Source: an uncultured Planctomycetaceae bacterium (lineage in GTDB: Bacteria; Planctomycetota; Planctomycetia; Planctomycetales; Planctomycetaceae). From it: 64,000 nucleotides of DNA. Made by a program: the position numbers and the translations under genes. The stretch is taken from assembly GCA_963813715.1 (NCBI GenBank), contig CAWFAK010000005.1, forward strand, positions 800,001 to 864,000, given 5' to 3'. This document shows positions 1-64,000 of this stretch, in pieces; the stretch's first letter is position 1; the number at the start of each line of letters is the position of its first letter. The notes under the pieces are model-generated. The model saw only the letters and a list, made by a program, of their open reading frames with translations. It was not told the DNA's origin and searched no databases.

Positions 1-963
1 GTGTGATATTCGGCGAAGTAACCCGGGTGAAAGCAGCGCGAAAGCGACGCGAACGGGATCTCGATACCAGGTGCCTCCCAGACCGTTTCGTCGTTCCCGA
101 CGATCGTGCGAAAGTCGCCCGTCTTCAGCTGGGGATCGTTTTCGCGGAGCACGTGCGTCGCCACGCGATCGATCAGCGCAGTGCCAGTGAAGCTCCGTTG
201 CAAAACGAGCGGCGCGTCGAGCCCGACCATCTCGACGAAGAGGCCCTGCTTCAGCCGCTCGCGCTCAGCCTGGGGCATCTGCGCCAGGTAGAAGACCGTG
301 CCGAAGTGTTCCGGGCCCGAGCACGGCCCGATAGCTGAATCGCCGCGGCCGCTCTTTCAGCCAGCGAAACAGTTCGAGAATCACGGCTACGCCGGACAGG
401 TCGTCGTTGAACTGGCACGGATGACAGGTGTGTGCATTGAAGACGATAGTTTCCTGGGACTCACCCGCGAGGTGGGCTTCGCCGACGATCATCGTTCCCG
501 GCCGGTTGGTCGTCGCCAGCTCGACCTCGTAGTCGCCCGGCCCCCATTCCTGCCAGACGCGATGCGGCACGCAGAAGCCCCAAGTGCGGTTCCACGGCCG
601 ATACGTGTTGAGAAAGTGGAACGCGTAGGCGTCGGGCACGGTCGGCCGCGTGAAAATGTGCTTGTCGAGCTCGGTCTTGGAGAATGTGCCTTGCATCGAA
701 GGCGAGTTCTGCACGACGGCCAACGGGTGCACGGTGCCGTCAAACAGGGTGCGGCCGTCGCGGCGAATCAGGGCTGTTTCGACCGTCCAATCGTCGGGAA
801 TGATCCAGCCATTGTGCTCCTGGCCGCTGGCGAATGTTTTGAGCTCGAGCGGAAAGATCGTGGACAACAGCTCGAACTCGCGGCGATTGTCCGCCTGCGC
901 GATGCCGATTCGCAGCTTCAAAATCTCACGAAAGACATCGAGATCGAACAAGGAATTCCCCAC
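1..963 (-). CDS. DUF4910 family aminopeptidase-like protein (frameshift near 315; runs off window start)
   Basis: ORF 265..963 has 'W.IP..W', 'WGFCVP', 'AHTCHPCQFNDDLSGVAV', 'RFSYR'; removing one base near 315 continues as 'GPEHFGTVFYLAQ...' to the window edge. Confidence 0.8.
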
Positions 964-969
964 GGCGTC

Positions 970-1845
970 TCAAGCCGAATATGCCTCACCGCGGCGTGGT
1001 CCGGTTGGCCCGTCCGTCGGAATTTGGCCGGGCACGAATTGAGGCCGCGCCGCCAACAGATAATAAGGATCTTTCGCCAGCACGCGTTCTAAGTGCGACT
1101 GCACGGCCCGGCATTTGACCGCGTAGGCCTGAAACGGCGGCTGACGCAACGACTTCAAGACGCCGGACGCGGCCAGGTCTTCGGTCAACCGCCGAAAGTT
1201 GTAGACAATGTTGAAATCGAGGTAGCGCACGCTGGTGATCACCGGCAAATCGATCGAATTCCCGTCCACGACAACGGGCGTGTTGTACGCCTTGTGATAC
1301 AAGTGGGGCACGCCGACCATTTGCTCGACGTGATGCACGAAGGTCATGGTTCGCAAATCGACGCCCCAAAAGAGCATCGTACCGTCGAGCGCAACCAGGC
1401 GATCCCAAGGCGTGTTCGGGCCAAACCCGCAAGCGGAGACGTGCTCGCAAATCCAGCCCGCCTTGGCTCCCTTGGCGAGGAACCCGACGAGCGGATTAAG
1501 GCTGCGGCACGCCGTTCCTTGATCGAAAACGTAACGGTTGTAGGCCCCATACTGCGGATCGGGGGGCGAATGCTGCAGGTCGAACGGCTGGCCAAAACGC
1601 GCATAGTCGGAGTAAGCCCCCAGGACGCAAATCGTCCCAGCGTCTCCCACCGCTGTGGCCAGAGCCGAATCGAACGCCCAGAGCAGAAAGTTGCGGGGAT
1701 CGCTTTGGCCAGCGACCTCATTTGCGTCGGCCAATCGAACCAGGTCGCGGAGATCGGAATGCAGGAGAAGCGTGTCACCGACCCGAATGCCGAGCGCGGC
1801 AAGAATGGAGCCAAACCGATTGAACGTTTCCGGATTCTTCGACAA
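970..1845 (-). CDS. AAC(3)-family (Antibiotic_NAT) N-acyltransferase
   Basis: 'GDTLLLHSDL', 'RSLNP', 'GFGPNTPW', 'MTFVHHVEQ' match the AAC(3)/YokD/FrbF pattern. Confidence 0.8.
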   Translation of the reverse strand: MSKNPETFNRFGSILAALGIRVGDTLLLHSDLRDLVRLADANEVAGQSDPRNFLLWAFDSALATAVGDAGTICVLGAYSDYARFGQPFDLQHSPPDPQYGAYNRYVFDQGTACRSLNPLVGFLAKGAKAGWICEHVSACGFGPNTPWDRLVALDGTMLFWGVDLRTMTFVHHVEQMVGVPHLYHKAYNTPVVVDGNSIDLPVITSVRYLDFNIVYNFRRLTEDLAASGVLKSLRQPPFQAYAVKCRAVQSHLERVLAKDPYYLLAARPQFVPGQIPTDGPTGPRRGEAYSA

Positions 1846-1882
1846 CTAACACCGTTTCGCTCGGTTGATGAGCGGCGCACTG

Positions 1883-2143
1883 TCAGGAAGACAACCCGGT
1901 CGCAGACTGGTAAAGACGGACGAATTCCCCGAAAGTCCGAGGGTAGGCGGCTGGGTCGTCGAGGCGGCTGAAGGGATCGACCTGCAGTTCCTGTTGCAGC
2001 CGTCCAATCACGATGGCGCAGTCGAGCGAGTCGAGCCCGCTTTCCAGAAGGACCGTGTCGTCGCGAAACTCGGCGACCAGTTCCTTATGATACTGCTTGC
2101 CGACCGACCGCATGACGGTTTCAATTTTGTCCCGCAGGTCCAT
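1883..2143 (-). CDS. acyl carrier protein
   Basis: 86 aa acidic protein with phosphopantetheine site 'LLESGLDSLD' and C-terminal 'PRTFGEF'. Confidence 0.8.
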   Translation of the reverse strand: MDLRDKIETVMRSVGKQYHKELVAEFRDDTVLLESGLDSLDCAIVIGRLQQELQVDPFSRLDDPAAYPRTFGEFVRLYQSATGLSS

Positions 2144-2285
2144 ATCGCCCCTGATCCCCGGAAAAATGCTGTTCCTTTGATGTTATGACGAGATCGGGGG
2201 CTTGCCAACGGCGTAAGATTGCCGTCAGACGCCGCCCCGCGATCTCAGGCGGGTGCCGGGCCTGCGATTCAATGCGGAGCAACCG

Positions 2286-3647
2286 ATGACTGACCACTCC
2301 CCAGCTGTCAGCAAGTCCAAAATGATCGAGCGCGACCGCTCGCACTTGATCCATTCGCTGCATAACTCCCTGCAGCAGGCCGGAGGCCACGTCTGGGTGA
2401 AGGGGCACGGGGCCACCCTCACCGACGCCGACGGCAAAGAGTTCATCGACGGGCTTTCCGGGCTCTGGAACGTCCTGGCCGGGCACGGACAGCGCGATCT
2501 GGTGACGGCGGCCGCGCGGCAGATGGAAACGCTGCCTTACTGCTCGGGTTATGCGGGCAGCTCCAACCCCCGCGCAATCGAGCTGGCCGAGCGGATTGCC
2601 GCCCTGACCTATCCGTCGATCAATCACTTCTTCTTTACGTCGGGGGGAGGCGAATCGAGCGAGACCGCCTTTAAGCTCGCGCGCTACTATTGGAGGCTCA
2701 AAGGCCAGCCGGAAAAGACGAAGGTGATTTCGCGGCAATGGGGCTACCACGGCGTGACCCTGGCCGCGATGAGCGCGACGGGCATCGCCAGCTATTGGCC
2801 CATGTTCGAGCCGCGCGTTCCCGGGTTCGTCCAGATTCCCTCACCCTACCCTTACCGCTATCAGGCGCCGGCCGGAGTGAGTCCGGGGATTGCGGCCGCC
2901 AACGAGCTGGAACGGGCCATCCTTCGCGAGGGAGCCGAGACGGTGGCGATGTTCCTGGCGGAGCCCGTGCAGGGGGCGGGCGGCGTGATCGTGCCGCAAG
3001 ACGACTACTTCCGCCGCATCCGCGAGATTTGCGACAAGCATTCGGTCCTCTTCGTTGCCGACGAAGTCATCACCGGCTTCGGCCGCACGGGCAAGATGTT
3101 CGGACTGGAACACTGGGGCGTCGAGCCGGACGCGATTTGCTTTGCCAAGGCGATCACCAGCGGCTACTTCCCGCTGGGAGGCGTCGGCATCAACGACCGC
3201 ATTGCCGAGGTGTTCGAAGTGGCCGACAAGGTCTGGATGCACGCCTTTACGTATAGCGCCCATCCCGTCGGCTGTGCGGTGGCGCTCGCCATGCTCGATC
3301 TGATCAAGCGTGAGGATCTGGTGGGCCAATCGCGCGACAAGGGCAAGCTCTTGCTCACGGGGCTGAAGCAGGCCCTGGCTGGTCACCCCCATGTGGGCGA
3401 CGTACGCGGGCTGGGCCTCATGTGCGGCATCGAGTACGTGAAGAACAAGGCAACGAAGGAGGAGTTTCCGCCGGAAGACAAGATCGGCCCGAAGGTGCAC
3501 GCGGCCGCGCAGGAGCGAGGACTCTTCAGCCGCCTCCGCGGCGACGTCTATTGCCTGGCGCCCCCCGCCGTCACCACGCCAGCCGAGATCGAGCGGATCG
3601 TCTCGATCACCAAGGAGGCAACCGAGGCTGTGCTCGGCCGCGGTTAA
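2286..3647 (+). CDS. class III PLP-dependent aminotransferase (omega-amino acid/putrescine type)
   Basis: 'DGLSGLWNV..GHG', 'FTSGGGES', 'GYHG', 'AEPVQGAGG', 'DEVITGFGRTG', 'AKAITSGY'. Confidence 0.93.
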   Translation: MTDHSPAVSKSKMIERDRSHLIHSLHNSLQQAGGHVWVKGHGATLTDADGKEFIDGLSGLWNVLAGHGQRDLVTAAARQMETLPYCSGYAGSSNPRAIELAERIAALTYPSINHFFFTSGGGESSETAFKLARYYWRLKGQPEKTKVISRQWGYHGVTLAAMSATGIASYWPMFEPRVPGFVQIPSPYPYRYQAPAGVSPGIAAANELERAILREGAETVAMFLAEPVQGAGGVIVPQDDYFRRIREICDKHSVLFVADEVITGFGRTGKMFGLEHWGVEPDAICFAKAITSGYFPLGGVGINDRIAEVFEVADKVWMHAFTYSAHPVGCAVALAMLDLIKREDLVGQSRDKGKLLLTGLKQALAGHPHVGDVRGLGLMCGIEYVKNKATKEEFPPEDKIGPKVHAAAQERGLFSRLRGDVYCLAPPAVTTPAEIERIVSITKEATEAVLGRG

Positions 3648-3654
3648 CGATTGG

Positions 3655-4554
3655 CTACACGGCGGGCAGCAGGAAGTTCACGCCCCAAATCACGACGGCC
3701 ATCACCAGGCAGTAGATGCCGAAGTATCTCCAGCGGCCCCGCTCCAGGACGGCCGACAAGAAGCGCAGTGCGAAGTACCCGGCCGCAAAACTGAAGATCA
3801 TTCCGAACAGGCCGGGGACCAGCACTTCCGTCACCAGGCTCCGCGAGAGATCGTGCGCTTTGAAGAGCTTGTAGAGGCTGTAGACCTGCGCTGGCGGAGT
3901 CAGGACGACGGCCAAAGCGAAGCTGAAATCTTCGGCGAGCCAGCGCGACACGCCGCAGAGCAGGCCGGTCGAGATGGTCGCCCCGCTGCGCGAGAATCCG
4001 CGGAACGGCACGCAGAACCCCTGGACCAAGCCGATCCAGATCGCCGACCGGTTGGTGAGAGGTTCGCCCCGATTGGTCGACTCTCGGCCGCCAGCGGCCA
4101 GGATCAAGACGCCCACGGCGGCCAGCCCCGTCCCGACGATGGTGAGGTTCTTGAAGAGCTCTTCCATCTCGCCCTTGGGATGCTTGAGCAAGCCGACGAG
4201 GATTACCTTCTCGATCAGCACCATCAGGGCGACCGCCACCACGCCGGTGACGGCCGTCGCCACGACGATCATCCTGAGAAATTCGCGCGGCGACTCGGAG
4301 GCGCCGGTACTCCCGCTTTTGGGTTGCCACAGCCGCCGCCAGCGGGGCCAGAAATAAACCAGCACAGCGAACATCGTTCCCGTGTGGAGCATCACGAGCA
4401 GGAAGACCTGCTCGGGCCGCGACGGGTCCATCCCCATCAGCCGCTGCGCCAGAATGACATGGGCCGAGCTGGAGACAGGCAGCAATTCGGCCGCCCCTTG
4501 GATCAATGCCAACAGGGCGATCTGCAGATAGTGAAGGAGTGCCATCAGCGCCAA
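3655..4554 (-). CDS. uppP: undecaprenyl-diphosphate phosphatase (BacA)
   Basis: 'QGAAELLPVSSSAH', 'LHTGT', 'GFSRSGATI'; multi-TM; start may be ATG at 4545. Confidence 0.92.
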   Translation of the reverse strand: MALMALLHYLQIALLALIQGAAELLPVSSSAHVILAQRLMGMDPSRPEQVFLLVMLHTGTMFAVLVYFWPRWRRLWQPKSGSTGASESPREFLRMIVVATAVTGVVAVALMVLIEKVILVGLLKHPKGEMEELFKNLTIVGTGLAAVGVLILAAGGRESTNRGEPLTNRSAIWIGLVQGFCVPFRGFSRSGATISTGLLCGVSRWLAEDFSFALAVVLTPPAQVYSLYKLFKAHDLSRSLVTEVLVPGLFGMIFSFAAGYFALRFLSAVLERGRWRYFGIYCLVMAVVIWGVNFLLPAV

Positions 4555-4702
4555 TCTGGGTTGTAGGTTTCGTGGCAGATTGCCCGGCGAATGTAGCCGG
4601 GCCGAACGATAGTGGTTGGCGGTCGCACCGCTCCGAGCGCTGGGCGGAGGGACAGGACGCGATCGTCACGTCGATGAGTTCAAAGCACGCGCGGCCCGTT
4701 TC

Positions 4703-6831
4703 TCAGATGCGGTCGAGCGAATCGATCCAGCGCGCCACCTCGTCGACTTCGTCGACGTCGAGATAGTCGTGCTCGTGGTCTGACGACTTCTGGACGGTGA
4801 CGGCGTACTTCAATTCGTGCAGCACCTCGATGCGACGCTGCAGCTGGTCCTCCGCGCGGTCTCCGCGGTTCACCGAGAAAAAGAAGTGAAAGGGATAGCT
4901 GGGGTCGGCCTCCGGCGGCGGAACCTGCAGCATGCTCGAGGCGAGTGCCAGCCCGCGGACTCGCTCCCGATTCTCGAAGGCCATAAACGCCGCGAACCCC
5001 CCGCCGCGACCGTAACTATGCACGACCAGCCGATTCGCATCGATGCGATAGTCCTTCACGAATTGCTCGACGACGCGCCAGGCTCCGACCAGGTCGTTGG
5101 CGGTGAAGTCGCCTCCTTCGCCCGGCAACGGGGCGACGACGATCAGCCGCCGCTCCGCGCACGCCTTGCGCCACCTATTGAACACCGCGGCCTCCATCGA
5201 GTCGCGGCCGGGACCGATCCAGACCACCAGCCCCCAACCGTCCTCCGCGGAATACGATTCGGGAACGTAGGCCCAATAGCTTGCCTTGGTTTCGCCGGTG
5301 AGCGTGTCCCGGAAATGGCCCGTCTTTGGGCCTTCCGATTTCTTCGCATCCGCATCGGCGGCGATGTTTTTGGCAGCGGGAGCCTTGTCAGTCGCTGGCT
5401 GGGCGGGCTTGGCGTCCGGTTTGGCAGCAACGTCCTTGCCGGCTGGCGGAGTCGGCGGTTGTTCGGCCTTCTTGACCGGACTGGGAGGCGCGGCCGGCAA
5501 GTCTGCCGGGATCGCTTCGATGTCGGCCGTGAGCGTCGCGCGCACGGTTTTGTCCGCGTGATCCGAGCCGTGCACCACGCTCAGTGCGATCGCCATTCCC
5601 GGGCGCGCCCGTCGGACGAGTGTGGCGAGTTGATCGACCGACGTGATCTCAGTGTCGTTCCATTTGCGAATGCGATCCCCGGCGATAATTCCCGCTTTCT
5701 CCGCGGCCGTGTGCGGAAAGACGTACCGCACGGTCACGCCGCGCTCGCCCGGCACCGTTCGCGACGCTTGGCGCAGGGGCAGAATCCCCAAGAGCGGCGG
5801 CTCATAGGGGACCAGTTTGTCGACCAACACGAGGTCAGCCGCGATCTTCTCCTTGCCTCGCGACACGACGACATGCGCTTTGTCCCCCGCGTAGCGATGG
5901 CCCAGCGCTTGTCGCAGCTCATCGTGACGTCGCAAATGTTGGCCGTCGACTTCGGTGAGGATGTCCCCCGGCTTGAAGCCGGCCTTCTCCGCCGGTGAGT
6001 CGAACCGCACGACGTCGATCGTCGGCTTGTCGTCGACGCCTCCCTCCTTGATGGTGATGCCCAAGAGGCCCGGATACAGATCCTTGCCCTTCTTCAGCCG
6101 CTCGACCGAATTGAGCACGTCCGCGTACGGAATGGCGAAACCAATCCCCGAGTCGTACCATTCGACGCCCGCGGTCTCTTCTTTTCCGGAGGGCGACAGG
6201 GGCACGATGATGCCCAGTGGATCGCCGGCCAGGTCGATCAGCGGGCCGCCATAATTCACCGGCGAGACGTGGGCGTCGGTCTGGATGGCTTTGCCCCATA
6301 CGCGATTGAGCGCACTGACGATGCCGATGGAGACGCTCGGCTCGGGACTGTCGTAGGTGCGGCCGACGGCGATCGCCCACTGCCCGACGCGGACCGTCGG
6401 ATGGCCGTCCGACCGCAGCGGCTTGAGTCCTGATGCGTCGACTTTCAGCAGGGTCAGCATTCGCATGCGGTCGGTAGCGACCAGGCGCGCCGAGTAACGG
6501 GCCTTGTCGAGTTGGACGAGGATCGAGGTGGGCTTGGAGATGAAGTTGAACGCGCTCGACACGATCCAGCCGTCCTCGGAGACGACGACGCCCGTCGTCG
6601 CGGCGGTCGCCGCCAGCATGCCGCCTACCCGGTCGACGCCCCCCACCGTCTGAATGCGAACGAGCGAGGGAGCCAGATGGCGGACGGCCTGGCGAAAGGC
6701 TTCTTCTTCCTGCAGGTCGAGCGGGCACTTGCGCGAGCCGCCAGACCGCGCGGCGCGAAGACCAGCGTCGCCAGCACCAGGGTGGCAGTCGCCAGCCCCT
6801 TAGACAAACGAACATTCAGCGGGGCGTGCAT
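4703..6831 (-). CDS. secreted trypsin-like (S1C) pseudo-protease with two PDZ domains and C-terminal alpha/beta-hydrolase-like domain (frameshift near 6720)
   Basis: Signal-like N-terminus from ATG 6831 (overlaps upstream TAA); ORF 4703..6646 has 'VGQWAIAVG', 'GIVSA', 'AIQTDAHVSPVNYGGPL', two PDZ motifs ('SPAEKAGFKPGD', 'AAEKAGIIAGD'), and 'YVP..Y...LVVW', 'IDANRL'. Confidence 0.85.
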
Positions 6832-7898
6832 TAGCGATCCTGCTTGAGCGGCCGGTCGGGCACGCGCATGTCCAGCGGTAGCAGCTGGTCTTTGCGACGG
6901 ACGACCACGTGGATCAAGTCGCCCGGCTCCAAGCGGCCGAGGATCGCTTTGAGGGCTCGGTTCGACTGCACCAGCTCGTCGTTGACGAAGACGATCAGGT
7001 CTTCCGGACGGATCCCCGCCTTGGACGCCGACGAGCCGGCGACGACCGTGTCGACGTAGGCGGGCGTTCGATAGACCACGTCGGGCACCAGCACGAGGCC
7101 CAGGTCGAGTGCGACAAATCGGGGCGGGCCGTCCAAGGGCTTCGACGGCGGCGGCGTGAAGCGGCCGGCAATGATGTCTTCGATCGGTCCGCGCAGCTGA
7201 CTGATGGGGACCGCGTAGTTCACCCACGTGTTGCTTTCGGAGTTGAGCAGTTCGCGGCCCAGCATGCCGATCAGCCGGCCGTCGAGCGTGGTGAGCGCGC
7301 CGCCGGCCGCGCCGGGGTTATTCGTCACGGAATCGACGACGTAGACAGGCCCCTCGTAGGCCGCCCGATACGCGCCGCGCCGCGCGCTCAGCCGGGTGCG
7401 GACGGAAATCACCCCGTGCAGCACCGACACGGGCTCGTCGCCTGTGGCCACCTTGAACATGTTGCTGTAGGCCAGCACGCGCGTGCCGGGTGCCGCCTCG
7501 GCTGTTTCGTGCAGATCGAAGAAAGGCAGATCGGCGTCGGCCGCGTCGACTTTCAGCACGGCCAGGTCGCGGCTGGGGTCTCCCTTGACGAACTTGGCCG
7601 AGAAACGCCGACCATCATTGAGGACGACGTTGGCTTCGCCGCTGTCGATCAGGTGGCTCCAAACGGTGACGACGTACCCGCTGGAAGAGACGAGAAAGCC
7701 CGAGCCATAGTCCTCGAGCCCGCCCATGCCGCCGGCGCCGAAGATCTTGACCACCTTGGGCAAACTGCGGTCGAGCCCATCATCGGCCGCGGACGACGTG
7801 GGCCCGTCTGCGGCAAAGGCCCGTGGGCCATGGACGCACGCCCAAGCCGCAAACAGCGAGAGGCAGGCGACTGGAACGAAAGAGGTGCGCACGCGCAT
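6831..7898 (-). CDS. secreted trypsin-like (S1C) protein with PDZ domain; catalytic Ser replaced
   Basis: Signal peptide; 'YGSGFLVS', 'RDLAVLKV', 'TNNPGAAGGAL', PDZ 'SSASKAGIRPED'. Confidence 0.87.
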   Translation of the reverse strand: MRVRTSFVPVACLSLFAAWACVHGPRAFAADGPTSSAADDGLDRSLPKVVKIFGAGGMGGLEDYGSGFLVSSSGYVVTVWSHLIDSGEANVVLNDGRRFSAKFVKGDPSRDLAVLKVDAADADLPFFDLHETAEAAPGTRVLAYSNMFKVATGDEPVSVLHGVISVRTRLSARRGAYRAAYEGPVYVVDSVTNNPGAAGGALTTLDGRLIGMLGRELLNSESNTWVNYAVPISQLRGPIEDIIAGRFTPPPSKPLDGPPRFVALDLGLVLVPDVVYRTPAYVDTVVAGSSASKAGIRPEDLIVFVNDELVQSNRALKAILGRLEPGDLIHVVVRRKDQLLPLDMRVPDRPLKQDR

Positions 7899-7902
7899 TC
7901 GC

Positions 7903-9723
7903 TTACTTCCGCTCCTTGGCGTGCAGCACATGGAAGAGCGCGTAGTCGGTGTCGCCGTGCCGCACCAGGATCTGGGACGGGAAGTGGATGCCATCGATGG
8001 CGGCGATATCGCGGATGCGGATCTCGCATGGATCGGTGTCTTCCATCAGCGTGGTATCGAACCCGGCAAGCGCCCCGGTCGCCACATCGAAGTACCAACG
8101 TGTTTCCACGCTGCCGAGCGCCGAAACCAGCACGTCGACCGTCTCTTTGCCGCCGTCCAACGGCTCGGTGCCGAAGTAGACCAGGGCCGAGAAGCCTTTT
8201 TCGCGCTGGGTCAACAGCAGCCGCAGCTGGTTGAGCGCCACGAGCAGTCCGCCGGTGCCGGCGGGTTCGTCCTGGGGTTCCTGCTCGAACTGTTGCAGGT
8301 AGGGCGGCTTGCCTTTGATTTCGAGCGATGCGAAGGCACCGGCCAGCACGCACTCGAACGGCGCACCGGCGCCCGTGCGGCCGGAGAGGATCCAGCTGGA
8401 TCGGCTCGTCGACTCACCCCACGCGTCGAGCCCGTGAAGCACGCGCGTCAGTTCGAGGCGATTGAAGTAATAGTTGGCAAACCCGGTTCGGGGCACGTAG
8501 AGCTTTTTGAGTTCCGGCGGAACTTCGGCGGGCTGCGGCAGCTGCAACGCGCGGAGCGGGTTGCGACCGCGATCCCGCGGTGTCCGCTCCTTGGGACCAC
8601 CAGGCTTCGGCGATCGCTCGGGCTTTTGCTCGGGCGGCTTTTCCTGCGGTCGTTGCGCCGGTTTCTCGGGCGACACCATCATCTCGGCCAGCTCGCGCTT
8701 GCCGTGCAGCGGACGCAGCCGCACGCGGATGTCGTGCTTTTCGCCGTCGCGGCGGTAAGTCAGCGGCACCTTCCAGTCTTCGGGAAAGATGCCGAGGATA
8801 TTTTTGAACTGGTTAACGCTGCGAATAGGTCGTCCCGCGAAGGAGACGAGCTCATCGTCGACCCGCAGGCCGCGGCGATAGGCATCGGACTCTTCTTGAA
8901 TCTGGGAGACGACGATCGCCCGTTGCGAATCGGTCGAGACGATGGCGCCGAGCGTCGCATGGTCCACGATGCGTCCAGAATGCAGGGACCCGAGGAAGTT
9001 GCGAATCTGGTTGATCGAAATCGAGTAGCCGGCCCCCGCGTTCACGCGTCCGCGCTGCGCGATAGAAATGCGGCCGTTAATGCCGATCAACTCTCCCGCC
9101 TTGTTGAATAGCGGGCCCCCCGAATTGCCCGGGTTGACCGACGCGTCGACCTGCAGGCAATCGGTGTATTCGAGGATCGTGTTGGCCGGGTATTGATAGC
9201 GGTGCACGCCGCTGACGATGCCGTAGGTGGTCGTCGGCTGAAAGTCGGAGGCCAACAGGAACGGATTGCCGAGCACGTAGACCCAGTCGCCGACGCGGAC
9301 GGCGTCGCTGTCGCCCCAGGTGGCGGTGGGAAAGTCGTCGCGTCCCTGCAGCTTGATCAGGGCCACGTCGCCGGTCGGGTCGACGCCCACGAGCACGGCG
9401 TCGTAGAGGTTGCCGTCATTGAGGCCGCACTTGAAGAACTGGTCTTCGCCCACAACGTGAAAGTTGGTGAGGGCGTAGCCGTCGTGCGTGATCAAAACGC
9501 CCGAGCCGCCCCCGGGCGTCGACCGCTGATAGACGGCAAGCACGGCCGGCGCGATCCGCGCGACGGTCGCCACGCGCATCGCTTCGGCCTCGCGGACGGT
9601 CGCGGGCACGTCGGCTGCGCGGACGGCGGCCTCAGGCACAGTGATCCCAGGGGCGGCGAATGCTCCCAGGACCACCAGACCGGGGACGATTCCCCGCACA
9701 ACGTGCACACAGACCCGCAGCAT
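7903..9723 (-). CDS. HtrA-like serine protease (S1C) with PDZ and additional C-terminal domain
   Basis: Intact triad motifs 'ALTNFHVV', 'GDVALIKL', 'VNPGNSGGPL'; signal peptide; PDZ-like 'AYRRGLRVDDE'. Confidence 0.9.
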   Translation of the reverse strand: MLRVCVHVVRGIVPGLVVLGAFAAPGITVPEAAVRAADVPATVREAEAMRVATVARIAPAVLAVYQRSTPGGGSGVLITHDGYALTNFHVVGEDQFFKCGLNDGNLYDAVLVGVDPTGDVALIKLQGRDDFPTATWGDSDAVRVGDWVYVLGNPFLLASDFQPTTTYGIVSGVHRYQYPANTILEYTDCLQVDASVNPGNSGGPLFNKAGELIGINGRISIAQRGRVNAGAGYSISINQIRNFLGSLHSGRIVDHATLGAIVSTDSQRAIVVSQIQEESDAYRRGLRVDDELVSFAGRPIRSVNQFKNILGIFPEDWKVPLTYRRDGEKHDIRVRLRPLHGKRELAEMMVSPEKPAQRPQEKPPEQKPERSPKPGGPKERTPRDRGRNPLRALQLPQPAEVPPELKKLYVPRTGFANYYFNRLELTRVLHGLDAWGESTSRSSWILSGRTGAGAPFECVLAGAFASLEIKGKPPYLQQFEQEPQDEPAGTGGLLVALNQLRLLLTQREKGFSALVYFGTEPLDGGKETVDVLVSALGSVETRWYFDVATGALAGFDTTLMEDTDPCEIRIRDIAAIDGIHFPSQILVRHGDTDYALFHVLHAKERK

Positions 9724-9736
9724 GATTCCGTTCCGC

Positions 9737-10939
9737 CTACTTGATGACCTTGGCGTCGGCGAGGTCGAGATGATCGGCGATGTCGAGATCTCCGCCAAAG
9801 TCGACCAGGATTTCGATCTCACGCACGCCCGCAATGTCCAGGTCCAGGTTGAGCGGCGGATCGGAGCCGCGCACGTCGGATTGATGCAGGACCTTGTCGT
9901 CGCCCGAGATCACCACGTGCACGTTGCCCAACGGGGCGACGGCCTGGTCGATCCCCATCACCGCCTGGAAGCGGCGGTATTCGCCGTTGACGCGATATTT
10001 CAGCAACGTGCGGGAATGAATCCACAGCCCGCGCGCGTATTCCTTGTTGCCCAGCCGCAACATGCCGCCATCCCGCGGCCGATCGCGGCAGTAGGTCCAG
10101 ACCTGGTCGAAGAAGGGAGTGTATTTCACCTCTCTCGGTTCGAGCTGCGATAGGTAGCGGACTTTCCCCAGACTGAAGTCGAGCGTGACGATTTGCTCGC
10201 CCGGCGACCACGATCTGTGCACCGCCCAGCAGGCCGGCCTTGAGTTGCCCGTTGGACCATTGGGCAGTTTGGGCCTTGAGAAAGTCGCCGCCCGTGGACG
10301 TCACTTCGCAGACGGGCTTGCCCGGCGTCGGCATTCCGCCGCGCGTAGACAATGCCGAAGATTTTTTCCCGCTTGAGCGTCACGTCTTCGCCGTCCAGCA
10401 CGAAGTGAATGCCGACGTCGTCCACCTTGCCGACGGTGCCGTCCAGGTGATCGAGCACGTTGCCTTTGCGGATGACGAGCATGTCGCGCGTCAGGTCGCG
10501 GGTCGTCAGGTCGTGCCAGGCGTCGGCGACTGGCGGCTCATTCGGCGCGAGGCGAATGTTGGCAACTGCATTGAGGGGCAGGGCGAATTTGCCGAAGTTG
10601 GCCGTTTCGACCTGGGCACCGGCTTCGCTCACGCGGAGCCCGCTATAGAACAGGTGCGAGCCGTCGGTGAGCGCGAGCTTCCGGCCGACGCGGATCGCCG
10701 CCGCTCGCGGTCGGCTTGACGGACAGCGCCCGAATGTCGAGCACTTCAGCCAGCGGCACTTTGACGGTTTTGCCCGCGGCGGTCAGCGTGGCGGAATCGG
10801 ACGAAAGCTCGGTCAGCACGCCGGTTTGCCGGTGGCCGGAGAGCGTGGTCAGCTCGAACTGCAACCCGGTCGAGGCCGGTTCAGCGGCCCCGCTGAGTGC
10901 GGTGGCGATAAAAAGCACAGACGGCGCGAGCGAAATCAT
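9737..10939 (-). CDS. secreted NPCBM/NEW2 domain protein (several frameshifts)
   Basis: Fragments 10643..10939, 10126..10632, part of 9819..10352 and 9737..10222; C-terminal 'YARGLWIHSRT..Y...F.A.MGID...V...GD..L......VDFG...D..D.ADA' is NPCBM-like. Confidence 0.8.
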
Positions 10940-10961
10940 CTCGGAGCATTCCCTCGAGTTC

Positions 10962-12016
10962 TTATTTTCCCTTGTCCGGGCCGGGCGTCTTAGCCAGCTT
11001 CTTGAAGTATTCTTCCACGGCCCGGCGGTAATTCGAGGGGAACTCGCGATTGAGCCGGCTTTCGGCCTCGGTGGCCGCCTTGGGAGGCAGACCGCCCCAC
11101 GTGCCCGCTCTCTTCTTCGTATTCGGGTCGACGTTGCCGGGAGCGGTCGCCCCCTTCAACATCGAATCTTCGGCCGGCCGGTTCGATTGATTGCTGTTGT
11201 TCTGTTGTTGCTGGGCCTGCGACTGCTGCTGGTTGAGCTGCGCCTGCTTCTTTTTGATGATTTCGTCGAGCGATTCGATGATTTCATCCTGCACTTTTTG
11301 CACGCGCTGCCCGCTGCGGCCCAAGGTCCAGCCGCCGCTCCGAGTCCTGCATCTTTCGCGAGACGCCCGACAGCGATTGATCGTCGAGCGCGGAGAGCTC
11401 GTCCTGCATCAGCGTCGCAACCTGGAGATAGGGCTCGGCCACGCCTTCGGTCTTGTGCAACAGCTTGTCGAGCGTCGCCAGCCCGTCTTTCTTGCGCAAC
11501 AATTGATGCTCGCAGACGGCTCGATAGAAGAGACACGTTGCCGGATCGACTACCTTTGCCGGATCGATCTTCGCAAAGACGGCCAGTGCCTCATCATAGA
11601 GCAGACCCTGCGTGAGCGCGCGGGCGTAAAACAGCCGCAGGTGGGCGGTCAGGAATTCGTCCGATTCATCCTGCGTGAGCAACGGCTTGGGGAGCGAGCG
11701 GAACGACGCGCCCGGACCGTACGTGTTGACGAATTGGCGGATCGTCGGATCGGCCAGGCGAGAAGCTCTGGATCAGGCGATCGAAGATCTGCCGTGGAGC
11801 GAGCGGCGGCGTGGCCGGCGCCCACAGTTGCACGATGCTAGCGACCGGCTTCTCGTTGGTGACGCCATGATGCGAAAGCCAGCGCAGCAGCTCCTGCCGT
11901 ACTTGCTCGGCCGAACGGGGTGCGTACAGCTCGGTTCCCTCCGCCGCCGGCAGAGCGCCCGCCCACGAGCACAGGAGGGCGGTCGCTACGAAGATCGAGT
12001 GTCGGACGGTAATCAT
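10962..12016 (-). CDS. conserved planctomycete secreted helical/TPR-like protein (frameshifted)
   Basis: Fragments 11666..12016, 11284..11682, 10962..11324 join into one protein with signal peptide and 'WGGLPP...FP.NYR..VEEYFKKLA' end; ATGA overlap with upstream gene. Confidence 0.75.
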
Positions 12017-14021
12017 CGGTTTCGTCCCGTTGCGATGATGTAGGTGGCGTCCTGGATCTCGGCCTGCCGATGCGCGAGTTTCGACAGGTCCTGCAGCAAC
12101 TTCTCGTTGCTGGCCTGTTCGCCCTTGATCAGCTGACCGATCTCCTTGGTGCGGCGGTTCACGCGGAACTGCAGCGAACGGAGCATTTTCAGCTCGGCCA
12201 GGTCCTGGACGAGCTGTTTTTCTTCATCGCCCTGGCCGCGTTGCCCCCGCTGCTGGCGGCGGTTTTCGTCCTGCTTTTGCCGCTTTTCGATTTCGTTCTG
12301 CAGGGCGGTGACCATCTCTTCCAGCGATTCGATCACGTCCCGTTCCACGGACTGCGTGAATGCGCCGACCTCGTTGCCCGAGAGCCGCGTGGAGATCGTC
12401 AGCATGTCGTCGCGGACCTGCTCGACCCCTTGCGGGAAGGCCACCGAGGAGCCCTCTTCTTTGAGCAGCTTGAGCGCCTTGGCGGCTTCGTCGGCGATCG
12501 TGGCTTCGTCGACCGAAAGCTCGCGCGCCCGGCCGAAGTGTTTGACGGTCCAGGCATTGGTCGGCGTCTTGCTGAGGGCGACAGTGTCGACATGGATTTG
12601 CAGTTGCATCACCAGCATCTTGGCGAATCGCGCTTCGAGCGATGCCAGGATGATTTGCTGCTCTTCCTGACGCAGCTGCCGCAGGATCTTTTCGAGCTGG
12701 GCGCGGGCTTCGGCGAGCTTGCGGATCGCCTCGTCCTGGTGTCCCATGCCCTTTTTGCCTTCGAGCCGCTTGAGCTCCTCTTCGGCTTGCCGCATGGCGC
12801 GGCGGGCGTCTTCGATCTCGTTGCGGCCGGGAGTCTTCTTGGGCTGCGTTTGTTCTTGCGACTGCTCGCCTTCGGACGGCGATCCCTCTTGTGGCTCGTT
12901 CTCTTCGCCCTGTTCGCCCGGCTTGGGTTGCTGACCCTTGCCCTGCTGTTTGTCGGATTTTCCTTTCTTGGAATCGCCCTTCTTCGAGTCGCCTTTTTTT
13001 GAGTCGCTCTTTTGCTGCGAGTCTGGCGAAGACTGCTTGTCGCTGTCCTTGCTATCCTTCTTTTCGACTTTCTGGTCGCCGTCTTTTGAGCCGGACTGCT
13101 TATTCCCGTCGGCCTTCTTGTCGCCGCTCTTTTTGTCCGCGTCGCTCTTTTTGTTTGGGTCGCTCTTTTTGTCCGCGCCGGATTTCTTGTCGCCGTCGGC
13201 CTTCTCGCTATCGGACTTTTCCGCGTCGGACTTCTTGGCGTCCGACTTCTGGTCTTCCTCCGACTTTTTGTCCCCGTTGGCTCCCTTATCCCCCTTCTGG
13301 CTGTTCTTGGAATTGCGGCTGCTGTTGGGCTTGCCGTCGGGACCGTTGCGGCTGGCGTCTTCTTTCTCAATCTTGTCGAGCAGCGACTGGGCGTCTTTGC
13401 CGATATCGCCTTGCCGCTCGCCCAGGCGGTTCAGATTACCGCCGCGCTCGGTGGCACGTCGCAGGTCCTTCTCGCGCGCAGACAGCTTGCTGACTTCTTT
13501 GTGCAGCAATTCGTAGTACTGCTTCTCCTGTTCGAGCTGGTGGCGGCGATCTTCACTTTGCAAAAGCTCGAGCAACCCCTTCAGGTCGGCGACGAGATGC
13601 TGCTGGTCGCCGATGGCGTCGCCGAACTGCTCCTTCTTGAGCAGCTGGGTGATGGCGTCCATCTGCTGGGAGATGCGGGTTTCTTTGCTGCGGCCGATTG
13701 CCCGGATCAGCAGGTCCGCCCGCTCGGGCTCGGTCTTCCGCAGGTACTCGGCCATCTGCAGGAGCGTCCGCTCGAACTGCTGATACCGACGTTCGAGGCT
13801 CGATTCGGTCTCATCGAGCCCACTGGCCGGCGCATCGGCGGGGCCGTTCCCTTCGGCGGCTTTGGGCTCGGAGGGCCGAGTCTCCTGTGCCCGGGCCGGC
13901 ATGGGCTGAGGGTGACGAAGACGACTGCCGCCAGCGTTCCACACGCGGCCAACACCGCGGCAAGGGCAACCCCCAACGGCGGGCGTCGATGGGACCGATT
14001 CTTTCCTGTTGGGCGGTTCAT
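12013..14021 (-). CDS. secreted coiled-coil protein with K/D/S/Q low-complexity linker (frameshift near 13910)
   Basis: N-terminal ORF 13707..14021 with signal-like segment joins ORF 12013..13944; ATGA overlaps at both ends. Confidence 0.78.
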
Positions 14022-16557
14022 TTGAGTTCCAGCCCTTTCAGCTCCTTGAGGCGCGTCCGCTTCTGCTCTTGTTTCGTCGCGTCGATAATCTGGTCCTGAT
14101 CCTTGATCAGCTTTTGCAGCCGGGCGATCGCCTCGTGGAATTTTACCAAGTCCTGCATTTCGGCAAGGGCCATCTTGAGCCGGGCGACGACCGTGGTCAC
14201 CGACCGGATACTCGCGTCGATCTGCGGGACCGAGTTACGTTGAGCCTCTGACTCTAGTTTAAACAATCCGATCGCCTCATCGGCAGCCGGGAAGTCTTTT
14301 TCGTTGGCCAGGTGCAGGGGCTGGACAATCCGGTCGCCGATCCGCTCCACCATCTGCTGTGTGTGGACGGCATTGTTCACCAGCTCCTCCAGCAGCCCGC
14401 GGAAGGAATCTTCGACCGAAGCCGTGTCGACCGAGTTCTTGCGGATCTGATTGAGCGAGCGGACGGCACAAACCGTGATATCGGTTTGCAGGTCGCCCGC
14501 GTTCTCGGTCTCGCCCGGCGGCTTGCCGCTTTGCCCGGCCCCCCCTGCGGCAGCCGCCGACTGCTCGGCCCGGCTGCGATGTTCGATCAGGTCTTTTTGG
14601 ACAGCTTCCAGTTCCGAAATGATCCGCTCGAACCGCTCGCGGAGATTCACCTCTTTGACGTAGAGGATGGCGAGCAAGTCCTCGTCGCTGACGATTTGAA
14701 AGACGTACTCCTCGCCGCGCGTGCGGTGCGGACCGTTGACGTTGTCGCCGTCCTCGGCCGAAACGCAGAGACTCAGCTTCTGACCGATTTTGAGGTCGAG
14801 CGGCAAGACCTGGAACCGCTCCGTCTTGTCGGCGTCGTCGCGCTGGAGCGCGAAGCTCTTGGGAGCGCCGGCGGGCGGGCGACGGAACGGATAGGGCCGC
14901 CACGCCTGGTCCTTGCCGAGCCGAAACTCGAACTGAGCCTGGGCCACGCCATAGTCGTCGGTGACCGTCCCGCTGACCGGGATCGTCGCTTTTCGGGTAA
15001 TCGAGGTGCCGACACCGCGCAGCTCCGTGGTGATGGTGGGCGGCGTGTCGGCGATGCCGTTGATCACGATACGGATCGGCTCGACGCTGAGAATGTCGTC
15101 CGTATCCTCAAGCTCCATCCGCAGGCGCGTGTCGGCAGGAATTGCGATCGGCAAACCGACCGTGCCCGCGGCCGCCGCCTGTTTGTGGTCGCCCGCTTTC
15201 GGGTTCGCGCGACCGGTCAAGATGAATGGCAAATGAGCGTCGAGCCCGTCGACCGACAGGAACGATCCGTCGGGCGGAGTCGGGAGTGGTTGCTCAGCTC
15301 CCAGCTCGCCCGCCGCATTCTTATGCGCGATCCGGCCCCCCTGGCGCGACAGGCTGATCCGCAGGGCGTCGGTCTCGATCCGCAGGCCGACGAGCGGCTT
15401 GTTTGACCGGGCGCGGAACACAAACGACGTCTCCATCGGCAGGGCGACTTGCGAGCCTTCGACCTCCACCGTCTTCCGTCCCGACTTCCCCTCGCTGTCG
15501 CGGTCGAGCCCAGTGTAGGAGGGATAATCGCAATCAAGGGCCACCCGGTCGAAGCGCGGTGGCTCAACCACTTCGACCCGTAGCGGCGTGCGGCTGACGT
15601 AGTCACCCCCTGCGACCGACAGCGACAGGCTGTCCAACAGGCCCGACAGCGTGTGCCGAAACTGATTTTCGGTGTTTTTCACCATGTCGACGCGTCCGGC
15701 ACCCCGTCCGCCGTCGAGCACGTAATTGAGTTCGACGTTGGCCGGCACGATCGTTCCCTCGGCCGGCTCGACGAGGAGCGTGAGGTCGACGCCGCGCGGA
15801 TGCTTGAGCTGCCCGTCGTGAAACTCGCGGAGGCGATCGCCCGGCTGCACGATGGCCTTCACAACGAGTCGCGTCTCGCGGGGCCAATAGGTCGCCTCGC
15901 GCGTGACGAAAGCGTGACTCCAGCGGGCCAGCGCCGCGGTGCGATCAAGCCTAGCGCGCCACGCTGAGCAACAGCACGCTGGCCGCCGTCACCGCCCGGC
16001 GCAGCGGCGTGCGGTCGAAGACCGATTCGACTGGCAGCGAGGCGGAGACCCGCACGGCCTCGGCGATCGTGCGTTCGAGCATGGCGGCCGTCAGTTGAGA
16101 CTCGCACCCCTCGCTTCACCGGCGTGTGCGCGGGATGTTCCAAGGGCTTCTGCCGCTTCGACGGCCGTAATCAGGCGGGAGCCCATTTCCGGGAACCGTC
16201 GCTCCAAGAACGAGGGCGAGTGCCCGCGCTCGAAATCGCCGCACAAGCCGCAGCCCGATCCAAAACAGGGCGACCGTGCCAGCCAACAGCAGCGAACACA
16301 CGGCGACGCCGTCACGAAACCAGATCGGCAGCTCCAGTCCGGTTAGCCGAAAGTAAGCCCAGTCGATGCCGAGAGTGAGCCAGAACATCGCGAGCAACAC
16401 GACGACAACCAGTGCCGTCCCTTCGAGCAACAAATAACGCCGAATCCGCGATTTGAGCTGCGCCAAAAGAGCGGCGAGCGCGGGGGCCAGCGGCCGCGCG
16501 GGCAGTGGGCGCGAGCGTCTCACCGGCGTCGAGATTGGTGAAGGGGCTTTCGGCCAT
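14018..16557 (-). CDS. large membrane-anchored protein, DUF4175-like architecture (frameshifted)
   Basis: N-terminal TM fragments (16312..16557, 16116..16523, 16091..16315 'LERRFPEMGSRLITAVE') join ORF 14018..15862 with 'D.PP.I', 'DDYGV', C-terminal coiled coil. Confidence 0.72.
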
Positions 16558-16678
16558 GGATTGGTCGGGGAAGATTCGACCTGTCAGGAAGTTTCAGCAG
16601 TCAGGAGATTGACAGTCACGAGTCAAAATCTGCGGCCACGAGTCAAATGGTCCGGGGGTCTGAGTGACCTAGGAAAAC

Positions 16679-19232
16679 TTACGCCAGGCGCAAGAGCTTG
16701 CGGGTCAACCATTCCACGCCGAGCAGCCCAACCAGCAAATACAGGACCCATTGCCGATCCCACAGGGCGCGGAGCTGTTCATCGACGGCGAACCGTTCGC
16801 CCCGATCGGGCAGTAGGCCGGGCAATTCGGCCGCCGCGCTTTCCAAAGTTAGATATTTGCCACCTGTTTCGCGAGCCAGGTCCGCCAGCAGCTTCGCGTT
16901 CTGACGGGGATTGTCCGACTCGAGGTTCGGCAGCACGACGTCGATTTTGGCCGACAGGTTCTGCTTCTCGTCGTCGAGCTGCGGGCGAACGAGGATCCGA
17001 TAGGTGCCGGGCAGCGAGGCGCGGAAGTCGGCCGAGTATTGCCCGGGGCGGTCCCGATCGCGGGTGAGGGCGCGGGGCGCGCCCAGCGGCAATCCGTGCG
17101 GGTCGAAGACGTTGAGCTCGACCGAGGGGGCGTCCAAGGGCCGCAATTGCGGGTCGAGCAGATTGGCCCGCACGCGAATCGTCTGCCCCAGGGCGTATTG
17201 ATTGCGTTCCAAAAGCAACAAGCCTCGGGCCGTCCCGCGTCGCAGCCGGCCCTGCCCGACCTCGCGGATCACTTTCGTCCAGAAGCGATCAAAGTACTCC
17301 TCGTCGACGGCCCGCAAACGCCAGAGCTCGGGGCTGCCAATATAAAAGGTCCGCCCCGATCCATAGAACTGGGCCGCAAACAAAATAGGCTGTCCGTGCT
17401 CGTTTTGTGCGCGGGGGTCGGAGAAGTTCGCATAAACGGTTGCCCCGGCCTTGGCGCCGGCTGTCGGGTAGCAACGGTACACGCCGGGGAACTGCTTCCA
17501 GGCGGCGGCCGGATCGAAGGAATTCTCAACCAGCTGCAGGAAGCCCGTCTGCTTGCCCGCCTCGGTGAGGGCGACCGGCCACGGCTGGTCGGCCTTGGAG
17601 TCGAGAGAGAGGTCCTGAATGGCCGCGCTTAAGAAGACCGGGTAGAGCTCCTTCACCTGATCCAGATCGTTGTTGGGGGCTGCCAGCTGCGGCGTGAAGA
17701 TGTCGCCGGCCACCACCACCAGGCCGCCGCTGTGTTCGCCGACCCAGTTCGACAGCAGCTTGCGGCCTTCGGGCGAAATCCGCGACCAGTCGGGATCGAA
17801 GGCCACGACCACGTCGTAGTCGAACAGTTCCGCAGGCGTGCGCGGAAAGTCGACGAGGATTCTCTTGGCGTCCTGGCTCACCTGGCTGGCTGTTACGGCG
17901 GACACCGTCTGCAGCCAAACGTCGACGTCGATCGACGAGTGGCGATTCAGCATCGTGTGCAGGAAGCGATAATCGCGCATCGGTCCGCCCGCGATCAACA
18001 GCACGTGCAGCTTGCGGTCGATCACGTTGACGGTCTTGCGACGCTCGTTGTCCTCGTCGCTGATTTCGCGGACGCCGGCCGGCGGCTTCGCGCGAACGAA
18101 GAACTCGAAGCCGCCCGCGACGGTCGGCGTTTGGCGAAACCGCACTTCGACCGGTAAGCCATCTTCTCGGAGCAGAATCTCGCGCTGTTCGATGACTTTG
18201 GGTTGGCTCTTCTCATCCCCTTCGGGACGCACCAATAATTCAACGGTGACCGTGCGTCCTTTGAGTCCGAAGCCTTGGACGAACGCCGCAAAATCGTACG
18301 GGTCGTTCAGGTGCACGTCCGAGGGCGCTTGGATGCTGACGACCTGCAGGTTGACTGGCTGCTCGGTGCTTCCGACGCCGACAGTAAAGAGTCGCACGTT
18401 GGCGCGCTTGGCCACTTCCTGGGCCGTCGACGGCTCGATGCCGGCGTTCGAGTTGCCGTCGGAGATCACCACGATTCCCGAAAGCGTGCGCGCCGCCCAG
18501 CTGCCGAACCGCTTCGTCGACCGCTTCGCCCAAGCGAGTCTCCAGGCCCCGGGGCCGCACGATCTCGTTCCAATCGACTGACTTTGTGGCGGTCTTGCCG
18601 GCAGTCGTGCCGTTTGGCTTGGACTGTTGGCTGGAATCGGATGCGCTGTTTTCCTGTCCGGCGGTCGCGGCCTCGCTGCTGCTGTCGGCCGACCCCGTCG
18701 TTCCCGCGACGGCCGCCTCGCTCCGCTCAGCTTGCGACGGATAAGCGGCGTGCGGCCCAGTCAGAGTCGAATCGAACGAGTAGACGCGTACGTTGTGCTC
18801 CTTACGCAGTTCGGAAAGCAGGGGCGAAACGGTCATCAGGTCTCGCACCGCTTCGGCACGCGTTCGGCTGGACTCGGTGGGCCGTGCCGCCGTTTCGGGA
18901 AAGCGCATCGAGAGCGAGGTATCGATCAGCACGGCCACCCGCGAGGGGCGGTAGGCGATCTGTCGCGTCCGCTCCTGCGGATTGAGGGCGATCGCCGCTA
19001 GCGAGACGAGCACGGCCAGCCGCAACGCAGTGAGGCAGTACTGCCAGCCGCGGCCTGATTCGTGGGCATCGCGACGATAAATGGAAATGGCCAGCGCCAG
19101 AAGCGCCAACACGACGCCGACCCCCGCCACCCAGTGCAGGGGCGAGCCCGGCCAATCGAACTCGATGGTGCGGAGCGCCGCGTCCGAGGCGGCTGTCAGC
19201 AACACGCGAGAGGCGAAGAGACTGACCGTCAT
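16679..19232 (-). CDS. membrane VWA-domain protein with glutamine-amidotransferase-like domain (frameshift near 18490)
   Basis: TM helices, MIDAS 'LIDTSLSM', 'VISDGNSN', 'VLLIAGGPMRDYRFL', 'LFDYDVVV', 'GGLVVVAG', C-terminal TM 'EWLTRKLLRLA'. Confidence 0.83.
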
Positions 19233-21626
19233 AGTGCCGGCCCTCCCTTCGCGACGGGCGGATGATAACTGAGCCGCAACGCGAACAGTTGTTCGACGAC
19301 CAGCATCACGGCGAGCACCAGGAGGAGCAGCGTCCGCGCCTCTTGCGACGCGCTATGCCCCTCGATCCACTGGAACGCGCCCGGGTCGTGAATCTGTACA
19401 TGCACGTCGTTGGAGAGGCGGGCCAGGATTTCCGGCGTCGTCGCAATCTTGAGATCGCTCTCCTGCAGCGGCACGTTGTACGAAATCCACCGCTCCACGG
19501 GCGCGGCCGACTGGTCTTTGAACAGACGCACCATATACATGCCCGGGAGGTCCGTGTCCCCGTAGGTGGCCACCACTCGGACGTTCGTCTTGTTGGACGC
19601 TCCGCGGCTCGACTTCGTTCCGGAAGGCGCGGCCGCGGGCGGCCCAGTCTTGCCCGTGTTGGTCGAATTGGCCGGCCTGCCGTCCGCGGGGGGCTCGGGA
19701 GGAAAACTGGCGTGAGCTGCGCCGGTCGGCCCCGGCGTCGACTCGCCGGTCGGCCGGGTCGCCTTCACGCGGATGACCCGCTGGCCGTGCGCGTCCGGCG
19801 CGGTGATCTCGACGGTCTCCAAAAACTCGGCCGGATCGAAGGACACGTCGATCGGCTCGCCGACGATGCGGTGGTCCAGCGTCTGGTTTTCGCGGGCGAT
19901 GTACTTTGCCAGCTCGAGGTGAAAGATGACCACGCTCGGATTGACGCCCCAATCGTTCCATTTCGGCCCCGCCGTCGTCAGGAAAGCGAGGATCCGCCCC
20001 TTGCCGTATTGCCGCTCGAAGGCAATCGGATCGTTCGTGACAAGGTGAGCGATGGTCGACACTTCGTCTTTGCGTCGGTTGTCGTCGCGGACCCATTTTT
20101 CGGAAACGGGGATCCAGGTGTTGATTTTCACGCCCTGGACGAACGGATTCTCTTGCCCGAAGAAGTGCTCAAACGGCGGCCGATTGGCAAACGAGAGGTC
20201 GGGGGCTTTGGAGTCGGTGTCGGGTCGCGGCATTGATTTGTGCGTTCGCGCCAAAGGCACCGGGAACAGTCCGCCCGCCTTGGTGTAGAGCTCTTCGTTG
20301 TAAAAACCCGTGTTGACGACGCCGCCCAAAAACCAGGCGATGCCCCCGCCTCTGCGCACGTAATCCGCCAGCCGATCGATGGCATCGGCGCAGCTGGTTC
20401 ACGTTGAGCAGATAGATGCAGCGGAAGGCGTCGAGCGATTCGCGGGTCAGGAAGTCGGGACTCTCGACCCGTGGAGAGAAGCCGGTGATCGTGGGGTCGG
20501 CGGCCAGGGCATTCGAGACGTACGAGCCGTCGTCGCTGTCGTTGTCGCCATCGATGATCAGGACCGGGTTGGCGACGCTGATATCGAGGGCCGCGTAACG
20601 ATGATTGTCGGACGCGAGCGAGTCTTCCGGCAGCTGGACTTCGACGGTGTGCTTCCCGGCCTTCTTGAAGCTGACGTCGATATCGCGCGACTGCTCGGTC
20701 CCGGGCTCGAGTTTTTCGATCTCGACTCCCAGCGGCAACAGGTTGCCATCGGCCATCACGCCCAGGCGGACGTTTGTCGCCACCTTCGTGCCGAGGTTGC
20801 GGACGGACGCCTTGAGCCGCACCGGTACGCCGGCAGCCGCCGTGCGGACTTCGCCCCCCAGATCCGTAATCGCCAGGTTGTCGTGCGGCTCGTTCACGGT
20901 CCGCGCGAAGTCGATCGACGTGCCGGTCTTGGCCACGGCGCTGAAAGCCGTGCGAAGCGCCGGGCGCTCGCGCCAGTCGTACGCGCGGAAGTCGGAAATC
21001 ACGTGCAGATGCCGCACCGTCCCCGGATCCTGCGCGAGCAGCTTGCCCGCCGCGTCGACCCCGCTCACCAGGTCGAGCGTCTGGTGGCTGCATTCCAGCC
21101 GCTCGAAGATGTTCTCCAGCTCGACGGCAAACGCGTTGTTCACATCGTGCTTGAGGAACAGGGGCCGATCGGGATGCGACAAGAGCAACAGCGTGCATTG
21201 CTGCGTGCCCGGACGGCGGGCTCCTTCGGCGACGAGCCGCCGCACGATCGAGAGCCCCTCTTTGAAGGCGGATGTTTCACCCCAGCGGTCTCGCATCGAG
21301 CCGCTATCATCCAGTAGCACGACGTGGTGCGATTTTCCGCCGCGAAACGCCCAGAGCGCGCTCGGGTCGAGCACGAGCCGCGAGATCAAGAGCAGGATGG
21401 CCGCGACGATGGCCATCCGTATCAGGAGCAAGAGCAGCTGCTCGATCAGCAGGCGCCGTCGGTTGCGCTGCTGGCTCTGCAGCAAGAACTGCATCGCCGC
21501 AAAACGCACCCGTCGAAAGCGGAGTCGGTTGATCAGGTGAATGATCACCGGCACCGCCAGGAGCGCAGCTCCGGCGGGAAGCACATACGAGGGATGCAAA
21601 AAGTGCGTGGCGATCCAGTCGCTCAT
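19229..21626 (-). CDS. BatA N-terminal/VWA/CARDB-like membrane protein (frameshift near 20385)
   Basis: 'FLHP...PVIIHLINR.R...RFAAMQFL' BatA motif, MIDAS 'LLDDSGSM', 'ISDF', 'NLAITDL', C-terminal TM. Confidence 0.85.
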
Positions 21627-22628
21627 GAGACTCCGGTCAAGATTCCTTTGACGGGCGAGATTCCTCGGAGGGGCGCGAGATCCTTGTCGGGCGATGTCGT
21701 TTGGTCCTGTCGTCTCGCTCGCGGCTGCCCCAAACGCCGCCGGGCGCGCTCGCCTTAGCGCAGCGCGGATCGCATGCCGATGCGGTGATTTAAATAGTGG
21801 GCCAACGCGGCATCCAGGTGCTCGCTCGTGCGGATCGTCTGGTAGTCAATCAGACGGCGGGAACAGTTGCGGCGGATTGTCTCCAAAAACTGGTTGAGCG
21901 CGGTCAGGTAACCTTCCCGCAGGGCCCGCGGATCGCACATTACGTCCCCGGCCGCTTCCAGCCCCTCGAATTTCGTCGTCCCCGAAAAGTCGAAGTCCAG
22001 CTCTTCGTCGTCCAGGATGTGAAAGACCATCACGTCGTGTCCGCGGTGCCTTAAGAGGCTCAGGCCCTTGTCGAGCGCCTGCGGATCGACGAACAAGTCC
22101 GAGATCAGGACGACCATGCCCTTGAGCGACTGTTCCTCGGCCACCTGGGCCAACAATTTTTCGATGCCCGTCTTGCTCGCCGGCTTCTGGGTCCGCAGCG
22201 CCTCGACGATCGAATGCAGGTGGCTCTGGCGGCTTCGCGGCGGCACCCGCGAGCGGAGCGCATTGTCGAACGTCGTCAGCGCCACCGCGTCCGATTGCCG
22301 CAACAGCAAGTAGGACAGCGCGGCAGCCACCGTGCAGGCATAGTCGTACTTGGTCATCGCTCCGCTGCCGTAGTTCATCGACTCGCTGACGTCGACCAAC
22401 AGCAGCGTGCGGAGGTTGGTGTCCTCTTCGTATTGCTTGATGTAGTACTTGTCGGTTTTGGACCAGACCTTCCAGTCGATCCGCCGAAAGTCGTCCCCCG
22501 GGACGTACTCCCGGTGCTGGACGAACTCGACCGATTGCCCGTAATAGGGACTGCGGTGCAGACCCGACAGAAACCCTTCGACGATCTCGCGGGCGCGCAC
22601 TTCGAGCCGCGAAATCCTCGAGATCTGC

Positions 22629-23684
<1,056 letters not shown>

Positions 23685-23881
23685 TTGCCTTGGGCTCTCC
23701 GTAGGGACGTGATCAGGTCGAACGCGGCGTCGACCTCGTGGCAGTCGCAACAGTCAATTATACCCCGCAGTTTGCGCAAACCGTCAAGTGCAGGGCTCGG
23801 CCCCGCACCCGGTGCGGCTTGCGCTTCGCGAGCCGCGAAGAGCTGCGCACGCAGTATTTGTTTCTTTCTGAGTTTTTCCTT

Positions 23882-24382
23882 TCACACATGCATCGCGCCG
23901 CAGAGCGGGGCCGGCCAGGGCAGTTTTGAGTGCTCGGCCAAGAGCCGGTCGAAGGCCGCCGTGATATGGGGCGGAAAGGGTGACGATTTGCGAATTTGGA
24001 AGTCGACGTGCGTGCCGATCGCCTCCATCGTGGCGGCCAACGTGCCCGCGTCGTCGTTCGACATGAAATGCAGCATTTGGAATCGTTTGTCCGATCGCGC
24101 GATGGCCCGCGTGCGCACGGTCACCTGCTGCCCCACGCGGACCTCGTGGAAATATCGGACATGCGACTCGAGCGCAAAGGTCGTCGCGTGGCTCTTCTCG
24201 AAATACTCGGCGGTGAGGCCGACCTGGTTCCAGACCTCCATCAGGGCGCACGAAAATAGATGCGTGAACCACATCACGTTCATGTGGTTGTTGGCGTCCA
24301 GGTAATCCTCGGGGATTCGCTGGCGATGGCCGACGGGCAGCATCTCCAGGTCGGCCAGGGTGATCGACTTCCAATTATTCAT
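23882..24382 (-). CDS. acyl-CoA thioesterase (4HBT/hot-dog fold)
   Basis: 'YLDANNHMNV', 'TFALESHVRYFHEV'. Confidence 0.85.
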   Translation of the reverse strand: MNNWKSITLADLEMLPVGHRQRIPEDYLDANNHMNVMWFTHLFSCALMEVWNQVGLTAEYFEKSHATTFALESHVRYFHEVRVGQQVTVRTRAIARSDKRFQMLHFMSNDDAGTLAATMEAIGTHVDFQIRKSSPFPPHITAAFDRLLAEHSKLPWPAPLCGAMHV

Positions 24383-24436
24383 GCGGTTCAAATCGTATAA
24401 TCCGAAGGGCCTCGGGGTGCCTTCCAAATTTCATCA

Positions 24437-24946
24437 ATGGGACAGTCGATGATGCGTCGGAGGAACCGAGCGCTCGTGGCAATAGCGGCGACGGTTGCTG
24501 TTGCTTGGATTGCCTGGTTCTTGCTGCGACGAGGCTTGCACCAAGAAAGGATTCTAACGGACCCAGGACCAATTCTCAGTGTGGAGTGTACGCACAAACC
24601 CGGCAATGCAACGAATGACTACGAGTGGAGCCTGACGCTCGACGCTAACGGGAATGGAGAATTCACAAAATGGCCCAGCCTCTTTAGCAGGCGATCCGTG
24701 CCAATCTCCGTACCACAACAGATTCCCCAACTACAGAAGGCGGTCAACGACTGCCGTCTCTCTCAGCTACCTTCGCAGATCGGCGGCGCCGTCCTTGACA
24801 GCTCGACGGATCGCTTGAGAATCAAGACCACGCATCTCGACAAGACGATCACCATCGGATTTGTGCAGCCCGCTGAGGATAACGACGATGTTCGTTGTGT
24901 TTATCGGCTTTGGACCGCCATTCAGCAGTGCGCACCGAAACTATGA
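24437..24946 (+). CDS. hypothetical membrane-anchored protein
   Basis: 169 aa ORF with one N-terminal hydrophobic helix; fills gap between genes; visibly more AT-rich codons. Confidence 0.6.
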   Translation: MGQSMMRRRNRALVAIAATVAVAWIAWFLLRRGLHQERILTDPGPILSVECTHKPGNATNDYEWSLTLDANGNGEFTKWPSLFSRRSVPISVPQQIPQLQKAVNDCRLSQLPSQIGGAVLDSSTDRLRIKTTHLDKTITIGFVQPAEDNDDVRCVYRLWTAIQQCAPKL

Positions 24947-25044
24947 CGTTCAATGAAGCCGCAGCCATCGTCGCCTCACTGAGCGAGCATGGTCTACAGG
25001 CGCCGAACCAGCGGCCTTAGGAATCACAGCGATCGGGAGGGAGC

Positions 25045-26244
25045 ATGACAGTTGCGCTCGCCTGGTTAGGGATCGCATTGGCCGGGTTTGCCGATCTGCC
25101 GGCGAAGGTCGATCTCAAGCCGCAATTTCAGGACTTCGGGCTGACAGCGCGGCAGCAGGGAAACCGTGACGATTGCTCGCTGTTCGCCGTCACCGGCGTC
25201 GTCGAGTACGAAACGGCCCGGCATCTCTCGAAGAAGGGCGAGCGGCTTTCGGAGGAGTTCTTGATTTGGGCCAGCGACAAGGCTTCCGGGCAAACGGGCG
25301 ATCAGGCCATGTTCTGGAAGGCCGTCGCGGGGCTCAACACCTACGGGGTTTGTTCCGAGGAGCGGATGCCGTACGGACCCAAGACGAGAGCGCAGCGGCG
25401 TCCGTCGCCGCAAGCCGTGGCCGAGGCTCGCGAGCTGGCCGAGCGGTGGCAAGTCGACTGGATCAAACGCTGGTCGGTCGATCGACGGCTCACCGATCGA
25501 CAGTTGGTCGAGATCAAGCAGGCCCTGGCCCACGGGCACCCGGTCGCCTGCGGGCTGCGCTGGCCCAAGGACTTGAAAGGCTTCGGCCTGCTCAATGTGC
25601 CGACGCCCAACCAGGTCTTCGACGGACACAGCATCATGTTCGTCGGCTACGAGGACAGTCCGGGTAAGCCGGGCGGCGGAGCATTCACGTTTCGCAATAG
25701 CGACGGTCCAAACTGGGGACAGCAGGGTTACGGCCTGATCTCCTACGCGTACGCGAAGGCCTACGCCAACGATGCGCTTTGGCTGCGATTGGAGCCGCCC
25801 CGCTCCGAAGTGCCCACGGTGCGTTACGAGGGCGAGTCGATGCGGGTGCTGGCGGCCTCCGGTTGCCAGGCGTCGCCGCAGCGGATGAACGGCTTTAGCC
25901 CGAAGCTGTGGAGCCACGGCGAGCAACTCTTCTGCAACGCCAAAAAGGAGGGCTCCGTGCGATTGGGCTTCGAGGTTCGCAAGCCGGGCCACTACCGCGT
26001 GCGGATGCTGGGCACTGCCGGGCCCGACTTCGGCACAATCGCTGTAGCCCTCGATGGCAGAAACGTGCCGGGCGCGTTCGATCTCTATTGCGGCCAGGTC
26101 GCGCCCGCCGGTGGGCTCGAGTTAGGAACCCACGACCTGGCGGCCGGCTCGCACACTCTGCGAATCACGGCGATCGGCAAGGACTCGACGTCGAAGGGTT
26201 TCTCGTTTGGCGTCGACGCGCTCGACCTCATCGCGGCGCGGTGA
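25045..26244 (+). CDS. secreted papain-like C1 cysteine peptidase with C-terminal beta-sandwich (CBM-like) domain
   Basis: 'QQGNRDDCSLFA' (Gln/Cys), 'GHSIMFVGY' (His), 'FRNSDGPNWGQQGYG' (Asn); RBS gggagg. Confidence 0.85.
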   Translation: MTVALAWLGIALAGFADLPAKVDLKPQFQDFGLTARQQGNRDDCSLFAVTGVVEYETARHLSKKGERLSEEFLIWASDKASGQTGDQAMFWKAVAGLNTYGVCSEERMPYGPKTRAQRRPSPQAVAEARELAERWQVDWIKRWSVDRRLTDRQLVEIKQALAHGHPVACGLRWPKDLKGFGLLNVPTPNQVFDGHSIMFVGYEDSPGKPGGGAFTFRNSDGPNWGQQGYGLISYAYAKAYANDALWLRLEPPRSEVPTVRYEGESMRVLAASGCQASPQRMNGFSPKLWSHGEQLFCNAKKEGSVRLGFEVRKPGHYRVRMLGTAGPDFGTIAVALDGRNVPGAFDLYCGQVAPAGGLELGTHDLAAGSHTLRITAIGKDSTSKGFSFGVDALDLIAAR

Positions 26245-26405
26245 GCATTGGTAGGGTGTGATAAGGCCCGGGCCAGGCCGCAGGCACACCGTCTCTATTG
26301 AATGTGACACGTGTCCTGGCCGCTGAAGATGGTGTGCCGGCGTCCGCTTTGGCGGACTTGTCACACCCTATGCGGACTTGTCGCACCGTACGAAGGCGCC
26401 CCGCG

Positions 26406-26783
26406 TTAGCCGTGCACGATGGGCAGGCCGGCGTTTTTCCAGCCGCTGAAGCCGCCGTCCATCGAGATCACGTTGGTGTAGCCCATGTCCTGCAGGTTTT
26501 TCGCCGCCAATGCCGAGCGAAATCCACCGCCGCAATAGAGCACCAGTGGCGCGGATGTGTCCGGGATGGTCTTCTCGACGTCGCGCTCGATGACTCCTTT
26601 GCCCAAGTGAATGGCGCCCGGCAGGTGGCCGGCGGCCCACTCGCTGTCTTCGCGCACGTCGACGAGTTGAAACGCCTCTCTGCGGTCCAGTCGGCTCTTC
26701 ACGTCGGCGACCGTGCATTCTTTGACGTGTTGCTTGGCCTCGTTGACGATCTTGAGAAAGCCGGGGGGGTGTTGTTTACCCAT
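26406..26783 (-). CDS. rhodanese-like sulfurtransferase
   Basis: 'LVDVRE..EW..GHLPGA', 'LYCGGGFRS', 'MDGGFSGW'. Confidence 0.92.
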   Translation of the reverse strand: MGKQHPPGFLKIVNEAKQHVKECTVADVKSRLDRREAFQLVDVREDSEWAAGHLPGAIHLGKGVIERDVEKTIPDTSAPLVLYCGGGFRSALAAKNLQDMGYTNVISMDGGFSGWKNAGLPIVHG

Positions 26784-26847
26784 TGTGGTCCTCCGGCTTG
26801 AATCTTATGCGGGCCGCCGATCGAGAGAAATCAAGGGGCCCGCGAAA

Positions 26848-27657
26848 TTAAGGGGACAGCGAAATCAAGAAGCGATTGATGGCCCCGTTGACCGCGTCGG
26901 GATTCTCCAACGGCGCGAGATGTCCCGCATTGGGAATCTGCACGAACTGAGCGTGCGGGATGGCGACCGTCATCTGCTGCATTTCCGCGGGGGGCGTTAC
27001 CTGGTCGTCCTGCCCGCAGATGACGAGCGTCGGCACGTCGATTTGGCCGAGAATCTCGCTGCAGTCGGGCCGCTCGGCCATGCCGCGTAGCGCGGCGGCG
27101 ATGCCGGCCGGCTTGTTGCGCACGATCTGGGAGCGAACGTTGGCGACCAGATCGGGCCAGCGCTCAGTCGTTTTGGCTGACATCAGTTTGGGGAGCAAGG
27201 TTTCGGCGGCGGAGGCGCCTTGCGTCATTACGGTCTCGGCCAGCTTGTGCCGCCCGGCGGCGGCGTCGGGCGTGTCGGCAGTCGCCCGCGTGTCGCAAAG
27301 GATTAGGGCGGCCAGTTGGGCCCGGTATTTGCGAAAGAATTGCCAGGCGATGTAGCCCCCCATCGACAGGCCGCAGTAGACGACCGGGCGATCTACCATC
27401 GCCGCGTGCAGGATGCCGTGCAGGTCGTCGGCCATGTCTTCCATGGTGACGGTGCCGGCCGTTACGGTGCTCTCGCCGAACCCGCGGAGGTCGGGCACGA
27501 TCACGCGATTCTTCTTGGTGAAGGCGTCGATCTGCGGCTGCCACATCGAGTGATTGAGAGGGAAGCCGTGCACGAACAGCAGCGGCAATCCCTTGCCTTG
27601 TGCGTAGACATTCAACGTCCCGTTAGTAACCGCGACATGCTGCATGGAAATCCTCAT
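26848..27657 (-). CDS. alpha/beta hydrolase (enol-lactonase-like)
   Basis: 'FVHGFP', 'PDLRGFGES', nucleophile 'GLSMGG', 'GQDD', 'AGHL'; start may be 27645. Confidence 0.9.
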   Translation of the reverse strand: MRISMQHVAVTNGTLNVYAQGKGLPLLFVHGFPLNHSMWQPQIDAFTKKNRVIVPDLRGFGESTVTAGTVTMEDMADDLHGILHAAMVDRPVVYCGLSMGGYIAWQFFRKYRAQLAALILCDTRATADTPDAAAGRHKLAETVMTQGASAAETLLPKLMSAKTTERWPDLVANVRSQIVRNKPAGIAAALRGMAERPDCSEILGQIDVPTLVICGQDDQVTPPAEMQQMTVAIPHAQFVQIPNAGHLAPLENPDAVNGAINRFLISLSP

Positions 27658-27797
27658 TCCGAGCGCGGTCGTGACGTGCGGCGAAGGGCCCGATTCGTCT
27701 TCGCCTGAGCCTGCGATATGATAGCGACGCCCTCAGATCGGTGCCCGCGTGAATTTTCTTTCTGCCAAATGTTTAACTTCTGTGAAATGATCAACTG

Positions 27798-29035
27798 ATG
27801 GATACGTTGCTCGATCGATTTCTCCGCTACGCACGGATCGATACGCAGGCGGTCGAAGGCGCGAGTGGTTACCCCAGCTCGGCCAAACAGCTCGAGCTGT
27901 CCAAGCTGCTCGGGCGCGAGTGTCGCGAAATCGGCCTCGCCGATGTGACGCTGACCGAATTCGGCATCGTGACGGGGACGGTGCCCGCCTCGGCCGGTTG
28001 CCAGGTCGCCGGGCATCGCCTGGTTCGCGCACGTCGATACGTCGCCCGAGTTCACGGCCGAAAACGTGCGACCTGTCGTGCATGCCAACTACGACGGGCG
28101 CGATCTCGTGCTGCCGGGCGACACGCGGCGTGTGCTGCGCACTTCGGAGAATCCCGCCCTCACCAAGCTGGTCGGCCGCACCATCATCACCACGGACGGC
28201 ACGACACTCCTGGGCGCGGACGACAAGTCGGGAATCGCCGTGATCATGACGGCGGCCGTCCATCTGCTGAATCATCCGGAAATCGTCCACGGGCCAATCC
28301 GCGTTTGCTTCACCTGTGACGAAGAAGTTGGACACGGCGTCGACCACGTCGATCTCGAAAATCTGGGCGTCGTCTGCGGCTACACGCTCGACAGCGAGGG
28401 CTCCGGCCGCATCGACAGCGAAACCTTTTCAGCCGACTTGGCCGTGGTCAAAGTGACCGGCATCAATACGCATCCGTCGGTCGGCAAAGGGGCGATGGTC
28501 AACGCGGTGCGAATCTTGAGCGAGTTCATCAGTCGCCTCCCGACCGACCGGTTGAGTCCGGAGACCACCGACGGCCGCGATGGATTCTTGCATCCCTACC
28601 AGATTACCGGGGGCGTCGAGTCGGCTTCGGCGCGGATCATTCTCCGCGACTTCGAGACGCCGACGCTCGCCGAGCACGCCAAGTTGTTGGAGCGGATTGC
28701 CGTCGAGCTGCGACAGAAACACCCGCGGGCGCGGATCGAGATCGAAATTCACAAGCAATATCGCAACATGCGCGAGGGGTTGGACAAGGAACCCCGCGCG
28801 CTGGCCAAGGCGATCGAAGCGGTGCGGGCCGCCGGACTCGATCCGCGACCTTTCGCAGATTCGCGGCGGCACGGATGGATCGGTGCTCACCGAACGAGGC
28901 CTGCCGACGCCCAACCTCTCCTCGGGCCAGCACAATCCGCACTGCCCGCTCGAGTGGACGTGTCTGGAAGAGATGCAGCAGGCCGTCGACATTTTGACCG
29001 AGTTGGCCAAGGCCTGGGGCCGGGAAAAGGGCTGA
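27798..29035 (+). CDS. pepT: peptidase T (tripeptidase), frameshifted near 28000 and 28850
   Basis: 'RFLRYARIDTQ', 'AHVDTS', 'LGADDKSG', 'CDEEVG', 'ETFSA', 'QYRNM', 'IRGGTDG', 'PNL'. Confidence 0.9.
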
Positions 29036-29118
29036 CGCGCGGCAGACGGACGAGCGCTGCTCTGCGTCGCTGCCGACCGCATCGCGCAGGTCTTCGTCAG
29101 CCGCGGAGTGGAACCGGC

Positions 29119-30447
29119 CTAAGCCGTCGGCACTTTTCGCAGCGCCCGGGCCGTGCCGTTGCGGCTGACGAAAACCGTCTGCTCGCGGTCCGGGCCGACG
29201 GAGACGATTTCGACCGGGGCGCCGACGAGGTCGGCCACCGCTTCGATGTAGCGTTTGGCGGCCGGCGGAAAGTCTTCGTAGTGCCGCACCTGCGAGATGT
29301 CGCACATCCAGCCGGGCAGCGAGCGGTAGACGGGGATCGCCCGCGCGAGATCTTCGGCATGGCTCGGAAAGTCGCTGGTCCGTTTGCCGTCGATTTCATA
29401 GGCGTCGCAGATCTTGAGTTCTTCGAGGCCGCTGAGAACGTCCAAGAGCGCAATCGCGATGCAGTCGACGCCGCTCAAGCGTGCGCCGTACCCCGCGGCG
29501 ACACCGTCGAACCAGCCGCAGCGACGTGGACGTCGAGTCACCGTTCCGTACTCGTTCCCGACCTCGCGGATGTAATCGCCGGTGGCATCGTGGAGTTCGG
29601 TGACGAACGGGCCGCCCCCCACGCGCGAGCTGTAGGCTTTGACGACGCCGATCATCTTGCTGATGGCCCGCTCTGAAACGCCGCTGCCGTTGTGGACGCC
29701 GCAGCCCGAGCTGTTGGAGCTGGTGACGAACGGGAACGTTCCGTGGTCGAGGTCCAGCAGGCTTCCCTGGGCGCCCTCGAACAGGATCCGCTTGCCTTCG
29801 CGAATCGCGCGGTGCAGGTAAGTGGTGGTGTCGGTGACGTAGGGCCGCAGCCGATCCGCGTAGGCGGAGTATTCCTGGTAAATGGCGGCGGCGTCGAGCG
29901 GTTTGAACTCGGGATCGAGCGCGGTCAGGATCGTGTTCTTTTGCGCGACGATGTCGGTCAGCCGTCCGCGGAGGAACTCGGGGCGGCACAAATCACCCAC
30001 GCGTATGGCCTGTGATCGGCCCGCCTTGTCGCGATAGCAGGTGCCGATGCCCCGCATCGTGGTGCCGATGGGATCTTTGCTGCGGCTCTTCTCCAACACG
30101 GCTTCTTCGAGAACGTGATAAGGGAAGATCACGTGGGCCCGGTCGCTGATTAGCAGGCTGCCGGGAACCAACGGGCCGCGGCGGGCCGTGATCGCGTCGA
30201 GCTCGCTCAGAAAGGCCTTGGGATCGAGGACGATTCCAGTGGCGATCACCGACACGACTTTGGGATGCAGGATGCCCGCCGGCAAGAGCGACAGCTTGTA
30301 CGTGTCGCCGTTGAAGACGACCGTATGTCCGGCGTTGTTGCCTCCCTGATAGCGAACGACGATATCGTGCTCGTCGGTCAGCAGGTCGACAATTTTCCCT
30401 TTGGCTTCGTCACCCCACTGCAGACCGACCACCGAAGTAGCGGACAC
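29119..30447 (-). CDS. purA: adenylosuccinate synthetase
   Basis: '[11 protein letters not shown]', 'GGNNAGHT', 'EGAQG.LLD.DHGT', '[16 protein letters not shown]'; GTG start. Confidence 0.97.
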
Positions 30448-30843
30448 GAAATTGCCTCGTCTGTTTTCCAATGGACGCCCGAAGAGGAACGGCCCGCCGG
30501 TCTTTCGGCTCGTGACAGCTGGTGAAAAGACCTGGCGCTTTGGCTCGGAACCCGTTTCGGAATAAGAACACGCGTCGCAGCGGCCGCGCGCGAACCCGAC
30601 CAGTCTACATCATTTATCGGCCTTCCGGGAGCCGCGGAAGCGTGATCGTCGGGCAACCGACCACCCTTCGCGCGCGAAGGGTGGGCCCGGCAACCGGCGG
30701 AATGAGCCATTGCAGCCCGATTTCCTTCAAGCGTCCGCCCCTGGCAGGCGTATAGAATCTAAGAAGAAACACTGTGAAACCTCTGACCGTCGGCTTCCGC
30801 CTCCCCTCCGGATTCCGAAGTCTGGAAGGCTTGAGTGCGAGCG

Positions 30844-31218
30844 ATGTCGACCGTCAAGAAGCGAGTGTTGGTAGTCGACGACGACCCCGAGCTGGTCGCG
30901 AGCGTGCGGGCCGCCCTGCTGACGCGAGGCTACGACGTGTCGGTGGCCGGGGACGGGGCCGAGGCGCTGGCTCAGATCGAACGCACCCGCCCCGACCTGA
31001 TGCTGCTCGACCTGGTGATGCCCCGCCGCAGCGGGATCAACGTGCTTGATCGCATGGTCCGCGGCGCGATCCGGGCCACTCCCGTGATCATGATGACGGC
31101 CACCGACGAATTAAAGCACCGCGAATGCGCGGCCCTCCGTGGCGTCTCGGTCTTCCTGTCGAAGCCCTTCCCGATCGAAGACCTGCTCGCCGAAGTCGAC
31201 ACGATGCTGGGGGCCTGA
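30844..31218 (+). CDS. single-domain response regulator (receiver)
   Basis: 'VLVVDDD', 'PDLMLLDLVMP..SG', 'MMTA', 'LSKPF'. Confidence 0.92.
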   Translation: MSTVKKRVLVVDDDPELVASVRAALLTRGYDVSVAGDGAEALAQIERTRPDLMLLDLVMPRRSGINVLDRMVRGAIRATPVIMMTATDELKHRECAALRGVSVFLSKPFPIEDLLAEVDTMLGA

Positions 31219-31232
31219 GGCGCGTAGCACGC

Positions 31233-31862
31233 TTACTTGGTCGGTTTACGTCGCCGGGTGCGCTCATAGCGAATCATGCAGCCGCTGGCCTGGGTTTCGG
31301 CCGGGCTCGCTTTCGCGCCGGTGAGGACCGCTTCGACGGCCGGCTCGACGTAGGCGTGCTTCATCTTTGTCGGCTCGACGTTGTCGTCGAAGGCGCCCAT
31401 GTAGGCCACCTTGCGGTCCTTGTCGAGCACGAAGAATTCGGGCGTGAAGGCCGCTCCGTAGGCCTTGCCGATTTTCTGGCTTTGATCGAACAGGTAGGGA
31501 TAGGGAAAGGCCTTGGCGGCCGCCCGTTCCTTCATGTGCGGCAGTTGGTCCTCTTCCACCGTGTTGCAGTTGATTGCCACCAGCCCCGCCTTTTGCCCCG
31601 GTCCGCAATACTTTTTGGCGAAGGCGATCATGCGGTCTTCGTAATCGCTGGCGATGGGACAGCTGTTGCAGGTGAAGACGACGACCAGCACCTGGCGATC
31701 CTGCAGATCGGCCATCGAGTGCTTCTTGCCGTCGACGCCCGGCAGATCGCGCCAGGCGGGGGCCGGGTCGCCGATGCTCAGGATCGAGTTGTATTGGCCG
31801 GCCTGTGCGACCGCGGCGCACATCCAAGAGAGGGCAGCCAGCGCGAGTGTCCAGCGATTCAT
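31233..31862 (-). CDS. secreted thioredoxin-fold (AhpC/TSA-like) protein
   Basis: Signal peptide, 'FTCNSCP', 'TPEFFVLD', 'YMGAFDD', 'GC.I'. Confidence 0.88.
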   Translation of the reverse strand: MNRWTLALAALSWMCAAVAQAGQYNSILSIGDPAPAWRDLPGVDGKKHSMADLQDRQVLVVVFTCNSCPIASDYEDRMIAFAKKYCGPGQKAGLVAINCNTVEEDQLPHMKERAAAKAFPYPYLFDQSQKIGKAYGAAFTPEFFVLDKDRKVAYMGAFDDNVEPTKMKHAYVEPAVEAVLTGAKASPAETQASGCMIRYERTRRRKPTK

Positions 31863-32285
31863 GAGGGGTGTCTTTCAGCTCAGGTTGGGGCCGCCGACGG
31901 GCTCAATCGCCCACCGCAGCCCTTGGCAAACCACGATAGTTGCGGCCGCCAAACCGCGTCAAACGAGCTCCCTTTTCTGCGCAAAGGCCGGCAGGGAAAG
32001 CCTGTGGACGTCGCCCTTGGACGGCCAATGTCGCGATCCGGGCAGACTTTGTCGAAAAACCGGCCGTGGTGCCGGTTGCGACGTCCTCAGCCGCCGCCGT
32101 TTCAGCCAATTTGGCGAGTCCGAGGGCTGTTTGGAGTCGCCCTAGATGTTAGAGTAGATCGTGCGGGCCGCGTGCTTTGGGGTTGGGGGTCGTACGCGCC
32201 GCTTGGTCCGACGTTAGGCAAAAGCATCGGACAACCGGGGCACCGGCCGCAAGGAAACAGGGTTCAGGAGCGGGGATCGACGTCG

Positions 32286-33332
32286 ATGCGGATTCGAGGA
32301 GCATGGTTGCCGGCGTTGGCCGGTTTGCTGGTGACGTTGGCGAGCGTCGACCGGGTTGCCGCAGACCCCCCCAACGGAGCTGCCGCCGGAGCCGACTCGG
32401 GCAAATTCGTTAAGTTGTATAACGGCAAGGATCTCTCGGGCTGGGACATCCACCACGGCAACATTGGGGCCTGGAAGGCCAACGGCGAACTGATCAGTTG
32501 CGTGGGCGCGGGCGGCGGCTGGCTGCGGACGGACAAGTACTTCAGCGATTTCGTCCTCAAGCTCGACTGGCGAATTCCCAAGGACGGCAACAGCGGCGTC
32601 GGCCTGCGGTTTCCCCCGAACGGCGACCCGGCCCACGAGGGTATGGAAATCCAAATCCTCGACGACAACGCCGAGGTCTACAGAAACATGAAACTCGTCC
32701 CCGCCCAGCACACGGGGGGCATCTATTACCAGGCGCCGGCCAAGCAGGGTGTCGCCAAGCCCGCCGGCGAATGGAACCACTACGAAATCACCTGCCTGGG
32801 CCCGCACGTCATCGTCAAGCTCAACGGTCAGGCCGTGACCGACGTGATGGTCGACCAATTCACAACCGGCGCCGGCGGCCACAAGGCCCTGTCCGAGCGG
32901 CCGCAGGTCGGATACATCGGCCTACAGAGCCACGCCTCGGGCGGCACGACCTTCGAGCCGATTGACTTTCGCAACATCGAGCTGAAGGATTTGACAACCG
33001 CCCTGCCGTCCGGACTGCATTACGTCGACCTGGTCGAGGGGACGGGCCCGGTGGTGCCGGTCGGTGCCACCATCCAGGCTCACTACACCGGTTGGCTAAC
33101 CGACGGGACGAAGTTCGACAGCAGCCGCGATCGCGGCAAGCCGCTGATGCTGCCCTTGTCGCGGGTCATTCCGGGCTGGCAGGCGGGGATTCCGGGAATG
33201 AAGGTTGGAGGCCGGCGAAAACTGATCATTCCGCCCGAGCTCGGTTATGGAACGCGGGGCGCGGGGCGGTTGATTCCGCCGAACTCGATGCTGGTATTCG
33301 ACGTTGAAGTTTTGAGCCTGGTTCCACAATAG
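32286..33332 (+). CDS. secreted DUF1080 (3-keto-disaccharide hydrolase-like) domain fused to FKBP-type PPIase
   Basis: 'LYNGKDLSGW', 'GNSGV', 'EIQILD', 'GEWN', 'GYIGLQSH', 'FRNI'; then 'HYTGWL.DG.KFDSSRDR', 'VIPGW', 'IIPPELGYG', 'LVFDVE'. Confidence 0.9.
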   Translation: MRIRGAWLPALAGLLVTLASVDRVAADPPNGAAAGADSGKFVKLYNGKDLSGWDIHHGNIGAWKANGELISCVGAGGGWLRTDKYFSDFVLKLDWRIPKDGNSGVGLRFPPNGDPAHEGMEIQILDDNAEVYRNMKLVPAQHTGGIYYQAPAKQGVAKPAGEWNHYEITCLGPHVIVKLNGQAVTDVMVDQFTTGAGGHKALSERPQVGYIGLQSHASGGTTFEPIDFRNIELKDLTTALPSGLHYVDLVEGTGPVVPVGATIQAHYTGWLTDGTKFDSSRDRGKPLMLPLSRVIPGWQAGIPGMKVGGRRKLIIPPELGYGTRGAGRLIPPNSMLVFDVEVLSLVPQ

Positions 33333-33421
33333 ATCCAGCAGAGCGCATTCGTTCGACACAAGGAAATCATCAACCCAGAGGCAGGGAGTCAGCCCGTTTT
33401 GAATCGGGGTCGAGGCCGAAC

Positions 33422-35155
33422 ATGTCGGTGTCCATTATTGCTTGTCCGTCCTGCAAATCTCTCGTCCTTCCGGACACGGCTCAGTGTCCGAATTGCGGCT
33501 TTGTGTTCGATGAAAAGCGGGCCGCCATCGAGCCGCCCACCCATGAACCCGTCGAAGCTCCGGAAGAGGAAATCCCTTGTCCCGGCTGTAACGAGCTGGT
33601 GAAGAAGGGGCTCGTCCGCTGCTGGAACTGCGGCACTTTCATGCAGCCGCACATCGCCGAGAGCTACAAGAAGATGCAGGTTTCGCCGCCCAAGGTGATC
33701 TATAGCCAGATCGACCAGGGGCACGAAGGGAGCAATTTCGGCGGCACGGTCAGCGATTCGGGGCGGCTCGTCGACAACGCGCATCCCCCCGAGGGACCAC
33801 CGGCCGACGCCGACGAGGACTTCGAGATCAACGACGGCGGAATGTCCGAAGATCCGAACGAGGAAGATTTCGACCTGGGCACCGCCGAACCGCCAGCCAC
33901 TCCCAACGAAATCGTGCAGTCGGCCCCGATCTTTGCTGAAAAGAAAGTCGAAGCGCCCAAGGCAGAAGTCAAAAAGGCCGAAAAGAAGTCGGCCCTCGGC
34001 GGGTTCGCGGACGACATGAACGCCGACGACGCGGTTCCTGGCGAAGGTTTGCTCCGCGTGGCCCTGGCCGAAGAGGCGGAAACCGGCAGTCGCAAACGCC
34101 TGCAAAAAGTGACCGACGAGCCCAAAAAATCGGGCTTCCAAGTCTTCTGCCCCAACGGGCATTGCATCGTAGTGCAGGAACGGCACCGTGGCCGCACCGG
34201 TCGCTGCCCCCGCTGCCGCGAGGTTTACGTCGTCCCCGCAGGAACTTGGGACGAAGAAAAGGCCCTGCAGGATGACGAGGCCAAAAAATCGGCCGCCATC
34301 ACAGCGGCCGTCAATGCCGACGATGCCAAGGGCGAAGATCAGCTCACGGAAATCTCGGCGGGAGAATACACCCGCTGGATGCTCGACAGCCACTTCCACG
34401 CCGTCGACCTCACCAAGCTCAAACTCAAGGCGGGCAGCCTGCTCAAGGACTTCCAGGACGCCGACATTGCCTTCGCTCCCGATGGGATGCTCGTCGTGCT
34501 GCTGGCAAAGAAGGGTGGACTCCTGGGCGGCGGCGGCGAGAAGAAAAAGCTCGCCACCCGCGACGCCGTCGTGCAGCACCTGAGCGAGGGGAAGGCCCGC
34601 CAGGATTTGCCCAGCGGCGCGAAATACTTCTTCCCGGCAGCCCAGGTCATGCAGCTGCGGATCGTGCAGCCGATCCCGTCGGCTGAGCAGTCGATGTTTG
34701 CCGGCGTCCCTGTGTTCGGCGAGGGCCGCATCGCCCTGCGACTGCCCAAGGTCGACGAGAGCCCCAATCCGCAGTTCCTGTCGTTCACGCTGTCGGAATT
34801 CCGACGGTTCGCCAAGATCCTTGGCGAATTCTACGGAGTGCCCGCGATCGGTGCCGATTGCGGCATTCCGCTCGAAGACGTCTTCAGCGAGCGGTTCTGC
34901 CACATCAGCAACCAGCCGATGAAGATCCTGGAGCACGTCGAGTTCTACAAGGACGATCCGGGATTCAAGCTCAAAGTCATCGGCTACAAGTGCGCCGGCT
35001 GCGGCCTTGTCATCAGCGAAGAATCGCGCGAGAAAGAAAAGCTCGGCGGCAAGGATGGCAAAAAGATCGCCAAGGCGCCCTGCCCGAAGTGCAAAAAGCC
35101 GTTCGGCAGCCTGCCGCAATATGCCTTCAACGTTCCCGGGGCCGTGGCGAAATAG
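33422..35155 (+). CDS. multi-zinc-ribbon hypothetical protein
   Basis: 577 aa with pairs CPSC/CPNC, CPGC/CWNC, CPNGH/CPRC, CAGC/CPKC and an acidic linker. Confidence 0.78.
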   Translation: MSVSIIACPSCKSLVLPDTAQCPNCGFVFDEKRAAIEPPTHEPVEAPEEEIPCPGCNELVKKGLVRCWNCGTFMQPHIAESYKKMQVSPPKVIYSQIDQGHEGSNFGGTVSDSGRLVDNAHPPEGPPADADEDFEINDGGMSEDPNEEDFDLGTAEPPATPNEIVQSAPIFAEKKVEAPKAEVKKAEKKSALGGFADDMNADDAVPGEGLLRVALAEEAETGSRKRLQKVTDEPKKSGFQVFCPNGHCIVVQERHRGRTGRCPRCREVYVVPAGTWDEEKALQDDEAKKSAAITAAVNADDAKGEDQLTEISAGEYTRWMLDSHFHAVDLTKLKLKAGSLLKDFQDADIAFAPDGMLVVLLAKKGGLLGGGGEKKKLATRDAVVQHLSEGKARQDLPSGAKYFFPAAQVMQLRIVQPIPSAEQSMFAGVPVFGEGRIALRLPKVDESPNPQFLSFTLSEFRRFAKILGEFYGVPAIGADCGIPLEDVFSERFCHISNQPMKILEHVEFYKDDPGFKLKVIGYKCAGCGLVISEESREKEKLGGKDGKKIAKAPCPKCKKPFGSLPQYAFNVPGAVAK

Positions 35156-35246
35156 GCCGCGAAGCGCGCAAATGACTCAGCCCAATGAAAAGGAAAACCA
35201 GTTCGTGCTCAGGTCATTTGGTCATTCCTTCGGCATTCGTGCTTCC

Positions 35247-36527
35247 TCATTCTGCTCCAAGTTCATGCACCAGCACGCGCAAGAACGGCTCCACGTCGGT
35301 GACTAGCCCGATCGTCTGAAACGTCCCGCGGTCGGTCAGCTTGGTGACCGTCGCCGGGTTGATGTCGACGCAGACGACTTTCACCCGGGCCGGCAAGAGA
35401 TTGCCGACGGCGATCGAGTGCAGCGTCGTGGCGATCATCAGCGCCAGCGTCACTCCTTCACATTCCTGGCGCATCCGCCGCTGGGCCTCGAGCACGTCGG
35501 TGATCACTTCCGGGAGCGGGCCATCGTCGCGGATGCTGCCGGCCAGCACGAAGGGGACGTTGTTGCGCACGCACTCGTACATGATGCCGCTGGTGAGCAC
35601 TTCCTGCTCGACGGCCCGGCGAATGCCCCCCAGCCGTCGCATGCGATTGATCGAGCGCAAATGATGTTCGTGCCCCTCTTCGATCGAGCGGCCGTGAGTC
35701 ATCGAAATGCCCAGGCTCGTGCCAAAGAGCGATTGCTCGATGTCGTGGGTGGCGAGCGCATTTCCCGCAAACAGCACGTTGACGAAACCGTGCCGGATGA
35801 GATGGCTCATGTAGTCGCGGCTGCCCGTATGCACGACGGCGGGGCCGGCGACCACCAGAATCTTTCCCGTGCCGCCGCGGGCGGCGCGCATGGCGGCCGC
35901 CACGTCCCGGACGGTAATTCCCTTGGGCTTTTCGCTCGACACGTTGCTGTTCATGAAGCCGAAGGCGTCGTGCCCCGACGTGTCCCGCTCGGTCGGATGC
36001 ACGCGCGTGCCGGCGCGTCCAACGACAATCATGTCGCCGTGCCGCACGTCGATCATCGGCACGCATTCGGCCCGCAACTGGACCGGATCGACCCGCACGC
36101 CGCAGTCCATTTCCTGCTTTTGCACGCGGACCCAATTTCCCTTGAGGCGAATTTGCGTGTCCTGATTGGTCGTCGAATAGAAGCCTTCGGGAAAAGCGCC
36201 GTCCATATCGGCGGGCAGCAGGCGACAGTCCTGCTGGTTGAGCGGGACGGCTCCGTGTCGGCCGACGGCGGACAGCAGCCGCTCCAAGTGCTCGGGCGTA
36301 CCGCCGATCACGCGCAGCTGGGCGTAGCTCGGATCGTTGCGCCGCTGGCCGACGCGGATCTCGCGGATCTCGAACTGTCCGCCCAGTGCCATGATCTCGT
36401 CGAGGACCTTGGGCAGGATCAGACTGTCGATGATGTGCCCGACAATCTCCACGTCTTCCACGAACGTGGTTTGACCGGGAGCCACCGTCGTTCGTTCGTT
36501 GGGCGCGGTGGTCGCTGAAGTGTCCAT
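35247..36527 (-). CDS. TIGR00300 / LOR-SDH family protein (ornithine cyclodeaminase-like)
   Basis: 'GHIIDS', 'FPEGFYSTTN', 'EMDC', 'FGFM...VSSEKP', 'GNALATHDIE', 'LAGSIRDDGPLP', 'LHSIAVGN', 'KL.DRG'. Confidence 0.88.
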   Translation of the reverse strand: MDTSATTAPNERTTVAPGQTTFVEDVEIVGHIIDSLILPKVLDEIMALGGQFEIREIRVGQRRNDPSYAQLRVIGGTPEHLERLLSAVGRHGAVPLNQQDCRLLPADMDGAFPEGFYSTTNQDTQIRLKGNWVRVQKQEMDCGVRVDPVQLRAECVPMIDVRHGDMIVVGRAGTRVHPTERDTSGHDAFGFMNSNVSSEKPKGITVRDVAAAMRAARGGTGKILVVAGPAVVHTGSRDYMSHLIRHGFVNVLFAGNALATHDIEQSLFGTSLGISMTHGRSIEEGHEHHLRSINRMRRLGGIRRAVEQEVLTSGIMYECVRNNVPFVLAGSIRDDGPLPEVITDVLEAQRRMRQECEGVTLALMIATTLHSIAVGNLLPARVKVVCVDINPATVTKLTDRGTFQTIGLVTDVEPFLRVLVHELGAE

Positions 36528-36837
36528 CGGTCCATTCCCTATCACCGACAGAATTGAAAAGGCGTCGTGTGCGGCCGGGAGGCGAGTCGGGCGAAATTCT
36601 ATTCGCGGCCCGCGCCACCATCAATGGCGATCGCGAGTGCCGCGTGAGGCACGACCTTTCCCCCTGGCGAGTTTCGTCGCGTCCGAGTTTCTTCCGCGCG
36701 ACTTTGCGGATGCCGCCGCTCGTCGTGCCCGCCACCCGCGGAAACGCGTTGTTTTCCCAGCAGACGCCGGTCTATGATAACGCTGCCACGAGGATTCGGA
36801 ACCACCCTGGTTTGCGGCATAACAGACATTTTGGCGA

Positions 36838-37866
36838 ATGATCAATCTCGGCATTGTCGGTCTTGGTCCCGTTTGGGAAAGCCGATACCGGCCGGTGCTG
36901 GATAAGCTGCAGCATCGGGTGCGGATCCGTGCCGTATTTGATCCAGTCGCCAGCCGCTGCGACGAAGTGGCCGCCACGTTGCGGGCCGCTCCCTATCAGG
37001 GAGTGCTCGCCCTGCTGACCCATGCCGACGTGCGCGGCATCCTGCTCCTGGATTCGTCGTGGTACGGCAACGCTCTCATCCACTTCCTGGGCCAGATGCG
37101 AAAGCCCGTCTATGTGGCCGGCAGTCTGGGCGAAGACCCGGACGAGTTGGCCCGGCTGCGAAGCCTCGTCGAATCTGAGGGACTGCTCGTCATGCCCGAA
37201 TTCAGCCGCCGCTTCACGCCGGCCACGTGCCGGCTGCACGAGCTGATCGCCACGCGGATAGGACGGCCCAGGCACATTGCCATCGACGCGATTCATCCGG
37301 CCCCGAATTCGACGGAAGCGATCCCCGGGCAAAAAGCGGGGACCGACTTTATGGTGGGTCTTTTGGACTGGTGCCGCTACGTTGTCCGGCAAACGACGAT
37401 CCGGCTCGAAGCTTACCCGCTAGACCCCGCCCTACCTCCCGACAAGCCCCACCATCGGGTGGCGATTGAATTCGGGGACAGCCGCGAGCATGGGGCTGTG
37501 CGTTCGACGGCCGAGCTGCGGGTTCGCCACCACGAAGCCCCGCCCGACCCGGCCACCTCGGATCCCTCCGCCTCGAATCCATCCCCTGTCTCTTTTACGA
37601 TTCTCTGCGAAAAGGGAGAGGCGATGATCGACGGGCCGGCCCAAATCCGCTGGAGACTGACGGGCGGGGAGATCGAGACCGAGTCGCTGATCGCCGACCG
37701 GTCCGAGGTGGAAGTCATGATCGACCACTTCTGCCGCCGCTTGGTGGGCGGCCTGATCCCTGTCGCCGACATCTCTGACGTCTGCCGCTGCCTGCGGCTG
37801 GTCCACGCCACGCAGCGAAGCCTGGCGACCGCCGCACCCATCCCGCTCAACGGCGACTTCGCCTGA
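36838..37866 (+). CDS. Gfo/Idh/MocA family oxidoreductase-like protein
   Basis: Rossmann start 'INLGIVGLG', 'KPVY', 'RRFTPA'; divergent. Confidence 0.75.
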   Translation: MINLGIVGLGPVWESRYRPVLDKLQHRVRIRAVFDPVASRCDEVAATLRAAPYQGVLALLTHADVRGILLLDSSWYGNALIHFLGQMRKPVYVAGSLGEDPDELARLRSLVESEGLLVMPEFSRRFTPATCRLHELIATRIGRPRHIAIDAIHPAPNSTEAIPGQKAGTDFMVGLLDWCRYVVRQTTIRLEAYPLDPALPPDKPHHRVAIEFGDSREHGAVRSTAELRVRHHEAPPDPATSDPSASNPSPVSFTILCEKGEAMIDGPAQIRWRLTGGEIETESLIADRSEVEVMIDHFCRRLVGGLIPVADISDVCRCLRLVHATQRSLATAAPIPLNGDFA

Positions 37867-38217
37867 TTGCCCCTTGCCAGAGAACGTTCTCGGGCGCCCA
37901 GGGCGACGGTGCGGCGGGAACGTGGAGTGGCAATTTGGACTGGCCACATAAGATGGCCCTAAGCGTCGATCCCATCCCAACTGGCCATTGCCAGAGTTCA
38001 GGCGGAAGTCTCGCACGGCGATTGAGTTATGGCGACGGACTCCCCCAAGGTGCGTCCTGCGCGAATTTTACCTACACGGGATGGCCCGATCTTCCGGGGA
38101 TTTATGCGATTTAAGTGTGCGAACTGCAAAGACATTGAGTGCGTCGCGCGGTAAGATGGAGGTTCCGAAAACCGGGCCAGGGTGGGCGGGTTTTCCCCAA
38201 CAATCGGAGCCTCTGAA

Positions 38218-38532
38218 ATGACGAGCAACAGCCGCCCCCTGCCTTTAATGCAAAGCCCTCCAGCGGTCGCCCGACCGATCTGCCCGGTTTGCGGCACCAC
38301 GAGCTATTCCCGCCGCGGAATTCACCCCCAGTGTGCCCAGCAGCAGGCGGACGGCCGCCGGATGAACAAGCTCAAGGCGGTGAAGCGGCAAACCGAATCG
38401 AAAGCCAAGACCAGCAACCCTTTGGCGCTGCGGCCGTGGCACAAGCGCTGCCCCAAATGCCGAGCGGAGCTTCACATCCGCAAGTCGACCTGCGATTGCG
38501 GTCACCGATTTCCCGCAATGCGTAACGGTTGA
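38218..38532 (+). CDS. small basic zinc-finger protein
   Basis: 'CPVCG...HPQC' and 'CPKC...CDCGH'; ggag upstream. Confidence 0.65.
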   Translation: MTSNSRPLPLMQSPPAVARPICPVCGTTSYSRRGIHPQCAQQQADGRRMNKLKAVKRQTESKAKTSNPLALRPWHKRCPKCRAELHIRKSTCDCGHRFPAMRNG

Positions 38533-38703
38533 TTGCCGCCGATCTTTTTCGCGACAGACCCGAAAGTTCGCCACAGGCCGGCCGGTTCACACCGAGCCGG
38601 CCTATTCGCTCCAGGGAGGCCGCTACTGACCCATGGACTGGCGGACCACTGGCTGGTCGTCCGACGCGCGCACGCCTCCCGGCCTAAGGGCGCACCGCGA
38701 TCG

Positions 38704-38747
38704 AACCCGGCTCGGCGCGCACTGTGAGCGCAGCCCGGGTTTTTTTT
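38704..38747 (+). terminator. probable intrinsic terminator between convergent genes
   Basis: Stem aacccgg..gcgc / gcgc..ccgggtt followed by T8. Confidence 0.65.
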
Positions 38748-38770
38748 CGCAGGTCCGGGGGAGAGAACGC

Positions 38771-39094
38771 TTAGTAGCGTCCGCGTCCGCCGCCGTAGCC
38801 GCCCCGGTCACGACCGCCGCCGCCGCCACCCCCGCCACCGCGGTCTTCGCGCGGCCGGGCCTCGTTGACCTTCAGTACGCGGCCCCCGATCTCTTTGCCG
38901 TCCAGCGCGGAGATCGCGGCCTGCGCTTCTTGGTCACTCGACATCTCGACGAACGCGAAGCCTTTCGACCGCCCTGTTTCCCGATCCATGATGACCTGGG
39001 CCGAAACGACCGTACCATGCTCTTCGAAAATCCTGCGCAACTCGTCCTCGTTCGCGCTGTACGAAAGATTGCCGACGTACATCTTCTTGGCCAC
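38771..39094 (-). CDS. RRM RNA-binding protein with Gly-rich tail
   Basis: RNP2 'MYVGNL', RNP1 'KGFAFVEM', 'VNEARPRE', RGG tail; RBS gggagg. Confidence 0.95.
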   Translation of the reverse strand: MAKKMYVGNLSYSANEDELRRIFEEHGTVVSAQVIMDRETGRSKGFAFVEMSSDQEAQAAISALDGKEIGGRVLKVNEARPREDRGGGGGGGGGRDRGGYGGGRGRY

Positions 39095-39262
39095 GCTGGG
39101 CGCCTCCCTTTTGAATCACGCAACACTAGCTCGACCCAACGCGGGTGTCTGCCGTGCATGAATCGGACTGATGCCTTGCACGGACGATAAATGGACGGGG
39201 CGACAACCGCAAGCGTACGCCCCCTTGCGGGCGATTTTCGCCGGCCGCCTGTGAAGTCCCGT

Positions 39263-40492
39263 TCACGATCGCTGGAAATGAAGCCGCAGTAGATTCAACG
39301 CAATCTTGCCCGCGCGGCTGCGGTTGAGGGCCGCATCGCCCAGAAACGTGTAATCGACCACCCGCGACACGTTCGGACCAACCAGCGCGACTTCGGACGT
39401 GGGGGAAGCCTCGGCCGCATTGTCCGGATCGAAGTGCGGGAAGGCGCCGACGAAGAGGGCAAAGTCGGCTCCGAATCGCTCTCGGCAGCTTTCGAGCGCC
39501 GCCACAATCGTCGTTTGCTTGTTTGCACCGACTGACGAGCCGACCGTGTGGACCAGCGCTTCCAGCGAGACGGCGACGATTCCGCCCCGATAGACGCGCT
39601 CGTAATCGGGCACCTCGGTGATCCGCCGCGCGAGCAATCCGCCCGTACCGATTTCCACCGTCGCCATCGTGCTGCCCAGATTTGCCAACAGCCTCGCGAC
39701 GACGTGCTGCAGTTCTTCGTCTTCCTCGCCGAAGACGAGGTCGCCCATCCGCTCGCGAATGGCGCTCTTTGCCGCGGCGATCTTCGAGTCGCAGGTTTCG
39801 GCAGTGTCGCCGTGCGCCACGATCCGCAACGTAATCGTGGCTTCGTGCACGGTGATGCCGATTTCGGGGTCGCGGCCGCGGGCCGTGAGGTCGCCGAGCA
39901 TTTCTTCCGCCTGCGATTCGCCGACGCCGAAACAATTGAGTCGCGCCCGCCGAATGACGCGGTTGCCCGCGGGCAGACGGGGGACGACCTCCTTGGCAAA
40001 CATTCGTTTCATTTCACTGGGCACGCCCGGCAACGCGGCGAACAAACAGGTGCCCCCGGCCGCCCGCGGGATGTTGGCCCAAATGCCGGGAGCCGTTCCC
40101 CGCAGATTGGGAATGGGCTCGGTGCCGCGGGGAAAATGGGCCTGGACGACGTTGCGCTCAGGCATCTCCCGCTTGAATCGTTGAAACAGTCCGCGAATAA
40201 ACTCCAGCGAAGCCGGATCGAGCACCAGCTCGACCCCCAGCACGTCCGCGAGTGCCTGACGCGTGAGGTCGTCGAGCGTGGGTCCGAGGCCGCCCGTCAG
40301 GATGATGACCTCGCAACGGTCCGCCGCCGTGCGAATCACGCCGACGAGCGCGGCCAGGTCGTCGGCCACGGTCGTGTGAAAAGAGACGGAGATGCCGATG
40401 GCGGCCAACTCGAGGCTGAGCCATTGGCTGTTGGTGTCGAGCGAAGCGCCGGTGGTGATTTCCGTGCCGACGGAGATGATCTCGGCGTGCAT
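39263..40492 (-). CDS. cinA: CinA family protein (MocF-like + PncC-like domains)
   Basis: 'AEIISVGTEI', 'DTNSQWL', 'TGGLGPTLDDLTR', 'GTAPG', 'LPGVPSEM', 'GVGES'. Confidence 0.88.
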   Translation of the reverse strand: MHAEIISVGTEITTGASLDTNSQWLSLELAAIGISVSFHTTVADDLAALVGVIRTAADRCEVIILTGGLGPTLDDLTRQALADVLGVELVLDPASLEFIRGLFQRFKREMPERNVVQAHFPRGTEPIPNLRGTAPGIWANIPRAAGGTCLFAALPGVPSEMKRMFAKEVVPRLPAGNRVIRRARLNCFGVGESQAEEMLGDLTARGRDPEIGITVHEATITLRIVAHGDTAETCDSKIAAAKSAIRERMGDLVFGEEDEELQHVVARLLANLGSTMATVEIGTGGLLARRITEVPDYERVYRGGIVAVSLEALVHTVGSSVGANKQTTIVAALESCRERFGADFALFVGAFPHFDPDNAAEASPTSEVALVGPNVSRVVDYTFLGDAALNRSRAGKIALNLLRLHFQRS

Positions 40493-40538
40493 TCCGATCG
40501 CCTCGAAATGGGTTTGCGCGGATGTGGGACGCGCCGGC

Positions 40539-41645
40539 TCAAGTCGGTAGGACGGGCTGCCGGGCCAATTCGCGGGCCAAAACCTCACGATACAGCCCGG
40601 CAACTTCGGTCACCATCCGCGCGGCGGTGAATTCCTCGCAGACGAGCTGCCGCCCCATTTCGCCCAAGGCTCGCGCCGGCACCGGATCGTCGAGCAACTG
40701 CTGCATCGCGGCGGCCAGCTTGGCGCTATCCGATGGCGGCACGATAAGGCCGATCTGCGGGCTGCGGATGACGCTGTAGACTCCGCCGACGCCGCTCGCA
40801 ATCACCGGCCGCCCAAACGCCATCGCCTCGAGCATGATGCTGCCCAGTCCCTGCCGTAGCGAGGGAAGGCAGAAGATGTCCATTGCGGAGAGGGCCGAGG
40901 CAAAGTCGTAGCCGCTGGAAATGAACGTCACATGCTTGGCCAGGCCCAGCTCTCGTGCCAGCCGCCGGAGGTTTTGTTCTTCGGGCCCGGAGCCGGCGAT
41001 GAGGAACTCGGTGTCGGGCCGATCGGCCACCACGCGCTGGGCGGCGCCGAGGAAATAGACGTGCCCTTTCACTGGCTCGAGCGGTCCGGCCGTCCCGATG
41101 ACCGGCAGGCGGTCCGGCGAAAGGATCGGCGGAGTGCCGGCGGGCATCGTCACGTCGACACCGGCGTGAATCACCGTAATCATCCCGGGATCGAAGCCCG
41201 CGCGGCTCAACAGCTCCGCGCGGACACTTTGACTGACCGCGATGATCCGCCGTCCCCACCGCACATCGAACGCGCTCTCCCGCTCGATCGACTCGTGGTC
41301 GTAGGCGGTGAGCACGAACGGCCGCTTCAGGCGCCGTGCAAGCGCGGCTCCGACCGGATACGCGGACCACGACTGGATGTGAATCAGGTCGGGTGGATCG
41401 TGGGCCAACTCGCGTGCCAGCGCTTCCCGCACGACGCCGCCCCACACCGGCACGCCCAATCGCGGATAAACCGAAAGCGAGAGCCGCCGCCGGCGGTTCG
41501 GGCAAATGCACTTGGCGTTGGGCGTGAGAAGCCGCGCGTCGACCCCTTCGGCGGCGAGTCCTTCGGCGAGTCGCAAGGTGGAGGCGCAGTAGCCGCGCAC
41601 CTGGAAGGCCCCGGCGACGAGCAGCACCTTCAATGGCTCATCCAT
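40539..41645 (-). CDS. GT4 family glycosyltransferase
   Basis: 'IIAVS', 'KGH..F', 'IAGSGP', 'DIFCLPS..QGLG..MLEAMA.G.PVIAS.VGG'. Confidence 0.9.
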   Translation of the reverse strand: MDEPLKVLLVAGAFQVRGYCASTLRLAEGLAAEGVDARLLTPNAKCICPNRRRRLSLSVYPRLGVPVWGGVVREALARELAHDPPDLIHIQSWSAYPVGAALARRLKRPFVLTAYDHESIERESAFDVRWGRRIIAVSQSVRAELLSRAGFDPGMITVIHAGVDVTMPAGTPPILSPDRLPVIGTAGPLEPVKGHVYFLGAAQRVVADRPDTEFLIAGSGPEEQNLRRLARELGLAKHVTFISSGYDFASALSAMDIFCLPSLRQGLGSIMLEAMAFGRPVIASGVGGVYSVIRSPQIGLIVPPSDSAKLAAAMQQLLDDPVPARALGEMGRQLVCEEFTAARMVTEVAGLYREVLARELARQPVLPT

Positions 41646-41702
41646 GAGAGTGGCCTGACTTGGCGCGTCGAACGCTGGCGTCCGCAGCCGAGGAGGCCGG
41701 CT

Positions 41703-42492
41703 CTAGCGCCGGCGTCTGAGCCCCTTGGGCGGTCCCAGGATTTCGTTGATCACGATGGCCGTCCGCACGTTGCGCCGATTGCGCAGGAGCGGCACGATCA
41801 GATTGGCTCCGGCGGAGGTCGGAGTTTGTGCCAGCTCCGCGACGCCCCCGGCGTTCCGCTCGCCCAGGTGCTGGCGCACCGCGCGATCCACCGAGTTGCC
41901 CAGATCACTCTGCGTCTGCGTGGTCATCCGCGACGCGTCAAGATACTGGGCGACGTGCGTGCGGATTTGTTTGCCCAGATTCTCCGAGCCGGGGGCTCTG
42001 CGAGCGGCAATTTCTTCCCCGGGCCGCGCCGAAGCCGGGAGCGATGACGACGGTTTTCGGCGGCTCGGGCCTGTTGCGGTCGCTGGTTCCGACCGGTCGC
42101 AGCACGACCGGTTTGCGCGTCGGCTCGAGCTTGGGGGTTGGAGGCGTTTTTGGGATCCCCGGCTCGCCCGTGCTGCGATCGACGACGGGGCGCCCTAGCC
42201 GCTCGCCGGCCGCCCGTCGCTTGCCGACCTCCTCGAGGAACGCCTCGATTTCGTTGCGGAACGGGTTGTCTTTCTTGGGAGTTGCTGGAGCCTGCGGCGA
42301 CGTCGGCGTCTTGGGTGGGTTGTTGGCCCGGATTGCCTTTTCGCGGGCCTCGGCGATGCGGCGGAGGATCGACAGCAACAGCGTCGCCGCCACGAAAATG
42401 AGGATCTTGACGCCCAACAGAAAGTTTCCGTTTGGCCCCGCGGGTCCGTTCGGGCCCGCGGCCAACAGACTATTCGCATCGAAGACGGTCAT
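41703..42492 (-). CDS. YqfB-like membrane protein downstream of floA (frameshift near 42010)
   Basis: N-terminal TM, Pro-rich middle, C-terminal 'VRTAIVINEILGPPKGLR' resembling floA-linked proteins. Confidence 0.6.
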
Positions 42493-42531
42493 CGGACGCT
42501 TCCCCTCGCGACGTAGACTCGCTGCCTGCCG

Positions 42532-43590
42532 CTAGGCCCCGTTTTGCTCAGGCACGATCTCGGGCGCCGACGATCCGCCGCCGGCAATCGCCATCCGCAT
42601 CCGCGTATCGGCCTGCACGTTCTTCAATTCGTAGTAGTCGAGCAGCCCCAGCTTGCCCGTGCGGAACGATTCCGCCACGGCCAGCGGCACCTGGGCTTCG
42701 GCGAAGACGACCTTGGCACGATTCTCCTGGATGTGGGCGACTTCCTCTTGCTCGCGTGCTCGGGCGGCCGCCCGCCGCTGCTCGGCCTTCGCCTGAGCGA
42801 CGCGCATGTCGGCCTCTGCCTGGTCCGCCGACAGCCGAGCCCCGATGTTTTCTCCGATGTCGATGTCCGCGATGTCGATCGACACGATCTCGTAGGACGT
42901 GTGGGCCTCGAGCCCCTGGCCGAGCACGGTTTGAGAAATCCGCTCGGGGTTCTCGAGCACGGTTTTGTACGACTTGGTCGAGCCGATCGCCTGCACGATG
43001 CCCTGACCCACGCGGGCGATCACCGTCTCTTCGGTCGCCCCGCCGATCAACTGGCGAATGTTCGTCCGCACCGTGACGCGGGCCCGCGCCTTGAGCTGAA
43101 TGCCGTCGCCGGCTACCGCGTCGAGCGTGCCGGCCGACCGCTTGGGATCGGGGCAGTCGATCACCTTCGGATAAACGCTCGTGCGGACCGCCTCCAGAAT
43201 GTCTCGCCCCGCCAGGTCGATCGCTTGGGCCGTTTGCCAATCGAGATCGATGTGTGCCCGATGGGCGGCAATCAGGGCTCGGATCACGTTCGGCACGTTG
43301 CCGCCGGCCAGGTAGTGGGCTTCCAGTGCGCGGGTGGTGATCGGGTAGATCCGCGTCACGCCCGCCTGCACGGCCATGATTTTGCTGCGCACGATGATCG
43401 ACGGATTCACCTTGCGGATCGACATCATCATCAGCTGCCAGATGTTGATGTCGGCCCGGGTGAAAATGCACTGCACCCACAGCGTGAAATAGCGGGCTGC
43501 GAACACCATAAAGATGATCGCCGCCACCACAATGACCAGGCCGCCCACGCCAAACCACGACGACGGCTCGAAATCGGCAAGCAGCATCAT
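42532..43590 (-). CDS. floA: flotillin-like protein FloA (YqfA)
   Basis: '[11 protein letters not shown]', 'AIDLAGRD', '[13 protein letters not shown]', 'GGATEET..ARVG', '[14 protein letters not shown]', 'QADT.MR'. Confidence 0.93.
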
Positions 43591-43718
43591 GTCACTTTTC
43601 TTTCCGCAGCAACATCTTTCCGCGTTTGCGGTTCGAGCTCAAGGGGCCAAGATCAATGGTCCGAGCGAGCCCGCGCAGAGGCCCTACAATCTCCCAAAAC
43701 CGCGGCGTCTTCCTCAGA

Positions 43719-44897
43719 TTATCGAATCACGGCGGGGCCGCAACAAGGCCAAGGTCCGAGCAGGTGCCGTTTCATGACCGCGATTGGACTCAGTCTTTTT
43801 GTCGACGCGACTGACGCGCGGCGGACTCGACAGTTGCAGAGAACGGCGGCTGCAACTGCGCCCGAATCGAGCCCTGGAAGGACAGCGGTGGGCACTCGCG
43901 CGTAGCGTTCGGTGCCTTTCCAGCGACGTCCGAGCGTCTTCAGCCAGCCCCAACGCTCGGAGGGCAGCGAATGCGTGGGAGGCTCGATGCCGGCCGTTTG
44001 CAGTTGGGCGTACGCTCGGGCCACCGCCGACAGATATTCGCCATAGATGGCCAGTCCGGCAGGCCCCACGTCGTAGAACTTGAACAGCCGCGCCCGCCGG
44101 TTGGGCAGCAACCGCAGTCCGTGGAAGTGGTAGAAGACGGGGTCGAGGCGCGACGCGCTCCGCTCGGCGAAGTACCGCACGTTCCAGGGGGCGAGCGTTT
44201 TTTCCACTTGTTGCGCGATGTGCACGCAGTCGCCGAACAGCGACGGCCATTGGTCGAGATAGACCTGGTCGCCGAACTTGCCGTCTTCGTAACGGGCGAA
44301 GCACCATTCGAGGCAGCGGTCCTGCCACCACCGCATCACTGCGTGTGCCTGGTCCGAGCGGTCGAAGGTCAAAAACTGCACGCAGAAGCGGCCGCTGTCG
44401 TGCGAGCGGTCGTATTCGGGTGCGTACGCATGCTCGGTGATGAGCACGTGCTTTCCCGACCGGTCGAGCTCGTCGAGCAGAATTCGCGGGTCGGCCAGAA
44501 AAAACACGTCGGCGTCGACGTACGTCGCCCGCCGGGCCGTCGGATCGCGATCGAAGACGGCCTGAGCCGTGAACGGAGTCAGCGTCCAGCAGTATTCCGC
44601 CCGCGTACGTCCGGGCTTCACCGCCAGCAGCTCGGGCGTTTCCAGCGTGCGCAAGGGAATGACAGTGAGATCGGGCAGAGCCAGCTGCGCGAGATGTTTT
44701 TCCACCGCGTCGTCGATCGCCACGACCCACAAGCGAAACGAGCCGGCCTGCGCGACGAGCGACTCGTAGAGCGCGAGTCCGATCGGCAGAAACGAATCGT
44801 CGAACAGCGTGACGAAATGCTCGCGAGGAGCGTCGGCGCGGCGCGCTGGCTCACGTCGTCGCGTCCTCGGTTCGTCGGTTGCCGCGTCCGCGACCAC
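43719..44897 (-). CDS. putative GT-A glycosyltransferase-like protein
   Basis: 'FVTLFD..FL..GLALY.SL', 'EYCWTLTP', DxD 'YVDADV', 'WCF', 'FGDQ.YLD.WP', 'APWN', 'FYHFHG'; ends uncertain. Confidence 0.75.
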   Translation of the reverse strand: MVADAATDEPRTRRREPARRADAPREHFVTLFDDSFLPIGLALYESLVAQAGSFRLWVVAIDDAVEKHLAQLALPDLTVIPLRTLETPELLAVKPGRTRAEYCWTLTPFTAQAVFDRDPTARRATYVDADVFFLADPRILLDELDRSGKHVLITEHAYAPEYDRSHDSGRFCVQFLTFDRSDQAHAVMRWWQDRCLEWCFARYEDGKFGDQVYLDQWPSLFGDCVHIAQQVEKTLAPWNVRYFAERSASRLDPVFYHFHGLRLLPNRRARLFKFYDVGPAGLAIYGEYLSAVARAYAQLQTAGIEPPTHSLPSERWGWLKTLGRRWKGTERYARVPTAVLPGLDSGAVAAAVLCNCRVRRASVASTKRLSPIAVMKRHLLGPWPCCGPAVIR

Positions 44898-46028
44898 TGG
44901 CTGATTGCCGCGATCACGCGGTCGACGTCGGCATCAGCCAGCTGCGGAAACATCGGCAGGCTGAGGATTTCCTGGCAGAGCCCGCTTCGTGTCTGCTGTG
45001 CAGGTCGCCAAACACGAGCCCCCGGTCGCGATAGGCCGGTTGGAGATGCACGGGTACCGGATAATGGATGCCGGTGTGGATCGAGCGGCTCGCCAGGTAT
45101 GGCGGCCAACTCGTCCCGTGCCGGACGTGCGGATCACATACTGATGAAACACGTGTTCGACGCCGCTTGCCGCCGTCGGCAAGCCGAGTCCGAACCCGGC
45201 CAGTCCGGCCGAATAGCGGGCGGCGATCGCCCGGCGACGCTCATTGTCCGCGTCAAGCCGCGACAGTTTGACGCTGAGAATGGCCGCCTGCAGCGCATCG
45301 AGCCGCGAATTCGTGCCAGGGAACGCGCTGACGTAACGGTCGCGCCAGCCGTACTCGCGCAGACCGACGAGCCGCTCGCGCAGCCCGGTATCGTTCGTCG
45401 CGACCAGCCCGCCGTCGCCGAACGCGCCGAGGTTCTTGGTCGGATAGAAGCTGAAGGCCGCCAGGTCGCCGAACGTTCCCGTCCGGCGTGCCGCCGATGC
45501 GGGCCCCGTGCGACTGGGCGCAGTCTTCGATCACGCGCAAGCCGTGTCGCCGGGCGACTTCGAGGATCGCCGGCATGTCGGCCGGATGCCCGTAGAGATG
45601 CACGGGAATCACGGCGGCCAGTCGGCAGCCGGCGATCGAGCTGTGGCTTCGCACCACGTCTTCGACGGCCGCCGCGGTGATCGTGCAGGTGATCGGGTCG
45701 ACGTCGATCAGGACCGGGCGGGCGCCGACCGCTTCGATGGCGGCCACCGTCGCGACGGCGGTGTGCGAGGGAGCGATGACGGCCTGGCCGCGGACCGATC
45801 TCCAGAGCCCGCAAGCGCCAGTTCGACCGCGTCGGTTCCGCTGCCGACGCCCACGCAGTGCCGCACGCCGAGATAGCTCGCGAACTCGGCTTCAAACCGC
45901 GCGACCGTTTCGCCCAGGATGTAGCGCCCGCCGGCCAGCACGGCGGAGATCGCCGCGTCGAGGGCTGCCCGCTGCGCGACGTACGACGCGCCGGGATTGG
46001 CTTGGGGAATGGCAGGTCCGTCGCTCAT
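44851..46028 (-). CDS. DegT/DnrJ/EryC1/StrS sugar aminotransferase (several frameshifts; 3' end approximate)
   Basis: 'YILG..V..FE', 'GSGTDA', 'PVHLYGHPADM', 'IEDCAQSHGA', 'SFYPTKNLGA.GDGG', 'NSRLD.LQAA', 'HVFHQY', 'LSLPMFP'. Confidence 0.88.
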
Positions 46029-46033
46029 CGGCA

Positions 46034-47095
46034 CTAGCGGTAATGGTCCAGGTTGGTGCGGAAGAAGTCGAGCGTCTGCTTGAGCCCGTCTCGCAGAGAA
46101 ACGTGCGGCTGCCAGCCCAGCGTCTGACGGATGAGGGCGTCGTCGGCGTAGAAGTCGCCAATATCGATGCGTTTGCGGTCGGCGGGGAACTCGCGTTGGA
46201 CGAACTGTCCGCCGCCGTTGACCTCGACCAGCAGCCGCGCGAGATCGACCAGCGAGGTCACCTCGCCTCCGCCCAGGTTGAAGATCTGTCCGGCGGCCTG
46301 AGGTCGCACGGCTGCCAGCAACAGCGCCTCGACGCAGTCGTCGACGTAGGTGAAGTCGCGCAGTTGTTGCCCGCCCCAGACCTCGAACGGCTTGCCCTCG
46401 AGGAGCAGGCGAATCCAAACGCCGACGAAGGTTTGCCGCGCGTCCTTGATCCGCATTCGCGGACCGTACGTATTGGTCAGCCGCAGGGCGCAGGCCGGCA
46501 ATTCGTACACGTCGTGGTACAGGCGGTGATAGAACTCCCCGGCCAGCTTATTGATGCCATTGACGTCGACGGGGCGGAGCGGATGCCGCTCGTCGACGGG
46601 GAGCCGTTCGGGCCGCCCATAAATCTGCCGCGTGCTGGCAAAGACGATCCGCACCCCCGGATTGAATTTGCGACACGTTTCCAAAATCGACAGCTGTGCG
46701 CGGCAGTTGATCTCCAAATCGGTGAAGGGATCCTCCATCGAATCGAGATGGCTCGTCTGTCCGGCCAGATTGAAGAGGAAGTCCTGCCCGGTGACGTGCG
46801 TGCGGAGACTGTAGGGATCGCGGACGTCCGAGATATTGACGCGTACCCGGTTTTCGAGCCCCTGAATGTTAAATCGGTTGCCGCCGTATTCGGGCACCAG
46901 GCTGTCGACCAGCGTGACCGTTGCGCCAGCTTCGACGAGCCGTCGCGCCAAGTTGGAGCCGATAAAGCCGAGCCCGCCCGTAATCAGGACCTTCGCCCCC
47001 GAAAAGCGGCCGGCGTCCGGTTGTGCGGCGCCGCGCTGCGTCGGGTCGGGCTGTGCGGGGCGACTTTCATTCACAAGCGGCTCGCGATCTTCCAA
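46034..47095 (-). CDS. NAD-dependent epimerase/dehydratase
   Basis: 'VLITGGLGFIGS', 'NLAG', 'RLTNTYGP', 'RDFTYVDD'; start may be GTG 47074. Confidence 0.92.
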   Translation of the reverse strand: MEDREPLVNESRPAQPDPTQRGAAQPDAGRFSGAKVLITGGLGFIGSNLARRLVEAGATVTLVDSLVPEYGGNRFNIQGLENRVRVNISDVRDPYSLRTHVTGQDFLFNLAGQTSHLDSMEDPFTDLEINCRAQLSILETCRKFNPGVRIVFASTRQIYGRPERLPVDERHPLRPVDVNGINKLAGEFYHRLYHDVYELPACALRLTNTYGPRMRIKDARQTFVGVWIRLLLEGKPFEVWGGQQLRDFTYVDDCVEALLLAAVRPQAAGQIFNLGGGEVTSLVDLARLLVEVNGGGQFVQREFPADRKRIDIGDFYADDALIRQTLGWQPHVSLRDGLKQTLDFFRTNLDHYR

Positions 47096-47112
47096 CCAGG
47101 CTCACTCTCAGA

Positions 47113-48105
47113 CTAACTCTGCGCAGGCGGCGGACCCTTCAACACGCGGCGGGCCATCGACCGCAGTCCCCGCAGGCCGATTCGCAATCGGTGTCCGGCC
47201 TCGCTCCGTCGCAATTTCTTACGAATGATGCGTTCCGATTCGCGGGCCAGTTCGGCAAACACAGGCTCTGCCGTGGCTGTCCCCGCCCGCCGGGCCAGGT
47301 CGAGGGCGAAGCCGTGTTGCTCGCGGGTCGAAGCGATCACCCAGCCGAGTAGCCAGTCTCGCGTCGAAAACTGCCCGCTGCCGTGGAACGTATTCAAATA
47401 GGTCATTTCGCCCCAGCCGGGAGCGGCCCGCAACACGGTGGACAGCAGCCCGGTCCGGCCCTCTTCGAGGCGTGCTGCCTCTTCGGGCGACACTCTCAGC
47501 GTACCACGGACGTCGAGGTCGCACAGCCAAAACTCGGGCCGATCCATAGCCGCCAAGACCGTCGACAGCTTGTCTTCCCCCTCGTAGGCGTCGATGATCC
47601 CCGGCTCAAACTCGACGGCCAGCACGCGTAGGCACAAAGCCTCGCCCAGGCTCTGAAACAGCCGGAGATCGGTCCCCTGCGAATCACTCTTGAACCAGTC
47701 GACGCGATCGACGCCGGCTTCTTGCAGGACCTTCAGCAGGCCGACACAGGGGACCCGCACGGTTCGTTCGACGTCGAAGAGTCGGGCGAAGCTCCAATGC
47801 CCCAGGGCGGCCGCGTCGGGACGCAGGCGGCTCGAGCAGTAGGGTGAGCGGGTCAGATGGAACTCGGCCTCGCTCACGTCGTCGGCTGCGGCCGCGGCGG
47901 GTACAACATGCAATCGGCGGTAGCCGGATGTCTCGGCGTGCACTGCTTCCATGGCGCGACTGTCGGGATCGAAGGCGATGCAAATCGCATACGGGGCCAG
48001 GGCCCGCCACTTGGCGTTCGTGCCGCCCGAGGCACCGACCTCGACCAATACCGGCGGCTCGGCCGTGAATTCAGGTCGCGACAGGATGCGGTCGACGAGT
48101 TCCAA
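47113..48105 (-). CDS. FkbM-like SAM methyltransferase
   Basis: 'LVEVGASGG', 'IAFDPD', 'VDWFKSDSQGTDL' (FkbM 'LK.D.QG' analogue). Confidence 0.7.
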   Translation of the reverse strand: MELVDRILSRPEFTAEPPVLVEVGASGGTNAKWRALAPYAICIAFDPDSRAMEAVHAETSGYRRLHVVPAAAAADDVSEAEFHLTRSPYCSSRLRPDAAALGHWSFARLFDVERTVRVPCVGLLKVLQEAGVDRVDWFKSDSQGTDLRLFQSLGEALCLRVLAVEFEPGIIDAYEGEDKLSTVLAAMDRPEFWLCDLDVRGTLRVSPEEAARLEEGRTGLLSTVLRAAPGWGEMTYLNTFHGSGQFSTRDWLLGWVIASTREQHGFALDLARRAGTATAEPVFAELARESERIIRKKLRRSEAGHRLRIGLRGLRSMARRVLKGPPPAQS

Positions 48106-48135
48106 GGCGGTCTCTCAGGTCGACAAGCGGATTTC

Positions 48136-48972
48136 TCAGGTCGAATCAGGACGCTCGAACAGCAGGCCCGTATCGCCGGCCTTGGCTCCGTCGACGTGAA
48201 TCGTTCCGGCCAAAGCGTCAAACTCGTCCAGCAGTCGATACGCGGGCAGAAAGTGTGCCAGCACGCGGTCGCGATTGAGAATCCACGCCGGGTAGCTGAC
48301 GGCAAAACCGTAGATCGACGGGGGCACGCTTTGCACGGTGAGTTGATCGCCGGCTTCCCAGAGAGGCGTGCGATCGAGGATCACATGGCTGAGCCGGGCC
48401 CGGGCGACCTCCTGCAACATGGCGTGCGGATCCTCCACGTAGGGGAGCACTCCCGAGAGCACCGCCACGTTCACGCTCTCGGCCGCCAGGCAGGACGACA
48501 AGTCGCGGAAAAATCGCAAATTGTCGTTCTGAAAGTGCGCGATGCCGCAGTCGACGAAGGCGGATTGCTCCACCACGTTCCACCGCAATGGTCCGACTCC
48601 CTCCAGCAATCCGCGGCACTGAAAATAGGTGCTGCCCAGGGCACCGCCGATATCCACCACATTCAACGCACCACCGTTGCAGAGGGCGGCTCGTAACAGC
48701 CCCACGACGAGCGGATACGAGTGCGCGATTTTGTCGAACCGCACCGAATCGCGTTCGTAGGCCGCTTCCCCGCGAGCGACGGCCAGCTGCGCCTGTTTGA
48801 CCCGTTCGACGATGGCCGGCACGTCGTAGCCGTCCGAGTGACGGCGGGCGTCTTCCCAGGTGTCAAAGCGTCCAGAGTAGCGCACGGCCCCGTTCGCAGC
48901 AGTTCCTGAAAGTGCCCGACGAAGGTGCGGCGGAATCCAGCCAGCCAGCCAGTGCTTCAAATCGGCTCTCAT
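48136..48972 (-). CDS. TIGR04325-like methyltransferase
   Basis: 'W..A...S.GY', 'YERDSV.F', 'VVDIGGALGSTYF', 'WNVVEQ', 'SGVLPY', 'ILDRT', 'SYP.W'. Confidence 0.8.
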   Translation of the reverse strand: MRADLKHWLAGWIPPHLRRALSGTAANGAVRYSGRFDTWEDARRHSDGYDVPAIVERVKQAQLAVARGEAAYERDSVRFDKIAHSYPLVVGLLRAALCNGGALNVVDIGGALGSTYFQCRGLLEGVGPLRWNVVEQSAFVDCGIAHFQNDNLRFFRDLSSCLAAESVNVAVLSGVLPYVEDPHAMLQEVARARLSHVILDRTPLWEAGDQLTVQSVPPSIYGFAVSYPAWILNRDRVLAHFLPAYRLLDEFDALAGTIHVDGAKAGDTGLLFERPDST

Positions 48973-49494
48973 GAAAGATCAAGGATGACCCGGCGGCGGA
49001 CGGGTTGCGAAAGGACGCGGCGCTTGGGGGAACACCCAGGAAGAGTGGCCAAAAATCTACGATAACCCGGCGGTTTTGCCCCGGCAAGCGGCCTCAGCCG
49101 ACACTGCTTTGGCCTGCTAAGCACACTGACTACCGGTTAATGACTGACCTGGTTTCGCGGCTTGGCCACCCCATGGATGTAGGTAGATTTCGCAGCTTGC
49201 GGAATTGGTGAGATTTGCGCCGTCTTATGCGTTGAAGTTGGAACTCCGAACTGTATAGTGGGCGATTCAGGTGGACTCTATCAATCAAGTTGAGTTCACC
49301 GATGAAGCGGACTTGCTGGATTGGCGAGAGCGGAAAAGGGCCGACAACGGGGGTGCTTTCGGAATCTTGGCGAATCACGGCTGGGGCACGCCGTGGTCGC
49401 CGGACATCAACAATCGTTGAGTGCAGGTCGCGCGGACACAGGCTCTAGCGTTTCCTCGAACCCACATTGCTGTTTGCTAAGGAGGGGAATTCGG

Positions 49495-50112
49495 ATGTTC
49501 AAGTCGAGATGGTTCTGCGGCCTAGCCTTAAGCGCTGGAATGGCGCTTGCGACGCACCAAGCCGTCGCGCATCACCACCACTCCCACGGTTCCTACGGGA
49601 GCTGCGGCTCCTCGGGTGGTTCGTACGGCTCTTACGGATCGTCGGGCGGCTCGCATGGCTCGCACGGTTCTAGTGGCGGCTCTTGGGGCTCGCATGGCTC
49701 CAGTGGCAGCTCGGGTGGCTCATATGGCTCTTACGGCAGCACGGGCGGCACCGTGATGACGACGAGCACTCAGTCGACCGGCACAGTGTATACCAGCACG
49801 GGTCCAACCTTTGCCGAGCCGGCGCCGATGACCGCGAGCTCGGACGCGAATGGACACCTCACGCTGACCGTGCCGGAAGACTCGATCGTCTACCTCTGCA
49901 ACCAGCCGATGACGATCGCCGGCCCGGTTCGCGAATACGTCATTCCCGGTCTAAAGCCGGGACATGAGTACCGCTACCCGGTGCGCGTGGAAGTGACGCG
50001 CGGCGGCCAGCTGTACCGCGCCACCGCCGAGCCGCGGATTCAGTCCGGGCAGCAACTGGCACTGGCGTTCGGCGATGCGATCAGCAAGACGCCGGTCGTC
50101 GTCAGCAAGTAA
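49495..50112 (+). CDS. secreted TIGR03000-domain protein with His-rich N-terminus and Gly/Ser/aromatic repeats
   Basis: RBS aaggagggg; signal peptide ending AVA; C-terminal 'LTVPEDSIVY..NQ......R.Y..PGL.PG..Y.Y.VRVE...GG'. Confidence 0.85.
   Translation: MFKSRWFCGLALSAGMALATHQAVAHHHHSHGSYGSCGSSGGSYGSYGSSGGSHGSHGSSGGSWGSHGSSGSSGGSYGSYGSTGGTVMTTSTQSTGTVYTSTGPTFAEPAPMTASSDANGHLTLTVPEDSIVYLCNQPMTIAGPVREYVIPGLKPGHEYRYPVRVEVTRGGQLYRATAEPRIQSGQQLALAFGDAISKTPVVVSK
49588..49749 (+). repeat. five degenerate 30-nt repeats encoding GS[YHW]GS[CYH]GS[ST]G
   Basis: GSYGSCGSSG GSYGSYGSSG GSHGSHGSSG GSWGSHGSSG SSG GSYGSYGSTG G; synonymous codons vary between copies. Confidence 0.9.
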
Positions 50113-50187
50113 CGCAGTCTCTCGCGCCCTCGCCCGAGTGATCGTGTGAGGCTTAGACCGCGCCAGGCTTGAGACCGTGTGAACTTG

Positions 50188-50240
50188 AAAACAGGGAAGG
50201 GAGGCTCCTGCGGGCTTCCCTTCCTTGTTTGTTTTTTTGC
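50188..50240 (+). terminator. intrinsic terminator after the TIGR03000 gene
   Basis: aaacagggaagggaggct / gggcttcccttccttgttt stem (with G-U pairs) followed by gtttttttg. Confidence 0.8.
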
Positions 50241-50336
50241 TTCAGTGATGGCTGCGCTTCGGCGCGAGTGCGTGGACCACTTGTGGTCGACTGCCTCGTC
50301 CGGGCCCACGGCGCAGGACTTGGTGAGCTCCGTCAC

Positions 50337-51209
50337 ATGTCCACAAAGCGCCTGCTTCCGCCTGCCGCTTGGCGGGCTCTGCGATCCCGCGTCATCCCGA
50401 TCGTTCGCCGTTGGTCGCGTCCGGCCGGATTTTTGCTGGTCAACCTGTGGCTGATTTACCATTTGGCGGCAATCGTGTTGGCTCCGTGGTCCGTGCCGCC
50501 GGCGTCGCGGCTCATCCAGAACTCGTGGCGGGCCGTCGGGACCTACGACCAGGCCCTGTTCTTGAATCACGGCTACCACTACTTCGCTCCGGAGCCGGGG
50601 AACAGCACGCTATTGGGCTACGTGCTCGAAATGCCCGACGGGTCGCTACAAACGGGCCGCATTCCGAACCGTCAGATCCATCCCCGGCTGCTCTATCATC
50701 GTCACTTCATGCTCACCGAATCTCTGGCGTCCGATGATTGGTCACCGCAGGTCCGCGACGAGCTGGTGCAAGCGATGGCGAGCGAGTTGTGCCGTGAGCA
50801 CGGCGCGCGGCGCGTGACTTTGTCACGCGTCAGTCACGAGTTACCGTCGATGGAGTTTGTGCGGGCCGGTGGCACGCTCGACGATCCGGAGAAGTATTCC
50901 GAGGAGCCGCTCGGACGGTTCTCATACGACGACCAGACACAAACGGCCCAACTCGAGTCGCCTGCCGGCCTGGAAGCCGAACGGGACGACACGCCTCCGC
51001 TGGCCAATGCACGCTCCGCCGACACACGACCCACATCCGCGACCGGTCCCGCCATACCGATCGAAATTGTTCCTGCACCCGATCGCGCAAATGAATTCTC
51101 CCCCGCTGGCCTCGCGCTCGCTCAGTCGGCGGATTCCGCCCGGCGTTCGCCAGCGTGCGCGGCGCGCGTGGGAAGGAGTCTGGGGGCCGTGGCGCCGCTT
51201 CTGGTTTGA
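50337..51209 (+). CDS. SdpA/DUF5819-like single-TM partner of HTTM protein
   Basis: TM 'LWLIYHLAAIVLAP', then 'Y...LFLNHGYHYFAPEP' (W/Y-x-x-FAPxP motif), 'RLLYHRHFML', 'LCREHGA..V.L'. Confidence 0.65.
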   Translation: MSTKRLLPPAAWRALRSRVIPIVRRWSRPAGFLLVNLWLIYHLAAIVLAPWSVPPASRLIQNSWRAVGTYDQALFLNHGYHYFAPEPGNSTLLGYVLEMPDGSLQTGRIPNRQIHPRLLYHRHFMLTESLASDDWSPQVRDELVQAMASELCREHGARRVTLSRVSHELPSMEFVRAGGTLDDPEKYSEEPLGRFSYDDQTQTAQLESPAGLEAERDDTPPLANARSADTRPTSATGPAIPIEIVPAPDRANEFSPAGLALAQSADSARRSPACAARVGRSLGAVAPLLV

Positions 51210-52904
51210 GCCGGCCGACCCCACGCCGCTGGCCGTGATGCGGATCCTGTTCGGCGGCATGCTGCTCTATACGCAGATCGTGTGGGGGCTCAATCTCGAG
51301 GGTTTCTTGGGTCCGCACGGCTGGCAGGGGGAGACGTTGGTGCGGACCCTGCAGGCCGATCAGTTCGCCTGGTCGTTCTGGTGGTGGGTTCCCGTCAGTC
51401 TGCACGTCACCGTGCACCTCGTTTGCCTGGTGATTCTGGCGGCCTTCATGCTCGGGGCGTTTACGCCGACGACCTCGGTGCTCGCGTACCTGATCACGAT
51501 CGCGTATGCCAACCGTGCTCCGATGGCCAATTACGGTCTCGATCAGATCAACGGCATGGCCGCCCTTTATTTGGCGATTGGTCCCAGTGGCCGCGTGCTG
51601 TCGATCGACCGGCTGCGGCAGCACCTCCGCGCGGCCCGCACGCGGCTCTCCCAAGGATTGGAGCCGGCGATCCCTCCGTCGCAGCCATCGGCACGCGCCA
51701 ACCTGGCGCTGCGGTTGATGGAAGTGCACTTGTGTGTGATCTATGTCTTCGCGTGCCTGTCGAAGCTGCAGGGCGAGAGCTGGTGGAACGGCTTGGCCAT
51801 CTGGCAAGCCGTCTCGAATCTAGAATACCAGTCGCGCGATTTGACCTGGCTGGCCTGGTACCCGTGGCTGGTCAATCTGCTCACGCACGCCACGATCGCC
51901 TGGGAAATGACGTTCTGGGCGCTCGTGTGGCGTCCCGCGCTCCGCCCGTTCGTGCTGCTCGCCGGCACCGCGATCCACCTGGGAATCGGCGCCTTCATGG
52001 GGATGTGGACCTTCGGGCTAGCGATGATCTTCGCGTACATCTCGTTTCTGCCGGGAGAACCGATGGCCGCGCTCATCGGCCGCGCGACGAGCCAAGTCGG
52101 CCGACTGCTACGGTGGCTGGGCGTCGACATGGAACCGTCCGCGCGTCCCCGCCTCCGGGCCGCCTGGTTCGCGCTCGGGCTCACGGGCGAGTCACCGCCG
52201 CCGGATCATATCGACGCACAGCCTGCCGCGGGCGCAACCCCTGCGAGCCTGCCGGTCGCCACCACGACACCGCTGGCCACCGCGACTGCGATTCCCATGC
52301 GCGAGCCTTCGTCGACGCCTCTCGATCGAGTGGCCGCGCCTGGACCTGCCGCGAACGGTCGCCGCGATTTGCCTCAGATGCGGCCGTCGATCCTGGTGGT
52401 TGAAGGCCGTTTGAAGCGGCAGGCCGAAGTGCAGGAGTATTTTCTCAAGCATGGCTTTCGCTGCCATGTCGCGTCCGAGTTACATCAGGCGCGGTCGATG
52501 CTGGCGGTCATCGAGTTCGATGCGCTGATCGTCACCTCCTCCTGGTTTCCCGAGGATGAACTGGCTGCCTTCCACGACGGCTTGATCGGCGGCGGCACGG
52601 CGCTGCCGGCGAGCGTGTTCCTGTTGGGCCCGGTCGCGGGCAGACCTTCCCGCGTTTTCCCGAGACATCCCGGCATCGCGTGCTCATCGGCAGCCTGAGC
52701 CTGCGCGAGCTGCGGCACTTGGTGCTCGAAGTGCTCGGCTTGACCGAGGAATCGTTGCGGCCGTTCGTGAACCGTCGATCGCACTCGAAAAACGGTCATC
52801 GCTCGGCGACGCCCGACCGCCCCAAACTCGCAGACGAAGACTTGCCGCCCAAGACGACGTCCGACGTGCCGTCGATCTCCAGCGGAAATGGATCTTCCCC
52901 ATGA
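51091..52904 (+). CDS. HTTM-domain (SdpB / vitamin K-dependent carboxylase-like) membrane protein with C-terminal receiver-like domain (frameshift near 52660)
   Basis: 'W.RFWF.P..PTPLA..RI..G', 'NRAP..NYGLD', 'LSID', 'LRL...HLC.IY...LSKLQG..WWNG', 'WE', 'H.GIG..MG...F'; tail ORF 52680..52904 ends in ATGA overlap with next gene. Confidence 0.82.
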
Positions 52905-54112
52905 AACGAAGTGACGCGAAACGAATTGTTGCGGATCGTGTGGGCGTCGGCTCGGTTGGCTCGGCTCGCCGTGGCAGGTTCACTTCGCGGTGGTTGCTGC
53001 CGATCGCGGTTGCTTGTGCGGCGTACGGTTGTGCGGAGTCTTCCGAATCGCCCGAAGTGCTGGTCGCGCGCGGACACCTGATGGAGAATCGCGGCAAGCT
53101 CGACGAAGCGGTGGACGCGTACACGCGGGCCTTGGCGCGGCGACCGGACGATGCCTCGCTCTATTACTACCGGGGCGTGGCCCTCGGGCGGCAGGGGCAG
53201 TGGGATGAGGCCATTGCCGACTACACCCAGGCGATCGAGCACGATGCGGCCATGGCGCGGGCCTACAACAACCGGGCGGCCGCCTACGCTCACCAGCGGC
53301 GATTCGACGCGGCGGTTGCCGATTTCACCAAGGCCATCTCGCTCGACTCGAAGAGTGCCCTCGCCTACCGCAACCGCGGTCTCGCCTATCACGACCTGGG
53401 ACAGATCACGCCCTCGATTGAAGACTACACCGTGGCCATCGGACTCGATCCCCACGATTCCCAAAGCCTCTTCGAGCGCGGCAACGTCTATCTTGACGCG
53501 GGTCAATACCCGAAGGCCATCGCCGATTTCGATCAGGCGATCGCCCTTGATCCAATGCGGGCTGCCGCCTGGCTCAATCGGGGCGAAGCGCACCGCCGCT
53601 TGGGACACACGCAGCAGTGGCAGGCCGACCTGGCCCAGGCTCGCGTGCTCGATCCGAACGGGAAGCCGAGCGAGTTGGCCGCCGCTGTTCCGGAGAAGGC
53701 GTTACTGCCCTCGCCTTTGAAATCCGCGCCAGCTGCGTCCGCGCCCGATCCGGCGCTGCGACAGGAGCGGGCGATCGCGGTCGCCTCTGCGTTCCTGCGA
53801 GATCACGGGTACAAGGTCGAAACGTCGACAGCGCCCAAGCCGTTCCCGCTCGTGGGCCGCAAGGGCGATCAGCGGATTCCCGTGCGCGTGCAAGCGACGT
53901 CCGATGGCGAGCCGCTCCGCTTTACCCGCGACGATCTCGACCAGATGGCCCACTCGGGCGATCCGACTGCGCTGATTGTCGTCGGCCAGCTCGCGTCGCC
54001 GGCATCGCCAGGTCAGCCCTTCACGGGCGGCACCGTCATCAAATTCGTCGAAAACTGGCGGACGGTTCGCGACAAGCTCGTGCCCGTCGTCTTCGAGTTT
54101 CCCCTCCGGTAA
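52901..54112 (+). CDS. TPR-repeat putative lipoprotein with C-terminal restriction-endonuclease-like fold
   Basis: Lipobox-like 'ACAAYGC'; about six TPRs ('AIADYTQAI', 'AYNNR', 'AYRNRG', 'AIADFDQAI'). Confidence 0.82.
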   Translation: MKRSDAKRIVADRVGVGSVGSARRGRFTSRWLLPIAVACAAYGCAESSESPEVLVARGHLMENRGKLDEAVDAYTRALARRPDDASLYYYRGVALGRQGQWDEAIADYTQAIEHDAAMARAYNNRAAAYAHQRRFDAAVADFTKAISLDSKSALAYRNRGLAYHDLGQITPSIEDYTVAIGLDPHDSQSLFERGNVYLDAGQYPKAIADFDQAIALDPMRAAAWLNRGEAHRRLGHTQQWQADLAQARVLDPNGKPSELAAAVPEKALLPSPLKSAPAASAPDPALRQERAIAVASAFLRDHGYKVETSTAPKPFPLVGRKGDQRIPVRVQATSDGEPLRFTRDDLDQMAHSGDPTALIVVGQLASPASPGQPFTGGTVIKFVENWRTVRDKLVPVVFEFPLR

Positions 54113-54487
54113 ATGGCGGTAAGAAACTGTCCCGCAGTAGGTTGCGAACTCGTCGCGCCCGGCGGCGGTTGCGGCGAATGGCTGGGATTTAAGGGCATGT
54201 TGCCAGGGGTCAACGCCCGGATTGCGGCAACTTTCAGGTTTCGGCCCGGCTCGAACAGACGCGACGGTCTATCGTTTTTTAAGAGATCGCGGCGTAGCGA
54301 GCCTCTGCTGGTGGTGTGTGATTCTGCAGAAGACCTCGGCGGGGACTACCCCTCCGGGGTCTCTCTGTTTCAGGCGCCGCGATGCGTGATCGCGACGCCG
54401 TGCTCGTTGCCGCTGACAGATCATTGCCGGACCCGGATCCTTTATAATTTCCGAGATCCCGATCCGAGTTCAGCGAAGACCGACGTA

Positions 54488-55552
54488 ATGCAATCCGTGC
54501 CGAGTGTGAATTCGCCTCCGCGTTCCCTGAAAGGCCGGCTCCGCCAACTGGTCGAGGACGCTCGCTGCGCGGGGCGGCTGGCGCGGGGCATGGTGCGTTA
54601 TTCGCGCACCGGAACGACGCCGTCCGACGCTTATCACAGTCTGATTCATCTGCACTGCCGCACGAATGGCCGCTCGAACGACTGGCTGCACGCGCTGGCC
54701 CGCCGCCAATTTCCGCCCGCCCCCTTGCCGCCCGCCCACGGCGTACTGGGCGACTTTAGTGCGGCCGACGTCGAACGCACCGCGGCGGAAATTCGCGAGA
54801 ACGGCTACATTCGCCCCGGCGCGCAGCTATCGGCCGACGTCTGTCAGCGTCTGACCGAGTTTTCGCTGCGGACGGAAGCCCTGCTCGCCCCGCCGCGGCC
54901 GGAAGGCCCCGCCCGCGCCGTTTACGATCCGGCCCGGCCGATTGCCGAGGGCTATCGGTTCGATGAAACGAGTCTGATCCAGCAGCCCGACATCCAGGCG
55001 CTGATGGCCGATCCGTCGCTGCTGACCGTGGCGCAAGCCTATCTGGGTTGTTTGCCCGTGCTGAGTTCGGTGTTCATGCTTTGGAGCACGCCGGCGCGGT
55101 TGGCGGACAACGCTCGCGAGGAACTCGCGCAGATGTATCACTTCGACATGGATCGGTTGAAGTGGCTGAAGTTCTTTTTCTATCTGACCGAGGTGACGTC
55201 GGACCGCGGACCGCATTGCTTCATCGCGAAGACGCATCGGCCGGGACGCCAGTTGCCCTCGCTTTTGTCGCGCGGGTACGTCCGTTATCCGGACCAGGAG
55301 CTCGAGCCCTACTATCCGGCGGCCGACCGCATCGAGCTGACGGGTCCGGCGGGGACTCTGTTTGCCGTCGATACGCGGGGCTACCACAAGGGGATTACGC
55401 CCCGCACAGGCGACCGGCTGATGTTGCAGATGGAGTTCTGCGACACACTGTTCGGCGCGCCGTACACGCGTCCGCCCTTCCCGGCGGAATGCATCCCGGA
55501 GTTGGCAGCGCGGCGCCGCGACGTCCCCCGCGTCTATTCACGCTACCAGTAG
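54488..55552 (+). CDS. phytanoyl-CoA dioxygenase (PhyH)-like Fe(II)/2OG enzyme
   Basis: 'QMYHFD' (HxD), 'LKFFFYLTEV...GPH', 'G.AGT....DT.G.HKG', 'RL'. Confidence 0.82.
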   Translation: MQSVPSVNSPPRSLKGRLRQLVEDARCAGRLARGMVRYSRTGTTPSDAYHSLIHLHCRTNGRSNDWLHALARRQFPPAPLPPAHGVLGDFSAADVERTAAEIRENGYIRPGAQLSADVCQRLTEFSLRTEALLAPPRPEGPARAVYDPARPIAEGYRFDETSLIQQPDIQALMADPSLLTVAQAYLGCLPVLSSVFMLWSTPARLADNAREELAQMYHFDMDRLKWLKFFFYLTEVTSDRGPHCFIAKTHRPGRQLPSLLSRGYVRYPDQELEPYYPAADRIELTGPAGTLFAVDTRGYHKGITPRTGDRLMLQMEFCDTLFGAPYTRPPFPAECIPELAARRRDVPRVYSRYQ

Positions 55553-55571
55553 AAGAGCCGCGGCGTTGCAG

Positions 55572-58269
55572 TCACGGGCGATTCATCATCTCGATGGCCG
55601 CCGCCAGACCTGCCCAGTAATTCGACTCGTCGATCGCAAAATAGCCGCCGGCATAGACCGACGAGCCCTCGACGATTCCTGATGTGACTGCGGGAGGGGG
55701 CGTGGGTGACGATTGGCGCGACGCCGGCGCGGAGGAGTGCCCGCCCGTGGCCGTCGGGGCTACTTTCGTCACTTTGAGCGCGATCGACGACGACGAACTG
55801 CTCAAGTTGTCGACCAGGTCTTTGGCGGTCAGCTTGATCGACGCCGCCCCCACGTACTTGGCCGTGGGCGTGTAGGTGAGTCCGTCGAGCGCGGTCATCA
55901 GGCTGCTGAGCGACCCGACGATGGTCATCGAGGCTTTGTTGTTGCCGCCGGACACAAACGACACGTTGGCCGTTGTCGCCAGGCTGAGAGTTCCATGAGC
56001 CGGCCGACAGCACCAGCTGCATGTTGCTCCCCCCCGAGGCACCGGAATCGATCAGACTGATCGCGTTTCCGATGGCGGACGAGAAGACCAGCGAGCTGTT
56101 CTCACTGAGCGTCGACGAGCCGGGGACCGAGAACGCAGGCGGCCCGTTTACGGTGACGTTGACGGTCGCCGACCCGGTGAGCTGATTGCCGACGTCCTTC
56201 AGCAGCAGGGTGAAGGCTGTTGCCCCGACGTAGCCGGACGTGGGCGTGAAAACCAGCCCATTGAGCGCCGTATTGAGCTTTGCCAGCGTGCCCGAGACGG
56301 TGACTGCTGCCGAGTTGTTGGCCCCCGAAAGGACTTTGAGCCCGCTCATCGTGGAAAACTTGACCTTGCCGTGCGTCGCCGTGATGGTCAACTGCTCGGC
56401 ACTCGTGCCGGCCGCCACGTCAGCCACGGTGATCGGATCCCCCTTGGCCGCCGAGAACGTGAGCGTCGTGTTTCTGTTCACCGCGGCCGATGCCGGGGCG
56501 CTCACCGTCGGCGGGTGATTCACCGTGATCGCGACGGAGTGCGAGGCCGAGAGGCTGTCGCCGGGATCGCTGAGCGAAATTGCCAACGAATCGGCTCCGC
56601 TATACCCGGAGTTTGGCGCGTAGACGAGCCCGCTGACTGCGCCGTTCAAGTTGCTAAGCGTGCCGCTGACCGTGATCGAGGACGAGTCATTCGCCCCGGA
56701 CGTGATCGTCAGCCCGCTGAGCGAGGCCAAAGTCAGCGTGCCATCACTTGCCGAGAGCGTGAGCGAATCGCTGCCGGTCCCCGCCTGGGCATCGGTCAGG
56801 CTGATCGCGTCGTTGCCGGCCGACGAGAACGTGATCGATCCGTTCTCCGTGACCGTGGTCGACACCGGCCCGCTGATGCTGGGAGGCGTTGGGGGCGGCG
56901 GCTGCGACGTCCCGTACCCGGCCAGTGCGGGAACCAGCAGATTGGCGATCGGCGTGCCGAGGCCGGTGACCAGGTCGTAGCCGGGTCCCGCGTTGTACGT
57001 GCCGTTGCCACCAGTCGTCACGTCGTGGAAGTCGGAGGCGGACAGGTTGTAGAGCGCGGGGAGCGTTTGCGAGGGGCCGTCGAGGGTTCCCTCGCCCTGG
57101 AGCGCGCGGCCCTGATCGGCGATCGCCACCAGTCCCGCGAACATCGGGCTGGCAAGGCTGGTGCCGCCGACCTGGAACCAGCCGCCGGAGAACGAGTCGA
57201 GCACGTACACGCCCGTGTTGGGGTCGGCGTCCATCGCGACGTCCGGAACGGTCCGATGCGTCGTGCTGAGGCCGTTGACTTTGCCGACCTGGTAGCTGGG
57301 CTGCGATTCGAGCTGGCTGATGCCGCCGCCCGTGTCGGACCAGGCGCTTTCGCCCAGGTAATCTCCGCTCGAATCGATCGAGAGCGAGGTGCCGCCCACC
57401 GCGACGACATTGGGAGACAGGGCCGGATAGTCGGCCGGCGTCCCGTCGTCGCCGGTGCTGGCGGTGAACGTCACCCCCTGGTGTCCCGCGGGAGTGGTGA
57501 AAACCGAGTCGATGCTCTGCTCGCCGGAGAACTCGCCGCCGCCCCAGCTCATCGAGACGACCGACACGCCCGTCGTGTCGGCGGCCGTGCTCACCGCGGT
57601 CAGCAAGTCGTTGTACGAATTCGAGTTGGCCTCGAAGAGGATGATGTTCGCTTGGGGCGCGATCGAATGGGCCCACTCGACGTCGAGCGATTCTTCGATG
57701 TCCCAACCGTCGGTGCTGGAGTTTGCGGGCAGCGAGGTGCCGCCGTTCTCGTTGACAACTTTGAATGTCGGGCCGCCACTGACGTTGAACTGCTGCAAGC
57801 CGAACTGGGTATTGAACGTGCCGGCATCGGTGACGATGTCCGGATCGTTGTAAGCGTCGACGATGGCAATCGTCTGGCCCGCGCCGTTGCCGGTCACGCC
57901 GCCGAACGAAATCTGGTTGACCCCGTAGGCCTGCTGCATCTGGGCCGGGTCAATCGGACCCGAGTTGGCGGGCGTCACGTTGGGCGACGCGCCGTGGCTG
58001 GAGCCGGAGGCGATGTTGGCCCGCCCTTCCAGCACGTAGCTGGGGGTAGCGAACGAGGCACTCAGCAGCAGGCGGTCCTCGAGGGACTCAAATGCCCCCG
58101 CAAAGGCCACCTGCTGCCAGACGCCGGCAGCCCCAGGCCGCCGACGAGCACCCCGGTTCCCGCTGCGCGAGCCATGCGACCCTGCGTTTGGTTCGGGATT
58201 TGCGGATCGGGCTGACGTTCTCGATCGCAGATTCGCTAGTGCGCCGGCAATCCCGTTGGAGAGCACCAT
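55572..58269 (-). CDS. extracellular S53 (sedolisin-like) peptidase with planctomycete N-terminal signature and cadherin/Ig-like repeats (frameshift near 56000)
   Basis: 'FESLEDRLLLS'; 'GAGQTIAIVDAY', 'EESLDVEW', 'STGDDG', 'VPDV', 'GGTSLASP', 'GYDLVTGLGTP'; three repeats ending '(L)NxAxxGLx(Y/F)xP..Y.G'. Confidence 0.88.
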
Positions 58270-58623
58270 GCAGCCACTCCTCGTGCAGAGTCGGAAGCGT
58301 CGCCTCTGCAAGCCTAGGTCATGCCACGGGTGCGGCAATTCACGAGATGTGGGAAAAGCGGGTCTTACGCCGTTGTATTTCGGCAACGTTGGTCCGGGTA
58401 TTTCGGCTTGTTTGGGTAGTCCGGAGCGTTCGGAGCAATCGGATTTTTCCAGGACGCTCGTCATAGACGGCCTTGTCCCAACTCGTGTTTTTCATTAAGT
58501 TTCCCGCCCGCAGCCGCGGTCCCCGACGTCCCACACGCCGCGGCCAAACCCTTCGAGACCCACCCCCTCCTCTCCTTTTCCAGAGACCTTCTCGCAGTCG
58601 ATTCGTCAGGCAAGGAAGCCGAC

Positions 58624-60930
58624 ATGGGACGGTGCACCGTCATCCGATGGGCATTCGCGGCCGGCGTATTTTGTTGTTGCGGTTGTTCAGCGCCGAATAG
58701 CTTCAGCCCGGTGGGCTGGATGTCAGGGTCTTCGAGCGCGCCGGCGACCGCTGCCTCAAAGGATCAGCCCAACCCGCTCAAGCCGACCGACGCGTCCGGG
58801 TCGCCTGCGGCCGCGGCCGTGGCGTCGACTGGCGGTTCGCCTGCCGCGACGACCTCGTCCGACGGTGACAAGTCGGCTTCCGCCGGAGGCAGCAACGGAT
58901 ACAAGACCGCGGCCATCGATCCGGCCCTGCGCAAACTGATGATGGACGAGCTTGCCTACGAGCCGGCCGACAAGCGGCAGGCGATGTTCGACCAATGGGC
59001 CAAGTTCGATCCGGCCTTCATTCGCGAACTCGTCGAAAACCATCGCATGGCCCGCGACGTGGCCGACAGCCACAAGAGCGGAGCCGGCAGCGGCGACTGG
59101 GGTGGCGGTGCTCCGGTTAAGACTGCCTCCAACGACAAGGCTCCCGGCGGCGGCGGTGTTCGACGACGCGTCGCTCCCCAAAGATTCGGTGCTGCGTGAA
59201 CGGACGGCCAATGCCGCTCCCACTCCGCCGGCAGCGCCGGCCTCGGCGGGAGTCAGCCCGTGGGACGATCCTCCCAGCAAGTTGCCGCAAGGCCGGTTGA
59301 CGGGAGCGATGACTCCGCCGGCCACGCTGCCGCAAGCTCCGACCGGATCGGTTGCGGGCGGTCAGTCTGCCGGCGCAACGACGCCGCCTCCCGCGCCGCC
59401 AGCGTCTAAGGCCGATCTGTGGGACACCGACAGCGCTCCACGCGCTCCGTCGGCCGGCACTCAAACCTCCAACAATCAAACGTCTGCCGATCGCTCGTTG
59501 CTTGCTCCGGGCATGCTGCCATCCGCCCCTCAGAAGAGCATCGCGGCGACAACGCCTGCTCCGCCGAACGCGGCACTCGCGGCTTCGCCCGCCACTGCCG
59601 GCTCTTCGTCGACGCCCAAGGCTGATGCGTTCGCCGGACTGCCCTCGATGGATACCGATTCGTTCGGGCAAGCTCCGCATGCTCCGGCCGCTGCGACGGA
59701 CAAGTCCAAGGTCGCGGCGACGTCGAGCCCGGCCCCTGCTGCAGCGCCGGCCGTGCCGAACCCATTTGCTGACCCCGTCCCCACTCCACCGAGTGCACCT
59801 CCTGCTGCCAATGTTGCGGGAATGCCGCCGGCGAGCCGCAGTGGGCAGGGCGTCGTCACTCAAGTTGGCGGAGCGGCACCGCTCGACGCCGGCGTAGGCC
59901 TGGCCGCGGCAACGACCACTGCCGCCGCGCCACCACAAACCAACGGATTCGATGTCGAGCAGCCGGTGAAGCTCAGCCCGCCGGTCGACGTTCCGGACGG
60001 GCAGGTGGTCGCCGCGTCCGACTCGGCGCCGACGGTGCGCGTGCGTCGCAGGTTTCGGCGACAGGCTCGACGACACCTGCTGCCCCCGCTGCGACGACGA
60101 CGGTTCCTCCCGACAAACAACAATCCACCCTGGCCAGCCTGCCGAGCCGATTGCTGGGAGCGATCAACCCGCTGCCCGGCGGGAACGGCTCGCGTAACGT
60201 GTCGCTGCCGGCCAACTGGCACGACGAGTTGCAAAAGATCGTGACCGTCGCCGCCACCGAGGCCGGTCAAACGTCCGTGGGCAGCTCGGACGCGGAAAAA
60301 CTCGCCTACATTCAGAAGCAGGTCAACCTGCGGATGCTCTATCTGCTCTCCGGCCAGCCGACACGTTCGCTCGAGCCGATCGCCGGCCTCGATCCGGCCG
60401 ACCAGGAATTCTGGCAGGAAGTCTTTTGGGGCATGTCGAGCTACTTCGACCGCAACACCATTGCCGATCCGCGTGACCGGGCCACGCAGACCATCGCTCA
60501 GCTGCGGGCCGCAGTGCACAAGCTGCAGGAGAAGTCGAAGCTCGAGCTGCGGAACGTGGCGTTCTGCAACAAGATCGTCAATTTCGGCAGCTACGAGCGG
60601 TTTAAACGCGACGAGTTCACGGCCGGCCAGCCGGTGCTGCTCTATGCCGAAGTCGAGAACTTCAAGAGCGAGCCGACGTCCGACGGCCCGTATCGTGCCA
60701 TGCTCAAGTCCACGATCGAAATCTTCGACGCCCGCGGCACACTGGTGCAGACCATGCCCTTCCCGGCTAACGAGGATCTCTGCGCCAGCCCGCGCCGCGA
60801 CTATTACAACAGCTACGAGTTCTCGATCCCGCAGGGAATCGCGCTCGGCCCGCATCAGCTCAAGCTGACAGTTGAGGACCAGCTGAGCCAGAAGGTGGCC
60901 TCTTATACGGTCAACTTCACGGTCAAATAG
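58624..60930 (+). CDS. planctomycete lipoprotein with long Pro/Ala linker and conserved C-terminal domain (frameshifted)
   Basis: Lipobox-like 'FCCCGC'; fragments 58624..59199, 58952..60244, 60151..60930 ('LELRNVAFC..I.NFGSY', 'VLLYAEVENF'). Confidence 0.7.
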
Positions 60931-60966
60931 TCCAATGTCCAAGGCCTAAAGTCCGTGCTCTTCGTT

Positions 60967-61001
60967 CCGGGGCTTCCGCTCCGCGGATGCCCCGGGCACC
61001 C
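60967..61001. repeat. GC-rich REP-like palindrome / hairpin
   Basis: ccggggc-t-tccgc tcc gcgga-t-gccccgg followed by gcaccc; single copy seen. Confidence 0.45.
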
Positions 61002-61219
61002 GGCGTGGACTCCCCTCAATCCGGCCACTTTTGGCTGACGCGAACCCGCGGTTCAATCGCCTTGTCTCTCCGCCGAGCCGTCCGCTCGTCGCCGGTTGCC
61101 GAATCGGGATTGTGATTCGCCGGGCCGGGACGGAGAATTAGACGGGTGCCGCGCCGTCGAAGGACAAATGGCCTGCGCCGTGGCGCCCTCCCCTGGCCCC
61201 GCAGCCGAGGTGATCCCCG

Positions 61220-63297
61220 ATGTCCGGATCGCAACTCGAAGTGCTCAAGAGCGCCTGCCCGCTCGACTGTCCCGACAGCTGCAGTCTCGACGTAACGGTT
61301 CGCGATGGGCGCGTGGCTGCCCTCGACGGAAATCACGCCAACCCGATCACGGCCGGCTTCATTTGCGGCAAGGTCCGGCACTTTCACGAACTGATGTACG
61401 GGCCCGACCGCGTGCTCTATCCGGCCGTCCGCTCCGGACCCAAAGGGAGCGGCGAATTCCGGCGCGTGAGCTGGGACGAAGCGCTCGAGCGGATCGTGAG
61501 CCGGCTGAGCGAAATCCGCGACCAATTCGGCGGCGAGGCGATTCTGCCCTACTGCTACGGCGGCTCCAATGGCTGGCTGACGCAAAACGGCCTGGATGCC
61601 CGCTTCTTCCATCGACTGGGCGCGTCGCGACTGGCCCGCACGCTGTGCGCCATGCCCGCTTCGACGGCGGTGCGCCGGACTCTACGGGACGGATGCCGGG
61701 CGTCGCTTTCGAGGATTATCCGGCCGCACGTCTGATCGTGCTGTGGGGCGTCAATCCGGCTGCGACGGGAATTCATCTGGCGCCCTTCATCAAGCGAGGC
61801 GCAGGCCAACGGAGCGAAGATCGTCGTCGTCGATCCGCGCCGCACGCAGTTCGCGCGGCGAGGCCGATCTGCATCTGGCCTCTGCGGCCGGGAGCCGATC
61901 TGCCCGTCGCGTTGGCGATCATCCGTTGGCTGTTCGACTCGGGGCGGGCGGACCTCAAATTTCTCGAGGCCCACTCGCGAAACTGGGAAGCACTTCGCGA
62001 GCGTAGCCAGCCCTGGACGATCGGAGCGAGCCGCCGAGATCGCCGGCATCCGCAGCGACGAAATCCCGTGCCTTCGCCGAGCTGTACGCTCGATTCGCAT
62101 CCCGCCGTGATTCGCTGCGGTTGGGGAATCGAGCGGAACGTGAACGGCGGCTCGGCGATCGCGGCCGTGCTGGCGTTGCCGGCCGTCGCGGGAAAGTTCG
62201 GCGTGCAGGGTGGCGGCTTACACGATGAGCCAGGGAGCCGCCTGGGACGTCGATGCCATGGCCGGAGCCGCCGCGCCCGCGGCTCAGCGACGCGGATCAT
62301 CAACATGAATCTCTTGGGCGAAAGCCTGCGGCCCGAGTTTCAGCCGCCCATCCGGCGCCCTGTTCGTCTACAACTGCAACCCGGTGGCGACGGTCCCCGA
62401 GCAGAACAAAGTCCGCGAAGGCCTGCTGCGCGAAGACTTGTTCACGATCGTTCACGAACAGGTGATGACCGACACGGTCCCGTACGCGGATGTCGCTGCT
62501 GCCGGCGACCACGTTCCTGGAACACGCCGAGGCGCGCCGCAGTTACGGCGCGATGATCGCCGCAATTCACGAAGCCGGTCGTCGAGCCGGCCGGCGAGGC
62601 GCGCTCGAATCATTGGTTGTTCGGCGAGCTTTGCCGTCGCCTCGGGCTGACGCGGCCGGGCGATCCCGAAACCGAGGCGGAAGTCGTGCAAGCCATCGTC
62701 GCGACCTCGTCCTCCGCTGCGGAGCTGGCCGAGTCGTTTGCGCGACGGGCGAACCGAACCACCTTGCGGCATGCGGCCGGTGCAATTTGTTGACGTCTTT
62801 CCCGGCAACGCCCGACCGCCGCGTCGATCTGTGTCCCGAGTTCGCTCGATCGTCGAAACATCGAAGGGCCTCTACGCGTATCACGCGGTCGCGACACACG
62901 GAGCAATTCCCACTGACGTTGATCTCCCCCTCGACCACCCAGGCCATCTCCTCGACGCTCTATCAGCTCGTTCGCGAGTTGGTGCCGGTCGAGATTCATC
63001 CGGGCGATGCACGGGAGCGCGGCATCGCCGACGGTAATGCCGTGCGGGCGTTCAACGGATCCGGCGAAGTGCGGTGCATCGGCGAAGCTCAACGGCGACC
63101 TGCGCCCGGGACTGGCGTCGCTGCCCAAGGGGCTGTGGGCCCGCCACACGCAGAACGGCCAAACCGCTAACGCCCTCGCGCCCGACACGCTGTCCGATCT
63201 GGCAGCGGGCGCCTGCTTCAACGACACGCGCGTGCAGATCGAACGCGTGGAGGCACCGCTGGCCGCGGAATCGACCGCGGGCGGCGTCCGCCGTTAG
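61220..63297 (+). CDS. molybdopterin-dependent oxidoreductase (heavily frameshifted)
   Basis: 'SACPLDCPDSC', 'ICGKV', 'RVSWDEAL', 'LWGVNP', 'RPGAD', 'YNCNP', 'TDT..YADV', 'LPATTFLE', 'EIHP.DA..RGI', 'LSDLAAGACF'. Confidence 0.85.
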
Positions 63298-63533
63298 AGG
63301 CCGCCGTCGCTGCCATTCAGAGCCGGCCGCACCCCTGCCTTGCCGCGGGGATTCGCACCGGTCGCTCGCCGTCCCGGAAGCAGCCGAACTCCTGACCGGG
63401 CGATCGCCGCTCGTTGACTTGGATTTTTTGCACCCTTATTCTGGAACTGCTCACCACTCTCCCCATGCCCGTTGCGGTCTGCCGCGCAAATCGGCGTCGC
63501 CCGTCGGACAACTTGAGCCAAGGAAACTCGATC

Positions 63534-64000
63534 ATGCGCCGGTCGATGTATGGCCCGTTTTGCCCGTTGTTGTTGGTCGCCGCTGCCGTAGCGTGCTCTC
63601 TGGCTGGCTGCGAAGACGCCTCCAAACCCTCGGCTTCCAGCGAGCCCAAGGCCGGCGACGGAAAGACCGTCGCGACCCAGGCGACTGCGGACGCCCCTCC
63701 AGCCGGTGCGAAGGACTTCAAGCGGATCATCATCCTGGAAAACGACAACTCCCCATTCTGGGACGCGGCTCGGGCCGGCCTGCAGGATGCGGAGAGTGAG
63801 CTGAAGCTTCGGCAGCGTGGCCTGCGGGCCGTGCTGGAAATCAACAACGGTACCCCGGCCGGCCAGGTCGAGAAGCTGCAACAGTTCGGCGCCGAGTCGG
63901 ACATCGTGGGCATCGGTATCTCGGCGATGGATGCCGACAATGCGGCCGTCGCCGACGAGCTGCGGAAGCTCCAAAAGAAGGGCGTGAAGATCGTCACGGT
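63534..64000 (+). CDS. sugar ABC transporter substrate-binding lipoprotein (RbsB-like), truncated by window end
   Basis: Not in ORF track; translates MRRSMYGPFCPLLLVAAAVACSLAGC...'NSPFWDAARAG'...'GIGISAMD'...'GVKIVT'; lipobox LAGC. Confidence 0.85.
   Translation, partial: MRRSMYGPFCPLLLVAAAVACSLAGCEDASKPSASSEPKAGDGKTVATQATADAPPAGAKDFKRIIILENDNSPFWDAARAGLQDAESELKLRQRGLRAVLEINNGTPAGQVEKLQQFGAESDIVGIGISAMDADNAAVADELRKLQKKGVKIVT

Follow-up and report, generated by a model that had tools for sequence, protein, structure and literature searches.

A conserved planctomycete gene cassette couples a secreted repeat protein to a candidate split, carboxylase-like membrane enzyme

Introduction

Maturation of the SdpC toxin precursor in Bacillus subtilis depends on SdpA and SdpB. 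The role of bacterial homologues of HTTM proteins and vitamin K-dependent carboxylases has been an open question since the family was described, with SDP maturation and linaridin dehydration both implicating such homologues. Linaridin clusters, as outlined in the available portion of the source, encode the HTTM protein LinG/CrdG together with LinE and LinL, and LinG/CrdG is suspected of acting in Thr/Ser dehydration (PMC9927463). MloH is presented in excerpts of two sources as a fused bacterial carboxylase of malonomycin biosynthesis (bioRxiv 10.64898/2026.08.19.745780; PMC12647623). Pairs of DUF5819 and HTTM proteins have been predicted to form a split vitamin K-dependent carboxylase, in which DUF5819 would fill the place of the lumenal domain beside HTTM, an idea that in the accessible parts of the preprint rests so far on structure prediction (bioRxiv 10.64898/2026.08.19.745780).

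Here we describe a four-gene cassette (g1 to g4) in a 64,000-nucleotide stretch of DNA from an uncultured Planctomycetaceae bacterium (the window), which brings to this picture another large family of accessory proteins built like DUF5819. It also adds a simple, recognizable candidate protein substrate that is encoded alongside the enzyme genes in most loci and is open to testing. We consider it somewhat probable that g2 and g3 make up a split enzyme which depends on quinol, faces the periplasm and acts on the g1 repeat protein by modifying or processing it.

Results

Gene layout and reading frames

An earlier note on this DNA had proposed four co-oriented genes led by a strong ribosome-binding site, and the ORF listing confirmed all four on the forward strand, with a Shine-Dalgarno-like sequence ahead of g1 (Table 1).

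Table 1. Features of the cassette, in window coordinates
Feature	Position	Strand	Evidence
Shine-Dalgarno-like AGGAGG	49480..49485	+	Sequence read; 9 nt 5' of g1 ATG
g1, secreted repeat protein, 205 aa	49495..50112	+	ORF, TIGR03000 match, same architecture in dozens of loci
g1 low-complexity repeats (His/Gly/Ser/Tyr/Trp)	49570..49749	+	Translation
g1 TIGR03000 domain	49855..50064	+	Profile match, 41.7 bits (contig positions 849855-850064)
Intrinsic-terminator-like hairpin and T-run, g1/g2 gap	50189..50240	+	Pattern scan, fold energy
g2 as written, 290 aa	50337..51209	+	Alignments, AF2 model
g3 (HTTM/GGCX-like) as written, 535 aa	51091..52698	+	Homologues, structure model, GGCX match
g3 continuation, next frame	52635..52904	+	Frame translations, 604-aa relative P0001, other-run contigs
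g4, TPR protein, 403 aa	52901..54112	+	Pfam TPR_1 E 7.6e-44

Two single-base gaps in the window sequence, found by comparison with short-read contigs of other runs, alter the gene borders as written. One base is missing after 51088, where the contigs of all three covering runs (X1, X2 and X3) carry an extra G. With this base, g2 is a 252-aa protein that ends at about 51093 with the C-terminus ...DRAK-stop, and 51090-51209 is an out-of-frame read-on. The 118-nt overlap of g2 and g3 is thus an artefact of the missing base; the overlap itself, as claimed earlier, persists as an ATGA shared by the g2 stop and the HTTM start, and the same ATGA occurs in relatives. The frame of g3 breaks at about 52634 and, as written, stops short of the TPR gene. 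One extra base at 52633/52634, present in 4/4 runs compared, restores a 604-aa protein resembling its relative P0001; the continuation completes a receiver-like domain and adds a tail with GNGSSP at its end. As written, the ATGA at 52901-52904 links the g4 start to an out-of-frame tail (52680-52904), so that the reported ATGA junction of HTTM and TPR genes holds after frame repair, when g3 stop and g4 start overlap, and not before it. Since the extra base is present at each break in contigs of other runs, programmed frameshifting was rejected for both. Fusions of g2 to HTTM, suspected from long open frames, proved on ORF inspection to be separate genes. Contigs from RNA libraries also span the locus, coverage that is no proof of transcription.

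The hairpin in the g1/g2 gap has a 19-pair stem of -32.3 kcal/mol (z -4.6; equalled by none of 200 shuffles). Similar hairpins follow the g1-type gene at 38 of the 48 loci scanned; on the antisense strand the number is 9 of 48. Such a hairpin may serve to express the candidate substrate gene above the enzyme genes; a g1 transcribed as a unit of its own would account for it just as well.

The HTTM protein resembles the membrane domain of GGCX

In the g3 protein, a linker joins an HTTM/GGCX-like membrane domain (about residues 25-340) to a C-terminal receiver-like domain, which is an addition in the window's genus that sets g3 apart from GGCX. Its structure model (pLDDT 89) matched human GGCX in VIA at Z 20.9, with an rmsd of 3.7 over 278-285 residues and the next unrelated chain at Z 6.9. 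GGCX also took the first 16 places in Foldseek, with E starting at 1e-6 and, in the leading 15, TMq of 0.51-0.57. Model residues 25-370 align to GGCX 42-335 at about 16% identity, and since the alignment spans this part of GGCX only, g3 lacks the lumenal C-terminal domain. In profile searches, PF05090 (HTTM) gave no match to the window's g3 at E ≤ 10, g3 being absent from the four PF05090 matches of its own genome, and a PDB sequence search with an HTTM profile gave 0 matches at E ≤ 10. PF05090 did match 19 of 24 aligned relatives with about 50% identity (best E 3.8e-12), a set chosen partly for its Pfam HTTM flag.

Residues K225, W231/W232, E272, H296 and F308 of g3 are invariant in 24/24 sequences. 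A two-step pairwise alignment via a paralogue from the same genome equates K225 with Lys218 of GGCX, E272 with Asp263, H296 with His287 and F308 with Phe299, residues whose roles are treated in the available part of PMC12647623, and W231/W232 fall near Trp223, one residue off. The same paralogue aligns the GGCX segment YFIAGVKKL with IYVFACLSKL, a resemblance already noticed from the sequence. Together with the shared membrane fold and the retained catalytic Lys, this upholds the proposed homology to vitamin K-dependent carboxylase, and conservation of the GGCX catalytic residues in all 24 relatives points to retained quinol chemistry. Unlike in GGCX, the positions of Asn159/His160 read Gln152/Ile153 in this two-step alignment, which is weak here. 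An identification with SdpB, suggested earlier, was not sustained, the match to the SdpB model (TIGR04033) being partial and scoring 24.7 bits (E 1.5e-5) against a cut-off of 178.4.

A large family of single-TM partner proteins

As the earlier note had it, g2 encodes a single-TM FAPxP protein: an N-terminal TM helix is followed by an extracytoplasmic domain of about 150 residues, the AF2 model (pLDDT 84.8) shows one long helix (residues 9-51) and then an alpha/beta domain, and the motifs HYFAPEPG and PRLLYHRHFM are invariant in alignments. The family is large (1447 clusters at 50% identity). No Pfam or NCBIfam model matched g2, an atlas search with it returned Planctomycetota hypotheticals only, and searches with its model assigned no fold and gave no relative of solved structure, reaching at best E 0.05 in Foldseek and Z 4.2 in VIA.

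Membership of g2 in SdpA/DUF5819, also proposed earlier, was not borne out. The DUF5819 model (PF19136; cut-off 27.1 bits) had no match at g2 at E ≤ 10, matched 0/41 members of the g2 family and exceeded its cut-off in 0/401 genomes of the phylum; one of 37 more distant members matched, at 15.9 bits (E 0.02). The SdpA model (TIGR04034), run on the window's own genome, found nothing at g2 at E ≤ 10, and among the 41 family members it matched one, at E 0.12. In the phylum, the top two DUF5819 matches below threshold lie 5' of HTTM genes and carry a FAPEP-type motif, and hhalign related the g2 profile to these two proteins at probabilities of 59.8% and 26.9%, which are weak links. A bridge from g2 to DUF5819 through relatives of P0356 was not found, none of the 120 listed having a Pfam flag. 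The g2 protein shares architecture and gene context with DUF5819; its sequence signals to DUF5819 and SdpA are weak.

The TPR protein

Pfam matches to g4 (TPR_2 at E 1.4e-38 in addition to TPR_1, each with 4-5 stretches) bear out its earlier description as a TPR protein. A possible lipobox (...AAYGC), read by eye, makes it a putative lipoprotein. It also has a C-terminal domain of no assigned type, and the NCBIfam near-matches PilW, Tgl and NlpI all fell far below their cut-offs.

The secreted repeat protein

The g1 product starts with a signal peptide (about residues 1-25, a hydrophobic N-terminus ending in AVA). GS[Y/H/W]GS repeats, free of Asp and Glu, fill the next 60 or so residues (about 26-85). 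TIGR03000 (plancto_dom_1) matches residues 121-189 at 40.1 bits (E 2.6e-10), or 41.7 bits in a genome search, slightly below the cut-off of 43.1 bits; the orthologue in the same-genus genome G062 scores 55.9 bits and many others 50-80 bits, and a custom HMM made from the fetched loci scores the window's domain at 84.9 bits. Many homologues are 200-420 aa long with one or two TIGR03000 domains, and many have basic spacers such as RRxHRRxHG between repeat blocks. His-rich stretches occur in the window (HHHHSH) and as His runs at other loci, and unlinked paralogues of the repeat protein are present within the same genomes. An atlas search with the TIGR03000 part returned Planctomycetota hypotheticals only, and a literature search on TIGR03000 found no paper in the library covered.

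Conservation of gene linkage

The gene arrangement is far from chance, recurring across dozens of genera. Of 71 g2 loci, 68 had an HTTM gene directly 3' of g2, and contig ends account for two of the other three; in a second, overlapping set the count was 77 of 80, the remaining three being cut. A GS[Y/H/W]GS repeat protein with a signal peptide lay directly 5' of g2 on the same strand at 49 of 64-65 evaluable loci, and at 70 of 76 in the second, overlapping set, compared with 0/4412 background segments carrying this repeat type; g2-HTTM pairs without an upstream repeat gene numbered 13-14. The TPR gene was 3' of the HTTM gene on the same strand at 26 of 68 loci, and shared one frame with HTTM at two (L058 and L060). 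Order and strand were kept over at least 41 genera, with identity down to 35-50%.

TIGR03000 genes do neighbour g2 and HTTM genes, as had been anticipated: nine of the ten TIGR03000 matches in a 401-genome sample of the phylum lay just 5' of a g2 match. By hand count, 16 of 44 above-cut-off matches in a family sample, some on short contigs, stood apart from g2/HTTM. The domain was found in 34 of the 49 upstream repeat proteins, with repeat-only proteins at 15 loci. Because upstream repeats are present at 49 of 64 loci and TIGR03000 in only 34 of these 49, the repeat region is the constant partner. The earlier choice of a TIGR03000 protein as substrate is accordingly kept as to the adjacent gene and revised as to the part concerned, TIGR03000 being a frequent add-on.

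The cassette is conserved mainly in Planctomycetaceae. A g2 profile matched at least 9 of 401 phylum genomes, an underestimate since no more than eight candidates per genome were scored, and g2 relatives also occur among named Pirellulaceae proteins and in records labelled Isosphaeraceae or Pirellulales. In one genome the cassette is divided into g1-HTTM and g1-g2-TPR, each half with its own g1-type gene, an arrangement consistent with parts that work in trans on proteins of the g1 type. Flanks vary among loci, neither the window's g5 nor its upstream methyltransferases being conserved. A literature search combining Planctomycet and HTTM found no paper.

Discussion

Comparison with described systems

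Like the Sdp system, the cassette unites in one operon the genes for an HTTM protein, its small accessory partner and a precursor exported by Sec, with action presumed outside the cytoplasm. It differs in that the substrate gene stands first, the window's substrate is a long low-complexity repeat protein rather than a compact toxin precursor, and immunity or signalling genes were not seen near it. DUF5819-HTTM pairs, to judge from the accessible parts of the preprint, offer these parallels: directly 5' of the HTTM gene lies that of a small protein consisting of an N-terminal TM helix and a domain of roughly 150 aa, and Lys189, Trp195 and Phe273 there are spaced similarly to K225, W231 and F308 of g3 (+6, about +84). 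Unlike those pairs, the cassette has no DCC1-like domain, its g2 falls below the DUF5819 model, and it includes linked genes for a TPR protein and a candidate protein substrate. MloH, as covered in the excerpts, is likewise a bacterial HTTM enzyme with a counterpart of the accessory domain, and carboxylates a non-Glu carbon acid, but it is fused and acts on a polyketide-peptide intermediate, whereas the window cassette is split and lies outside any biosynthetic gene cluster. For linaridins, taking the HTTM component alone and the available portion of the source, the HTTM gene adjoins that of a Ser- or Thr-rich ribosomal precursor; those precursors are of the short leader-core type and their clusters mostly actinobacterial, whereas the precursor of the window has a Sec signal peptide.

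A possible mechanism

The signal peptide, the positive-inside rule and the topology of GGCX suggest that every part is oriented towards the periplasm. The g1 protein, Gly/Ser-rich with regularly spaced Tyr, His or Trp and usually a C-terminal TIGR03000 domain, would be exported via Sec. The g2 and g3 proteins may together form a two-subunit membrane enzyme, a counterpart of a split vitamin K-dependent carboxylase, with g3 as the quinol-binding membrane core bearing the Lys base and g2 standing in for the lumenal substrate-holding domain that g3 lacks. Drawing on menaquinol and O2, this pair would modify or process the repeats of g1, its proposed target, at the periplasmic face, and the coupled TPR protein may hold or escort the unfolded substrate.

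As to the chemistry, classical Glu carboxylation is made less likely by the Asp/Glu-free repeats, which also set g1 apart from GGCX substrates, and by the apparent loss of Asn159/His160, which bind Glu in GGCX. The candidates are proton abstraction on Gly/Ser (leading to carboxylation, dehydration or epimerization), Tyr/His oxidation or cross-linking, and SDP-like cleavage at the basic spacers. In a more specific form, which is speculative and which we regard as rather doubtful, g2-HTTM would be a menaquinol/O2-driven strong base that takes alpha-protons from Gly/Ser of the secreted repeats, yielding aminomalonate (alpha-carboxyglycine), dehydroalanine-derived cross-links or D-residues. If true, this would provide the first protein-sized substrate class for bacterial vitamin K-dependent carboxylase relatives and a new way of hardening or functionalizing envelope material.

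Alternative explanations

The leading alternative, though an unlikely one, casts the repeat protein, rather than as a substrate, as a structural component of the envelope or surface (with a matrix, adhesive or metal-binding role); the g2, HTTM and TPR proteins would then serve its export, anchoring or assembly without covalent change, or have a lipid or quinone of that envelope process as their target. The composition of g1 does recall low-complexity structural and adhesive proteins, it has His-rich stretches, the hairpin behind its gene would suit a highly expressed structural gene, and TPR lipoproteins often act in envelope assembly, with PilW, Tgl and NlpI among the sub-threshold near-matches of g4. 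What speaks against it is the retention of the GGCX Lys, acidic residue, His and Phe in 24/24 relatives, and the fact that the known HTTM cases, in the available parts of their sources, concern maturation of peptides or small molecules (bioRxiv 10.64898/2026.08.19.745780; PMC12647623; PMC9927463).

It is also conceivable, albeit improbable, that the product of the cassette is a secreted peptide with an antimicrobial or signalling role, in the manner of SdpABC or the linaridin clusters. The repeat protein would then be a precursor, and cleavage at its basic spacers would release peptides rich in Gly, Ser, Tyr and His. The sdpABC-like trio and the spacers in many homologues fit such a precursor, and peptide operons typically have a hairpin behind the precursor gene. 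However, ORF inspection of the window and the loci examined revealed no immunity gene, ABC exporter or protease; many of the proteins are, at their length and with folded TIGR03000 domains, unlike short precursors; repeat-protein paralogues occur unlinked in the same genomes; and the SdpB score is far below its cut-off. That g1 adjoins g2-HTTM merely through shared neighbourhood ancestry within one family, with no shared function, is very improbable: nearly all carriers do belong to one family and its neighbours, related genomes are non-independent samples and the terminator-like hairpin separates g1 from g2, but order and strand persist over those 41 or more genera at 35-50% identity while flanking genes change from locus to locus, and the divided cassette keeps a g1-type gene in each half.

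The cassette also places the orphan TIGR03000 domain in a context. Cultured carriers of the cassette exist, public records containing it for Maioricimonas sp. JC845 and Tautonia sp. JC769.

Organization of the cassette and the reading proposed for it

All four genes at 49495-54112 lie on the + strand (Table), which bears out the co-orientation described in the earlier note. The best-supported reading is a split enzyme acting on repeats of the g1 type, in which g2 and g3 would together form a periplasm-facing, quinol-dependent enzyme, the TPR protein (g4) would help it, and the repeat region of g1-type proteins would be its substrate. What is shown is that the gene linkage is conserved, that the g3 fold is GGCX-like and that the catalytic residues are kept; the g2-g3 complex, its topology, its relation to the substrate and the whole of its chemistry we infer. 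While the combination of an accessory protein with an HTTM protein is a kind already known, an accessory family beside HTTM and a protein-sized candidate substrate class are new.

Features of the cassette and its flanks (positions in the window)
Feature	Position	Strand	Description
Sugar-/methyl-modifying gene row	46034-48972	-	NAD-dependent epimerase-like ORF, FkbM-family methyltransferase, TIGR04325 methyltransferase (198.7 bits)
AGGAGG	49480-49485		5' of g1 (sequence reading)
g1	49495-50112	+	Secreted repeat protein, 205 aa; TIGR03000 match in C-terminal domain
g2	from 50337	+	Single-TM protein without Pfam or NCBIfam match
g3	from 51091	+	HTTM protein; GGCX-like by predicted model
Receiver-like domain	~52450-52760		Fused to g3 (ILVVEG...FDALIVTS...RVLIGSLSLRELRHLV)
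g4	52901-54112	+	Clear TPR protein
C-terminal third of g4	53770-54109		Non-TPR domain, ~110 aa, kept in a few loci (L041, L042, L057, L064)
PhyH-like dioxygenase ORF	54113-55552	+	Weak match, 21.9 bits (cut-off 22)
973-aa ORF	55543-58464	-	Secreted serine peptidase-like with repeat domains

Close relatives of g2 are 252-257 aa long and end in ...APDRAK-stop, the window g2 running 38 residues longer, and full-length g3 relatives (~604 aa) continue in the frame of a small ORF at 52680-52904. Comparison of the window stretch with Logan contigs from four public runs revealed an extra G after 51088 in 3/3 covering runs and one added base at 52633/52634 in 4/4. With these bases, the g2 stop and g3 start share ATGA, as do the g3 stop and g4 start. 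Because bases present in other runs restore the ATGA joins, the 118-nt g2/g3 overlap and the early g3 stop are not biology, and are assembly errors or strain variants. The overlap of g3 with g2 in the earlier note survives as an ATGA in place of the 118 nt of the window as written, and the ATGA join of the HTTM and TPR genes holds with the added base, the window's own g3 frame stopping early. The window genome comprises 18 contigs with an estimated completeness of 82.6%. The g3 break recurs, at a G-run (P0002), in G125, another genome of this genus with long contigs, so homopolymer errors are probably systematic in such assemblies.

A GGCX-like core and its putative partner

The g3 protein is, judged by its predicted model and by alignment, a GGCX-like enzyme core. 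The 16 best PDB matches to the AF2 model (pLDDT 89, pTM 0.85) were all human GGCX, and re-alignment gave Z 20.9 and an rmsd of 3.7 Å over 278-285 residues (model 25-370 versus GGCX 42-335), the next unrelated chain reaching only Z 6.9. Residues were mapped by chaining alignments through a same-genome paralogue, which aligns to g3 at E 5e-14 and weakly to GGCX (E 0.054). By this route K225, E272, H296 and F308 correspond to GGCX Lys218, Asp263, His287 and Phe299, and W231/W232 lie beside Trp223; the catalytic residues are conserved, all of these g3 positions being invariant across a 24-sequence alignment. The Glu-binding Asn159/His160 of GGCX are replaced by Gln152/Ile153, in a region where the alignment is weak, and whereas GGCX has a lumenal half, g3 has no counterpart of it. 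The kinship with vitamin K-dependent carboxylase is thereby upheld, while the SdpB model matched g3 only weakly (24.7 bits, cut-off 178.4). Pfam HTTM did not match the window's own g3 and matched 19/24 aligned relatives, whose selection was partly guided by that flag. Four further HTTM-family genes in the window genome match Pfam HTTM (contigs C17, C12, C8 and C7; L172-L175). The receiver-like domain had no Pfam match and was found in the window's genus only, a domain query at 1e-5 matching locus L042 alone; C-terminal extensions of g3 relatives in other lineages are of different kinds.

The g2 family comprises 1447 clusters at 50% identity (E<=0.001), with no Pfam flags among the matches listed. 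Its model (pLDDT 84.8) combines a long N-terminal helix with an alpha/beta domain, for which no relative was found among solved structures; invariant positions of the alignment include four His residues, together with the motifs NHGYHYFAPEPG and PRLLYHRHFM. The kinship with SdpA/DUF5819 proposed for this FAPxP protein was not recovered by profile: neither model matched g2, and signals within the family were weak (SdpA in 1/41 members, E 0.12; DUF5819 in 1/37 distant members, E 0.02). The two best DUF5819 matches in 401 phylum genomes were sub-threshold, TM-anchored proteins encoded directly 5' of HTTM genes; both carry a FAPEP-type motif, and hhalign to the g2 profile gave weak probabilities of 59.8% and 26.9%. 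In a 2026 preprint (bioRxiv 10.64898/2026.08.19.745780), the helix and domain of a DUF5819 protein are predicted to pack on the adjacent HTTM protein where GGCX has a helix and its clamp domain, and the bacterial carboxylase MloH is presented as a fused form of the DUF5819-HTTM pair. DUF5819 proteins, with a TM helix and a domain encoded adjacent to HTTM, resemble g2 in architecture and gene position, and by this analogy we treat g2 as a functional counterpart of DUF5819 and as no more than a possible member of that family.

Conservation of the gene neighborhood

A profile search of 151 genomes of the window's family detected g2 in 64, spanning 41/92 genera; 80 genomes had the HTTM part of g3 (E<=1e-10) and 52 had TIGR03000. 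We compared 71 loci, namely the window, all g2 loci of the family and two from a sister family, using HMMs built from our own alignments. An HTTM gene lay directly 3' of g2 on the same strand in 68/71; two of the three exceptions end at contig edges and the third is G063, with g1-g2-TPR at one site and g1-HTTM at another. In this complete genome the cassette is in two halves (L016, L017), the g1-HTTM half having a long HTTM C-terminal extension. By two composition rules for a same-strand Gly/Ser-rich repeat protein or TIGR03000 protein, such a gene preceded g2 in 49/64 and 49/65 evaluable loci, respectively; when the second rule was applied to 4412 further stop-free segments from these loci, none passed. 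Fourteen loci were negative by both, among them L009, which has repeats by eye. Similar figures came from a second set, the 80 best among 413 loci of a species-representative genome collection, which shares some genomes with the first: HTTM was 3' of g2 in 77/80 (the remaining three cut) and a repeat or TIGR03000 gene was upstream in 70/76 evaluable loci. Across a 401-genome phylum sample, TIGR03000 (E<=1e-5) had 10 matches in 8 genomes, 9/10 just 5' of a g2 match. Given the kinship among genomes, these counts describe conservation and are no statistical test. The adjacency from which the earlier note had drawn its substrate link is conserved.

A TPR gene followed the HTTM gene in 26/68 loci, in two of them in one reading frame; L058 and L060 (HTTM and TPR in stop-free frames of 640 and 614 aa) look like fusions. 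Among the flanks, the sugar-/methyl-modifying row is not kept with the cassette, and neither the PhyH-like ORF nor the 973-aa ORF was conserved beside it in the loci checked. Some cassette-bearing public records (L124, L132, L140, L148, L149 and others) carry the name Candidatus Kuenenia or Chitinophaga, which seems a doubtful assignment, the cassette being otherwise confined to Planctomycetaceae and neighbours. Nineteen studies of soil and rhizosphere have runs that contain the stretch, RNA libraries among them, although contigs are no proof of transcription.

The repeat region as candidate substrate

The g1 N-terminus is hydrophobic and ends in AVA, followed by ~60 residues of His/Gly/Ser/Tyr/Trp repeats containing no Asp or Glu. 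Its C-terminal domain scores 40.1 bits against TIGR03000, slightly below the 43.1 cut-off, and is the only such match in the 7.49-Mb window genome. Proteins encoded 5' of g2 share a common plan, which opens with a signal peptide whose end is frequently ...EA|G and goes on with GS[Y/H/W]GS-type blocks nearly without Asp/Glu and separated by Arg/His-rich spacers. At 34 loci the repeats are followed by a linker rich in Pro and Ala and then by a single TIGR03000 domain or a pair of them, and at 15 the upstream protein is repeat-only, often ending ...GSYGGSY. Because these 15 lack TIGR03000, and unlinked TIGR03000 proteins of the same genomes are built on the same plan, the repeat region is the constant partner feature and TIGR03000 a frequent C-terminal add-on. 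The proposal that the FAPxP/HTTM pair acts on a TIGR03000 protein is partly supported: linkage, GGCX fold and residues are conserved, and a repeat protein is kept upstream, with the repeats rather than TIGR03000 as the constant element.

According to PMC9927463, an HTTM protein of linaridin clusters is suspected of Thr/Ser dehydration. By analogy, both these clusters and MloH point to a chemistry that abstracts protons from residues other than Glu, which the Ser/Gly-rich, acid-free repeats of g1 would fit. Between g1 and g2 lies a hairpin with a 19-pair stem and T-run (-32.3 kcal/mol, z -4.6), and a like hairpin occurs in 38/48 loci versus 9/48 on the antisense strand. It fits expression of the substrate gene above its enzymes and is also compatible with separate transcription.
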